From positions 5,642,001 to 5,706,000 of the forward strand of contig JAYWIR010000005.1 in assembly GCA_036172245.1 (NCBI GenBank): a stretch of DNA of 64,000 bases, given 5' to 3'. Below the pieces are notes generated by a model, which saw nothing but the letters and a program-made list of their open reading frames with translations, searched no databases and was not told where the DNA came from. The stretch comes from Raillietiella orientalis (Eukaryota). Both the position numbers and the translations under genes were made by a program. This document shows, in pieces, positions 1 to 64,000 of this stretch (its first letter is position 1; each line of letters begins with the position of its first letter).

Positions 1-848
1 CTTTTCTTTGTTTTAAAAGATGACCCATGGCTATTCTTTTCTTTTTGTTAACTTGCAGCTCAAAGCTCTTTCTTTCTTCAGTATCGAGAGCAGAAAAGAG
101 CGACGAATTAGTGGATGTGAGGAGAGAGGTCATCGTGAATCCTCGAGTGTTTTAAATGCCTTCCTTCTAGCAATGCGAAACTCTGCCAACGGCTGCTCAA
201 AAAAATACACTATTGGTTCGACTATTGTAGGCATGGTACCATGTAGGTCGAAAGCTTCATCGAAAATCAGCGGATCCATCCTATTTTCCAGGGACACCGC
301 CACCGCTTCACTTGCAATTCGTCCAACGTCACCCATCGGAAGTCAGACGGACAGGGAGCCGAAAAAGGATGGGATGGAAATTCTTCTTCCTCAGGCATAA
401 TGCTGTCAGGCTATTTTGAAACTCCACGAGTTGAGCGGAGGATGGCAGCCGGATGCACTTGCATTCTCCATATCGACATCAAGATGCCATCACGCGTTCG
501 AATTCAAGTCAATGGATTGTTTCTCTACGTGGCCGTTATCCGTGTTACGCTGCATGTGGAAGCTCAGGGAGATTGAGCTCATTCTTTTGAGATTTAGGAA
601 ATCCTTTGTAAATATCGCCGCAACAGGCCTCGTCTCGGTTCTGCTGCTGCGTCTTCCCTTTACGTTTTTTCCTTGCAACGTTTAGATATGTAAGAAATAT
701 GGATCAGGTCACCTGGATGGTCGGGTAAAAAGGCTCTATTGCTCACTTCCAGATTGCCAGCTTTCCTAAACGGATTCCATCTGTCGAATCAGATGCCCTG
801 AGGCAAAGCGGATTCAGCAACCAGGAAGTGAAACTCATCTCTCAACCA

Positions 849-1300
849 TCACGTGAACGGAACGCGTACTTTCCCCTTGTTCAAACTCGGCACTTGATTG
901 ATTTCCAGCATGCCGGATAGGTTCGGGAAGGTCTGGGTGTATCCCCAGCATGAAACTGTTTCTTCCAGAGCGAAACTCAAAAGGATCGTCTGCTGAAGGC
1001 AACGGAGATGCGGGTCCAAATCGAAGTTCTCTTGATGGTCGAACACTGGGATGAGCAACGCCCGAGTTCCTTCACGTTCGCTTGGATAGCCGTACAGCAT
1101 GTACAGATCACTTTTAGCTGCATTGAGCAGAAAATGGTGCAAAGACTCTTCCAGATCACTATGTCGTGTCCCCAGAAGCAGAAATGATGCATGCATTTTC
1201 TCAGGGCACCCTTCAGCAGGCATTTTCCCGAGGGCGGAATGAAAGTACCTGGACCTCTCTGACTTCGCGAAACACGAGCGAAAGTATTTATCGTTTTGAC
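849..1300 (-). pseudogene. Unassigned coding-like fragment, possibly the NERD-like N-terminus of the helicase-like family seen elsewhere in the window
   Basis: Open frame ...EESLHHFLLNAAKSDLYMLYGY...ENFDLDPHLRCLQQTILL... with protein-like composition; stops follow immediately; no decisive motif. Confidence 0.2.
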
Positions 1301-1369
1301 ACGTGCATTTTTCAACGCACTCCATATGGAACCCAAAAAAAAGTGACGCAACGTGCTCTGGCGTGAGTA

Positions 1370-2850
1370 ATAAATGACTGCTCAGTCGTAAGCGTGGACA
1401 AGCAAAAGAGACAACCGCTTTTTTAGAACGCACACATTCCAGATTCGGTCTTCAAGGACTGACTCGTGTTCTTCCTGATCGCTGCTACGGATGATCTGGA
1501 AACACTGCACAGATGCAGAGCCTCTATGCGTTACCCATCTGCTTCGAGAAACGGATAACATAGATTTCGTACACTCCTACTTCTCAGCTAACTCTCTAGT
1601 GTGACCTAGATCAGTGACTCAAACTGTGTCGTTGGCTCTGCCTCGGCTAGAGTTACTTAAATATTTATTTTTTTCGGTCGGTGCAAATACATCTTTCCGA
1701 GAGGTTTCCGTTAAAGCATCTTCATTTTAGAAAACTCATTGACAGAGTCTGCTTTGCCTACCGAGGTTGGGATGGAGGAAGTGGGCACGCGGCGCACACA
1801 CATAAACAGACACGTTATGTAGGTACACAGTTGTATAGCGCATGTGTTGTGTACATCCAGCTATGGATATGAATTATATTTACGTATGTGCATGCCAAAA
1901 CTTTCTCGATATACATGCAGGTACATCATAGTAATATATTAGGACCCGCTTTTGTGTGTACACGTTACAAATGGCTGTGTACACAGTGAGTATCTACAAT
2001 ACACACACTTTCAAGTACACATGCACAATCGCAGTTCCATTGCGCTTACATTGCGCCGTGTCTGCAAACCCAAAAGCAAAAGAAACATATTTATACCCCA
2101 TATTCATGTGTATACGTGTATTCAAGCCAATGAAAGTGCGCGAGCATGGCCATACACACATGCATGCATCAGATTGCCTGCATAGGTAGCGCATGGATTC
2201 ACTTCTGCAATTGTATGATTACAAACATATATGTGTTTGAAATCAGATGCACATATCTGCATCTGCGCGGTATCCTTGCATGCGCGAGCACACGTTTCCG
2301 AGTCGCTCGATTTCCTGAATTTCACGTCTTTCTGCTGCCACCGGCGGCTGCTGCGCCGCGTTTCCTACGCCATGGGCAGGGCGGTGAGTTACGCACTGAA
2401 TACAAGAACCACCGTAGGTGGTTCTCGCAGGAGCGGTCGCGAGGGAGACCGAACTCGGAGCAGTTCGGAAACTCCAAATCCCATAGAATGTTCCACTCTG
2501 TTTCTTACTGGCGAGCGTTCTCCGTTCATCGGGACGTCGAACCAAGCAACGACGCAATCCCTGTAGCTCAGTGCGGAGGTATCAACAAGGAAAGGCCATA
2601 GGCATTCCCAAACTCCTGGTGGTCCATGCGAACTCTGCCCGTCAAAGCGAGATCGAAACCAATGAATCGTCTTTTGATCCCGGGTTGAAATGGAATGCAC
2701 ACGAAGAAGGTAGATGGAGAAGACGGTAGACACTTCAGTGCATTCAGTCTGGCTACACATAGACTGGAAAGAAGGCACATCGAGTTTTTTCTGGTACTTC
2801 CTGATGAGCAGGGATTTGAAAATTTGGACGTATGTGCTTCCAAGTACAAA
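1370..2850 (-). pseudogene. Tyrosine recombinase-like gene remnant (Crypton-like/unclassified), copy 1
   Basis: Minus strand gives YRDCVVAWFDVPMNGERSPVRN (NGERS at 2512-2526, resembling RD-L---L--NGQR-G with the catalytic Arg) and later SSVAAIRKNTS (IRK at 1471-1479). A low-complexity tract separates them; stops and frameshifts present. Confidence 0.45.
1790..2270. repeat. Low-complexity alternating purine-pyrimidine (TA/CA/TG) tract
   Basis: Dense acac/gtgt/atat/atgc runs, similar in texture to 16010-16380 (both contain catatctgcat). Confidence 0.85.
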
Positions 2851-3017
2851 TTCTAAAGAGTAACAGCTGGACCTCCTGGCATACATGGAAATCGCAAATG
2901 AGGTGTGTCTTCTGGAGACCAGCACGCAAAAGTCCATACCACAAAGGCAGAATAAGATAGCAGCCACAGGAAGACCGTCAAAACTTCCATCAGAAGGTTC
3001 ATACGACCTGACTACCA

Positions 3018-3454
3018 TTGCTCATGCAAGCCGGGACTCGGGGTTCCAGCCTGGAAGCGCGTGCACGACGCGGACTTTTCAAGAGCACCGGCAGGAAGGC
3101 GCGAGGAGGAACTGTCGGTTGCAACAGCTGGCGATGGCGCGGCCGCTCTCCCCGCCGTTCCTGGAGCTGCGGCGCCGAGCCGACGGGCGCAGCAAGGACG
3201 AAGTTCTGGAACACTCGGGCACCGTCCGCGACATCTCCGCGGCCAGCTGGGGCTGCTCGCGAACGGCAGCGCGTCGGCGTCGCGCTCCTGGAAAAGTCGC
3301 GCCGGGACAGTTCGGCTTCCTGTCCCAGGAAGAAGGACAAGCTGGCAGCTGGCGGGCGATGCGTGTGCTGCTCTGCTGGCGCGCAGCAGAGCGCGAATGC
3401 GAGCAGAACGGGATGGGGCAAGTGGGTGAGGGAAATGAACGCTTGAACCAGTAG
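3018..3454 (+). pseudogene. GC-rich coding-like island of unknown product
   Basis: Frame of ORF 2885..3454 shows strong G/C third-position bias (ccg ttc ctg gag ctg cgg cgc ... gtc cgc gac atc tcc), unlike its flanks; no family recognised. Confidence 0.35.
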
Positions 3455-3699
3455 CGGAGGGGTTAAACGGGTCAACCCTGGGGTTTCCGGGCACCCTCGC
3501 CAATAGATGCTTTTTTTTTGGATTCACGAAGCTTTTAAAATGTATTTAAAAGTAAATATATGATTCGTATAAATTAAAATTCATGCTTCGTGTGGTCAAG
3601 TCATTTGCATAAAAATGAGGGCTGAATTTCCGCCCTATTACCGGCCCCCCTATCTCCGCCCTACTAATTTTGGTATGCATTCCAAAATCCCAGGAAAAG

Positions 3700-4600
3700 T
3701 CTTGACTTACATTCGTCGATTTTATCTGGACTGTCCATCGCATTTTCCGAAAATCGTGCTCAATTATTTGATGAGCAAGAAACCGCCATCTGGAAGTATG
3801 AGGGGAACAGGAGAGAAGGCGACTTATCGTGCAGCGCATGCGTGCTGCGCAACCAACGTATGGTTCCTTTCCTCAGCTACGTCATACACTCTTCCAAGTA
3901 AGAAACGCATCGGGAAAGTTCTCCAATGCATTCAGCTAAGAAGCTCCTGGTCTGACAGGTCCTTCCAGCTCGGTGCATCGTAAGACATGTCCTCAGCGGA
4001 TTCACCCGACAATCCACACCGAGCAGATCTCTGACCAGTGGCACTGTGCTGTCTGAAAACAGATGGCCACAAGATTGATGAAGAAACCTGTTGAAACGAC
4101 CAAGTTTTTTTTCTCGACATCCTATCCATTATGCTAGGAGATACCAATGCTCTTTGCCAGTTTTGACCACATCAGATCTATTTCTACCGTTCTACTCTAT
4201 TGGAGTTCCTCAAAACTAGAAACTTTGTTTTCTGTTGCTCCCATGACTCCAAGACCTGTTTTTGCTCTTTCGTGAAAGGTCTGTTAGTGAGGGAAAGCCT
4301 GGTTTAATTGCTACATGCTTCATCGGCATTACTTCTTCTGCGTGTCTAGGGAATGGAGCAGTCAAAAGAAACACAGATGCAAGCAAAGATTACCAGTGTA
4401 AGATACGGAGAACCTGAACCTGGATATGCTTGCACTGTGATGCCTACATCGAATCCTCCAAGGTTCCTCGATGTCTGGAAATAGGTATCAGTATCGTAAC
4501 ACTTCTCAGAAGCCAGGCGTAGCGTGGTCAAGTCTTAAAAACCCACGTGCGTGCCCACGAAAAAGGATGTAGCTCTCCGAAAGATAAAAAAAGTGGAGTC
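3700..4600 (+). pseudogene. Decayed P-loop/SF1 helicase-like gene fragment
   Basis: SGSMRGTGEKATY (Walker A-like) near 3790-3830 and QVFFLDIL (Walker B-like) near 4100-4125; many stops. Confidence 0.25.
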
Positions 4601-4699
4601 TTCTTCAAGCAGCCAGCTTCACTTCTGCTGCTGATTGTAGTTTTCCTTCAAGTCGTGCCTACCAGTGGGTAATCACTTCATAGAGGCGCAGTGAGTCAG

Positions 4700-5120
4700 G
4701 AATAGCTATGACACGAAGGAGCGCCGGCAAAGATCTGACCAAAGGCTATCTGGCGATTTTGCGTGCGACACGGCTGCTTTCGAGAGGACTCTCTTCCTCG
4801 AAGGAAAGCCTTAATCAGAGGATCCCATTGAACGGATAAAAAGTTTCTTCTCTTTTCCTTTCTCGAAGCTTCTGGATCAGCTGAAGTGATCTTGCCGAGA
4901 TGAATTTGGGGCAGGTCTCTGGATCGAAGTTTCTCCTCCTCCCTCGCTGCTCCTGGTGAAATCTCTTCGTACCGCGCTGGGTAGCGAAACCATGCTTGAG
5001 CCTGCTTGGTAACGGCGGGACGCGTCAAACATCTTTCGAGGGAGAAGATCAGTGAGGATAAACCTCTCTTTGTGCAGCATCGACCCATGGTCCCGAGGAG
5101 GTCGGGAATGAGCTGCATCT
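4700..5120 (-). mobile_element. L1/Tx1-like ORF2 fragment (EN-RT linker)
   Basis: QAQAWFRYPARYEEISPGAAREEEKLRSRDLPQIHL resembles the Tx1 linker pattern (R..w..E.s..f...EK.R...I..L). Confidence 0.3.
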
Positions 5121-5869
5121 TGGGAGGATCGTTTCTCCCCTGCTAAGGAGACCGAGCCATTCTTGGCCATTCACAGCTCTGGCTGCTAGGACAGCCTCCA
5201 CTGTCTTCTGAGATTCTGTTCGCGGTCTTGCTCCTTTTCTCCTTTCCTCTTTCTTTTGAAAAGGGCAGGAAATGGTAGGAAGTATTCCCTCGCCCCACTG
5301 CCGCCACCCACCCATCCACCCGTCCCCCATGTATGAGTTTCAAAGTCACGCATGGGTCATCCAGTGAAAGGGGGCCATCTTTCTTTCGAATCAGCCATAC
5401 TCCTTGGCTAAACTTTCTTTCTTCTTTCCAGGAATCCCCGATTCCTTCTTCTTATTCTCGGGAAGACCCGCTTCTGCCGCGCACCGTCACCTTCGCAAGG
5501 AGACCGTTCCTAAGTGACGAACGGAGAGCGGTTCCCCCTTAGGACTAGCGGTGAGGTGGATCCTCTGGTCCCAAAGCAGCAATACAAACCATCTTGCCTG
5601 ATCACTGCGGGACAGCAACTCATTGGCCCATTTGCTCGTCGCAGATCCTCGGGGGGCATGTCCACCACTTCCGAGGACGGTACATGTCACCCCGCACTTA
5701 AATTTATTTATCTGGAGGACTTTCCTGCCTTCTCCTTCACCTCCCCCACGAGTCTGGTCCCCAGCGCGGTTTCACGCCCTTTCTCTTCGAGTCGGCACAT
5801 ACCGGTCCCTTTCTCGCTGCAAGAGCTTTATTTATTTATTTTAAATAAATGGAGCGGAAGTCCGAGAAA

Positions 5870-6600
5870 GAAGGTCATGCTGGAACGTTTACCAGCATGC
5901 ATAATGGACAAACAAGGCTGTCAGGAAGGGCAAGAAATAAAATAAACGAAGACATTCGGATGCAGAGGAAGAAAAGGACCCCCGGGAATTCCCACATCGC
6001 CCTGTGGCGAGTACGTGCGGCGGGCAATCTTGTTCCTGGACTTCCTAGGTAGGGGGTGGCAGCCGCCTTTTCCTGGATCTTTGCAGGAGGCAGCAAGGAC
6101 AGTGATCTCACCTCCCTGCTGCCCTGCTTCCAGCAGCAGCTCACAGGGTCCCGGTCACGGCGTTCCCGAGTGGCGCCACGTGTCTGCGTGGTTGTTTCGA
6201 CTTCGCTCCCACAGGGTCCCGGTCGCCGCTCTCGTAAGTTCTCCAGGAGGGCAGGTTCACCCGGGACCGGAGATTGCACTGATGCAAGTCCATCTGGTGC
6301 ATCTGGCGCATCTTGCAGGTTCACATCATCTCGAGGTTGGTGAGGGTGGGCGCTTCCCCTCGCGGAACCGGTGTCCGCTGCATGGGATGACCAGGTGAGA
6401 GATGAGCGTCACCGGTTGCCAAGGGGGATAGGTAGAACCGTTCATGCGCAATGTGCGTGGGGTGTCAGTTCTAGAAGCTCTGAAAGTTTGAGGGAAGATC
6501 TCAGTCGTGGTGCACTCCAAAGCAGTGGAATAACGCGTTCGCCGTCTGGCACCATTCAACTCGGTCAACCAATTCTTCGCTTCGGCAGACAACATGCAGA
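5870..6600 (-). mobile_element. L1/Tx1-like LINE 3' remnant
   Basis: PPWQPVTLISHLVIPCSGHR parallels PLRWQQMATTFLHWGFPCSQR of the 26.4-kb copy; ends in taaacgttccagcatgacc (5873-5891, minus), the family 3' terminal motif. Confidence 0.5.
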
Positions 6601-7599
6601 AGGAGATGACAATGACTGAATTCGGGCACCTTGCCCGCTTGTGCTAAGTCCTCGAGATGATGGTTCTTCTGATGCTACAAGACAAAAGGAAGCGAGAGCC
6701 TGGTCCTGAATACCCAGGAGATTTCCTTTAGATTCCTGCAGCACACACCCTGTCTGTGGTGAACCCATCGCTCGACCTATACCCTCGTCAGGATGTCAAA
6801 TACGGTCCACTACTCAGACTGCCAAATGGTAGATGGGTGGAGACACTTGGGTTTGCAGCTTGGCGAGCATCCTTCCACATGATGACTCCGGACGAGACCA
6901 GCAAGACCGGGCTCTCATCTTGCGGGTTCACTTTTTGCACTACTGGGTGTCGTGCATATCAAAGTTTGGTTGGCTGTTTCAAACCCGCGAGAGAGTCTAC
7001 GGAAGGAAAAAAACCTTATTATTTGATTGGTAAGCATGAGATGGACAAACACGTAGAACCTACCGCCACTACCACGATTGCTATTACTTCTAACAATCAA
7101 GCTACCATCTTCTATTGCCACGGCTGGTCGAGACAATGTGTATTCGAGAGGTCCAGTTTCTTGCGATGAACTTGTAGGAAACTTCAGGCTCATGTTGAGA
7201 GACAGGAAGATACTGAACACATGGACACCGGGGGAAGGTGTTCTTTAGCCAGTCCGGTGTTCGGTTTTCCTCTTGAGCTCTGCACTCTCCGTGTTTCGCG
7301 TGGAAGATATGATGCCCTCTGGGATTGCGGGAACGGCGAAATGGTCCCGTGATGTTCCCTTGGCGGCATCCGCCTAAGCATCCACACAAAGCTACGAGGA
7401 TTACTAGAAATCGGAACAGAGGGAGCGCTGGAACTCAAGTACGAGCGCGTTCAACGTTTCGGAGAGTGGGAGAAGAAGCAGCCGATCCGCTCCCATGGTA
7501 ACTTTCTCATCCCGAATTAGAGCATAAAAAATTTAGCTGTTCATCTACGACAAGCAAATGTATCGATAGAAAGAGTGTCATATCGTCTGGAGTAAACAC

Positions 7600-8000
7600 C
7601 ATGAGGAGTCCAACCTCGTCTGGGCGGTGTCTGGAATGGACTGAAGAGCAAAGTGGGAGGGAAGACGGGTAGACAGGCAAAGAAGAGAGGGACAGGCCTC
7701 GCTGCTGCTAATGAATCGGGGTTGGGATCAGAAAGAAAGGATAGGATGCTGAATTCATCGGCTTTCACCTGCCCAAGTTTGCCTCGAGGAGTCCTTTCAT
7801 GTCCGCAATCAACCAGGTACCCACGGAAACCGAGGAGGAGAGGGAACGGAAACGGCAGCGAGAGGGATCTCTCGTCTGGATCACGAGCGATTCCTTCTCG
7901 TATGAGATCAAAAAGAGGAGTCTGCTTCCTGCTTTTGAGGCCCATTTATCGAGGGAGACCACAACGAGAGTGGCCCTGATGGTGGTCGGAGGAAGCGGGT
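7600..8000 (-). mobile_element. Decayed APE-type endonuclease (LINE ORF2 N-terminus)
   Basis: Across frameshifts: TLVVVSL..GLKSRKQTPLFDLIRE...LVIQT...GFRGY, matching the APE start pattern (sLN.nGL ... lQET). Confidence 0.4.
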
Positions 8001-8619
8001 TTGCTAGGATGGACACCCTGAGCTGAAGATGAGAAGGCCGTGGGTAGGGAACGAAGGTATCATCCTCTGGAAGCAAGGCGGAGCATTTTTCCATGATTCG
8101 GGGTCGGGATGAATCCGAAGGGCGGATCTCGTGGTCTGTGTTTTGAGAAAAAGGAAGTCAAAAAAGGCAATAAAGAAAAAAATGAGATGCAGCCATCTCT
8201 TTCCACCCGCGCGGCATGCATGCCACTCCGCCAAGCGGGCAAGTCTCTTGCCCTCCTCCCCCTGATCACGGGAAACCCAAGGAAGTTCTCGGAGGTCTCA
8301 GAAGCAGATTCTGTGGACTCCACTCTGGAGGGACCGGCGACATTCACCCAAGGGCAAAAACACACACCCCTTTCGTACCGAGGGAGCCATCGAGGATGGG
8401 CTGCCTGGATCGTGGGCTGAGAAAGCCGAGGTTGCTACCTCTGCAGGGAAGAGGCTCCGAGCAGGAAGCTCAGTGGAATTCTTTCGGAGAACTGACGACA
8501 GAGATGGTCAAAGACAAGGGGTGAAGGAAGATATAGGGGGCAAGTTGGCTCTTTGGAACGCATCTCCTTGCCCTCGAAAAAAAAAAAAAAAAAAGGGATC
8601 CAGATTTACATCAAGGGAA

Positions 8620-9400
8620 CCCGAAATGGCTACTCGAGGAATGTCCAACAGTTCAGATCCTCCTCCTAAGCAGGAACACAGGATTTGGGGAACAAAGTTG
8701 AAGTTGCTGGAAGTGGAGGAAAGTTGTTTTTTGGAGCCCACAGGTTTGACGAAGTTCGGAACTCGAAGAGTGGCGACCACTTGTTTCACCATGCAAGAGA
8801 GATCGATGCGGAATGAAGGTGCAGATTTCTGGATCAGTCACGGTGGACATTCCCGCGTAGATCGTGATTGTGATGCGGAGGCTATTAGCCGTGGCCGCGT
8901 GCACGAGATGCCGTAATAGCACACTACAAGCTACTAAGTGTGCTGATGACCGGTGACCGAGCAGTACAAGAGCATCCTTGATCGGATAGCCAAATGCGTA
9001 ATGGAAAGAAGAAAGACCAGCGGTGAGATCTTCGAGAGGAGCCGATCCCAACTTCCCCGTCCAATCAAGAGCGGCTGGTATGCTGTTTCAGGGACGAAAA
9101 CGGAATCGCTGATCGGCGAGCGCGTGGAACACGAAAGCAACACGGAGCGAGACAATCGAATGCTCTGTGGCTCAAATCAGTGATCCTGAGGTCTCTGGGT
9201 TACGGGAGAAAATGATGCGAGGTCTCAAGGTTACGCCTGCCCTCCCCTGTAGCGAGGAGGCGCCTCTCGAGCATGAGCTAGAAAGCAAAGAAGATGCAAG
9301 GATAAGAAACCGCCTGAGTCCGAAGACCTTGGTTACGACCTGGCCATTAAGGAATGACTACCGAAAAAGGTTTAGGCAATGGTCGGAAGTTCCGGTAGAG
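8620..9400 (+). mobile_element. Highly decayed RLE-type (Utopia/NeSL-like) non-LTR remnant
   Basis: QERSM...FWISHG, CTRCRNSTL, EQYKSILDRIAK and LVTTW are colinear with QGKAM, CRRCGTEDETL, RHDAILEMIKK and MVATW of the 32.4-33.9 kb element. Confidence 0.45.
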
Positions 9401-9499
9401 TCAGGAGCCCCAAACCCAGCAACCTATGAGTCGCACAGCGGGGAGCAGTCTCGCTCCAGATGACCTCTTTTATATCCATCTAGTTTATCCTTTCTATAC

Positions 9500-9830
9500 T
9501 ACACAGCTCCCTCAGCTCATCTAGGTAAAGAGAGCATTGATCTCGTTTGTCGACCATACGTGGAAGAGCAGGTCGTTTCTCTTGGCAATCAGGAAGCGAA
9601 AAGGAACGACAGATGGGAAGCGTAAGCTTCGCTCTTTATAAAAGATTCAATGAATCCACATTGGTGCACAAAGATGTACCAAAATGGTCGTGCTACCTGG
9701 GGAAATCGAAATCGTAGCATTCCTTGTCCCCACGGCGAGAGTTCCTAAATCAGGTGCTGGAAAGCACCTTGAAATGCTGGCTGTTGAATAAGATGAGCAC
9801 CTTGAACCATACAGCTCAGAGGCACTGCCA
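9500..9830 (-). pseudogene. Possible caspase (peptidase C14) p20 remnant
   Basis: KVLILFNSQHF...RRGDKEC resembles caspase G.aLIfN..F...R.Gt..D; catalytic motifs not intact. Confidence 0.3.
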
Positions 9831-11149
9831 GTCCCTGTCCTCAGTAGCCAAGTAGTAGGCAGTCTCTTTCTCAGTCTCCAATGTCTTAAGAAGTTTGAAT
9901 GCAGCTCGAAAAAGAGTAACAGCCGGTATCAGTCCTGAAGACGTCTCGTCCCCTTACGTCCCCTTACGCAGCATCCGTCAACCATGGCAACAAACTGGAG
10001 TCACAGAAGATCCACGGGAGGGTGGGGAAAATCGGCCAAAATTCTCGGACACTCAACATGGCTGTGCGCTGGCGTGTCACGGAGGAGACTGTTAGCGGAG
10101 GAAGGAGGAGGGAATGGTCGGCAGGAAGGGAAGAGAGAGACCACAGGACTCGCTCTTCGGATTTTTTGCCATCCAGCATCACAGGAAAACTCTCCGCTTT
10201 CCTCCTCGAGGATGTGGGCTCCATTCGCCACATACGCACGATCTTCGCATCGTCAGCGCGGGGCGTCCAGCCTCAGGGAGGCGGCTCTCTTCCCATCATC
10301 CCTTCCGGGGCGCTCCTCCCCATTACGAAGTCCCGCAGTCATCTCAGCGCGCTTGAAGAAGACGGTGGCACGGCCCGACCCGGAACGGCGCGCTTCCGAG
10401 GGTGGAGCGCTCCCACCTCGGAGGAAGGGATCCACATTCTCTCGCTGGCGTGCGCGAAAGATGGCCTCCTAGTTGCAGCCGCGGGCTTCCGATCTCGCTG
10501 GCTTCGTTTTTCCGCAGGCTTCGTCTTCCAGCCTGTCCTGCTCGAGTTTCTACACCTACGGAACGCAAATCGCTCGCTAATGATATCCCCACGCGCGGGA
10601 GTCTGTGTGGCTCCCTGCAATCACGAAACGGAAAAGCTGAAATTCTCTCAGAGTCGTGGGAAAAAGCGCTCCATAGCAACGCGATCTTGAATCTCGACTT
10701 GATTCCGGGTCTCTCTCGGCCGCAAAAGATGGACGAGAGAACCTTCTGGAAAAGTAACGATCCGGAAGAAGGAGGGGGAGGGGAGAATTCCCTCCTCCTC
10801 CCCTCCTCCCTTGCTCTCCAACCCTCAGTGCTGCTTGCAATGGCACGGATGCCAAGAGCATTGGCAACAAACAGTTAGGCTTGCGGCTCCATCATCCTTC
10901 GGTTCGGAGATTTCACTTCCTCTAGCTTGATATCTGGCTGCTTCCCGGTTCGAACGATGAACGAGCACGATCAGGAGGAAGAAGGATGAAGCCACGAGGG
11001 AAGAAGAACCGGGGGACGAAATCGTGTGGAAAGTCAGCCAGTCATCTTCCAGAGACATCTCGGAGGAGCAGCGAGGACACTTGAGAAGAAGAAACACGGA
11101 ACGTGGGAAGGTCAAATGGTTCTCAAAGAACACGATAGCCCCAAGGGTC

Positions 11150-11960
11150 GGAGCGAAATATGGGCCTCTGAAACGCAGATTTTTTTTTCTTCTTCATGAG
11201 CGCGCACATTTCTCTTCTTTTTCTTCTTCTCTGTATCGAAAATACCTGTCCATGCACAAGATTCATTGCTCCTCTGGTGCCTTGAGCTGGTGCCGAAACC
11301 AAAAGAAAAAGCAACCGACAACTCTGGAGGAGAATGCTGATGGAGATGAAGCACGCAGGATGGGGGGCATGAAAACCTGGGGACCTCATGAATTGTTGCT
11401 GGAAAACAAAAAGAAAAAAAAGGAAAAGTGTGAAGGCGATGATTCCCGAACCTTTCGCGTCTGCGTCCGGACCTCTCTTGTTGCGCAGCACCAGTCTTCA
11501 TCCGTTCCCCCGCCCCCGATACACACGGAAAATCCAAGAGCGAGATCCAATTACCATCTCATTGAAGGGAGAAAGTATGTGACGTGCCACACTAGAAGGA
11601 ACCCACCGAGTTGGCACTAATATGTCTAGGATACAGCCGCGCCCAAGACAGCAGAAACGGGCGCATGTTCTTCGTTCCCTGGTCACGTTTGTTCCTCTCT
11701 CGAGTGAGGTGCTTCCCGCTCTCGTCCTTCCAAGAGCTCCTCCACCTCTTGCTATAGCTCGACAAAGGGAGTCCGCAAAGGAGGCGCAAAGGAGGCGTTC
11801 TCTTGCTTTCCGTTTACTGAGAACCGGAAAAAACAGATCAGGAACAGACCGGTGGTCCCGTGACAACCACGCGCTCTTGCAGCCGCTCGCTTTCCCGTTC
11901 AAACTCACCAGAGAAAAAGAGAATTGAGCTTTCACCGAATGGATTTCCGGAACAGAAAAA
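11150..11960 (-). pseudogene. Tyrosine recombinase-like gene remnant, copy 2
   Basis: FSLVSLNGKASG (11882-11902), then VSAPAQGTRGAMNLVH...RREMCALM, matching NGQRSG and the sat..Rk..t.vH...a.lM.H C-terminal layout; heavily decayed. Confidence 0.35.
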
Positions 11961-12979
11961 ATCAGGTGCTGCCAATCCATATCCATGCCTTACCGGACTG
12001 AGTTTCCAGGAAGAAGCATCCACTTAACAACCAAAATTTTGTCTGTCTGTCAGCAAAATCAAAAATTTTGAAACCACTCGTGTAGGCTAGTAGTCCGAGT
12101 CCTAATCGATTGGAGTCAGCCAGCAATCACCACCAGGAAATAGTAACGATGATGTCTTCGCTAGTAACCGATGATGTCACGAGATTCGACGTCGTAATTA
12201 AAAGCTACACACCCGAGAAATTTTTAACAGTTATGCTGAGAGCGAAAGAGAAAGGCGAACGCAACTGAGGTCTTTTATTGAGGAAACGGCAAGGGAATCC
12301 TTAAGGGGTCCCTCTCTGGATAAAATTCTTCAACCGGAAATCTGGACGCAACCACGAAAAGCTGCTTTAGCATGAGACCAGACGAGACCGAGCACCTCTG
12401 TCCTGCATCGCCTCTTCTCCGGAACTCCATTCCAGGCTCCATTCTTCCCGAGACTCCATTCATTTTCAACAGAGCTCAGATCCAACTTTTCACCTAAGCT
12501 GAACGACACAGCCAATTCCTTGGGAAACGCTTAAATGATTTATTTTCCTTTGCTCGCGTTATATGGCGACCATTTGACAAAGGAACCAAAAGTCGAATAT
12601 TATCTGAAATTTCACGGCCACATCTGAGAGTTTGTGCCTCGCTTTCCACGTGCTCGTGAAACTTTTGTTGAGATCGTTTCACGGAGGCTGTTTCTTCCAC
12701 GAGGGTATCATGGTATTCATTCTTGCTCATGGACTGCCTGGCCTTCAAGAAACTGGTTTTTCGTTGAGTATTTGTCATAATTCCAGAATCAAGGCGTTTC
12801 CAAAACATCCAGCTCTTCCCCCCCCCCCCCCCCCTCTCCCATCCTCCATTGAATTGGTTCCACGCAGAGAGTGTACTCAAGAGACTTCTGGGAAGAGAGA
12901 ATCCTCCCATCACTATGAGACACTCGCAGCTGGAAGTTAGCCCGTGACTCCCAAGTCTCCTCAATCCTCATAAGCTTCC

Positions 12980-14800
12980 TTCTCTTTCTTGTTGTGAAGA
13001 CGTGCTGTCTCAAAGAAGAGCAGCTGCATCTATGCCTCATTACCTACAAGATTTCCTTTTCCAGATTCATAATGCTGCATCAAAGAGGGAGGATGCAACG
13101 CTTTAGAGGGATTTCCGTTTATCAAGAGTTTTATTCTGAAGTGATGTCCATTCAGTGCTGTCCGAACGCAGCTCATAACTTGGATGAAGAAGGGACATCT
13201 CGAGCTTCTGCAGTTCTCCGATCAAGCGTTCCAGCAATTCTGAAATGAACTTACGAAGGTTAGCTGACGTTTTGAAAAACACCACGCTCCTGTTCTTAAA
13301 ATGTATCCCTTGTCGGGTCTTTCTAGCATCCAAGGTTCCGGATCTCTACGCCACCATCTTAGCTTCACTTTCCACTTATCGAGTGCTGTGAATAAGAGAC
13401 AAGGATCTGGTGCTCTGGCTAAGGACGAAGAGTCCTTGGCCAACATTTGGCTGTTGAATTTGCCAAACGAGACTATTCCCTTCCCTTCTTTTTGTGTTTT
13501 ATGTATGGAAGGAGCTCAATGAAGGAAACCATCGGTAGCGAACCGCAGAAATGGAGAGTGGGGCTGCCCAAAGAACGAAATGAAAGCAGTCCGAAGATCA
13601 ATTGGTTGAAAATGTGGTTTAATTAGTCAGTGAGCACAGTCAGGAGTGCTGCAGCGAGAAAACAGGAAGGGACCACATGGTGCTGCCACTGCTGCTGCTG
13701 TAACTGGAGACTATGATGCTGCAACATGTAGGTTCCAGAGAAGATCTGATCGAGAGGCAAATGAGCGGCACAGGATCTGGGCAGGAGATCTGGAGGAGAG
13801 TGCGCGGTCTCGAAATCGGAAAAAGGTGGAAAAGCTCAAGATTTCGAGGTGCTGCGGAATAGAAAACGATGGACGAGTAGCAGAAGCTCAAACTCAGTGC
13901 AATGGAACCTAGTTCTGCTATCGAATGACCCATATGAACAGGCGCTGAAAGCTACAGATGTGGCTGGAGGAATCTCTGATATGATACATGGAAAATGTAT
14001 TGTGGAAGATTCAACTGTGGCTACCAGTTCTTTCTTAGCACTGCAACAAAGATTATCAGAATGCCTCATCTGATTACTAAGGTTTCCTTAAGACAGCAGC
14101 ATCTCGTGAGAACAGGGAATGGAATTTCTTTTCAACTAGAGGCTGCTTGCTGCTCTTCGTCGCTTCTTCTCTGCGTTTGGACCAAGCACGGTGGAGTGTA
14201 TTTGGGGCTGTGGATTTCGTGGAAAACTCTCACCTGAAAAATGGACTTTCTTGAGAAACGATGAAGCAGCAGCTTGCCAAAAGTGCAGAGTTTCGTTTTC
14301 CATGAAAGAAAATGATTTCGGATGCTCAAGAGGACCGAACAAAATCGAGGTTCTTGCTCAGCAGAGAGAGTAAAGGATGCTCCCTATGAAAGATGGTGCT
14401 TGAGGAAACTAGAAGTCGGTTCTGCTAACAGTTTCGAGACTACCGCACAGTTGGGAACTTTGGATTTCTCCTAGAGCCTGTGTGTGAAGTAATGCAATGT
14501 AAAGGCTGCAAGAATGTGCTTCAGCTAGAGAGACGAATAGAACAGTTGAGAGATCCAGGTGAGACCCTGTGGACACAGCCCCCGAAATGTGGTCCATTTG
14601 AAGGGTCCGTCTGCTTAGCTTGATCTCTTGACTCTGTGCAACCTGTGAGCTTAGAAATTCTTTGAAACAAAGGGTCTCTATAGCGAAAAGCATGCATATC
14701 CTTCAAGCCTTCTACATTCATCTTCATCCTTCTGAAGCTCACAAGTCACTAAGCATTCATCGGCTTTTCCCGTGTTGCTGAAAATTCTTAATTATCTTTG
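12980..14800 (+). pseudogene. NERD-like plus SF1/Schlafen-type helicase-like pseudogene
   Basis: Ordered motifs across frameshifts: AFQQF...FEKHH, LLLL/VTGDYD (Walker A remnant, ~13690-13720), MEFLFN, YLGLWIS, and GFSRVA..FLIIF (motif VI, ~14760-14800). Confidence 0.45.
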
Positions 14801-15559
14801 AAATGCGAGTTTCCTTCAGAAGCACATGAGCTTGCTGAAACCTGCTAAGGTTAGAAGCTCGGTGGAAGGGAGGGGGGGAGGGAACCATTTTGTATCCATA
14901 GGAAAATTCTTTCGACAAACGCTCGCTCCTCGGCATCTGGTTTTTAGACGCTTGCAGCCGCTTCCATCACCGTCTTCAGCACGGATGCTGGGATTGCAAA
15001 ATCTCGTGTTAAGCAGGTACTCTGCCAGCAGTATTGCACCGATCACTGCCTTGAGTGATCAACCTCCCCCCTCCTCCCCCTGGGGAGCATCTCAACACGC
15101 ATTTCTTCTCTTGATGTTTCTTACCGTTTTGTCTAGAAATGGGGGCACACCCGATTTTTCCTTCCGGCATATCTTTTCCCAAGGTTAAGGTCCTCTCCGT
15201 GCAAGGAGGCGGTAATTGGGGCTTCCATCCAATGGCTCGGGCCATTCGACTTTGCGTCCGTTCCGACAACAACGTGAAAGAAGGAAAGAGGAAAATTTAA
15301 CCCAGAGGCGCACTCGTGAATCGCTGGAGACGAATTCATCTTCAGCAGTTCGAATGCATCGACATTTACGAAAGAAAACGAATATCCGTGAGAACTAACC
15401 AAGGTTTCAGTAAACTTCCGGAGTCAGTCCTGCCTGGAGTTCGTTGCACGGGCCTCTGGAGCTGCACGTTGCCAATGAACTCGGCTCCTTGGAGGGAACT
15501 GCGAAAAGAATTTCAATTTTTTTTTTTTTTTTTTTACGATCTGCAGCGGATTATCTTGC

Positions 15560-16560
15560 TACTCCATCGAGATTCCGCCTGAGATTTTACAACTTTTACG
15601 CCCGGGAGCGCATCGCTCAATCCCATGGGATGCGTTCATCTGCATTCATCATCCCCATGCAGATCGGCGCGCATCTTTGTTTTGAGGAATCTTGCGACGA
15701 GCCTCTCCTTATCTCAGCCAGCTCCGTCCGCCTCCGCTTGAGGTCGTTCGTTTCGGATGCAGCGGTCCAGCTGCGCTGCTGCTTCTCACCGTGAATTTCA
15801 CCCCGTAGCGTTGAGAAAGAGGAACTCGTCACTCGGTCGCCTGGATTCCCCGAGGATTCGTTCCGCGTCTCCTTTAACATGACATAGGAGGAACTGCGTG
15901 AGCCCACACATCAACAGGACCGGCACGCATCATCTCCACACACGAGCGATCCCTAAGGACCGAAAGTGCTCTCATCGGAAACCTTTCCAGAACGGACAGG
16001 CAAAAGGAAACCCATATATGTGTGTGCGTGTCTGTCTGTATATATGTATATATACAAATACAGCAATCGAATGTGTATATATCAAATATATGTGTGTGTG
16101 TATATACATACATATCTGCATTTTCAAAGCATACACAGTACCCGCGAGAACCAAAAGTATTCTAATAGGAAAACTTTCTAACATTGACAAAGTTGAAAGG
16201 AAAAATCCATGTGTATATATATATGTGTATGTGGAAACCCGTAAATCTACGTCAGATGTGCATATGGGACACTCCTATATGTGTGTGTACGCATGTATAT
16301 ACACACAACAATCCAATGTATATATGTTTACATATGCATACATATCTGCATTTTCAGAATCCAATTTATTTATGTATTTTCTTTCTTCGATAAGTGTCTT
16401 CGTGTCGATGCCTGCGTTTTGTGCAAACCGTGTGGATTACGCCACGGTCTCCAGCATGCGCGGTTTCGGTCATTCTCTTCAAGATTAACGAGCGAACCTC
16501 GTCTGCTACTGCCTTGCTGAATCTCGTCAATAGGATTCGTGGGAGCGCCGGTTTGAACCA
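15560..16560 (-). pseudogene. Tyrosine recombinase-like gene remnant, copy 3
   Basis: RRGSLVNLEENDRNRA...LHKTQAS (HKT at 16415-16423), then after a low-complexity tract DEFLFLNATG (15801-15824). This R-G---N / HKT / LFxxxxG order matches animal YR-like proteins. Confidence 0.5.
16010..16380. repeat. Low-complexity alternating purine-pyrimidine tract (possible intron of the YR-like gene)
   Basis: tatatgtgtgtgc/atatatacaca runs with a repeated catatctgcattttca. Confidence 0.85.
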
Positions 16561-16599
16561 CTTATCTTGAGAGTTTGAACCACTTATCTTCAAGCTTCT

Positions 16600-17600
16600 T
16601 TCCGAGCGTTCCTGGACTCATTTCTGCGGATCGATTTCCTTGGAGTGATTTCCACTGCCCCCTTGGAAGCCGAAGGACTCCGAAGCACGCTCGCAAGGCA
16701 GGTCTGAGAAACGCATGGGGATGAGTGAGCCGCCGCCACGCGTTCGAGACTCACCTCCCGCTGGCTTTTCAAGGCTTAGAGGAAATAGCCTCCAAGAACT
16801 GCTTCGCTTTGCCAATTGAGCGTAATCAGTGGCGTCTTTACAGTGGTCATCGCTTTGGTTCCTTTTGCTGGATGCTTCCAAAGAACTTGCCATGAGATGA
16901 AAGCACCACTCGCCTGCAACCCACGAAGGACACCAGCAGCACTCATTTATGATTGAATCCTCCGTGTCGGTGGTTTGGAATAAGACAGGGGAGAGGATCA
17001 GCAAGCAGGAGGAAATCTGAGAAGCTGCCGCGCCGTCGTCTTCCTGTGGGGTTCCTAACGAGCCCGATCCGCTCGCGCTGCAGATGTTTCTTCGAGCGCG
17101 CGAGGAGCGTGGGTCACGTGAACTCGCAGACTCCGCGGCCGCGCACGGAAGCAGCTGATCGCGCGAATGAATGGAAACGGCGGCTCCGCTGCCACGCTGC
17201 TTTTACGCGCGTCCCCACCGTACACGCGTACGCAAGCCCCCCGTACGGCAGTAGCAGACAGAGATCCTCCGGCAAAGTCAGCTTTGGGGAGGCGTCTGGA
17301 AAGCGAGGAGGCCGCGAAAGTACGCGGTTGCGGCCACTGCCGCCACCACTCGACGTTGCCTCTGCAGCATCCGCTGCTGATCTTTGGCTTCAATGATCGT
17401 CTCCTAGACTGCATGCCTTGCCGTTCCAAGGCCACTTTGCGCTTTCTCCTTTTTGCAAGCGTCTCCCTAAGCCGCCGTTCGACGAGGAATCTTCTCGTCC
17501 CTTCGAAGAAAAGCTCTCGCTTCCTCCTCAGGTGCTCGCTTCCCCAGCGAGATGGCACCCGCCGCTTCGGGCGGTCCGAGAGAATTTCCACCTTCGGAGG
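16600..17600 (-). mobile_element. L1/Tx1-like ORF1 (gag-like) remnant
   Basis: RM-like SLRVHVTHAPRALEETSAARA followed by eroded zinc knuckles (WCFH...DDHCKD..YA). Confidence 0.35.
16989..17379 (+). repeat. Left arm of 391-bp inverted repeat (partner 18231-18621)
   Basis: Direct reverse-complement match, near-identical core with mismatches concentrated in the outer ~45 bp; the ORF track shows the same peptide on opposite strands. Confidence 0.97.
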
Positions 17601-18230
17601 AGGTCGACGCAAACTTCACGAATCTTTCTGTACGGGTCGATACGATTTGAGCCATTGCCGCTGCTACGTCACCCGTCGCCGTCTTCCCTGAAACGGAAAG
17701 ACAGGAGTAAACCCCTGTTTTCCGGTTTAGGAGCTTCTGGATCCTGTCTCGAAGCCTGGTTTCGCGTTGACCTTCTCGTTTGCCACGAAACAACAGAAAG
17801 AGTTTCTCCACGAAACGAAATCCTCAGGTGGCTGAAGGGTTCCACTGGCAAATGAAGAGCCACGTTTGTCCTCACAGCCACAAGACGTGAGACTCTGCTT
17901 CCGTTACCGACAAAGAGAGACGGATGGACTGTGAACGCTAGCGACACCGCAAGGCCGCCGCTCCCATTGGGACTCCGAGACTACCTGAACCAGAACGCAG
18001 GGCGAGAGTTCCCTCGGCACCTCGACATGATAAAGATTCTTGGAGGTTGCAATGACTACTCGTTAGGAGCTACAGGTCACGACGTCTCCTCGAAGACCCT
18101 CTCGAAGCACCCAAACAGTTGTGGGACCCCCGTGGTTTCTTAATGATGGCCAGTCGAGCTTTTCTTCCACAGCTGCCGTTAGAATGCAGCTGAAGAAACA
18201 GCTGGCAAGAACGAATCCACTAACCTTCAA

Positions 18231-18621
18231 CAGCAGCGGATGCTGCTGAGGCAACGTCGAGTGGTGGCGGCAGTGGCCGCAACCGCGTACTTTCGCGGCC
18301 TCCTCGCTTTCCAGACGCCTCCCCAAAGCTGACTTTGCCGGAGGATCTCTGTCTGCTACTGCCGTACGGGGGGCTTGCGTACGCGTGTACGGTGGGGACG
18401 CGCGTAAAAGCAGCGTGGCAGCGGAGCCGCCGTTTCCATTCATTCGCGCGATCAGCTGCTTCCGTGCGCGGCCGCGGAGTCTGCGAGTTCACGTGACCCA
18501 CGCTCCTCGCGCGCTCGAAGAAACATCTGCAGCGCGAGCGGATCGGGCTCGTTAGGAACTCCACAGGAAGACGACGGCGCTGCAGCTTCCTAGACCTCCT
18601 CCTGAGTGCTGATCCTCTCCC
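18231..18621 (-). repeat. Right arm of 391-bp inverted repeat (partner 16989-17379)
   Basis: Reverse complement of 16989-17379; 851-bp spacer. Confidence 0.97.
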
Positions 18622-19899
18622 TCTTCCTTGGATTTCCATGACTTCTCGTCCTGTGCTACCACCCCCTCCCAGCGTCGTCGTTATCCCTTGGCGTTGCATG
18701 GACAGTGGCTACGCCTGATGACTTGTCGCCATGGAGTCGCCTCACTTCGGAGGAGAGGAGAATCCGGGCTGGAGGAGACGAAAGAAGAGCAAGAGATTCG
18801 AACACAACCCTATAGAGAAAGGACGAATGGGTTGCACTTCCCGTACCTCCCTCCACTTACTACTTCCCGGAAAAAGAAGGGGGCATTGCGATTTCCCCCT
18901 ATTTTTATTTTTTTTCCCCTAGGGATTCACGTCGCGGGGTCGTAGTTTCGTTTGTTCCTTTTCTCTTGTTCCCCACGAGCCGTACCATAGCGACCGCTGC
19001 GATCCTTTAACGGCCAGAGAGGGAACCTCAGGTCTTCTGCTAGAGTCCGAGCGCTGCTTCCGAAATCTCCATCTTCAGCAGGATTATTGCCCTTTTCACC
19101 TTCGAGGGTGGAGGGTCTCAGGGAAACAGAAAGAGAGAGCCTGAGGCTAAACGGAACTCTTGAAACGAACGCTGCCGACGCTGCGTCTGTCTTCCTGAGA
19201 AACTGCCATCAATCACTCGTCTCTGATCTCTCTCTCGCATCCTCCCCCACTTCTGTCGCTACCGCTGAGAGCAGAACATCCACCTCAGTGCGGAGGGTCA
19301 TCTTTTTCGATTCTCCTCCTCCGCCGCCATCTCTTGCCACTCCCATGCGCCTTCCCGAGTTCCCAAGGCGCGAGGATGCTGCTCCAGATTTTCTTCAAAT
19401 GTATCCTGCCTTCAGCCCTAGATTTTTCGCAGTGCTCTGAGAAGGATGGCTCCAGTGATAATGGAGATGACCTTTTCAGTACCAGAGAGATCTCTCGTGC
19501 GCTTGCTCTCTCTCTGTCTCTTCCCCTTGGCTAGACGTCACTCCCTGAGACCGAGAAAAGTTCGTCCTCTCGGCTACCTAGAAACGGTTCGTTTCCCAAC
19601 TGCGACGCCGGAAACCGACGCCCTCGTCCTCAGAAATGACATCCTGAGAGATATGATCGCCCTCAATATCCTTCCTGACTCCTTCCAGTCAGTAGTTTCC
19701 TTCCCTTTTTTCTTCTTTTCGCATTCTTCAGCGCCAGCTGGTATACAGGAGCAAACGAATCCTCCCCCTCCCCCCTGAAAACTTGGAAATTGGGCAGTTC
19801 CGCCTCCTGCTCGTCTCATGGTGAGGTCTTAAGGGTGCCTTCCGATTCCTCGTTCCCATGCTGCTCCAAGGAAGGGAGGGGCTCCCTGCTGCCTCGGCG

Positions 19900-21250
19900 T
19901 CTTCGACCCCATCTCTTCCTTCCCTCCCTCATTGCCCAAAGGAAAAAAACACAAATCCGCTAGCGCGTGAGCGTTCGATTACAATGAGCGAGCCCTCGCG
20001 CTTGTCTCCAAAGAGGCGCTGCTGACTTGGCACGCCCTGAGGCCACCTGCTGTGGTGGTCCCGAGTGGGCGCACGCGCAGAAGCAAAGCGGCGCGGGTCG
20101 GTGTATCGGTCTGGGCGGCTCTGACGCACTGCTGCAGAGCCCCCTGCGGCACGCTGTGGTGCCGGACGCGTGGGATGAGCAGGAGAGAGTCCATCCCTCC
20201 CTGAGGGGGAAAGCGAGACGTCTGGCGCATTCTGGCGGACTCCAGCCATCTCCCCTCCTCGACTTCTGGGATGGTCTCTGGGGAGGAGGGGGGGAGGGGA
20301 AAGGTTCTCACCACCCCGACTCACCAATCACCGAAGTTCACAGACTCGATGCACATTGTGGAAAGGGCCGGGGTGGAAGAGGGGAGGGAGGGAGGAGGCA
20401 AGAGAAGAACAGAAGGCGTGTGCGGTTGGCACACTCTGCGAGGGTGCACCTACTGGAAAGAATGGAGGAAGCGAAAGGGGAGGAAGAGGAACCGAGAGCG
20501 CGAGAGAGGGGAGGAAGTCTTCTCCGAATGCTTTCGCCCACGGCGCACTCGCGAAACAGTCGCGGTGGCCGCAGCACTGGAAGCCGGTGGCGATTTCCGT
20601 GACGTCGTCGGTCGCCTCGACTAAGAATGCGCGCGCGACACTATCGTTGCGGCCTGACCCGAAAGACGGGAGAGTCGCCCTGACCTCTTTCCTCTTCTTT
20701 CTCCTTGTTTTTTTTACTTTTTTTTTTCTAAAAAAAAAAAAAAGAAGCATTCTTCAGGCATTCTTCTTCCTGTCCCCGAGCGATCCTTGGCTCGGGGCAG
20801 ACGAGGAGCTACGAGACACTTCGCAGACTTAAAATGACGACTTGTGACCCCCGAGTCACAAGCCGTCACCTTAAGTCTGCAAAGAGGAAGAGTGTTGCAC
20901 TCCTGACTGCCGAGAGGGCGATTCTCCGCGGAATTTTGAGACAACGCCTTGGAGTCGGCTGCTCGAAGTCCGGGAGCGCTTCCGGTCGGGCGCGTGGGAG
21001 TTGCACGAAGGGCGAAGACACGAATTGCGTGTTCCCTGAACGAAGGGCGTCTCAGGCAACGCTCGGACGGACTCTGTCCTTTTGCGGTCGCTCCCCGTTG
21101 CCGAAGAGTTCGGGTCTCTCTGAGCCCTTGACCCCCGCTTTGATCCTCTGCCTCCCTTCCCCCCTGGGGACGAAGTGGCGACCGCTTGAGGGTGCTCGGC
21201 CTCCAGGTGCTTGGCGAGCTGCTGAGAGCCAGAGGTGTACAACCCCGTGC
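19900..21250 (-). mobile_element. L1/Tx1-like ORF1 remnant
   Basis: RALPETPFVQG/HAIRVFALR...LQGVVSKF (RRM-like), a Cys/His remnant (CCGHRDC) and a Pro/Ser-rich tail. Confidence 0.3.
20823..20880 (-). other. 58-nt hairpin/palindrome (pre-miRNA sized)
   Basis: gcagacttaa-aa-tgacg-a-cttgtgac / 6-nt loop / gtcacaag-c-cgtca-cc-ttaagtctgc. 23 of 26 positions are Watson-Crick; the other 3 are G-U pairs on the minus-strand RNA. Confidence 0.85.
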
Positions 21251-22156
21251 TGGTCTTATCGTTGGCACTGATTGCACATGCGAATGCCTGAGGGCCCTTG
21301 CACTCTGCTGGTCATAAGGAAAGGGAAACTCTCCGTCCTCTTCCAGCAGCAGTGGAGCGCGGGTTTTTTTGCACGACGCACTCTGGTTCCATAGAAGACT
21401 TGGTTGCGATTTCGATAAGTGGGAATGCTAGAAGGGGTAGGATCTCGTCGCTTCAGCGTCCATTGCACGGTTGTCCCTGCCCTCTCCAGGGCTGCATTCG
21501 ACCCCACGAGGAGGAGCAGCAGGAACGTCCAACCCCTTCGTATTTTTCCCGTGCGAGTCGAAGACGTCATTCCCCCTGGAGGGCACCCTGGGCGTTCGGA
21601 GAAACGGACAAATTCCGATGGCCGCTCTCGCTGACCGCAAAACGAAAATAGAAGCCTCGATCGCCGCTCCTTCTTGCGGAGGAACGCAGAAGCCCAGCAA
21701 CGGGAAGTGAGCCAACAATCGACAATAAGGAAATGGACGATTACTGAGACTTTTTTCATCACTCAATTATAGTAATTAGCGTCATTTCACCACGTTTCAA
21801 TGATTTGCTTACGTGCTTACAATTCCATTTAGCGGGGGGGGGGGCATTTATTGTAATTGGGGTGTTAATAATTCATTTTCTTTTAAATAATGGCGCAGAG
21901 GATGGGGATGCGCTGGAACGTTGCCCACCTTCCTCTTCGCAGGCGAATCTCGTTCCTAACCTCACGTTTTACTGTATCCAGCGAAAGTCCCGTCGGCAAT
22001 CCGAATTCCGGAATTCCTAGTGAAGTTTGCGGTTTCCGGCTTTTGCTCTTTTACTGCCTTGGTTTGACGAAAGCAAACAGCATCCCCCCCCCCTCCCTCA
22101 AACAGAAGAAGGGGAGAGCAGATAGCAGCGCAACACGAGTGGATGGTACACTCAAA

Positions 22157-22233
22157 CAGCGCTCCCCAAACCCTGTGGCACTCTGCTTTTGAAATGTGGC
22201 GAAGTGCCACAGAGGTGGCACTTTGCCACATTT
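22157..22233 (+). mobile_element. hAT-like DNA transposon/MITE terminus with subterminal palindrome
   Basis: cagcgctccccaaacc resembles hAT TIRs (CAGnGnTnCCCAAAC); followed by GTGGCAC repeats forming a 19-bp stem (22192-22233, one G-T). No partner TIR seen. Confidence 0.5.
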
Positions 22234-22949
22234 TTCTTTCCTATTCGGAGGCTACACCTTCAGCTACGGAGGAGGGGGGGTCGATTGGTCGAGCCACCAG
22301 TCGAAGTCATGGTGAATCAACCAGGTTTCGAATGGAAGCTGCCTGCTTCGGACAACCGCTTCCTTTCTCCTCCGTGGGACAACTTCTGATTCCTCGTGAA
22401 TAGTTCGACCTCGAAAGAAGGTTGGCCGCCGCTGACTACTACACGCAGAATAACAGAACTCTACGTTTCGCCACAAGATTTCTTGCACTGTGCGCTACTA
22501 ACCGGTCGCCCGTGTGTGCATCTGCGGTCTTGCGGCTGCGGTTTCCCGTAGGTGCTTCCAACGAGGACGCTGCCAAAGCGCAGGTACTGTCTGACTAATC
22601 CTACGCAAAAGAAATCCCGGGACAAACGACTCTTCTTCTTTCGGCACTTGTTTCGGGAACTCCAGCATGGGGGAAGCACCTGATAAAAGTTGAATGCGGC
22701 CTCTGGACGTCACGTCCTTTCGGTGACCGATGTCCGTTTTCTTTCTCTGAAAGTATGTTGAAAATTCGGTCAGCCCACTGCTCACCCTCGCCTTCATTCG
22801 TGAGTTCTAAACGGTTCCGCTTCTTTACAATATCGGAGGACCCCACAGGGCAATAAAAGTCCCAAGTGGTACGCCGAACTATCGTCCTCACGCTGAAATT
22901 TTCCATAGTCTCGATTTAGCCTCCCAGGTTCGTCTTCTGGGTGGATGCC

Positions 22950-25250
22950 TTGGAGACTGTTGATCGAATGGCAGCAGTGGATGATCCACTCCCACGTGAA
23001 AAGACGGCTATCAGGGATGCCACTGCTAGAGTTGATCAAAGGTATGCGACTACGGACACACCCAGCAACCAACTTACTGCATTGCAGGCTTTTTTTTTTT
23101 TTTCCCCTTTCTTTTTTGCCCGAACGTCGGTAGAAAAGCGTCCTTACTGGTTGCGTAGGTGTCAGCTGTTGTCCTGCCAATTGCGCTATCAAAGCTCATT
23201 AGCATTCTCCAATTCCAGCCTCTGGTTCCCAAGGGCATCAAGCTGGCTCGCTGTTTCCAACGACTGTCTTCTCACCTATCTAGAACGAGAAAGATTTCCG
23301 GATTTGAGAGTCCTTGATGGCTTGGAGCTCTGCGCCTTCATCTAGGAAGTGCAAGTCAGGGTAACATATGGTCTCAGAGAGGAGTCTCTGGCTTGCAATT
23401 ATCGTACTCGTCCGGAAGAAATCTCTATTCTTCCTGTCAGGTAACAACCTGTAAGCAAAGCAGGTTCCTTGAGGATCTCGCGGCAAGGGACTCTGGAACT
23501 GTTTAGGAAACCGTCCAGTCGTCGACGGAGAGGAACAGGAAAGTGTGCGCTCTCTTGGAGGAATCTGGAGGATTGATTCCGTGGAGTGGAGGTTGGTCTG
23601 CAAGCCATGTAACACACTATTTGCAGCGACTGCTTGGACGGTTAGCTTTCGAGTAGCCCTCGAAGCTCCTGCACTCTGGAACCACTGGGTGCTCCTCCTG
23701 AGACCAAATTCATCGTCTCGATGCTTACCATCCTGTTCTCTAGATGGCCCCCAATTCGAAGACCATCCATTCTGCATCTCACCACGACTTGCATCTGTGC
23801 CTTTCCACCTTCAACCTCTTCGTCTTGTTTCGCTGCTCCAGGTACTGCGAAGTACCCGTGCTCGAGTCGGTCGCTCTTTAGGTTGCGGGGCTAGCAAAGC
23901 AGCACCCATTTTATCCACTCCTAATCTGGTGCTATGGCCTTTAAATTCAATGGCTCCTGTTCTAGATGCAGCAAGGGAGCTCAAAAAAGTCAGAAAAAAA
24001 AACAAAACAAAACATGGATATCCCTGCTTATTCAGCACCTGCGTGCGTGCCAGCTGTGAAGTAGTGAAGGACACCTGAAACAGTAGCATCCCAAAAGGGT
24101 TTTGGTGCCAACACTGTCCACAACACTGTCTTAGTCCCTGGAGACAACTGATGATTCATCGAGACAGCGATAACAGCAGCAAATCCTGCTGAGAGCGGTT
24201 ACAGGTGGATTAGCCAGTAAAGTGGTCGGCGCTCAGGAAAACGACGCAGTGCTTCACTGTTTGATCAACCATGTTCGCGGTGCTCTCAGTCGGCCTGGTC
24301 ACGTGGGCGAGTTTGCTCGCCACTGTGTTTAATGATTACGGTAATTTGGTCGCGTTAGCGCATGTGTGCTGGCGCTGCCACGCATGGCAACTTCCACATG
24401 CGCGCGACTTGGGTGGTTTGGCTTCAGGTCAGAAATGGCTACTTCCCCTGGAACCGGTGCAAGAAAAGCGTACTGTGGTTCTCTTTCGGCCGGAGGAAGA
24501 ACTAACCTTCCACTTAGAGTTCGCAGGAGTCCACTTCCGATCTGAGGCGAAAAGAGATCGTTGTTTGCAGCGGTCAACGAGGGCACGGAACACTGGTATG
24601 CAAAGCCTTCAAGTAGAGAAGGAGCACAGTGTTGCGCGTGCTGGTCTAGAGGACGGTGAGAGCAGAGATGAACGAATGACCAACACTGTTCTTCAAGACG
24701 GATCTGTCGCAATTCGAGCAGCTGAAGACATGCTCGCTGTTCCATAGGGACGCATATCAGCTCAAGAAGAAGAAGCATGGGGGTTTTAAAGCAGGCATAC
24801 GAAGCTCGTAAGGAACTGAGGGAGTCTGCCTTTTTTCCTAGCTACTTTCAAAAAGGAGCGGTGGGAAGGGACCTCTCACATCGCCTCTCGAAAGAAATTT
24901 GCATCTACAGGACAGTTTTTCAAAAGAGCTTTTCCTTCAGCAGGGTTTGAGGAAGGCGGATCGGCAGAAGCAACACCAAGCCGTGTCCACTGCCAAACAA
25001 AGGCGACTCCTTTTTTATCACCATGAGTTCCTTTCCCACTCGAAGGACCATCTAAATGGGTTCTGGCCATCATAGAGGAGTATAAAGGCTCCCGTATGAT
25101 GGCTAGAATCTGTTCCAAGAAAGGAAGAGAGAATGTGGATTCAGAACACCTCGTTTCCAAAGCAAAAGCTCTCCTGAAAGTTTCACTATTTAGGGTTCAA
25201 ATTCTTCTGGCTAGAGGGTTCTTAAGAGTTCATGATTCTTAGAGGGACAA
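22950..25250 (-). mobile_element. Decayed R2-superfamily (HERO-like) non-LTR element: RT plus RLE
   Basis: In order: KGRLPQF...LLLKP...DMRP (24747-24758), LLLYLKALHTSVP, RFQG, then GAIEFKGHSTRLG, YPDL (23352-23363) and CPWE (23226-23237; ELTxPWE-type RLE). Confidence 0.6.
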
Positions 25251-25799
25251 CAAAAACTGAGATTCTCCACTTCTGGTTCCCGTAAGATAAATGAAGATAT
25301 CCGATGCTCTCTACGAGTCGGTCAGAGATTTTGGATTGCTGCTGGAGCTCACCACAACGTATTCACTGTGGATCAGTAGAAACGGTCCAGGATGCTGGGC
25401 GGATTTTCGAAGGTCGTTCTCACTTTGGGTCCGAACGTGGTGCTTCCCGAGAAGGCAATCCTCAGAAGGTCGAGTATTTCCCATCAGAGGAATCGGCACG
25501 TGCAAAAAAAAGTCAGCACATTTCGTTTCTTTTACTGTTTTCCGACTTCCTCGTGACCCGGTAAACGGACTTTAGTGGTACATTCAAGAAAAGGAAAGGT
25601 CGCATCTCTTCTCCCCTCGCATCTGTGGACCTCTCCACAAAACCCGCTGAGTAGAAAGCGATAAACTTCGGGCACAATGGAATCTGTCAAGAAGGCTCCA
25701 TGGTTACGGAGGTTTTCTTCGTTTTTCCGCTCAAAAATGCGCACTGGTCATGCTTCCCTTAGGGGCGACTCTTAGTTTTTACTTATCCCATGGGATGTC

Positions 25800-27141
25800 T
25801 CCTAATGCTCCGCCGCGGATCGTGGCTTAGCTCGACTCTATACCACCAAGGTGGCGGAGTCAGTGCTCTTCGAGGTGCTCCCGATTTCTGTTGCCCACCC
25901 GCTCCAGGAGAGCACGCTGGTTCCTCGGCGACGAAGGGTGCTGGGCTCCCTCGGCATCTGCGGAAAGGGGGAGAGAGTCATGGCGCGGGGACTCGCTTCA
26001 TTGAATCCTCTCGCGGGTCGCCTTCCCCACTGTCCGGAACAGTAAACCCAATTGGACTTCCAATCCCTGGCGTCTCTGTGCTCCAATGCTCGGAGACTCC
26101 CGATTCCTCCACCAAGAAGTGAACCGAGGACGGTGATGGCAATGGTGCGCGATCTTCCGATGACGTAGGTCAGTGGTCAATCCGGTCAGTGGTGCTAGGA
26201 GAGGAACTTCTGCCCACAGTCCTGCCTCCCGGCAACTATTCTTTCCGTCTTGCTTGCAGCCGAGCTCCATCCCTACGGTTCGGTGCTATCTGCGGTTCTT
26301 TCTCAAGAAACACCGGGGCGAACCCTTCCGAAAAAGCTTTCACCTCAACAATGGGACACCCTTTTTTTTACTCTTGAACACCTCCTTTGCACCATTCCTT
26401 TGCCAATAACAACGAAGCCAGAGGCTCAGAGCCTCCCCTCCGGTGGCAACAGATGGCGACAACCTTCCTGCACTGGGGTTTCCCGTGCAGCCAAAGGACA
26501 GGGACACCGGACGAGGGGCAACGTGCCCCCGGACGGCTCCAGGTGCGGAGGCGATCGAAGCTCACCCGCACCCACTTCTGCACTGCGAGTTCTTCCTCAG
26601 AGGATGGCGGCGCATGGCGGCGTCTTTGCCGCATCCGGGAGACTCCTTCGGGCAGCCTTATGCAGCGTTTCTTCTACGCCGCATGGACTCTCGGCCGTGG
26701 CCAGCTGGCGGTGCTGCGCTGCATCCGTGCAGCAGCCTCCAGTAGCCATGCCGTGCAGCACCGGCAGCACCGGACGGCGGGCGTTCGCCGAGCCCCGTTC
26801 ACGCTGGCGAGAGGACCCCTCCCCTTCCCCAAATCGACGGGGACGCTGTCCGGATCGCGGGAAGGCCATAGGAAAGAGCGGAACGGAAACCGGCGATCCT
26901 TCCTTGCCTTTCCCTCCCCATTTCCTGCAGACCAGCAACGTTCATCTCCTCGACTTATCGATTTCTTTTTCCTCCTCCTCCTACCCCTCCTTTTCCCGCT
27001 TTCTCCCTTAACTCTTCCGTGCCGAGCGCACGTTTTGCTTTCCGACCTGCGTGTCGACGTTCCTCGAATCGTGCCCCCAGGCACGTAAACGTATGTTTTT
27101 ATTCGCTTTGAATAAACGTCCCGGAGCGACCGGGTCGAAAA
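25800..27141 (+). mobile_element. L1/Tx1-like LINE 3' portion
   Basis: FLHWGFPC plus eroded CCHC (SRCGG...HPLLHC); clear nucleotide homology to 52370-52812 and 55020-55730; ends AATAAA (27111-27116), then hairpin cccgg-agcga-ccggg, then aaaa. Confidence 0.75.
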
Positions 27142-27899
27142 CAATGAGGAATTTGGGAAGGTGATGGAAGCGATGAAGGCTGTGGAAGTTCTTCTGAGCT
27201 AGAAGTTTCTACGTGTTTCTTAGTTGCTGTTTCGAGTCACCATCCTATGGGAGCACCTACTCCTTTGGGTTTCATTTCGGGATGCCGTCATCTCCAGTCT
27301 GGGAGCATCGGTTCGGCATGAGAACTGTTGCTTGCCGTTCTCCCGGTGCCTCCCGTGCTTGCGAGAAAACGATTAATAGATCTGGTCTCAGGAGGCTTCC
27401 GTGCTGCTAGGTAGTAAAGGAAAGTTATGCGTAAACTGAGAGCTCAGATCTGAGTTCGGTTTCCATCTTCCAGCAGGCAAGGATCGGCGCTCCGTGACTT
27501 CCCTCACGCGAAGAGGAATTTCTTGAATGCTCGTCAGCTTCCTGACGCTTGACGGGCATTTTCTTGTCCCGTTTCCACTAGCGGTGTGCTGTCCTGCCAA
27601 TGGAGCAGATTTGGCGAATATAGTGCGCTGTTCCGTCACGCTCCCATTGCCACGCGTGGGAGGAAGCAGTGTGTGAGCCTTTCTCAGATGGAGCTAGTGA
27701 GAACGCAGTTTCCTTTGGAGTGCATGCTGTTCCAATTGATCCGCTGAAGTGGATCCAAGAGTCTGGTATGAAACGATGCTCCACACTGTGTTATTCTTTG
27801 ATGGAGACTTTCTGAAGAATTAAGGAGACATTAGTGATGATTCTTCCCAATTAATGCACGTATTTAGTGAAGAATGCATGCAGGTGCTACATAAGGAGT

Positions 27900-30300
27900 G
27901 TCGGTTTATCATCATCATCATGAACCCAACGAAACTCCAATTTGTTCTGCTCGTGAAGTGTCTCACAGTAGCACATTTTTCCGCAGCTGCCATTGTCTGA
28001 ATACTGGAAGCTTCGTCAAGATAATATGGGGCGACAACATACTCACAAGATTCATTTGCTCTGGAAGAAATGTACCAAATCGTCAATGAAAGGAAAGGTC
28101 ATGTGGCAGCAAGAAAGTGTTTGTGCAATGGAGTCATACTCGGGCGTTCTAGCCCTCTTCCAGTTGTTATGGGAAGCACAAAACTTATCGTTCCATCATC
28201 TTCTTCCTTCCCGAAATGTTTCTTCTTCGAATCTTCCACACTATTTGCAGATTTTGCGTAATCATTGAATTGTACAGATCGTACATATTTCCCTCTTGAT
28301 ACGTGGTCCAATGCTGGAAAGATTTCGTTCAAACGTGTGAACCGGAACCTTCATGAAATATCTTCTTCCTGGTTGCTAGGGAGAAAAAAAGCCTTCGTGT
28401 TACATCTTCCTTTACATCGACCGTCAAAGTAACTTTGAGGTGAAGTACAATCTGTGCGCTCCCTTTCTTCGTACCCGTGTGTCTACAAAGCCATATCCCC
28501 TATGTCTGTCTTCCAGGTGCACTCTGCTGATCAGAATGCTCATCATCGGAGCATTCATTTGCAGCCTTTTTTTTTTTTATTGAATGAAGAAGCGCGTGGG
28601 TTATTTCATCTCTCGGAAGATGGAATTCCGATAGCAGAAGCTGCCTGTCCGAGGACGATCCATAAAAAGAGCCCAAGAACCAGAGGAATTTCCACATTTC
28701 TTTCGAGAGCCCATTTATCCCTCTCATCAGATTCGCCAAGTATCCAGAGTCTTATGCGGTGGACTCGGAGCACGTGCTGTTCAGCCCGGGGATTCAGATG
28801 ATAAGAATCTTGGTTTTTAGCATGCTGAACTGTAAAGATTCAAATAATTGCTAACAAGATTAATTTTCATTTCCACGAGAAATTACGGCATACGGTGGAA
28901 TAAGCGGGGGAAAGTGCATCTCAGCTTGACCAAGTTCCGTATGGTAAAAACCACGTATGATGGAATACGGGTGGCTCTAAAGGATCGGTTCTAGTGACCC
29001 GAAAAGTTCTGCCCTCCTTTCATGCATTGTGGGGTGCTATTCCTGGAAGTCAGCTCCCTCGGTTCGGATGCGATTCCTTCTCGGATAAATGGATGGTTCT
29101 GCCTGATCATTCCACTCATTCATTAATCAGGGTCCAGATTTGCAGTTGTTCCCTTTCCCCTCTGCTCCATTTACAGGAATTCATGCGTTCGTGCACCTTT
29201 TTTTGATGTTGCTTCGTGTCGCTTTCATGATTCGAAGTAATTTCAATTCTAACTTTAAGACCATCGTTGGCTACTGCCGGGCCGATCTTGATCTGAAAGC
29301 CTTCGGGCAAAGTTTTCATCCATCTCTTCTCTGAGATCGATGCGTTTTGCATCATGAGCAGCAGTACCAACTGCATCGGAATATTCTTTCGGATATGAAC
29401 GAGAACACGCACCCACCCACCCTTTTTTTTTTGGCCTTGTTTCTGAGTCTGGAGGAAACAGATTTCATTGAGAAGAAAGGAAACGCCCTGTCGCCGGCTG
29501 GTTTCATCCTAAGATCCTGGCCGGGTCCAAGACTTCTTCAACACGTGGGCTGCTTTCAAACCAAAGTCAAGAACGTGGTAGTGGTTCGGCCTACGTTGTC
29601 CAAAGCCTCGCGTAAGGTTCTAACCGAAATGCTCAGAACCACCGATCAAAGCTCAAATGAGTGCTGCACACGCACTTCTTACCACGAAACACATGGCAGT
29701 GTGCGCCACGACGCCTTGGTGAAACCTAACCTGAACTACACGATAGTAACAAATACCTTTTGCGACCCATTTCAGCCCCACAGCAACACAGGAGTTCATG
29801 CCCTTGGAAACATCTCTGCTTTGCAAACCGCCAACTGGGAAAACGTTTCCGCGTTTCAGGCAGAAATGTGCAGCGAAATTCGAAACATCTCGCGAGTGGG
29901 CTCCGAAACTGTGAGCTCGAAGAGCTGTTCCGATCGCTTTCCTCATCGCAACAGGAAGCTGAACGCAGTCCAGCTTCTTCATCTTGAAATCTCTCATAGG
30001 GAAGCAAAATCGTGCTTGTTGGACAGCAGGATTTTCCTCGAACGATCCTTTATGGATCCGAGCGTCGCGTCCGCTTCCCAATGTATTTAATCAAAGTATT
30101 CCGTTCTTGCACTGTCTCAATTGGAGCCTCTCTTCCTGACACTGCTCTCATTTCGACCACACTCTCTTGAGGATGTAGTCCCCGGTCGAGCGTCTGGAAG
30201 AGACCTTGCAAAATCCTGTCTAGAAAATGAATAGCTCGAGTTACCCTTTTCCTCTTCCAAGGAACCAATTCTCTACCCAGCGTCCTCACAGCATCACTCT
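27900..30300 (-). pseudogene. SF1/Schlafen-type helicase-like pseudogene
   Basis: Ordered remnants: GVVAHTAMCFVV (TAMC is three single-base changes from TGKS), SFLLNE, GWVRVL, LPEGFQ..LLRIMKATRSNI, TTGRGLERPS (motif V), WYISSRA (motif VI). Confidence 0.55.
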
Positions 30301-32323
30301 CATTGCCAATGAAGCACGCGCCTTGCCTTCCGGAAACTCTAGGAAAGCAAACCGTTAATTAATGAGCGATCTGCTCAAGACTCCCATTTTCGCGAGTGCC
30401 TCCCTTCCGACTGCTACCACGGTTTGTGATGCTTACTTTCCTACAGTGTGTGCAGCCATTTTGGAATCGTGATTCGAGGGGCAAGGGATCCTCTAGCCGA
30501 GGTGGAGCTCCAGAAAATTGACACCAGGCACAAGGAACAGTGGAAGGAGTGAGTTCGGAAAGCAAGCAAGAAAAAGAGCCTTTTAAAACGAATTTTTGGA
30601 ACCGATGGGAAGTGGATCTGTCCCTCTCTTTAAAAGCATCCCTTTCCTTTAACCAAGTATTCACTGGTGGTAGCTGGAATGTAGCCAGAAAGTCGCTGAG
30701 ACATTCCGCATGCTGCTTTCCCTCTTAAGAACGCAGGCAGTAATCCTTTGTGTCCGCAACTTAGAATCCAGCTTCCAGTAAGTAGGACACTCCTGTGACG
30801 TTCTTCGATGAGCTTTTCGTTTGCTCGTTGCAACTTTAGAAAACGATTCTTTGCGATGAGGACGCAATTCTCTTCCGCGCATGTTTTCATCTGTGAAAAA
30901 TTGAATTAGCAACTTTGCCGGCGCAACAGAATTAGTTCTTGTATCCAGCAATTACTTTTTGTGATTAGTAATCCCGAAGCTTTCTCATAGCACCAGCTCG
31001 GTGTTCCCACGGCCTTTTACATCCACCAGAGGTGCTCGTTTTGAGGTTGGTTACTAATTGCATTCATGATATCTTTGATTTATTTCTTCCCTGATATTCT
31101 GCATCGCATTCTCTGCACAGTCTCTGGAGATACTCCTTTGGTCTTTCTCCCTGGAGCTTTCACCATCATCTCGAGTTTTTTTGTTCGTGACATTTTCGAG
31201 ACAATTCTCACCATTCTTGGGCAATGATTCCCTACGTGGATGGACATCCTCACCGTTCCGTACACAGTGGTATTCCCAGTACTTTGATTTCTCTAATGCT
31301 GATTCCTTTGATCGCGCAAGTAGGTGGAAATGGGATTTATGGGATCAATCTCGAAGATCGCATTGACGATCCTTTACATGTTCCAGAATTCTCCCTGTTT
31401 TTTTTTTTTTTTTTAATAAAGGCATTGCATCCAATTTTTTATTACATCCAGTACTCATACTGACCTTATTATATTACGTGTTTGATAATCTCCATTTCTT
31501 CCACAATAGAAGATGAGTTTATGGTTTTCCTAGATCATCATGGAAGTCTTGTGCCTGTGGAAGCAAGTGAATGGAGTCCTTGATGATGCTGATTTCCAGT
31601 TTTCTATTTCCCTAATCGTTGACCCGGCAATATTTGGGCAGCCCAAATCTATCAACGATTCTTGACGACCACTCTGAGCATTCAGCGATCAAAAAGTGAG
31701 TCAGAAAGATGCTCATTCAACCGTGAAAGGGGTGAAGGCATGAGAACATCAGAATTACTCCCACAGCCTGGTTGCGTGCATGACATTTGTTCTCATGAGA
31801 GCACCGGAAACCTCTCGAGTCCTACTGTGCTCTGGAGCAGTAGCACATGAGCGAGAATTCAATTAGGGACGAGCTATTGTGAGACCTCGTTCTTCGAAGC
31901 TCTCAGAGCCAAAACAAGAAAAGCAGAATTCTGCAGCGATGGATGACCTTCTCATCATCTGGTTATGCCTATAGCAGCCGACCCCCCAAGGGTTATTTTA
32001 ACGTAGTTCCTCACTTGTTTTGAAACCACATTATACGACCTGAGAAATGGAAATGGCTCTCAGGAGATTCTTAATGAATCCATTGTTTACAGCTAAGGTT
32101 TCTTCATTCTTCCTCTTATTTCTTTCCAATACACAGGACCAAGAATAGTTTGATCATTAACTGTTTCAGCCTGGGATACGCATTAACCTACTACCTGGTG
32201 ATATCAAAATTTCGAAATGAAATTTATACAGAGCTTCTCATTGTGTTCAGATGTCACCTCCATGACCCATCTCTGTGTTTCGGACGCCTGACCTTACATA
32301 GGCAGTGCCGGGGTGTTGTGGCG

Positions 32324-32391
32324 GATTTTGAATTCGAAGTCTGGAGACGATTGCCTTATGAGTTCAGAGACTCTTCGTGCACTCTGAGAAT
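32324..32391 (+). repeat. 68-bp direct repeat, left copy (candidate long target-site duplication)
   Basis: 62/68 identical to 33899-33966, no gaps. Confidence 0.9.
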
Positions 32392-33898
32392 CTTTATCTA
32401 GCATTTTGGATTAATACAAAAATTGCTGCTGGGATGGCTCTGGAGCATCTTTCGCGAATGATGTTTCCTCCGTGTTCTTCACGGTTTCTCGGTGCTCTCT
32501 TCCGGGCTGAGAGCATTGTCCAGGTCATCTGGTTGGGCTGCAACCTTTTTCCTTCTGACCTGTGCTGCATAGATGCTACTTGAGAAGCGGATCCAGGTGG
32601 CTACCATCCGCTGTCGTAGCCTGATCGGCTTCTTCTTCGGAATTCCTAGGTATTGTAGAACGTTGTCGTTTTCAGGATCCCATGCTCCAGGCGAGCCGAC
32701 GATGATCGCCTGCACTTTGGTTATTTTCCCAGTGTTTCCGAGTTGCATGGGGACATCATGGTATTTGGCCTCCTTTGTTTTCCTCTATGTGGTGAACGCC
32801 TCCTTTCCGTTTTCAAATGGGCAGGAGATGTCCAGCACACCTATTCGATCGCTTTTCTCTAAAACCAGGTCTGGTTTTAGGGTGGAGGTGGTTCCTGGCA
32901 CTCTGCGATTACTTGATACCAGAGTCCACTTGGCTTCATCCGTTGCGGCCTTCTTGATCATTTCCAGGATAGCATCATGGCGCTGCATCGTCAGAGGCGC
33001 GTGCTTTTTGCATCTGTTGAGCACGTGTGATAAAGTCTCGTCCTCTGTTCCGCAACGCCGACATATGAACGTTGTCATGGACCTTCTTCGATTTAGTGGC
33101 AGAAGGTTCAGTCTTGCCGCATGGATGAAGCTGTAGTCTCGGTATCTTAGGTGGATTCCGTTTGTCTGGAAGAAGCTTGAAGAGTGATGCACGACCTTCC
33201 ACACACTGCATGGCCTTCCCTTGACTAACGTGGTTTTCAATGAGGGATTGCCATGCGTGTTCTCGCTGCAATGCTCTTACGCCGGAGGCGAGCCGTCTTC
33301 TTGCACTGCTGGTGAAGAGTGTTCCGTCCACCGTGGTACTGGGTTCTCCTTGTCGAAACTCCCAGAGGGCTTCTGTTCTTCTAGAGGTCTCCCTGCCTTT
33401 CGACCAGAGGCTCTCAATATCCCATCCGGGCTTTGTGATCTTCTTGTCCGTCGTGAATTCCCCGAGATTCTCATCTGTCGGGGCTTTTTGTATCCGTGTT
33501 TGGACGATTTCATGCAGGGTTGTTTTTGCAAGTTCACTTACTGCTTTGTCTGCCGACGTAAGTAGTTTGAAGCAGCTGTCCACGATGAAGGTATCGGACT
33601 CTTCAGCTAGCTTCATTAGTCCTCTCCTATCGGACTCTTCTTCATTAGTCCTAGGCAGCCTTTCGTTCTGTCTCCGTACAGATACTCGTTTGCTACCCAG
33701 GATGGTAGGTGAAGGGCCTTCTTCAACTTCTTCCTTAGCTGCTCGTCGACATACTGCCATTCCTCCTTCCGGTGAGCTATCAGCCTCTCGTAATGAACCA
33801 GGCTGGGATCGAAGAAGGTTTTCATTGCGTCCATCTTCTGCCATCCTGAGAGTTGACTCTCAAGTATGGCTTTCACTTTCTGGCAGATGTCTTCTGGA
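32392..33898 (-). mobile_element. 5'-truncated Utopia/NeSL-like RLE non-LTR retrotransposon (pseudogenised)
   Basis: ILESQLSGWQKMDAMKTFF..ANEYLYG..GCLG, QGKAM, FIHAARLNLLPLN, CCHC knuckle CRRCGTEDETLSHVLNRC, RHD, KPDLVL..VLDISCPFENG, KEAKY, VGSPGAWDPEN; several frameshifts and stops. Confidence 0.92.
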
Positions 33899-33966
33899 GA
33901 TTTTGAATTTGAAGGCTGGAGACAATTGCTTTACGAGTTCAGAAACTCTTCGTGCACTCTGAGAAT
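33899..33966 (+). repeat. 68-bp direct repeat, right copy (candidate long target-site duplication)
   Basis: Abuts the 5' truncation point of the RLE element; matches 32324-32391. Confidence 0.9.
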
Positions 33967-34689
33967 TAACAAACTTATCAAGTAACTTGCATTGCAGAAT
34001 CCTAAAGAGGCAAAGCTAATGGAGCAGATTCGTCGTGAGCTCGACTGACGGATCATTGGCGATGGTGTGCGTGTGGATTTCACAGCATCCTATTGCTCGA
34101 ACACGAAATAGCAAGAGAAGGAAACTTTTCACGCGTTCATTAAGTGGATTTTTGAGGAACTCTTCCACAGAGCTGCACTTGAGTTATCTCTGTGAAGAAG
34201 TGTCAAATTGCGACACACTGTGGTCGCGGAGCTGCTCGAAACCCAGACGAAGAATTCCTCGGGAGATCACGCTTTCCAGGAAAGCATCAAATAGCCATTC
34301 AGATCTTCCAAAATCTTCATACTCAACAGCTCTTCATAGTTCATTGATTGATTTCGGCTACTACACACTCGGACTGTGTTCACTTCAGGTGCACTCGAGA
34401 GCATGCCAGATCATGCTTACCTTCTTCAGCAGTTTCTTGGAGTCTGGAACCTGAAGTCTTATTCTCTCACGGAAGCAGATTCCTGCAAGAAGTCTTCCTG
34501 AAAGTGCTCGTTAATCCAGTTCAGTAGATGAGCTACATGTTGAGGAATGCGACCTGGGAGCGCTGTCGGTGCCACTGCAGTAAGTGCCGGATTGGAAGTG
34601 GTAGGTGATCCACGGAAGAGCGAATCTGAAACTTTCTGAAGGGAGCTTGTGCGCAAGTAGTAGCTAGCATTGCGAATGCGTTCCTTGCT

Positions 34690-36620
34690 CGGGTCCACGA
34701 GAAGAAACGCACCACGATTATCGTGCAGATGAGGTTTCCTTCCTGCTTTCCATTTCTTTCTCGTTGGTTTGAAATACTATGGAGTCACGAGTTCGTAAAC
34801 GGTCCCCGATGGTGTATATGGAAGGAGGGGCAAGCGAGGAAACAGAAACAACTCTTTGAAAAGGAAATTCTCGTTCAAACGTTTCCCAGCTTCCTGAGAC
34901 TAAAATAATTAAGACGTGCGTATCCATTCGTTTGTTTACCAAAGACCGAAACAGTGCTACGAAAACAGGTAGGCATGTCTTTCTTTTGGTGGTTTCTTAC
35001 CCTTGGTGCAGAGTTCTTTGCAGCACCACAGGCTGTGGCACTCTCCGGCACACAAACACAGAAAGTGTTTCGTTCAAAGGAAGCTCAAATAAACCCGGAA
35101 TCCAAGTGTCCATTTGGTTGCTCATCTTCTCGCTAGATGTCCCCCTGAGTCTAGAGCCTCTTGAAGAGATGGAGGATACGAACAGGTATCTATCCGCTGC
35201 ATCCTCCCAAGGTACCGGTTATCTCTCGCCCTTGTTTTAAAGGCGCATCTTCTCTTGAATTTGTTATGTCTGAGAAACACGACATGTGATTCCCTCACGA
35301 TTCCGAGTTCCTTGGGCAATTGAGATGAAATTATCAGGGAACGGTGAGAATGCGTTTCTCAACGAAAGATTCGATTGCTTATTTCTTTCCCGTGATGACT
35401 CAGAAATCTTGTGGAAATCTCAGGCGCCTGGATGCAGCACTTGGAAAGCCCGCGAGCAAGGAAAACGCAAAATTCTCTGCTTCGTTCGGAGACGAGAAAC
35501 GAGAACGGTTTGCATGGTGACGGTTACTCGGTTTCTCGAGAACATTCGGAACGAAAATCCCCACAGGTCATCACAGAAAGCGAAATCCGATGTAGAATGT
35601 TAGTCATCTGTATCAAGGAAAAAGACCGAAAGCCATGTAATTAATTCCAAAATTACACTCCAGGACCGTTAATAGGAATTCGGGGATGAGATTTAATCAC
35701 ATGGCACGGGAAAGCAGCACGAAAAACTCAGGCGAGGAAGCAAATGCTGCTTGTGTCTTTCTGTGTTTCTGCTCCTCTGTCCACTGAAACTCTCTCGGAT
35801 GCCAATTAACGCGAGGTTCTGTTTGGGTGGCGGTTTTTCCTGTGGGACAGAAACTCTCCGAGGTCGTGCTGAAGATTTTACGACGGACTTTCCTTTCCTT
35901 GTTCTGCGGCTCCGTGGCGCAATCGCTCAAATTAACCTCATGGAACTCATCTTGCAAAGTAGGGTCGCGTTTTGCAATCCGCGAGATCGCTTTCTGGATG
36001 ATCTTCATTTATTCGGTTCGTCCGTACACCGCGCAGGACTCTCGCATAAATCATGGGGGATGCTGGATTGTATTTTAGAGGAACTGTTGCAAACTCAAGC
36101 CGCAGACTGTCATTACGATCGTCCTAAAAGATGCACGCGGTTCAAAAGCATTTGCAGATTAACCAATATCCTTCATGAAAATGAATGAAATGAGCAAAAC
36201 GTGGACCATAAATCAACAGTGTTTATGGTGCGTGTTGGGGACACCGAAACAGAAAGGCGCAGTGTGCAAACTTCAGAGATAAGCACAAAAGCCTAAGCTC
36301 CTAAAGAATTTCAGCCCGTAAGTCTTCCTAGGCGATCTCTCGAGGGATGTGCGAGAGACCGGGAAAGGTGAAAGAATTGTATTCCGGGAGGAACTGGAAG
36401 AACCCTTTGAAATGGTGAGCAAGACGACCCTGTGATCCGATGGAGATCTGTGCACACTCTAGGAAGAGTCGGAGATCATACAGCAAAAGCAAAGGATGGT
36501 TCCTGAGCAATCTGCCGTGGCTTCGTCGCATCCTAATTGGCTCTGCTTCGAGAGCAGGACTTCCTCCTCGTATCCTGATGAGCACAGAGGCGTCAAAGAC
36601 AATCCAGTTTCCCCATTCGC
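34690..36620 (-). pseudogene. NERD-like plus helicase-like pseudogene
   Basis: GSPALEAE...LLRNHPLLLLYDL, DHRVVLLTISKG, FQWTEEQK..FVLLS, ELGIVRESHVVFLRHN and WCVSSRG, in family order. Confidence 0.45.
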
Positions 36621-37249
36621 TCTCAGGTTATCAGTGGCGTACTTTAAGTGACTTCACTGTCAAGTGCTGAAAGCCTCGCAGCTCCCTTTTTCTGCCGTTT
36701 CTCCTGGATGCTCCTCGGTAGGGCTTGACGATAAGCCGCAGCACGTTTGCTGAGGTGCAAGCAGAGGCTGCTCTCGAAAGTGTCACCAAATCCTAGGAAT
36801 GCCGGTCATCGATCCTCACGTGAAGCGAGGATGAAATGCAGGCAGAGACGAGTCAGAAGGCTGCCGGAATGGACGGACCACGGGAATTCTGAAACTGGCA
36901 AGTAGCACAGCAACATTAGAGGAGTCCTCCAGAAGCATCCTAGTCGGGCAGTTCCTCAGTGCTCAACCGTTTCAGAGCTGCATTCACGGACAACATCTTT
37001 CAGGGAAGGTGACTTTTGATACACGGAGTGATGAGAGGTGAAGGGTGAATTTTAAAGTGTAGCTGCGGGCACAAGGGGATGCACATCCGGTAACGGATGA
37101 GGTCTTTACATTAGCCTCGCATTACATTTCGACAGGACCCTACAAAACACGTGTAAATATTTATGCGTGCACTGCACTCGTGTTTGTGCTGGTTACTTCC
37201 TTACGGCTGTTCCGAGAGTCTCTGTAGCTTCTCTGATGTCCAACTCAGA

Positions 37250-37620
37250 TTGTTTCTTTGTCCTCGAAACGAGACCTTAGCCGATTCGGATTGCTGTGAT
37301 CCACGCTGCCGAAGGGTGTTCTTCCAAGGTGTTTCGGACCGATTCGCATGAACAGCTTGGCAGCAGCGTCCCTTCAGCAGCAAACAAACCAGCGTCCCTT
37401 CCATCAAAGCTTCATCGTGAGAAGATTACAAGACACGAATCTTCGCTTCTCGTGGTTCTCGAACTCTCACAGTGGCACCCCTGGAGCTTAGCAAAGATCG
37501 GATGGCTCCTGGAATCTGTGGGGGCGAAAAAGTCCAGTTTTTCCCCTTCTTTCGGATCAGCGCATGTGGGTCCCTATATGCTGGCGTGCTCGAAGTATCC
37601 AAAAGCAGTTGCGCACGAAA
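37250..37620 (-). pseudogene. Possible caspase-like remnant
   Basis: HALIRKKGKNWTF...IRSLLSSRGATVRV..., SCLVIFS and LKG..KLFM follow the caspase p20 layout; no intact SHG or QACRG. Confidence 0.3.
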
Positions 37621-38399
37621 CTGCAGGTAGGCAGGCCTGCGGCGTTTTGAGAGCTGTAATCCGCTCCGCATCATTCGGTGATCTAGGAAACGCGACGGGA
37701 ACTGCAGTTTCCTTAAGTTCCGGAACGGGGATCACGGCGAAGGAGAGGAGCAAAAGAGATCATGACTAGCACGTGGATTTGTGAGGGATGGAGGCGTTCA
37801 AGAGACCCTCATGGGGCTGCCATGTTTCGGACTTCGGTCTACCTACCTCTGCTGCGAAGCAAACCGAATCTCAGGTGTTTCCCCTGGCATGGACTTGGAA
37901 GCATTTCGCCCCGGGATTGGCTCCAAGGATCCATCTAAGCTCCCTTCCCACGGAATCCGTTGACAGTTCGGCTCAACCGCGGAAGGGAGGGGGGGTCGTC
38001 GTCTCGAAGAGCAGGAAGACTCAAAATGCTTTGACCGAGTTTCTCCCGAAAATGCACATCCAGAAAGAGTCCCATGTTGACCTCAATGAGCGAGTCGTTT
38101 CTACGGGGATTCAGTTCGATCGCCGCAAGCAATGGAGGACTGCGAGGCTGTTAATAACCAGAATCATGAAGATGAAAGAAATCAAAGAAGAACTTGGGTC
38201 TGGAAAATCGTTGGCCGCCTAGGAGGTTACCCTCGAGGGAACTTGAGGAAGTTTCCCCATCCCACTGCATCCGGACCACTTATTTACATGAGATGAATTG
38301 GGACGCATGAAAGAATCAAAACTTTGTTAATTCAGTCTGTAAGGGAAGGGGAAGGAGGGGATACTAGAGAAAGAGGACAGGGGGGGAAAGTGATAATTA

Positions 38400-40300
38400 G
38401 GGGGAAGGACTGGACTGTGTTCCCGCGGCTGTTCGAAAAGTGGGTCGGGAGGTGGAGGGGGCTGCACGGAAGGTGAGCGATGGACTACCGGTTCAAGCAC
38501 TCTTGTTAGGCCACAATCCTCCAGGGTCCTCCCCCCTCTTGCCTACTTTGTTTTCTGGGGCGGAAGCAGCCTCTTGACCGCGCTGCGCATTGAGCTGCAA
38601 AAGCGGTTGCTGCAAAAGCGGTTGCTCCGGCGTCTTCCGGACCACCGTTCGAGCCCGCCATGGGAGACAAGCAGCTGAAGCAGCAACTCATCGCTGGAGC
38701 AGCAACCTCTGGGAGCGTCGGTTTGTGGGACGCCGAAGCCTCGTAGGAAGATCGTCTGGGAAGCGTAGCTCACGTGCCTCCTGTATGCGGAAGGCTGAAT
38801 CGGGGATGGAAGCGTGTCGCAGAGTAGTTTCGGATCCCCGACGCCGCCTCACGGGACCCACCCCAGGAAACCTTGGCCTCTCGAGGCTGGTCAGTTGTTC
38901 CCTCTCTGGGGGGTTCTCTGCCGCGCGTGAGCAGCGGTGGCTGCCAAGGTAAGGGAGGGAGGAAAGGGCTGTCGTCCCGGAAAGCGGCTCGCGAGATCCC
39001 CATTGCCCTCATGCTGAGGGAGAGACGAAATGGCGCTATCCCGGATGAGGAGTTGAAGAGAACCTTCAAACCATCGTGGACAGATTCACCCGATACCAGT
39101 GAGCGCACTCCCATCCCACCCCATTCCCTACGATCGGGAAGATCAGAGTGCTCTTCATCCGAATTCGAAGTTGTAGGGGATGAGGAGAGAGAGAGAGGGG
39201 GGTGGGGAACCGCTAGAAGAAGCATTTCCTCAAGGGTTCCCTTCCGAGGATGCAGCGTCGTTTCCCGCCTCCCAGGCGGTTGCTACGGCATGCACCTCCC
39301 GGGATGAGGCAGGCTTGCCGAGAGGGAGAGCAACCGGAAGGAAGTGGGAACATCGAGTGGGTCAGGCCCCACCCCTTGTCAGTCGGGCGTTTCCCCGGAG
39401 GGAAAAAGTGACTCCTAAGAGCAGGGTGGACGCACCTCCGAAGGCCTGGAGTTAGGGAAGTCTGGCTCGCACTTCTCGCTGATTCCCCGGCCACTGCGAG
39501 TCACGTGGAGGAGCAGATCTCCTCCACGGATTTCCCCCATTTTTGTGCATGAAGTGATGTCAAGAAGGAGGATGCGAGAGAGTAGGTGGGAAATCTTCCT
39601 TCCCACATCTCTTCTCTGGAACCTCTTGTGATTTCGAAGCTTCTTTCACAGCGGGCAGTGGAGACTCATCCGGTACTCCCAGTACGCATCGCGCGGTAGC
39701 GCCGCACGCTCGCCCACGTCACCTCTTTCCCGATGCGCTCCGCCTACTCGACGGGAATTCCAGTTCTCTCAGCACCTCGTCGCTTTTCGGATCTCAGAAC
39801 AACCCACGAAACCTACGGTCGTCGTTTTCTCAGCTGAGGTCGCTCCTTTAACACGCCTACTCGCTCTCGTTCTTCCACCTTGCCCTCTCCGGACCCGTCC
39901 GTGAGCACTCGTGGGCTCAAGTGATGTCCGGCACGGTCACCTTCTTTCAGATCTGGAGCACTTGGCCTGGCTTTCAGCTTCGAGTCCGTTCCCGGAACGG
40001 AGTGACTCGGAGGCTACCAGCTCCGGCTCTTCCGCCCAACTTGGGTCGCCAGCTCTCTCCGTGACCACCGTCTGGATGCTGACCCACCTGTTGAGGATGT
40101 AACCCAGCTATTCCCTCCATCTTTTGCACCTTCCTCACAGACGATTGGCGCTGGACCTGGCGAACGATGTCAGCACGTGCCGAAAAGCACCGCATGAGTG
40201 GATCTCTGATCTGCAACCGGAGGTGTTCGGCGTCGAATGGAAATGCCCCGAGGCTGATAAATAGGAGGCCGACGGTAACAGCAAGAGGTAGAGAAATTCG
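38400..40300 (-). mobile_element. L1/Tx1-like ORF1 remnant with low-complexity tail
   Basis: GSLRVTPF (RRM-like), eroded zinc knuckles near 39650-39750 (RCVLG..SHCP), then Pro/Ser/Ala-rich sequence including a 15-bp tandem repeat at ~38594-38627. Confidence 0.3.
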
Positions 40301-41272
40301 TGAAGGGGAATTTGGGAGGGAAGATAAGGACAGTGGCGTGAACATGCAACTGAGATGCGTGATCTTGAGAGGAGGACAGTGTTAAGAAGTGGAACTCTCA
40401 TAGCAGATGGCATGAGCATGCTGGAGAATTGTAGACTGGCTCTCCATTTGGCATAGAAGAGTGGTAACAAGAAGGAGGCAGATAGGAAGATCCCTGAAAG
40501 ATGAAATGAACATCGCAAATTTAAAGGGGCTTACCATTTTCATTGGAAGGATACCAGTGGATGAAGATTCTCACTTCAGGCGGATGCTGCCCAGAGTGGG
40601 CTGGTCGTTCCCTCCTCGAATCAGGTGTTTCGCAATGAGGGATGCCCATGCTACCCTTCACTGAATTGCAAGGATACTCGAGACGATGGTGTGAAGTCCC
40701 CTGATGCGATTCCTGGTACTTATCTCTCAAACAGACATCTGACCTCGCCCGAACGCTTGCCTTCACAGTACGACTCCGGAGGGTTTGGTGCCCCATGGCG
40801 AGAAGAAAAAAGGCCTATTCCATCTTCCGTATATCACTCTGGACGTAGAATCCCCCCCCCCCATTCTTATCCACCGGGACTCCTGGAGGTCTCGTTCACC
40901 GTTGAGGGCGGCGTCCCTCTTCTGGACAAATCCTGAACTTCCGGTTCCAGAGAGGCTAACGGCTTGTAGCAGATGCCTTTGACAAATTTGTCAGTCCTTT
41001 CTGATGGATGGGGAAGACTTCTTCATCCCTCTAATGTGCATGCATACGAGTTCTCCCCTCCGCTTCACCCACGCGTGGCTGCAGACCCAGGAATCAGTGA
41101 GGGTAGATGCTGCGAGAGATCTGGATGTTGGAGAGTCTGTCTCCCTTTTGGTTTGTTCTTCCTCACGTTCCCTAAGAAATCCATCCTCCCGCAGCATCGC
41201 ATCGAATCCACAGGTCTTAAGATAGTGACGATCCAACAAAGACCGCTTCCCCTACCGAATTTTTCCTTCCAG

Positions 41273-41550
41273 TTTTTTTTTTTTTTTTTTTCGGATTTTT
41301 TCTGGGGGTCCGCTAAGTACCTCAAGAACCGTTGCGTGCCTCTTGGCGCACGTGGCTCTTTAACACTGTTCCACGCCATTTGTGGAGGGTGCATGTAATT
41401 CTTCAAGACAGAGGGCACCCCGGGAGAGGGATCCGCCCTATGAATCCAGGAAGGGCTCGGAGTCCGTTCCTCTCACGCCTGGGGAGAGATCTCCTCCTGG
41501 AAAGGGAGGGATCGCGCTTCCACCGTACTGACTTCAGAAGAGAAGTGGAT
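41273..41550 (-). mobile_element. 5'-truncated copy of the structured SINE-like element with poly(A) tail
   Basis: Reverse complement matches about 59980-60253; the poly(T) run at 41273-41290 is the tail. Confidence 0.85.
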
Positions 41551-41599
41551 TGCCAGTATCCAGGGGATTTTCCTTTGGCTGTTCCTCTTTTTCAAAGAC

Positions 41600-43150
41600 C
41601 GTCGTGGGGTGGCGCTTTCGGCTAGCAGCGCACCGGGCCCTATCTTAGCAAGGAGTCGACCACTGCCTTGGGCAGGCGGCAAGCTTCCCTTTCCCACTGC
41701 TTCTTTCCGACCATCCTCTTCAGTTCTCAGTCTCATCCCGCCGTGCCTCGACAAGATCACGGCTTGGCCGCTGGCATGGGATGATGAGGGATGCGCGCGG
41801 GAAAATCTGCACATGGCACGCACTCTCTATACGCGATGCACGCCATTCCCGGCGCGAGCACTGCGTTGAGCTTCTCCCCGTTGGAGCATGCTCGAGGTCA
41901 TTCTTATCTATTTATTTATTTACTTTTTTCGTTCGGCATGGAGAGAAGGTGGGTGACGACGGTGTTGCCTGGTTTGCAGCAGGCTCCGTCGTGGACCATC
42001 CCGATGCGATAAGTCTCTTCGTTGCTGTAGCCGGGGTTCGTCCACCTTCCAAAGTCAGGGCAGCACCAACGGCGCTCTCAAGAAAGCTCTTCAGGAGTCT
42101 TCGGCAGCGCTGTAGCAGAAGCAACGTGCATGGCCATGCCAGAGGAAAAAGCTCCGCGCGCGTAACACACGCGGAGCAGCAGCCCACGAGCTCCCATTCG
42201 CGGAGGGCCTGGAGATCTCCGTGCAGCCCGGTCACGAAAACGTCGAGACCCTGACGTCGGGGAAAAGACCCACTCGGCTTTCGGGCTGGGCAAAAGCCGC
42301 AGAGGGGAGAGACAGAGGTGGGGAGGGGGGGGGGAGAGATGACTCGCGAACCTGCAGTTCCTTGTTAGCCGTGCATCACCAATAGATGAACCCATCATCG
42401 TGTGGAAGCCAGCAGAGGTCGCGGCTTCCTACTCTGCTACTTTCCGCATCTCGCCGCAGTGCTGGTCTCTTGGTCGTGGATGAAGCCAAAGACTTCGGTC
42501 GGTTCGCTGACTTTTCGAAACCTGCCTCCGGAGGAAGGCTCCCCGGTTCCTATGCCAGCCTCCGGAAAAGGGCTCTGAGCATTTCTCAGTTGACAGAAGA
42601 CCTCTTCGTTGTTGCGGCGAAGCAGACGGACCGAGGGTGATCCGCCCTGTGGACGAGAGTGCCCAGAGCTTTTGTGCGACGAAAGCGGCCTTCGGCCCCG
42701 ATGCTGCAGACAGAAGGGGCCTGAGATGCTGGAAAGCCGAAGGAGGGCGGTTGCCCCGAGGCGATGGGACCGGGATGGTGTGCTCGACCGATACCTGGTT
42801 AGACAGGGACCGCTCGGGGCCGCGAGTTCCCCGGAAGGGAACCCGAATGCTGTGTAGATCACGAATCAGCGCGCTTTAGTGATCCCGAGAAAGCGCTCAC
42901 AGAAGGATTCAGGGATGCTGTGTTATAGATAGATCCGAACCGCGTAGGAGTGGAGGCCGGGAGCGGCGCCGCAGTAAGAGCCCTGCTCAAGGAAGCGTTG
43001 CAATCCGGAAGACTCCCAAACATGCCCGCCCGCAGGCCATCAGGGGAGTTTGTTCTGCCTTCAGGCTTGATGAGATTCAGGAATGATGAACCGGATGCTC
43101 CGCAGAGAACCCACGGGTGCCTCCCCGACTTAGCCACGGCTGGTCGGAAG
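41600..43150 (-). mobile_element. L1/Tx1-like ORF1 remnant
   Basis: IYTAFGFPSGELAAPSGPCLTRY (RRM-like v...lP......L..Y) followed by GC-rich low-complexity sequence. Confidence 0.25.
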
Positions 43151-43319
43151 GAAATGCGATCCTCAAAAACCAATAAGAGGAAACGAAGAGAGAACGGGAG
43201 AAGGCAGATCACGTCACCGTGATCGCTCACCACGTCACCGGCGTCGGAGTAGGCGTCACTGGGGCAGAGAGCTATCCTGGGGGCTCCGTTCAAAATCTCG
43301 AAAGACCACTATCCCAAAA

Positions 43320-43625
43320 GGTCATAAAAAAAGAAACATATATGATTATTCTACATAGATTGATATAAAAATTTATTTTAATATGGGTTATTCATGATAT
43401 TATCTGTATACATTGATATATAAGAAGACGGTTCAATCATATATGTTGGATCTACATATATCAATAATATAATGCAAAAGTTATTAATTATAAATCCATG
43501 TTAATAGATCTTGATAAACAGATATGTTAAAATAGCTTAAATATTAATAATATATATGTTAACAAATGGTAATATATATGCTAACAAATAGTATATGTTG
43601 ACCATAGAACTATATGTATGAAACC
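43320..43625. other. Sharply bounded AT-rich island
   Basis: Strongly AT-rich, with atatatatg-type motifs, between GC-rich flanks. Confidence 0.7.
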
Positions 43626-43939
43626 TTCGGGATTGTGATCTGCATCGTGTGAAAATCTTTACAGGATACCATAGAAAGCCTCCTAGTCCCCGTTTTTTGA
43701 AAGATTCTTCCACGGCTCGCGATGCCGCCAACTGAGCATCAGAGAGGTAAATGCGCTCGCTGCGCTTCTTCATGTGGGCCTTAGCTGACGCTTCCCTGTC
43801 TCATCGTGTCCGTGACCTCCAATGAGATCCCCCCTCTTTCGCCGGGATCAGCTTTTCATGTCTTTCCCAGTGGTTGATGTGGTCGAAAGTGAGAGCGAGC
43901 GAACTTGCTGGGTCCATCTTAAGAGCAAACTAAGATCAA

Positions 43940-45880
43940 ATGATCAAAGACTGCTGACGTTTTAGTTCTGGGGAAGGAAGGCGGAAAGCGCTGATGAATG
44001 CCTCTAAGAGGAGACGAGCAGTCCTCTTCGAAATCACGAACGAAGAGCTGCACAACCGTCTTCTATCCAGCATGCTCGTCTCCGTGATCCATCTGCTTCG
44101 TTTCGTTTTCTTTCCTGGACAGCAAGGAGCGAATGGACTCACGCAGCCCAGGTCAACCCCGAAGATATCATTTTGATGATATCTGTCTTCAAGACGGCAG
44201 TGGGAGCGCAACCTACGAATGATGTGATTACGAGGAGGGTAAGGAGCAGCAGTCCTGACATTCAGACTGTGTTCGTGCACGGCAGACGTAAAGGTAGATT
44301 TCTAGAAAAAATACAGAGGCAGTGTTGGCATGGCAGCACGCGGCTGAAGAAGCGTAGAAGTCAGCGATCGTTAGTGTTGGTACGAGGTTGATTATGGATA
44401 CGAAAGAGCATGGAAAGCCATGTAAATATTGATTCCCTGGTGTATGGAAATAATGATATGGGATTAGCTTAAGGTTGTAGGGATTTTAAGGGGTTAGTAC
44501 TGTGAGTACTGGGATATAAGAACGAAAATGTTAAGTGGTCATAGAAATGGGAATCATGGCTGTGCACTGGCTGGGACTTGGTTGAGGTTAAAAAGCTTGC
44601 TGAGTCTAGAAATAATAATCTTGTGAAGGTAAGGATGCTTTTTCCTGCTGGACATGAGTCTAGGAGAGGACGAATGCATACGCGTGATTTCGATGATGCC
44701 CAGACTTTGTGAGGGGGAAGTGCTTGGCTGTGCTTGTTAGATGGAACTAACACATCCACAATGATGATTATTGTCTACCTGTTAGTACTACTGGATGCTA
44801 AAATTGATGGTATTTCTACTGTTGGCGATGACAGGGATGAGTGAGGAGCAGCATGTTGGAGTGTAGCATTTTTGTAGATGATGAGGTGATTGGATAGGGA
44901 GCAGTATTCGGGAAGGGATGGGATGGTTGATGAGGCAGGGCACCGCTCGCTGTTGATGTTTGCAGTGTTGATGTTGCCCGCGTCGGAGGCCTTGTGGTTT
45001 AGGCTTCCGCGTGTGGCACCGTGCGTCGCGGGTTCGAATACTTCGGCAGAAACTCTGACGCCATTGAGTCGTCGAGTTCCGAGTTTCGCCTGCAATGGCG
45101 CTGGCTGTCCTACTCATTCGGGCGTGGCACTGGCGGTAGATTAAGCCGGAGGCCCCCGATGAAGGTCAGAACAATGGGAGTCGACCTTCGGGTACTCCCA
45201 GGAATCAAGGAGTAGGGAGTTCCCCCTCCGGTCGTGCAACGGAGAGCGGACTCCCCTCACCGGGGGTCCCTCCGAGTCGTCGCCTCTTCACAGAGTGCAC
45301 AAGGAAGCAAGCGAGAGCGATTCCCTGCGGGAAGCTGCAGCTCCCCTTCTGAATTTCGGAAGCCTTCCTTCGGGGTTCTCTTCAGAGGAGTGAACAGGAG
45401 CGGTTCCCTTGCTGGTTCCCTCCGGGGAGGAAATTCCTAGAAGCGGATCCTTTCCGGGTTCCCTTCGGAGAAGTTGAAATGGAGAGGACCACCCCACATT
45501 AAGGGGGTGTCCCTCCGGAGACAATGAGGAAGGAGATTCCCTTCGGGGTTCCCCATCGGGGACAACCAGGGTGGGAGGTGCGATCCCTCCCGTACAGGGG
45601 GATCCCTCCCCAAGCGTGAGAGGAACGGACTCCGAGCCCTTCCTGGATTCATAGGGCGGACCCCTATCCCGGGGTGCCTCCTATCCTGAAGAATCAGTGT
45701 GATTCTGCAGGGTAGGATAAGGATGGGTGGTGGTTTGATGTTTGGAGTTGTGAGGGTGATTTGAAGTGTTATGGTGATATGTGGATTTATCTTTCGAAAC
45801 GAGAACAAATGCTGCGATGGTGATCGTGATGGGATAAGATTATTCGAGTAGGGTTTCTATGTTTATGTACATAGCTGTCA
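43940..45880 (-). mobile_element. Decayed APE-type LINE with a C/A-rich sense strand, interrupted by the SINE-like element
   Basis: NINTANINS (APE start), IIIIVDVLVP, HFYDHLTF (SDH-like), then FAP..KKTKRSRWIT; the same G/T-rich plus-strand texture lies on both sides of 44976-45694. Confidence 0.55.
44976..45694 (+). mobile_element. tRNA-derived SINE-like element with hairpin-array body (3'-truncated copy)
   Basis: Pol III A-box-like ggccttgtggtttagg (44988-45003) and B-box ggttcgaatac (45031-45041); colinear homology to 59403-60131. Confidence 0.8.
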
Positions 45881-45959
45881 GATCTCTGCTTTTTATGTGT
45901 GTGTGTGTGTGTGTTTGATGTCACGTAAGAGGTGTCCTGACTGTGTCATTCTGGCACAC

Positions 45960-46800
45960 TTGCCTGCACGGGCTCCCCTTCGAAGAAAGTGCTACTCAGC
46001 TGCTTCGGCAGCCCTCGGTTTTTCTTTAAAAAAACGAGCGTTGATTGAGGAGATTTCTCTGCAGCTGCCACCGACCCGTTATTTGGAATCAGCGCGCTTC
46101 TGCTTGGGGAGGCATCGCACTTCATCGAAAGGCACTGGAGCTAGGGGGAGGTCGCGTCCGGCTGTCGGAGAGCACCGGGAGCTCAGCTACTAAATTCCTG
46201 TATACCGAGAGTCGCCTCCCCATTTCGCAATCACCAGTTTATACGCGCTGCTCGACACAGCCACTGAGGAAGGCCTCCAGAAAGAAAAGGCTCAGATCAA
46301 CTGTGCAGCGAGTGTTCGATACGAGTTTCTGAATCACATCTTGAGTCGCCACGTGCAGAACTCCAGCTTTATGAAGAAGAGGCGTGCACGCTGGGTCGTC
46401 CTTATCGAGGAAGTGATGCACGAAAAGTGGGAGCTAGTCGTCTCGAACTCCCCAATTCCGAGAGAAGATTTCAAGCTATGTCCGAACCTGGTGCTTCAGA
46501 AGGAAAGTCCATGTTGCCTGCCCGCGCGAGAGCTCCGAAACAGCATCGGAAGAAGCGACGACGAAGTAAGACGGATTACAGGAAGGTATCTCCCCTTTCT
46601 GTGGGAGAAGAGTACCGGCTTCGTTGAGAGCACTGGTGGTAATAGGATCCTCGGAAGTCTGCGACTCAAAGGAAGATGAAGTTCGCTAAGAACTTGCTAT
46701 TCCTTGCATAAAGGCAGAGAACATGGAGAGAAGGAGACTATGAGTCAACATTCAGCATAGTAGGAACATGTAATGGGGACAAATTCCGGGTCACTGGCCG
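45960..46800 (+). mobile_element. Decayed RLE (Utopia/NeSL-like) 3' remnant
   Basis: FRNHQFIRAAR, EFLNHILSRH and KWELVVSNSPIPREDFKLCPNLVLQK align with FIHAAR, ETLSHVLNRC and KWTLVSSNRRVPGTTSTLKPDLVLEK of the 33-kb element. Confidence 0.75.
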
Positions 46801-47739
46801 GGGCGAACGATTGTCAGCGAGCCTCTGGTGGGATGATAAGATTGTGTTGCACAACCACTTCAAAAGTCTTGCTTCGTCTTAAGGAATGGTGATTTGCTTG
46901 AAATCAATTCACCATGCTCTTGTTTTTCAGTTAGCTTTGGTGTTTAAGGGAGGAGGGGTCGACCGATGAACTCAGCTTGATAGTTTATGCGTGCCACCTG
47001 AAGAGTTGATCCCTACAGCTGTCCTTGTGGACGCGCGACGATCGAAGACGAGCCTGCGTGAGACGGAATTCCACAAACGATGTGAACTCAGAGCTCCATT
47101 CTTTTCTCCATTGGTGGCAGTTGGAAAGAAGGAGAGGGACTGAGATCTGGAGCCAGTCGAACCAATCGCACGCGAGCGGGCGATTTTCGACTCAAGGCAC
47201 ACGGTGACAGTGACATCCGCAACGTGGGATTCGCTTTGCCGGAGGATCAGAGCTGATGAGATATCACGATTTCAAGGACGCCGTCTCGGTGAGGATCCAA
47301 GCTGCAAGTAAATGCAAGAGAAAATTCCAGAATCTCCTTTGCTCCTCTTGCCATGCCAACAAGAGTTGGAAAAGCTGAGGTCGAGAGGGCGGCGGCGTCC
47401 CATTTAAAGAGAGCGGTCCCGTTGGGACGCAGGGAAGCTCCTTTGTTCTCCCGTTTGAGACGCTGCTGCCTTTGTTCAGGTATCGAAGGGACTCAATATC
47501 CCTTGTCATTCCCGTGCACTGATCCAGTAAGCGGAAACGGTCCTGGTTGTTTGAGTTCTTCTTGACTTGATTTAATGCTTTGTCTCAGCTTGGAACCAAG
47601 TCTGGTTGCTTCTGGCAAGCTGCTTTCGATGTCGAGACCTTCCTGAGCTTCGCAGCCCTTCCGCGAACCCCTGCTGACCAATGATGTCCAAATATTCGCT
47701 AGCAGCGTTTGTATCGCAACGTGCGATGGTTTTCCTCAG

Positions 47740-47960
47740 ACACGAAGGTGGAAACTCGAGCCTAGATGATGCCAGATGGAGAGGGATGCTCTCAAAGAAG
47801 AGGGGAGAAAGGTTCTGGCACGGAGGCTCTTGAATTCTCACTTGCAGGAGACGCATGGGAAAGCCGCTGGTGAGATTGTGAAAGCAGGCTGCCTGAAATG
47901 ATAGGGGTGGATGCTTGTGGGCTTTAATAATGGACAGCTGAAAGAGAGAAAATATCATCC
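47740..47960 (-). mobile_element. Possible LINE reverse transcriptase N-terminal fragment
   Basis: IIKAHKHPP...NLTSGFPMRLLQVRI resembles piiK.gK.p...RpIsLTS...KllE. Confidence 0.25.
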
Positions 47961-49999
47961 ACGGCAATCTTTCGAGGGGGAAAAAAAAAAAAAAAAAATG
48001 GGTTTCTCCTGTTAGATGCAGGCATTTCTACACCCGGCAGAATGCATTTCTCACCCGCACGCATTTCTTGGCATACATTCATTGCGTGCCAGGGAGTGCT
48101 AAGAGCTTAGTAATTGTGGGAGGCTTCAGCACCGAAGAAGCCGAAAGTCCTAATTGGGTCTCGAGAGATTTTCGGCTGACACACGCTCACCCACGTGATG
48201 CTCACGTTGTCGGCTTGCGTCTACCCAGCAAAGGCATCCGAATAGTATCGGCAAAGGGCGAGCGCGCGCGTTAAGAAAGAGTTTATGCAGCGTGGTGTTC
48301 GAGAGAGGTGTTCTGACTGGTAGGCCACACTTTGCTTGGACATCGAAAGGGGAGAGAGCTCTCTGTCCGGATTTCTGGGGGGGTCGTGACGGGGAGGGGG
48401 GTCGGAGAGCTGAGGACACAGCGGCCGATTACACATCGACACCATTCCTCTCTGTTTACTTCTGCATCAAATTGCATCTGTGCATCACAATCATCAGTTT
48501 CCTCCCGTTTGATTTTCAGCAATTCCCACGGGATAAATTTTGGTTACACTTTTTTTTTTTTTAATGACTAACTCGCCATGTTTATAGAATCTTACGTGTT
48601 CATAGTCAGTTGTTTTGTGGAGCCCATAAATTCGGGAAAATCTGAACTTCTTTCAAGATGTAATTATAAATGCTATATAGGATGCCAGTGTAACATACAC
48701 ATATGTAATTAAATAATGAATGATCAAGTATGTTTCTGTAATATGATGTATATCGATGTCCGTTTTTAAATATTCAATATTCACGTGGTTTTGTATTATA
48801 AAATTAGTATTTCAAAATGCTTCCTAGCTCTCCTAAAGAGCCCCTGTAATACGAGGCTTAGGGTCTTCAATTCTGTCCTCCTATTAATCCTTGATTTAAT
48901 TCACCAATGTTTTGATATTGTATCTTATCTATAAAATTGATCTCTGATCAGCCATCTGTAATTCGATGGCCTCTCCGATGTGGAAAGAGACCAATGCACT
49001 TTGATCTTAGACAAAAGGCCGAGAAGCCGAGACCACTGCATGTGGCAAGAGCCTTTAGATTTCTCAGAACCAAGGACATTTTCTGGTCCTCAAAGGTTAG
49101 GGTCCTGACTTCGGAGGAGCAGCTTGGAACTGCGAGCAACGAGTTTCTGTTGTGACGAGGACTGAGGTCTCTGATGACGTTACTCTGTCAATGTACTCTT
49201 CTAAAATCACTGCCTTGTGTCTAAAAGTGAGCGAACGAAGGTCTCAGAAGACCCCAAACTCCTGATTCCACAGAAAAGACCTGCTGCTTCTTTTGGTCAT
49301 TCCCGAATCTGTTCCACTGTGAAACCCGCAGACGGATTCAGCTTCAAAGAGTGCGAGTCGTCAGGAAAAAAAAAGGAAAAAACGCAAAATGGATTCTTCG
49401 AAACGATTCCAGGAATCTCACTCGCTGCGCAAGAGTCGATTTCTCCCAACGTCCTCATCTAACGGAACTCAGATTCTCCACCTCACCTATTAAAAGTAGG
49501 TCAGTCTGTCATCTTCTTGCCTTTTAGGAAAAAGAAAAAAAAGGCCAGGTTCCCTTGATTGTCTCTTTCCCAAGATGCAATTTTATCCACGAGCGCAAAT
49601 CTTGGACAAGTTCGTGCATGTCACATAGTGATTAGGGTTTCTTGCTGAATGCCATTACCGGTGTCTTACACAGAATCTTGACTACTCATCTTTCTTTGGT
49701 TCTGTAGAGATGAGTGCTGCCCTGATTGAGACGGATTCCTCTTGCACGCTTGCTCTGCTGCTGCACACGTCACTCCCTGCATCGGACGGAGGCGCTCACG
49801 TAGGTCGGTCTAGGCTCAGTCTGCGGAACCGCAACTAGACGACTCATTGTCTCTTTCGGAGAAGGAGATCATCACTTCCGATGCGATGAGTGGACTCCGT
49901 GGAAGCTCTCTGCTAGGGGACGCGCCTGCCACCGCTGCATCCGCCAGCATGGCGCATTGCACCAAGGATGACCGATTACCAAAAAAAAAGAGTTTCGCT

Positions 50000-50900
50000 C
50001 AGCACCTCTTTTCGACAGGCGCCAAGTTCTGCCAGGTTTGGTCGATCAGTACGCGAGATCGCCCTACACGTGCTGAGATCACTAAGTCACTGTCTTACAA
50101 CGCCATGGCTGATTCTTTCTCTGCTGAATCCTGAAACCTTGCAGCATCTTCTCGAGTATCCTATAGGAATCCAAAAAAATTTAAATCGAGTTTCTCCACG
50201 GTGGCTGTTAACCGCACCGTTCTGATTCCAATTTTGGGGAACGTCCAGGCTACTCTTCACTACAAATTCCTGGTCCATTACGAACATCTGTCAGATGCAG
50301 TTAGATGCACCCTAAAGAGATTTGCACCACCTCAGGCAGCACTGTTACTAGCACATAGAGAGCAAGTGTTTCCAGATTCCTTTCTGATACCCGAAAAGCG
50401 AGAGGAGATACTCATCGCGCCATCTCCTGAGACCTCGCCGAGATGACGAAGCACAGCTTCCCCGAAAGTTGATCGTTTCTCCGTGCCTCGGAAGAGCATA
50501 CTTCAGCTTAGCTTCTCCATCGTGATAGCATCCTTCCCACGCGGAACCTTTGCGAAACGCACTGGTGACATGTCATCGATGGGTCGATTCAAATCGGAGA
50601 TATCATCCGCTGGACCGAGGTGTCTCCACTTTACCGAAACCCTCCTTGAGATTGTAATCCTGTGGCAGTTTCGCGAAAAACAGCCATGTGAAATAATATG
50701 AGTACGTGATGTATGTACACAGTGTGCTCTTGCTCGCATCCCGCCATGTACACCTCTACAAACTTTCCTCCGATGATGCGCTCAAAACTTTTCCGCCTTT
50801 TGGGGGGAATGCGTCGGTCTACTTTCTCGATCTGAAAGCTTCGCTTCCCCAAAGACAAGGAAGGCAACAAGAGGAACCTGATCTTGGAACGGTCTGAAAT
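50000..50900 (-). pseudogene. Helicase-like C-terminus followed by death-domain-like sequence
   Basis: MAGCEQEHTVYI (motif V), CFSRNCHRITI (motif VI), then VKWRHLG..DISD...IDD...GKDAITMEKL (death-fold pattern). Confidence 0.4.
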
Positions 50901-50914
50901 AGGGTGCTTCTGTA

Positions 50915-52260
50915 TTTTCACCCGGTCATGCTGGGCGTTTAATGTAAAAGATACATCCTTTATCAATAAATCTTCCAGTCTTTCTGCACTGGTAGTACAA
51001 TGCCATTACTTTCGGATCTTCTAGAGGAATTCTCTGCCCGGGAGCAGTCGCCGGAAGAGTTCCGCGCAGGAAAATTAGGGGGAAGGGGAATATACAAAAA
51101 ATAAATAAATAATAAACAAACAAGTACTAAAATGTTTGGGAGGGGCGAGAGAAGGGATCACAGATTGTTCCCTGGTGGCATCTGCATCCCTCAAAGATGC
51201 CGGCAAGTTCCTCCTGGTTGCGTCTCAGGTGCGGCGGCTATCTCGCCGCGATCCTTAGGAACGAGAAGACGAAGGAGATGACTGCTCCTCTGTTATTCCG
51301 GCCTTTTTTGTTGGGGTTTCTAGCCGCCACAGTTCCGCGGATGCAGCACAAAACTGCGATCGTCGCGGTGGGCGACATTCCGCCACGCGTGAAGAGGCAT
51401 CTGAATGATGCCCTCGGGTGGTCTACTGGGAAGTTCAGGGACGTGGTCGAAAGTCCCTACACACACCGCAGGGCAACACACTCGAAAAGCAAGTGCGGCA
51501 AAAGGGTCTTCCCTTTCACCGCACCTGTCACACTCTGGGGTCACACTTCCTTTGATCCAGTGGTGGAAGCGTGCGTTGCATGGGATGGTCCAATGCAGAA
51601 GTTGCAGCGCCGAGTCCTACCACTTCAGGGGAAGTACGGAGCTGTCGTAGAATGCATGGTGCTTTTGCATAGACCCTTTCTTGGACGGCTTCTGAGCAAA
51701 AAAGAGAGAGCGTATGAAAAAGTCTTAAGGAGTGATGGCATTTCATGGGCAAGCACTGCGGACGAGAGAAAATCCTCTCGCAAAAAAACAAAGGGATAAA
51801 GATAACCTTTCTCAACAGAAGTACACCCTCAAAAGCAAATATTTTTTCTTCAGAGTAATCTTCTACATCTACTCTTTTAACACAACAGGGCTGCAAAATT
51901 CCCCCCATTATTTCGCAGACTGCCTATTGTTCCAGCAAGTGTAAGGCTTCCCCTATGAAAGATTGTCTGTGTGTAAGCCCAGCAAATGCTTCAGGAGGTA
52001 CCTGTAAATACGAAGACGGTTTTTTTGAAAGCCTAAAAGTTACAGGAGGACTCAACGAGCAGAACCTTACCACTGAATCAAACCTCTGAATCCAAAATGG
52101 AAGTAACACAGCTAGCATCCTCATGACAAGAAGGAAAGTTTGAGGATGAAGAAAAAAATGCTCCACCCTCAATAGGAAAGATTTGGTCATGAACTTTGGC
52201 AGTCCCTGAATCAAGAGGGCATCATGCCCAAAAGAAAGTACTTAGGCGACGTTAGAGGAG
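50915..52260 (-). mobile_element. L1/Tx1-like LINE 3' portion with CCHC zinc knuckle
   Basis: RRLSTFFWA...PIEGG and LLHWTIPCNARFHHW...CDRCGERED/LPHLLFEC (51478-51532); terminus attaaacgcccagcatgaccgggtgaaaa. Confidence 0.8.
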
Positions 52261-52369
52261 GCATGACAAAAAAAAAAAAAAACCATGTGCTCTCACTTTC
52301 GTTTTTAGCGAACCAAAGCCACAGTTCGCTCCCTTGTCATTGGGGAATCAGGATCCCCCGACTCCCGGG

Positions 52370-53153
52370 CGTGGGTCAGCTGCCGTTGCTGCGCTGCATC
52401 CGCGCAGCAGCCTCCAGTCGCCACGCCGTGCAGCGACGGCAGCACCGGACGGCGGGCGTTCGCCGAGTCCCGTTCAAGCTGGCGAGGGGACCCCTTCCCT
52501 TCCCCCTTTCCGTCCCGAAATCGAGGAGGACGCTGCCCGCATCGCGGGAAGGACGTAGGAGAGACGCGGGACGGAAACCGGCGATCCTTCCTTGCCTTTC
52601 CCTCCCCCATTTCCTGCAGACCAGCAACGTTCATCTCCCCCCATCGAGTGTACATCGACTTATCGATTTCTTTTTCCTCCTACCCCTCCTTTTGCCGCTT
52701 AACTCCCTTAACCCTTCCGTGCCGAGCGCGAGTTTTGCTTTCCGACCTGCGCGTCCACGTTCCTCGAATCGCACCTCCAGGTCACGTGATCGCATGTATA
52801 TGCGCTTTGAATGGACTTCGCGTAGAGACCAGGTTTGCAGTAACGGCGTTGCCAGACGGACCGTGGAAACGGTGGAACTTACGGAACATTCTTCCTTTGC
52901 ATCTCTTTATGGGATCCTGAATCTTTCGAACCAATCCTGATCTCCGGGAGCCGAAACTTTCTGTGGTGGACGCATGCTGGCAAGAATCCTAAAGGAGCGT
53001 TTTGAGGGGCACGGGAAACGAACCAGCGGGAACAAGGCTTTTGCAAAGTCTGTGTGGGCAGATGGAAAGGAGCAAAGGCTGCACGAGGGAGTAGCCGACT
53101 GACCCCATCGACGATGAATGCGGACGACGTCTTGGAGCCACAGGGAAGAAAAT
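52370..53153 (+). repeat. Left arm of 784-bp inverted duplication (LINE 3' end plus ~340 bp flank); partner 54684-55467
   Basis: Essentially identical reverse complement; the few mismatches I found lie in the outer ~60 bp. Confidence 0.97.
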
Positions 53154-54109
53154 TTTGTGTCCAATTCTTCATCACACCCCCGAGTTCTGCCGAAAGGCCA
53201 CGGAGACCAGAGTAGTGGTATGGTAGTGGACCAGAGCAGTAGTGGATGACAAGAATACTGAACGAGACGGCATTGAGGAAAACGGGTTCTTTTTTTTCTT
53301 TTCTTTGCGTCCTCATCAGCAGCCCAGTCAGATCTTCCAAAAGCTACATTCCACAAATCTTTTACGAGCTTATCTTATATGACCTGAAGCGTTCCCTCCC
53401 TGACGTTCTGATCTCTCGTCGCAGACAGTGCACCGCGTTGCTCTTGCTAGTGGTTTCTCTAACAGACGTTTCTTTCAAACCAGCTGAAGCAGCGGCAAGC
53501 GCGCACTTCCTTTGACGTAGCTGAGCCCGGACTGGAGTCCCAGTGCTGACTCCAGATGTGGGAAAATGAATTCACCAGGTGAAAAAACTGAGAAGGAAAT
53601 CTCTCCTTCCATCATCCCGACCTTCGCGGCTTTTTCTGCTGAATCGACTTTGAACACTTTAGAGAAGGAAGGTTCTCGCCTCGTCTCCCCCCCCCATTCG
53701 GGGTGGGGTTTGGGACGACCCGAACCGCCACGAGCAGTTGGTTCTTGGATCCTTTTTCTCCGGAGATGAAAGTTCTGCCTCAGCCCTGCATCTCGCGTAC
53801 GGCGAATTTCGCGCACCCCAGATCCGTTTTGCTCCAGATCCTCATCCACGGAGAAAGGCAACCCAGCAAACGTGAGTCCAGCTGCGTCCTTCGGAGGAGC
53901 ACACGCGGCTCGGATGCCGATGGTCACTTCTCTGGCTGAAATCCTCAGATGGATGAACTTCAGGAAGCGCTTTCTTGTGCACAGAGGTCGTCTCTTCTGG
54001 GTTCTCTTCAGGTTTAATGGCACCGTCAGCAAACAATCCTTTTCTGAGGGATGGACCATTTTGAAAGATTCGGGAATGCACAAAGACAGTAAGGGTGGAA
54101 AGAGAACCG

Positions 54110-54300
54110 TGATTTCATGGACAAGCACTCCGGAACAGAAAAAGCCTCCCGCAAAAAAACAAAGGGAAGAAGATAAGCTTTCTCAACAGAAATACACGCT
54201 TAAATGCAAATATTTTTTCTTCGGAGTAATCTTCTACATCTACTCTTTTAACACAAATTCCCCCTATTATTTCGCAAGCTGCCTACTCTTCCTTCCCTTA
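54110..54300 (-). mobile_element. Fragment of the same Tx1-like family (diverged direct repeat of ~51740-51933)
   Basis: Shared cgcaaaaaaacaaaggga...agtaatcttctacatctactcttttaacacaa. Confidence 0.8.
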
Positions 54301-54683
54301 AGATGATTTTACACCGCTGACACCACATGTTTCCTTCGACGTGTAGAACTTCCTCATTTTGACGGATGACTGGTGCGCGATGGATTCTCAAGAGTGATGG
54401 GTGTTCCTGGAGACTCTACCGAAGGCATCCTCCCTCCTGATTCCAGCCCTCTGCCTTTCGTCTTGGGTGCCAAAGATTCCCTCACTGTGCCGAACAACTG
54501 CGTGCTTTGGATTCCGGAGTTCCTCAACACCAGAGGTGTGCCTTCTTTGGTGTTTTATGTGTATGGGTCTATGCCAAGTCCTTGAGGGGGTCCCCTGCTT
54601 AATGTTGGGCATTATACTGATGAGGTGGCTCGCATGAATTCTGGGAACCTTCAGCTCTTTCAGAACACTGTTGGGGGGCACAG

Positions 54684-55467
54684 ATTTTCTTCCCTGTGGC
54701 TCCAAGACGTCGTCCGCATTCATCGTCGATGGGGTCAGTCGGCTACTCCCTCGTGCAGCCTTTGCTCCTTTCCATCTGCCCACACAGACTTTGCAAAAGC
54801 CTTGTTCCCGCTGGTTCGTTTCCCGTGCCCCTCAAAACGCTCCTTTAGGATTCTTGCCAGCATGCGTCCACCACAGAAAGTTTCGGCTCCCGGAGATCAG
54901 GATTGGTTCGAAAGATTCAGGATCCCATAAAGAGATGCAAAGGAAGAATGTTCCGTAAGTTCCACCGTTTCCACGGTCCGTCTGGCAACGCCGTTACTGC
55001 AAACCTGGTCTCTACGCGAAGTCCATTCAAAGCGCATATACATGCGATCACGTGACCTGGAGGTGCGATTCGAGGAACGTGGACGCGCAGGTCGGAAAGC
55101 AAAACTCGCGCTCGGCACGGAAGGGTTAAGGGAGTTAAGCGGCAAAAGGAGGGGTAGGAGGAAAAAGAAATCGATAAGTCGATGTACACTCGATGGGGGG
55201 AGATGAACGTTGCTGGTCTGCAGGAAATGGGGGAGGGAAAGGCAAGGAAGGATCGCCGGTTTCCGTCCCGCGTCTCTCCTACGTCCTTCCCGCGATGCGG
55301 GCAGCGTCCTCCTCGATTTCGGGACGGAAAGGGGGAAGGGAAGGGGTCCCCTCGCCAGCTTGAACGGGACTCGGCGAACGCCCGCCGTCCGGTGCTGCCG
55401 TCGCTGCACGGCATGGCGACTGGAGGCTGCTGCGCGGATGCAGCGCAGCACCGCCAGCTGACCCACG
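54684..55467 (-). repeat. Right arm of 784-bp inverted duplication; partner 52370-53153
   Basis: Reverse complement of 52370-53153; 1530-bp spacer. Confidence 0.97.
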
Positions 55468-56120
55468 GCCGAGAGTCCATGCGGAGTAGAAGAAACGCTG
55501 CAGAAGGCTGCCCGGGGGAGTGTCCCGGATGCGGCAAAGTCTCCGCCACGCGTTGCCATTCGCCGGGGAGGAACTCTCAGTTTAGAAGAAGGCGCGTGTG
55601 CGATCGCCCCCCCCACCTGGCGCGGTTCGGGGACGCGCCGCCTCTCGTTCGGTGCCTCTGTCCCCGTCGACGCTGGCTGCACGGGAAACCCCAGTTCAGG
55701 AAGAGTGTCGCCACCGTCTGTTGTCACTGGACGGAAGACACTGAACCGTCCGGGAGGAAGGTGGTAATCGCTAATTCCGTCCACCAGAGGAGTCCTTGGG
55801 TGCGAACTCTTAGTGACGGGACGTCCAAAACTTTTCGCAGCATTCAGTCGCTTCTCGGTTTCTTGACTCCTGCTATGCAGCAAGAAATCTCCCACCTAGA
55901 CGGTTGGCTATTGTGATCACGTTCCCATGGAGAGGGCAGCGTTGTGGCTAAGGAGGTCGCGGAGGAGAGTTCTCACTCCTTGGAATACCGTCCGCACTTG
56001 CTGCAGGGATACTATTCCAAGACATTGGACAGGACAAAGCACTTGCAGGGTTATCTGAAGCACTCGCGCACCTATGCGTTCTCAGCGTCCTGCCGCCAAG
56101 CGTTGTTATTTTTCGACGAA
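55020..56120 (-). mobile_element. L1/Tx1-like LINE 3' portion (longer copy containing the right inverted arm)
   Basis: Nucleotide homology to 26440-27113 and the AVLRCIRAA motif; the poly(A) signal is eroded (gaatgga instead of gaataaa). Confidence 0.75.
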
Positions 56121-56129
56121 CAATAATTT

Positions 56130-56650
56130 CGTAGCTGTTTCGTGCAGATCGGTGAGAAAGGTACAGGGTGGTTACGGATGTGGAAGCAGATGAAAAGAAT
56201 AAAAAAGCACAGCCAATTCCAAAGTGCACCTGCTTCTCGCATTTACAAGTATGCGACCCTCCCACTTTGTAATCTGGACTAAATTGCCAATTTCCAGAAG
56301 ATAGAGTGAATGATGAAAGAGAGCCATAGATTAGCAGTCCATGATGTTCTTCCACGTGATTTCAGAAACATGAAAGCACGTCTCTTGCATTCTCCTTGTT
56401 CATATACAAGAGCTTTGCATTATCTTAGATGCTTGTTGTCCATTTGAGAACACGGCTACAGAATCCCAGTTGGCTGTGGAAGAGAACCAGAAAAATATTC
56501 AGGCATAGCCACAAAAATGCGGAGTCGGGATCGCAAGAGGTGGAAAGGTCTCTGGTAGTGGGGTCTTCAGAATGATGAGTCGTTACGAGAACTTGAAGTT
56601 TCCCAGCTATATGCGGAAGAAATGAGGCGATACTGTTGGTAGCCTCTGAC
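56130..56650 (-). pseudogene. Possible LRR-protein remnant
   Basis: NSIASFLPHIAGKLQVL and FSSASTSVTTLYLSH have LRR-like spacing. Confidence 0.25.
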
Positions 56651-57050
56651 ATCCGCTCTCAGGTCAAACAACGACAGTAGCCCACCGGCAGGGTGGGAGT
56701 TCTCCTGCAACATTGCAGGAGTCGGAAAACTCCTGAATGGCTGCAAGACGAACGAGTTGGTGAACGCCGCCCCTCCTCGTTTCCGGGCGAAGGGACTCTT
56801 TCGGTGAAGCGAGCTTCTTGGTGTGCTCCCCGAAGAACTTGTGGTCCCTTCTCTATGCGTGGACACCTCCGTATTCCCGCTACTCTGGAAATAGGATGTT
56901 GTGCTCTTCCTGCACTGGGGATTCCAATCAGCGCAGACACCTGGTTTCAGGGGAGTTGCGGGGCGCTTTGATTTCACACTCGGGTGCGCCGGAGCGTTTA
57001 TTCTCTCACAGGAATCGATGGAGCCGATGGTCCACCAATTCCCACTGTTA
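56650..57050 (+). mobile_element. Tx1-like 3' fragment
   Basis: PLLWK*DVVLFLHWGF (~56875-56925) matches the family FLHWGF motif. Confidence 0.55.
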
Positions 57051-57089
57051 CACTAGAAATAAGGAGGGTCGCCGGAGAGGTCCATCACG

Positions 57090-57700
57090 TCCACGACGGG
57101 GAAGGGGGATGAAACAAAAATATAAAATGAAAACAAACTATAACAAGCAACCAAAAAAAAAAAACAATAAAAAAAACAAAAATTAGTTGGGGGAAGGGAA
57201 GGGATCATATTTCGTGGTGGATGAGGCCTCCACATCCGTTGAAGGATGCTGGCGAGCTCTTTCTTCTTTCCTTCCAGGTAAGGTCACCTCGAAGCTATGA
57301 GCAGGAAGCGGATACAAACACGCACGACAGCACAGCGCTGCAACCGCTGCTGCGGGCATCATGGGGACCCTTATGAAGAGGGGCCTCAAAGAGTCTCTCG
57401 GATCGTTCACGGGATGAGAAAGAGGCGCGGATAAATGTTCCCAGAATACCCGGAGGGCGATGCACTATACTAAGAGGTGGGGGAAGGTCTCCTTCTCCCC
57501 ACACCTGGCACAGTTCGGCGATGCGTTTCCTCTCGTCCAGTGATGCCGGCGCGGATTGCACCAGAGACCCTAGTGTAGTACCAGCAGCGCCGATTGCTGC
57601 CAATTGAGAGGAAGCAGCTTACTGTCCCTAAACACAGTCCTTAGGGATGAATAGAGAAGAGTTCACCCCAAAGTTCCAGTGCTTTAAAGACGGTTCTTGC
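57090..57700 (-). mobile_element. Tx1-like 3' fragment
   Basis: Eroded knuckle (ELCQVWGEGD) and CSAVLSCV; the T-rich 3' UTR layout parallels 51075-51230. Confidence 0.55.
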
Positions 57701-57779
57701 TGTTGCCGCGTCAGCTAGCTTACGCGTAGTCCAGCGACCGATAGGCTTCCTGCGGACCGAGATTTCGCAGTAAACTTCC

Positions 57780-58390
57780 CACTTCGCCTGTAGGCAGGTG
57801 CAATAGTGGCGAAGGGGGTGGCTGCTGGGTAGGCCAACATGGTCAGCTCACTACCCGCCGCCTCCAGTGTTCTTCCTCTGTTCTTCTGAAACTCGGCAGC
57901 GGGTAACTTCCGACGGGGCCTGGGTTAGCTGGGCCCACGTCCTTACTTTCTCCTGCTGCCAGACCGGAGTAAAGGGCTCTGTGATGGCAACAATCTGTTG
58001 CATCCGCATCATTGTGACAGCCCTCCAAGTGCTAGAAGCAAGTTTGCGGCGAAAAGACGCCACCAGCATGGCAGCAACCCTTATGAGGGCAGCTGCGAGG
58101 GGGTCTCACCTGCTACAAGAAGTAGCCAGAGAAATCACCATCATCCAGCGTCACTTCTAGAAGGAGTGGAACGTTCCGTACCAAAGATCCCTGTTTCCAT
58201 CCTCCCATTTTTTATTTTTTATTTTGTGTCCCCTCCCTCCGTTCCCTTCTTTTTGGAAGCCAGCCTGCGTGCCGGTGGTCATCCCGGACGAACTTTTTTG
58301 TTTTTTGGATTTTCTTGTTTCTTGAGGGGATACATATCCCTTCAAACTTGTTTATTTCAATAAACGTCCTGGCATTACCAGATTAAAACC
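57780..58390 (+). mobile_element. Tx1-like 3' end
   Basis: ATICCIRIIV motif; terminus AATAAA (58359-58364), then ctgg-catta-ccag hairpin, then aaaa. Confidence 0.65.
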
Positions 58391-58449
58391 CCTGACATCC
58401 GCAACTACAGATATACATGGAACTCACTGATGCTCTCTGGAAGAGGACC

Positions 58450-59120
58450 CGGGTTGGCTCCCTGAGCTTCCAGAAGCCAAACGTTCAGCTGCTACAGGAT
58501 GCCCATGAGGTGTTGGGGATGAAGAAATCCTCCCGCAGGCTAGACCGGATTAAGCTACTCCTGCTTCTATGAGAGAACGAGAATGATGATTGTGGAGCGA
58601 TATGGGACTCGAAGGAATCAGCAGAAACAAGTTGAGGAATGTGCATCTTCACAACACAACCATTGTGTCCATTGAACTGTCAACTATTGTGTCCTTTCTG
58701 AAGACAGATAGGTACGGTTCCAAGTGGAATTCATGGACATCGGAGTAGAAGTAAGTAGAAGTTCCTAAAAGCTCATAGCTAATTCAGTTCCATGATCATT
58801 CCGTAGTAGCTACTGGAACAAAAGGAAGAAAAGGCAGAGAAAATGAGTGGATGGGACTTGAGAATTTCAGGAAGGACACTTTTTTGATCATCCATTTCTT
58901 ACGTAACTAAAATGCGGTTCTCCTAATGAGACCTTGGGCAGATTTCAAACCATTCTTCAACAAAGCTGCATTCGGTTCTTTAGCTTCTTGGTGCTTCCCA
59001 ACAGCCAGCTCAAAGAAATCAACAGAGATACAATTTTAGAAATAGGGCAGCTACACTTTGATCCAAGTAACAGCAAGAATAATACTAATAATAAGAATTG
59101 GAACTGCTCTCTTCCCTCTA
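58450..59120 (+). pseudogene. Leucine-rich-repeat protein pseudogene
   Basis: LRNVHLHNTTIVSIELSTIVSFLKTDR and FSFLVLPNSQLKEINRDTILEI fit LxxLxLxxNxI repeats; many stops. Confidence 0.45.
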
Positions 59121-59402
59121 TTCCACATGGAAACTCTTCCACGTAGCCGTTTTCACACCCAATAAGAAGAGCAATCTGTACGTGCCTCATTGTACTTGTC
59201 TTTAGAAGACTGCTTGATCTGGACAGAGGAATACATAGCAACAGAGAATACCTCGTGAACTGTGGTTTCCCTTGACTTTGTAACTTGTGATTTCTCCTCC
59301 GTCTCTACCAAGCAATGAAAACATTTTGCAAATGTCTCCAGCTGTCAGCTATTGCCCACTGAACATCCGAAAAATCCAACGACTCCCCCCCACCCAAACA
59401 AG

Positions 59403-60320
59403 GCCCGCGTAGGAGGCCTTGTGGCACCGTGCGTCGCGGGTTCGAATACTTCTGCAGAAACTCTGACCCCACTGCGTCGTCGAGTTCCGAGTTTCTCCTG
59501 CAAGATGGAGCTGGTTGGCCGAGACATTCGGGCGTGGCACCGGCGGTGGATTAAGCCGGAGGCCCCCGATGAAGGCCGGAACAATGGGAGTCGACCTTCG
59601 GGTCCTCCCAGGAATCAAGGAGTGGGGAGTTCTCCCTCCTGTCGTGCAACGGAGAGCGGACTCCCCTCACCAGGGGTCCCTCCAAGTTGTCGCCTCTTCA
59701 CAGAGTGTGCACAAGGAAGCAAGCGAGAGTGATTCCCCTGTGGGAAGCTGCAGCGCCCCTTCTGAGTTTCGGAAGCGTCCCTTCGGGTTCTCTTCAGAGG
59801 AGTGAATAAAGGAGCGGTTCCCTTGCGGGTTCCCTCCGGAGAAGAAATTCCTAGAAGCGGATCCTTTCCGGGTTCCCTTCGGAGAAGTTGAAATGAAGTT
59901 GAAATGGAGAGGACAGCCCCTCCCCATTGGGGTGGGGGGTGTCCCTCCGGAGAGAATGAGGAAGGAGATTCCCTTCGGGGTTCCCCTTCGGAGACAACCA
60001 GGGTGGAAGGTTCGATCCCTCCCGTCCGGGGGGGATCCCTCCTCATGCGTGAGAGGAACGGACTCCGAGCCCTTCCTGGATTCATAGGGCGGACCCACCC
60101 CCATACCGGGGTGCCCCCTATCCTGAAGAATTACACGCCCCCCTGCGGGTTGCCGCGGGCGGAGGGGCGTGGAAACAAAACAGTGTGTTAATGTTTAAAA
60201 AGAGCCACGTGCGCCGCGAGGCACGCGACCGGCTCTGAGGTACTTAGCGAACCAAAAACAAAGAAAACCCTTAAAAACAAAAAGCTGAAAGAAAAACAGC
60301 ATACAGAAGAAAAAAGAAGA
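59403..60320 (+). mobile_element. Near full-length tRNA-derived SINE-like element with hairpin array and A-rich tail
   Basis: B-box ggttcgaatac present; A-box damaged by a 19-bp deletion relative to the 45-kb copy; tandem hairpins at 59585-59995; terminal stem agagcc/ggctct; A-rich tail after 60253. Confidence 0.85.
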
Positions 60321-60439
60321 ACCTAAGGATTTCCACCCAAACATTAGAAAAATAGAAACACGCAGCAGATATCTTCAAGAAAAGGTGAGGTTTTCTTGCA
60401 TTCCTTAGGGATGCGAACCGTCATACTTGTAAAACAGAT

Positions 60440-61018
60440 ATCGCATCCTCCCATTCGGACGAGGCGGAGGAGTGATAGCAGTTCACGGGGATGCCCTCCT
60501 TCTACCAGGCGTCCTGCGCGCCCGGGGCTGAGGACCACCGAGGACGAGGGCGGGAGGACGCCCCGGTGGACCGAGTGCGTCCAGTTGCACGAGCCGCGAG
60601 TGGTCCCGACCCCACCCCGGACACTCTGGACCGGCTCTTCAACGGTCTGAGCGTGGCGCTCCTGAGTTTCGTGGAGGACGCCAAGCTGCTGCTGCTGCAG
60701 AGGCTGTTTGCCAGGGCGTCGTTCGCGCTGGAGGTCACCAAGGCGGTGGACGACGACAGGCCGGTGAACGGCCCCGAGCTGCGGAAGATCAGCAGCTGCG
60801 TCCTGGAGCTCACGACGTACACGAGCGCCCTGGAGGCCTGCAGGTTCCCGGAGAGGTTCGTGGTCGACGAGGAGGCGGAGAGCCTGGTGGCCATGATGCC
60901 CATGGTGGCGGGCACGGAGACGGAGTCGGAGGACGAGGCAGGCTGAGACGAGTACCCGGAAATCATCCGCCGGGATCCGTGCAAGAAGAGCCGACTCAAG
61001 AGGGGGTCATCCCGGTGA
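60440..61018 (+). pseudogene. GC3-rich intronless ORF of unknown product (core ORF 60491-60946)
   Basis: Very strong G/C third-position bias. The same biased frame continues past TGA 60944-60946 (DEYPEIIRRDPCKKSRLK) and upstream of tandem stops at 60473-60478. Confidence 0.6.
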
Positions 61019-61084
61019 AGCACCCGGTTTCCGTGGCCGAGATGGGAAGGAAGGCACGTCGAACTGCGAAGATATCATCAGACA

Positions 61085-61520
61085 TAGGCATACATTCTAT
61101 CCATCTCTCGAGTCTGTTTCGACGAAAAATGTGTAAGTAGAGATTCTATGGCCAGATGAGGAAGAGAACTACTGGAAGGCAAAAATCTCAAGTGCGTCTT
61201 GGCCGCCTCTGTGATCACTCGAGACAGACCTCTTGACACGATACCTGCGGGAAAATGTGCAAGGCGCAGCCGTATTCTCGAAGATAAAAGGCGTTTTTCA
61301 AGTATGGCAAAGGAGCGTTGCTTTCGTACGGAGTGCATTTTTGTTTGCCTTGCTTCCCCGGAGAGGTCCTCCTTTGTTTCTTGGTATGAGACAGCAAGAA
61401 ATCCTTTGGTCAGAGTTCTACAAAGGAAATTTCAGAGCTGGAAATTCGATGTAACAAATGAAAGTTTTTATCTGTTCATCAATCATTTGCAGAGAAGTTT
61501 TGACCACTGCGCTCTGTGAA
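61085..61520 (+). mobile_element. Polinton/Maverick protein-primed DNA polymerase B fragment
   Basis: LEGKNLKCV...RDRPLDTIP, KIKGVF (61281-61298) and SPERSSFVSWYE...KFDVTNESFY match pPolB G.Ki..DSl.f.P / KG.FP / r..F..WY...FDf..E..Y. Confidence 0.6.
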
Positions 61521-61569
61521 GTGCACAGCTCATAGCCGAATCATAATTAATGAATTTTTTGATGGCTTT

Positions 61570-61950
61570 TTACATTCATTCTCCCGCGAAAATGACATGA
61601 TGCATGCCGCAGGTCGTGGATCCACCATTACTGTTTGTCACTTGCGGTTCTTGCACACAATCCGCTCAAGTTACCGAATATTAACGAGCATCTTGATCAC
61701 TGCTTCTGTAATTACATCGAAGGCGAAATCATTATCTCAATTTCCTTTTGCCACATGCGTGAAAGATGGTCTTCCCGTTGAACGCTGCCAATCCGAACCG
61801 CCTCGACGGATCAGTAAAAAATCATTTGAATAAGGCTGAGATTTTCGACATCATTGCGACCATTCATCTTCACAGAATTTTTCAGAGGTTCTCGTCCTTT
61901 AAAGACGCATGCACTTTGCATCCTTTCAAGAATCTGGAAGTTACCAAATA
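61570..61950 (-). mobile_element. Adenain-like cysteine protease remnant (Polinton PRO)
   Basis: TDPSR (GSDW in the adjacent frame), IFHACG (two base changes from FDSxG), IVCKNRK*Q and STTCGMH (61600-61620). Confidence 0.55.
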
Positions 61951-62099
61951 ATACGTGCATATTATGAAATGACGGCAGCAGCAGACCGTGCATATTATGA
62001 AATGTGAGCCAAAAAAAAAAATTTTAAGGAAAACACTTTCAAACAGAAAACGCACCAGAAAAGGATGATTAATCTTCAATTGTGTGCTTTCCAATAACA

Positions 62100-63400
62100 A
62101 GCGTTCCTTCATACCATTACGAGAAAATGCGCTTATATGATGAGCATAATGCACACAGATGTAAATAACACTTTCCCTTTGCCTCGAAGCAGCCAAGGGC
62201 ATCTCTAATTGTGCTAATAGTAAATCACTCAAACGAGATTCGATTTGGTCATAAAGTTCCTCTCGTTTTTAATTTTCAGGAAGATTCCTCAAAGTTTCTC
62301 AAGGCAGCAGCAAATGGGAAGCAGCAGCAATTTCCGTTGCCTTTAGCATGCTGCTCGTGTTCTGAATCAGTGGTCCGGCGGCTCGGATCTGTGCTTGAAA
62401 CCCCCCAGAATGATGCACTCGGCTCCGAGAATGAGTAGGGAAACACCCCTTCAGTCCCTTTCTGGCACTCCCATTCCAACGTGTCCCGGGTTCGCTCCGT
62501 CGACCACGTTTGAGTACTTCTTCGGATGCATCCTCTGTCCTGCGTGTGGGATCTCACGACCGACCCGTTCCGTGTCCGAATCAAAGGCAGGAGCATAATC
62601 CCAGAACCCGGAGAAGAAAGCTTCGGTTCGACCATTTGAGGTCGTGAATCGTCACAGTCGTACAGCATGAGCGTTCCTAAACAAGAAATTGGAAACCCAT
62701 TCTTCGTTACTATAATAAGGGTAGTTGCTGCTTTTGAGCCGACCGCAACATATAAAAGCAATCATCGTGTCGCATTTCTCAAGAACTAATCAACAAAAGA
62801 CAATGAGCTCTTGCTTTTTACGTTATCAACATGGAGAATTATTACTATTATTATGTTCACATTAGGAATACTTGAGCTAACCCACTGTTACAGGCTATTT
62901 TGCTCCTGCTTTCAAGCATCACCAAAAGCCTTTCATTGTTGACAGAAACTGGAAAGCAAGGGGTAAGGATTAATTTACAATGTCCAACAAGCCATCTGTG
63001 GAAGCAGCAGCTCTCAGCAATTAACAGAGCATCCACTAAAGAAGAATGCTCACACGAGTAATAAAGTCGATCCGGGTAGCAGAATGCGAGCGAAAGCAAG
63101 GAACGACTGGAACAGGGGAACGCCGAATTCCCATCCTTCGGAAGAGGACACGCGCGTTTCACAAACAGCCAATGAAACAAATTGCACAACCAGTATCACG
63201 GGAAGCAGGAATAAGAAGAAGAAGAAAAAAGCAAATGAGTGTCTTCCAAGACCGAGTCTGCGTGGAAGCTTGAGGAAAACTACGCGAATTTTTCATCCCA
63301 AATTTCCTGGAAATTCGCAGCTTCAGGACCTGCACGGATGCCATCCTCGAGAGCAACAGCAGCGGAGTGCAGCAGAACAATGAAACAACTTCAAGGTTCT
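62100..63400 (-). mobile_element. Polinton major capsid protein (PY-type) pseudogene
   Basis: Ordered remnants: TLKLF..RGWHP, LEDTHLL, CNLFHWLF (63163-63186), LYYSCEH, LLPLIRT, KGTEGVFPYSF, GNG..RGTL, QLEMPLA...HISAFSRN. Confidence 0.6.
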
Positions 63401-63549
63401 CTTTTGTTCCACTCTTCTCGTGGTGCAGCAGATCGGATTACTCTGTCTATTAACAGAGGAGCACTTGGCACAGAATCTGGCCAAAATTAACCCACTCTTG
63501 TAATGAAGTCCTGTTTGTTGACAAACAGATCACTTACATTTCTCGAATA

Positions 63550-63850
63550 CCATCCTTTCTAGTGCCATATCCTTGCGCAAACTCCAGGAATGGGTGACCC
63601 TGCATTCGCAACCGTCGGCAACGCCATCTATGCACTTAGCGGTAAACTGCGCTTAGGCCTGCACTCATGAATGCCCCATGCCTCATTGCTCAAGTACTTG
63701 AAGGAGCTCTGTATAGGTACAGTATGCTAAAAGGAAAAGAAAAAAAAAACCTCGTTTCTTCTTTTAATTCAAAATCGTTCCTGAAAAGACCGCATTAAGC
63801 GCTGTACATCGAAGATCCATCTTGAATTTGAGATGTTTCTCAATAGATGC
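63550..63850 (-). mobile_element. Possible Polinton small core-protein (QxGxG-type) remnant
   Basis: QDGSS/AVFSG..KRGFFF and QGHPFLEFAQ, located directly upstream of the capsid remnant. Confidence 0.25.
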
Positions 63851-64000
63851 CATGCAAATTGATTTCCGGATGGCTCCTCGCTGTTCAACACATTTCTGGT
63901 GCTTGGAAGAACTCTTGTGAGAATGAGCAGGAAAAAGATGAGATCCTATGCAGTTCTGAAAATTCAAGTTTGACGGCACAGTTTCTCTTCCAGCCGACTT

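Follow-up and report, generated by a model that had tools for sequence, protein, structure and literature searches.

Eel UnaL2 and UnaSINE1 provide an example of a stringent LINE/SINE pair. In pairs of this stringent type, the LINE protein recognises a stem-loop in the 3' tail (PMC4176376). SINEs are defined in the SINEBase paper by three parts, a head, a body and a tail, and the 175 families held in SINEBase in 2012 have lengths, measured without the tail, of between 75 and 662 nt with a mean of 253 nt (PMC3531059). The body of the SINE CHRS is described there as quasi-oligomeric, with a degenerate motif of ~20 nt repeated more than 10 times (PMC3531059).

We have analysed an element that lies in a 64-kb stretch of DNA (referred to here as the window) and whose parts can be compared with each of these systems. 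Without its tail it extends from 59403 to 60253, that is, 851 nt, or ~870 nt when a 19-nt segment of the head is included. This places it beyond any family in the length range that the SINEBase paper gives for 2012 and agrees with the original prediction that it is longer than typical tRNA SINEs (PMC3531059). A literature search with words from the sequence of the element (13–17-mers) and with phrases on long SINEs found no description of it. We put at roughly 0.7 the probability that the element belongs to a family of non-autonomous non-LTR (SINE-like) retroposons in which the row of hairpins in the body came from tandem duplication and not from selected pairing. The features on which this reading is based are collected in Table 1.

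Table 1 Positions of the element, its copies and their parts in the window, with local fold tests against 100 dinucleotide shuffles
Feature	Position	Strand	Basis or remark
Copy B, full element (932 nt)	59401–60332	+	BLASTN, alignment, flank repeats
Left target-site duplication of copy B, CCACCCAAACA	59390–59400	+	exact 11-mer
Right target-site duplication of copy B, CCACCCAAACA	60333–60343	+	same exact 11-mer as left
Copy A	44976–45694	+	full-form head; without last ~200 nt and tail
Fold-back at copy A 3' break	45679–45717	+	18-nt inverted repeat, 89% complementary, 3-nt spacer
Copy C	41246–41592	−	3' domain and poly(A)20; homology 41273–41526
5' head	59403–59449	+	A-box-like word 59414–59424, B-box-like word GGTTCGAATAC 59439–59449
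GC-rich body, upstream part	59450–59771	+	local hairpins, e.g. 59586–59609 with UUCG loop
Quasi-oligomeric array, five hairpin units	59772–59994	+	direct repeats, unit alignment, unit folds
U0	59772–59795	+	GAAG/CTTC
U1	59811–59837	+	array unit
U2	59854–59880	+	array unit
11-nt tandem duplication, GAAGTTGAAAT x2	59884–59905	+	private to copy B among window copies
U3	59906–59948	+	array unit
U4	59961–59989	+	array unit
Conserved 3' domain, common to copy C	60001–60253	+	fold z, alifold, homology
3'-domain hairpins	60009–60071, 60072–60128, 60134–60171, 60183–60252	+	folding
46-nt invariant core	60047–60092	+	identical in all three copies (alignment columns 668–713)
A-rich degenerate tail of copy B	60254–60332	+	A-run positions
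Fold test, array, copy B	59765–60000		sense z −1.6 (5/100 shuffles as stable), antisense z −1.2
Fold test, array, copy A	45355–45568		sense z −0.9 (16/100 shuffles as stable), antisense z −0.1
Fold test, whole body, copy B	59470–60000		sense z −2.3, antisense z −2.2
Fold test, whole body, copy A	45060–45568		sense z −1.9, antisense z −2.3

Copies, borders and dispersal of the element

BLASTN of the query 59380–60340 against the 64-kb window located three copies, termed A, B and C here, and together with the alignment it bears out the positions that had been claimed for them. Copies A and B are 88.9% identical over 713 nt (45012–45694 against 59420–60131), a further piece of the copy A head (44976–44997) matches 59403–59424, and a defined 5' end is common to both copies. 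The head of copy A contains 19 further bases (44998–45016), flanked by TGTGG repeats, that are absent from copy B; because a public contig described below also has this segment, as copy A does, it is copy B that carries a 19-nt deletion. Copy C matches copy B in two blocks, with 83.9% identity over 143 nt (41387–41524 on the minus strand against 60002–60142) and 87.5% over 56 nt (41307–41361 against 60199–60253). Its homology with copy B begins at 60002, and the common part is the 3' ~250 nt only; the 67 nt that precede this homology are unrelated to copies A and B (their local alignment scores 19, where the null mean is 18). Copy C may be a truncated copy of another element with the same tail, perhaps the partner LINE.

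The borders of the element, 59401–60332, are given by an exact direct repeat of 11 bp that brackets copy B and is the longest word common to its two flanks. By our estimate, a match of an 11-mer between the flanks has a probability of ~7e-4 of arising by chance in the stretches searched. The tail of copy B is A-rich: six of the eight A4+ runs of the element start within it and the other two start in the 3' domain, at 60177 and 60197. On the + strand, copy C includes a run of T20, equivalent to poly(A) when the copy is read in its own direction, as originally noted; copy C is bracketed by a candidate 9-bp target-site duplication (CAAAGACCG at 41237 and 41593). A target-site duplication and a simple or A-rich tail, the marks of retroposition in a SINE, are thus seen in copy B, and copy C has the poly(A) run with its candidate duplication. 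Copy A has no tail, which is unusual for a copy primed from its 3' end and counts against the SINE-like reading. A candidate 10-bp target-site duplication around copy A was rejected, because the flanks around it are G/T-rich and of low complexity and because it does not abut the ends of the element.

Copy A breaks off at 45694 and is followed by an inverted copy of its own last 18 nt, as though a template switch or a snap-back had taken place where the copy breaks off. Hairpins can, on this evidence, arise by mutation in this family. Two other classes of mobile element were considered and rejected: a solo LTR, as there is no TG..CA end and the 11-bp target-site duplication and the A-rich tail are present, and a Helitron, as the target-site duplication and the tail are present.

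The family is not confined to the window. In X2, a run of public DNA, 98 contigs fall on 59369–60373 with a likeness of 80–99+% (5 of them at 99+%, 10 at 95–99%, 33 at 90–95% and 50 below 90%), and in the 500 bases on either side of the element there is one 34-nt piece from this run and otherwise nothing. Because the contigs lie almost only on the element, they identify a dispersed family moved by reverse transcription. A second public run, X1, gave a single contig of 955 nt over 59421–60258, which is almost exactly the span of the element. In this contig, the 30 nt at 59642–59673 are swapped for 116 other letters, so that the family includes a variant with a longer body. X1 and X2 were the two sequencing runs listed as containing sequence of this kind, each with a small share, and no RNA run was among those listed. 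Exact-pattern scans gave no match for two 24-mers in metagenome contigs or for one 24-mer in prokaryote genome contigs and viral contigs.

Five ORFs of at least 107 aa overlap copy B (59319–60194, both strands), and Pfam found no family in any of them; no coding capacity was found, and the element is in this respect non-autonomous, as SINEs are. With copies of common origin that comprise three in the window, 98 contigs from X2 and one from X1, the element is genuine and dispersed, a SINE-like retroposon that is unusually long. The original prediction had called it a mobile non-coding RNA, and the mobile and non-coding part of this stands on the target-site duplication, the A-rich tail, the 3'-only copy and the diverged copies in other data, whereas the selected structure that was attributed to it is not supported. 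Three copies in one window, two of them within 4 kb of each other (at 41.3 and 45.0 kb), might also be expected of a segmental duplication or of fragments of a satellite, with no mobility involved. We find this hardly credible, since BLASTN in the window shows no relation among the flanks of the three copies, copy B has its exact 11-bp target-site duplication and A-rich tail, and the 98 X2 contigs match the element and not its flanks.

The 5' head

The head contains one word resembling an A-box and one resembling a B-box. The B-box consensus is GGTTCGANNCC, from which GGTTCGAATAC differs by one mismatch; in copy A, which has the full form of the head, the B-box-like word is found at +56 to +66. 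At +12 to +22 of this copy is the A-box-like word, which agrees with seven of the nine specified positions of the A-box consensus. Distances of +12 and +56 resemble the geometry of tRNA genes. Words with one mismatch to the B-box occur in the window at chance frequency (13 found, 17 expected), and from this motif frequency we estimate the probability of such a word falling by chance in the relevant 13-nt span, on the right strand, as ~1e-3. On the positions of these motifs a Pol III head is plausible, and we infer Pol III transcription from the box-like words.

A tRNA was not found in the head by ARAGORN at its default or 90% thresholds; at 80% the head of copy A is called, but so are 35 places in the 64-kb window. 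Copies A and B gave no match to tRNA, 5S or 7SL in Rfam at E ≤ 10, and the best sub-threshold matches were to miRNA and snoRNA models at chance level. By both ARAGORN and Rfam, then, the head lacks the recognisable cloverleaf of a tRNA gene or pseudogene. What remains of the tRNA-derived A/B-box head first proposed is the pair of box-like words at tRNA-like distances; the tRNA itself is not recognised. An origin from rRNA, 7SL, 5S RNA or a ribozyme was rejected, there being no Rfam match at E ≤ 10. None of the copies has a T4+ run in its sense strand. This is compatible with Pol III transcription but is explained by composition, because the body is also without A4+ runs.

The lack of a tRNA, 5S or 7SL match would suit a retroposon derived neither from a tRNA nor from another Pol III gene, such as a deletion derivative of a LINE (5' UTR plus 3' UTR) or a retroposed Pol II lncRNA. 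So would the length of 851 nt, greater than that of the SINEs whose range is given for SINEBase 2012 (PMC3531059), and copy C, where an unrelated 5' sequence precedes the 3' ~250 nt, as for a LINE 3' UTR. Such an origin deserves to be kept in mind but is unlikely, given the common defined 5' end of copies A and B, the match of the box words to tRNA geometry with the low chance of the B-box placement, and a sense strand free of T4+ runs.

The hairpin array

The pattern G[G/A]AG...CT[C/T]C-GGAGA is present in the four units at 59811, 59854, 59906 and 59961, with GGAG/CTCC alternating with GAAG/CTTC, just as was first described. We have found a fifth unit beyond these, U0, at 59772–59795, which is of the GAAG/CTTC type. 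GGAGA trails most of the units. The cUUCGg loops reported earlier are also borne out: CTTCGG occurs five times against 0.4 expected, a number reached by one of 1000 shuffles.

The hairpin units are diverged tandem copies of one unit of 42–43 nt. The array contains three families of direct repeats (D1–D3; 35, 23 and 12 nt) with spacings of 42, 43 and 43 nt, and an alignment of eight unit sequences, four from copy B and four from copy A, has a mean column identity of 72%. Each unit is in turn made of two adjoining copies of a ~12-nt word similar to GGTTCCCTTCGG. Pairing in the unit hairpin is between the CCC of the first word and the GGG where the two words meet, and between the leading GG and the CC of the second word. 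The U–U mismatches that are constant across the units follow from this construction, because a direct repeat of GGTTCC yields them. The make-up of the repeats differs between copies A and B by the remodelling of U3 and by the 11-nt duplication, of which one GAAGTTGAAAT unit is missing in copy A, in the X1 contig and in two X2 contigs.

Folding stability and covariation

We compared local folding, with a span of up to 60 nt, with that of 100 dinucleotide shuffles (Table 1). The stability of the array is at the level of the shuffles in both copies, so that this many hairpins is a chance outcome of the composition. Folded alone, single units have energies of −5 to −33 kcal/mol and form bulged hairpins of 8–18 bp. 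With only 0–1 G–U pairs per unit hairpin, and with the two strands folding about equally, nothing in the units points to a constraint on RNA of the sense strand. The fold of the whole element is better in sense (z of −4.5) than in antisense (z of −2.4), calculated from 20 shuffles only, and this difference speaks against the reading that we prefer.

Copies A and B differ by 52 substitutions, of which 28 are transitions and 24 are transversions, and their alignment has 50 gapped columns. If the structure of copy B is used, 26 pairs are changed, of which 5 are kept and 21 broken, with none compensatory; with the structure taken from copy A, 8 of 25 are kept. Neutral change would, by our estimate, keep about a quarter to a third of the changed pairs. 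Unit by unit, U2 is the same in both copies, the core of U3 is remodelled, and in U0, U1 and U4 there are substitutions that break pairs. The difference "agggg vs ggggg", which had been taken to preserve pairing, gains or loses one pair and does not compensate.

In the comparison between units, 84% of cells pair, three pairs and six cells are altered on both sides, and the covariation score is reached by none of 500 shuffles, although the count of two-sided pairs is reached by 44 of 500. This covariation is confined to the basal stem, whose arms are purine and pyrimidine, so that by our reckoning three of the four combinations pair by chance; when the partners are slid by −1, 77% are still paired. 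The rows of copies A and B for one unit are not independent in this statistic. The strict alternation of the basal stem over five units fits the duplication of a two-unit block, which is a single event. We therefore consider the unit-level covariation to be weak evidence for selected pairing. Significant covariation supporting the helices was not found with the two to three copies available, a number that gives low power, and the claim of a covarying array is for this reason unsupported rather than disproved.

The original prediction had gone further and regarded the element as a mobile structured RNA whose tandem hairpins were selected as multivalent sites for protein binding or packaging. 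Every unit can indeed form its bulged hairpin, the GGAG/CTCC and GAAG/CTTC types alternate over all five, the covariation score stands clear of the shuffles, CTTCGG is enriched, and U3 retains its basal stem around a core that is different and also forms a hairpin. These properties are set against chance-level stability (z of −1.6 in copy B and −0.9 in copy A), few G–U pairs with near-equal folding of the two strands, a stem composition that pairs readily when displaced, an alternation explicable by one block duplication, non-independent rows and U–U mismatches expected from a direct repeat. The units are tandem duplicates, no change between copies is compensatory, and pairs are broken as neutral decay predicts. 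A selected array of this kind is improbable, and selection for RNA pairing is not needed to explain the hairpins.

A related proposal combines a new, Pol III-driven SINE class of ~870 nt with an evolving array of bulged, UUCG-capped hairpins that would serve as repeated docking sites for the RNA-binding protein of the partner LINE or for a host factor; within it, the GGAGA/GAAG linkers, rich in purines, might provide a further binding motif that is single-stranded. If true, it would mean that a retroposon RNA recruits its machinery multivalently. We give this proposal very little weight. Tandem duplication of a hairpin-containing unit remains the preferred explanation for the array.

The 3' domain

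The 3' domain is the most constrained part of the element. Over 60001–60260, its sense fold has a z of −4.3 and none of 100 shuffles is as stable, against an antisense z of −2.3. RNAalifold found no compensatory pair in the domain. In the hairpin at 60072–60128, all five one-sided changes keep pairing by way of G–U on the sense strand, and in the first hairpin of the domain the changed pairs are mostly broken; over the whole domain, we count 6 changed pairs that are kept against 7 that are broken or gapped. The changes fit a module kept by source elements for the reverse transcriptase of a LINE, although they are suggestive only. The 3' domain is probably the recognition module for the partner LINE. 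No ORF for a reverse transcriptase or LINE was found by Pfam in the 64-kb window among ORFs of at least 107 aa.

The hairpin at 60134–60171 is strong (−28.9 kcal/mol) in copy B and the X1 contig, and in its inner part it has 63% similarity to the 35-nt array unit; the equivalent in copy C is shorter and has a different sequence. A T-arm-like hairpin that had been proposed at ~60003–60023 depends on T60012, which is private to copy B. Copies A and C, the X1 contig and four X2 contigs have G at 60012, and the T-arm was rejected as coincidental.

Surroundings of the element

The window looks like a gene-poor eukaryotic stretch. Its GC content is ~50%, and CpG is not depleted (observed/expected 0.86). 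ARAGORN found no tRNA genes in it, and Rfam gave no matches at the gathering score over the whole window; the Rfam check called for by the original prediction thus returned no family at the gathering score and, for copies A and B, none that is relevant at E ≤ 10. Pfam found nothing above its cut-off in 166 stop-to-stop ORFs of at least 107 aa, with a single sub-threshold match (DUF6216, E = 0.0084).

An ORF of 151 codons on the + strand (60491–60946, ATG to TGA) starts 158 nt downstream of the end of copy B. Its codon periodicity exceeds that of the rest of the window by a wide margin (chi-square 69 in the stop-to-stop frame), its third positions are GC-rich, and it is the only clearly coding stretch of the window; it had no homologue in the protein collection searched and no usable Atlas neighbour. 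The window also contains an inverted repeat of 794 bp with arms 99.4% identical and ~1.5 kb apart (52360–53153 and 54684–55477), together with a third copy that is 82–84% related (26426–27135). This may be a foldback or long-TIR element, and ORFs inside it gave no Pfam match. Another inverted repeat, of 391 bp, has arms 97.7% identical and ~850 bp apart (16989–17379 and 18231–18621).

Discussion

In the reading that we prefer, the RNA of the element would be copied by the reverse transcriptase of a partner LINE, primed at a nicked target, and this target-primed copying would leave the 11-bp target-site duplication and the A-rich tail. Four modules make up the element. The first is a 5' head of ~70 nt, with A- and B-box-like words at tRNA-like distances, that would act as a Pol III promoter. 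The second is a GC-rich body of ~530 nt, the 3' half of which is a quasi-oligomer of the 42–43-nt self-complementary unit. The third, a well-folding 3' domain of ~250 nt common to copy C, is the probable recognition part for the reverse transcriptase, and the fourth is the degenerate A-rich tail. The similar bulged hairpins would have come from tandem duplication of one hairpin-containing unit, which happens to be self-complementary. We infer both the LINE partner and its recognition through the 3' domain. In looking for the partner, this conserved domain is the better target.

If the family is undescribed, the range of sizes known for SINE-like elements becomes wider. The element is a clear case in which the body of a retroposon has grown because a self-complementary unit was duplicated in tandem. 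It also carries a caution, in that differences between hairpin units which appear compensatory can come from duplicated GC-rich repeats with purine and pyrimidine arms, with no selection on RNA.

Among described systems, the element can be compared with tRNA-SINEs that have a LINE-derived 3' region. Like them, it does not code for protein, is dispersed, has a target-site duplication and an A-rich tail, follows the order of head, body, 3' region and tail, has box-like words at tRNA-like positions, and has a 3' module that recurs in another element. It differs from tRNA-SINEs as characterised in the SINEBase paper in its length of 851 nt and in a head that neither ARAGORN nor Rfam recognises as a tRNA (PMC3531059). 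With CHRS-type SINEs, as that paper describes them, it shares a body built from a short degenerate motif in tandem, the number of repeats varying between copies; its unit, however, is 42–43 nt long, made of two ~12-nt words, self-complementary and able to fold, and the likeness is one of description (PMC3531059). Stringent LINE/SINE pairs offer a parallel to its 3' end, where a conserved and stably folding domain lies directly before the tail, although in this element the conserved domain extends over ~250 nt in place of a single short stem-loop (PMC4176376).
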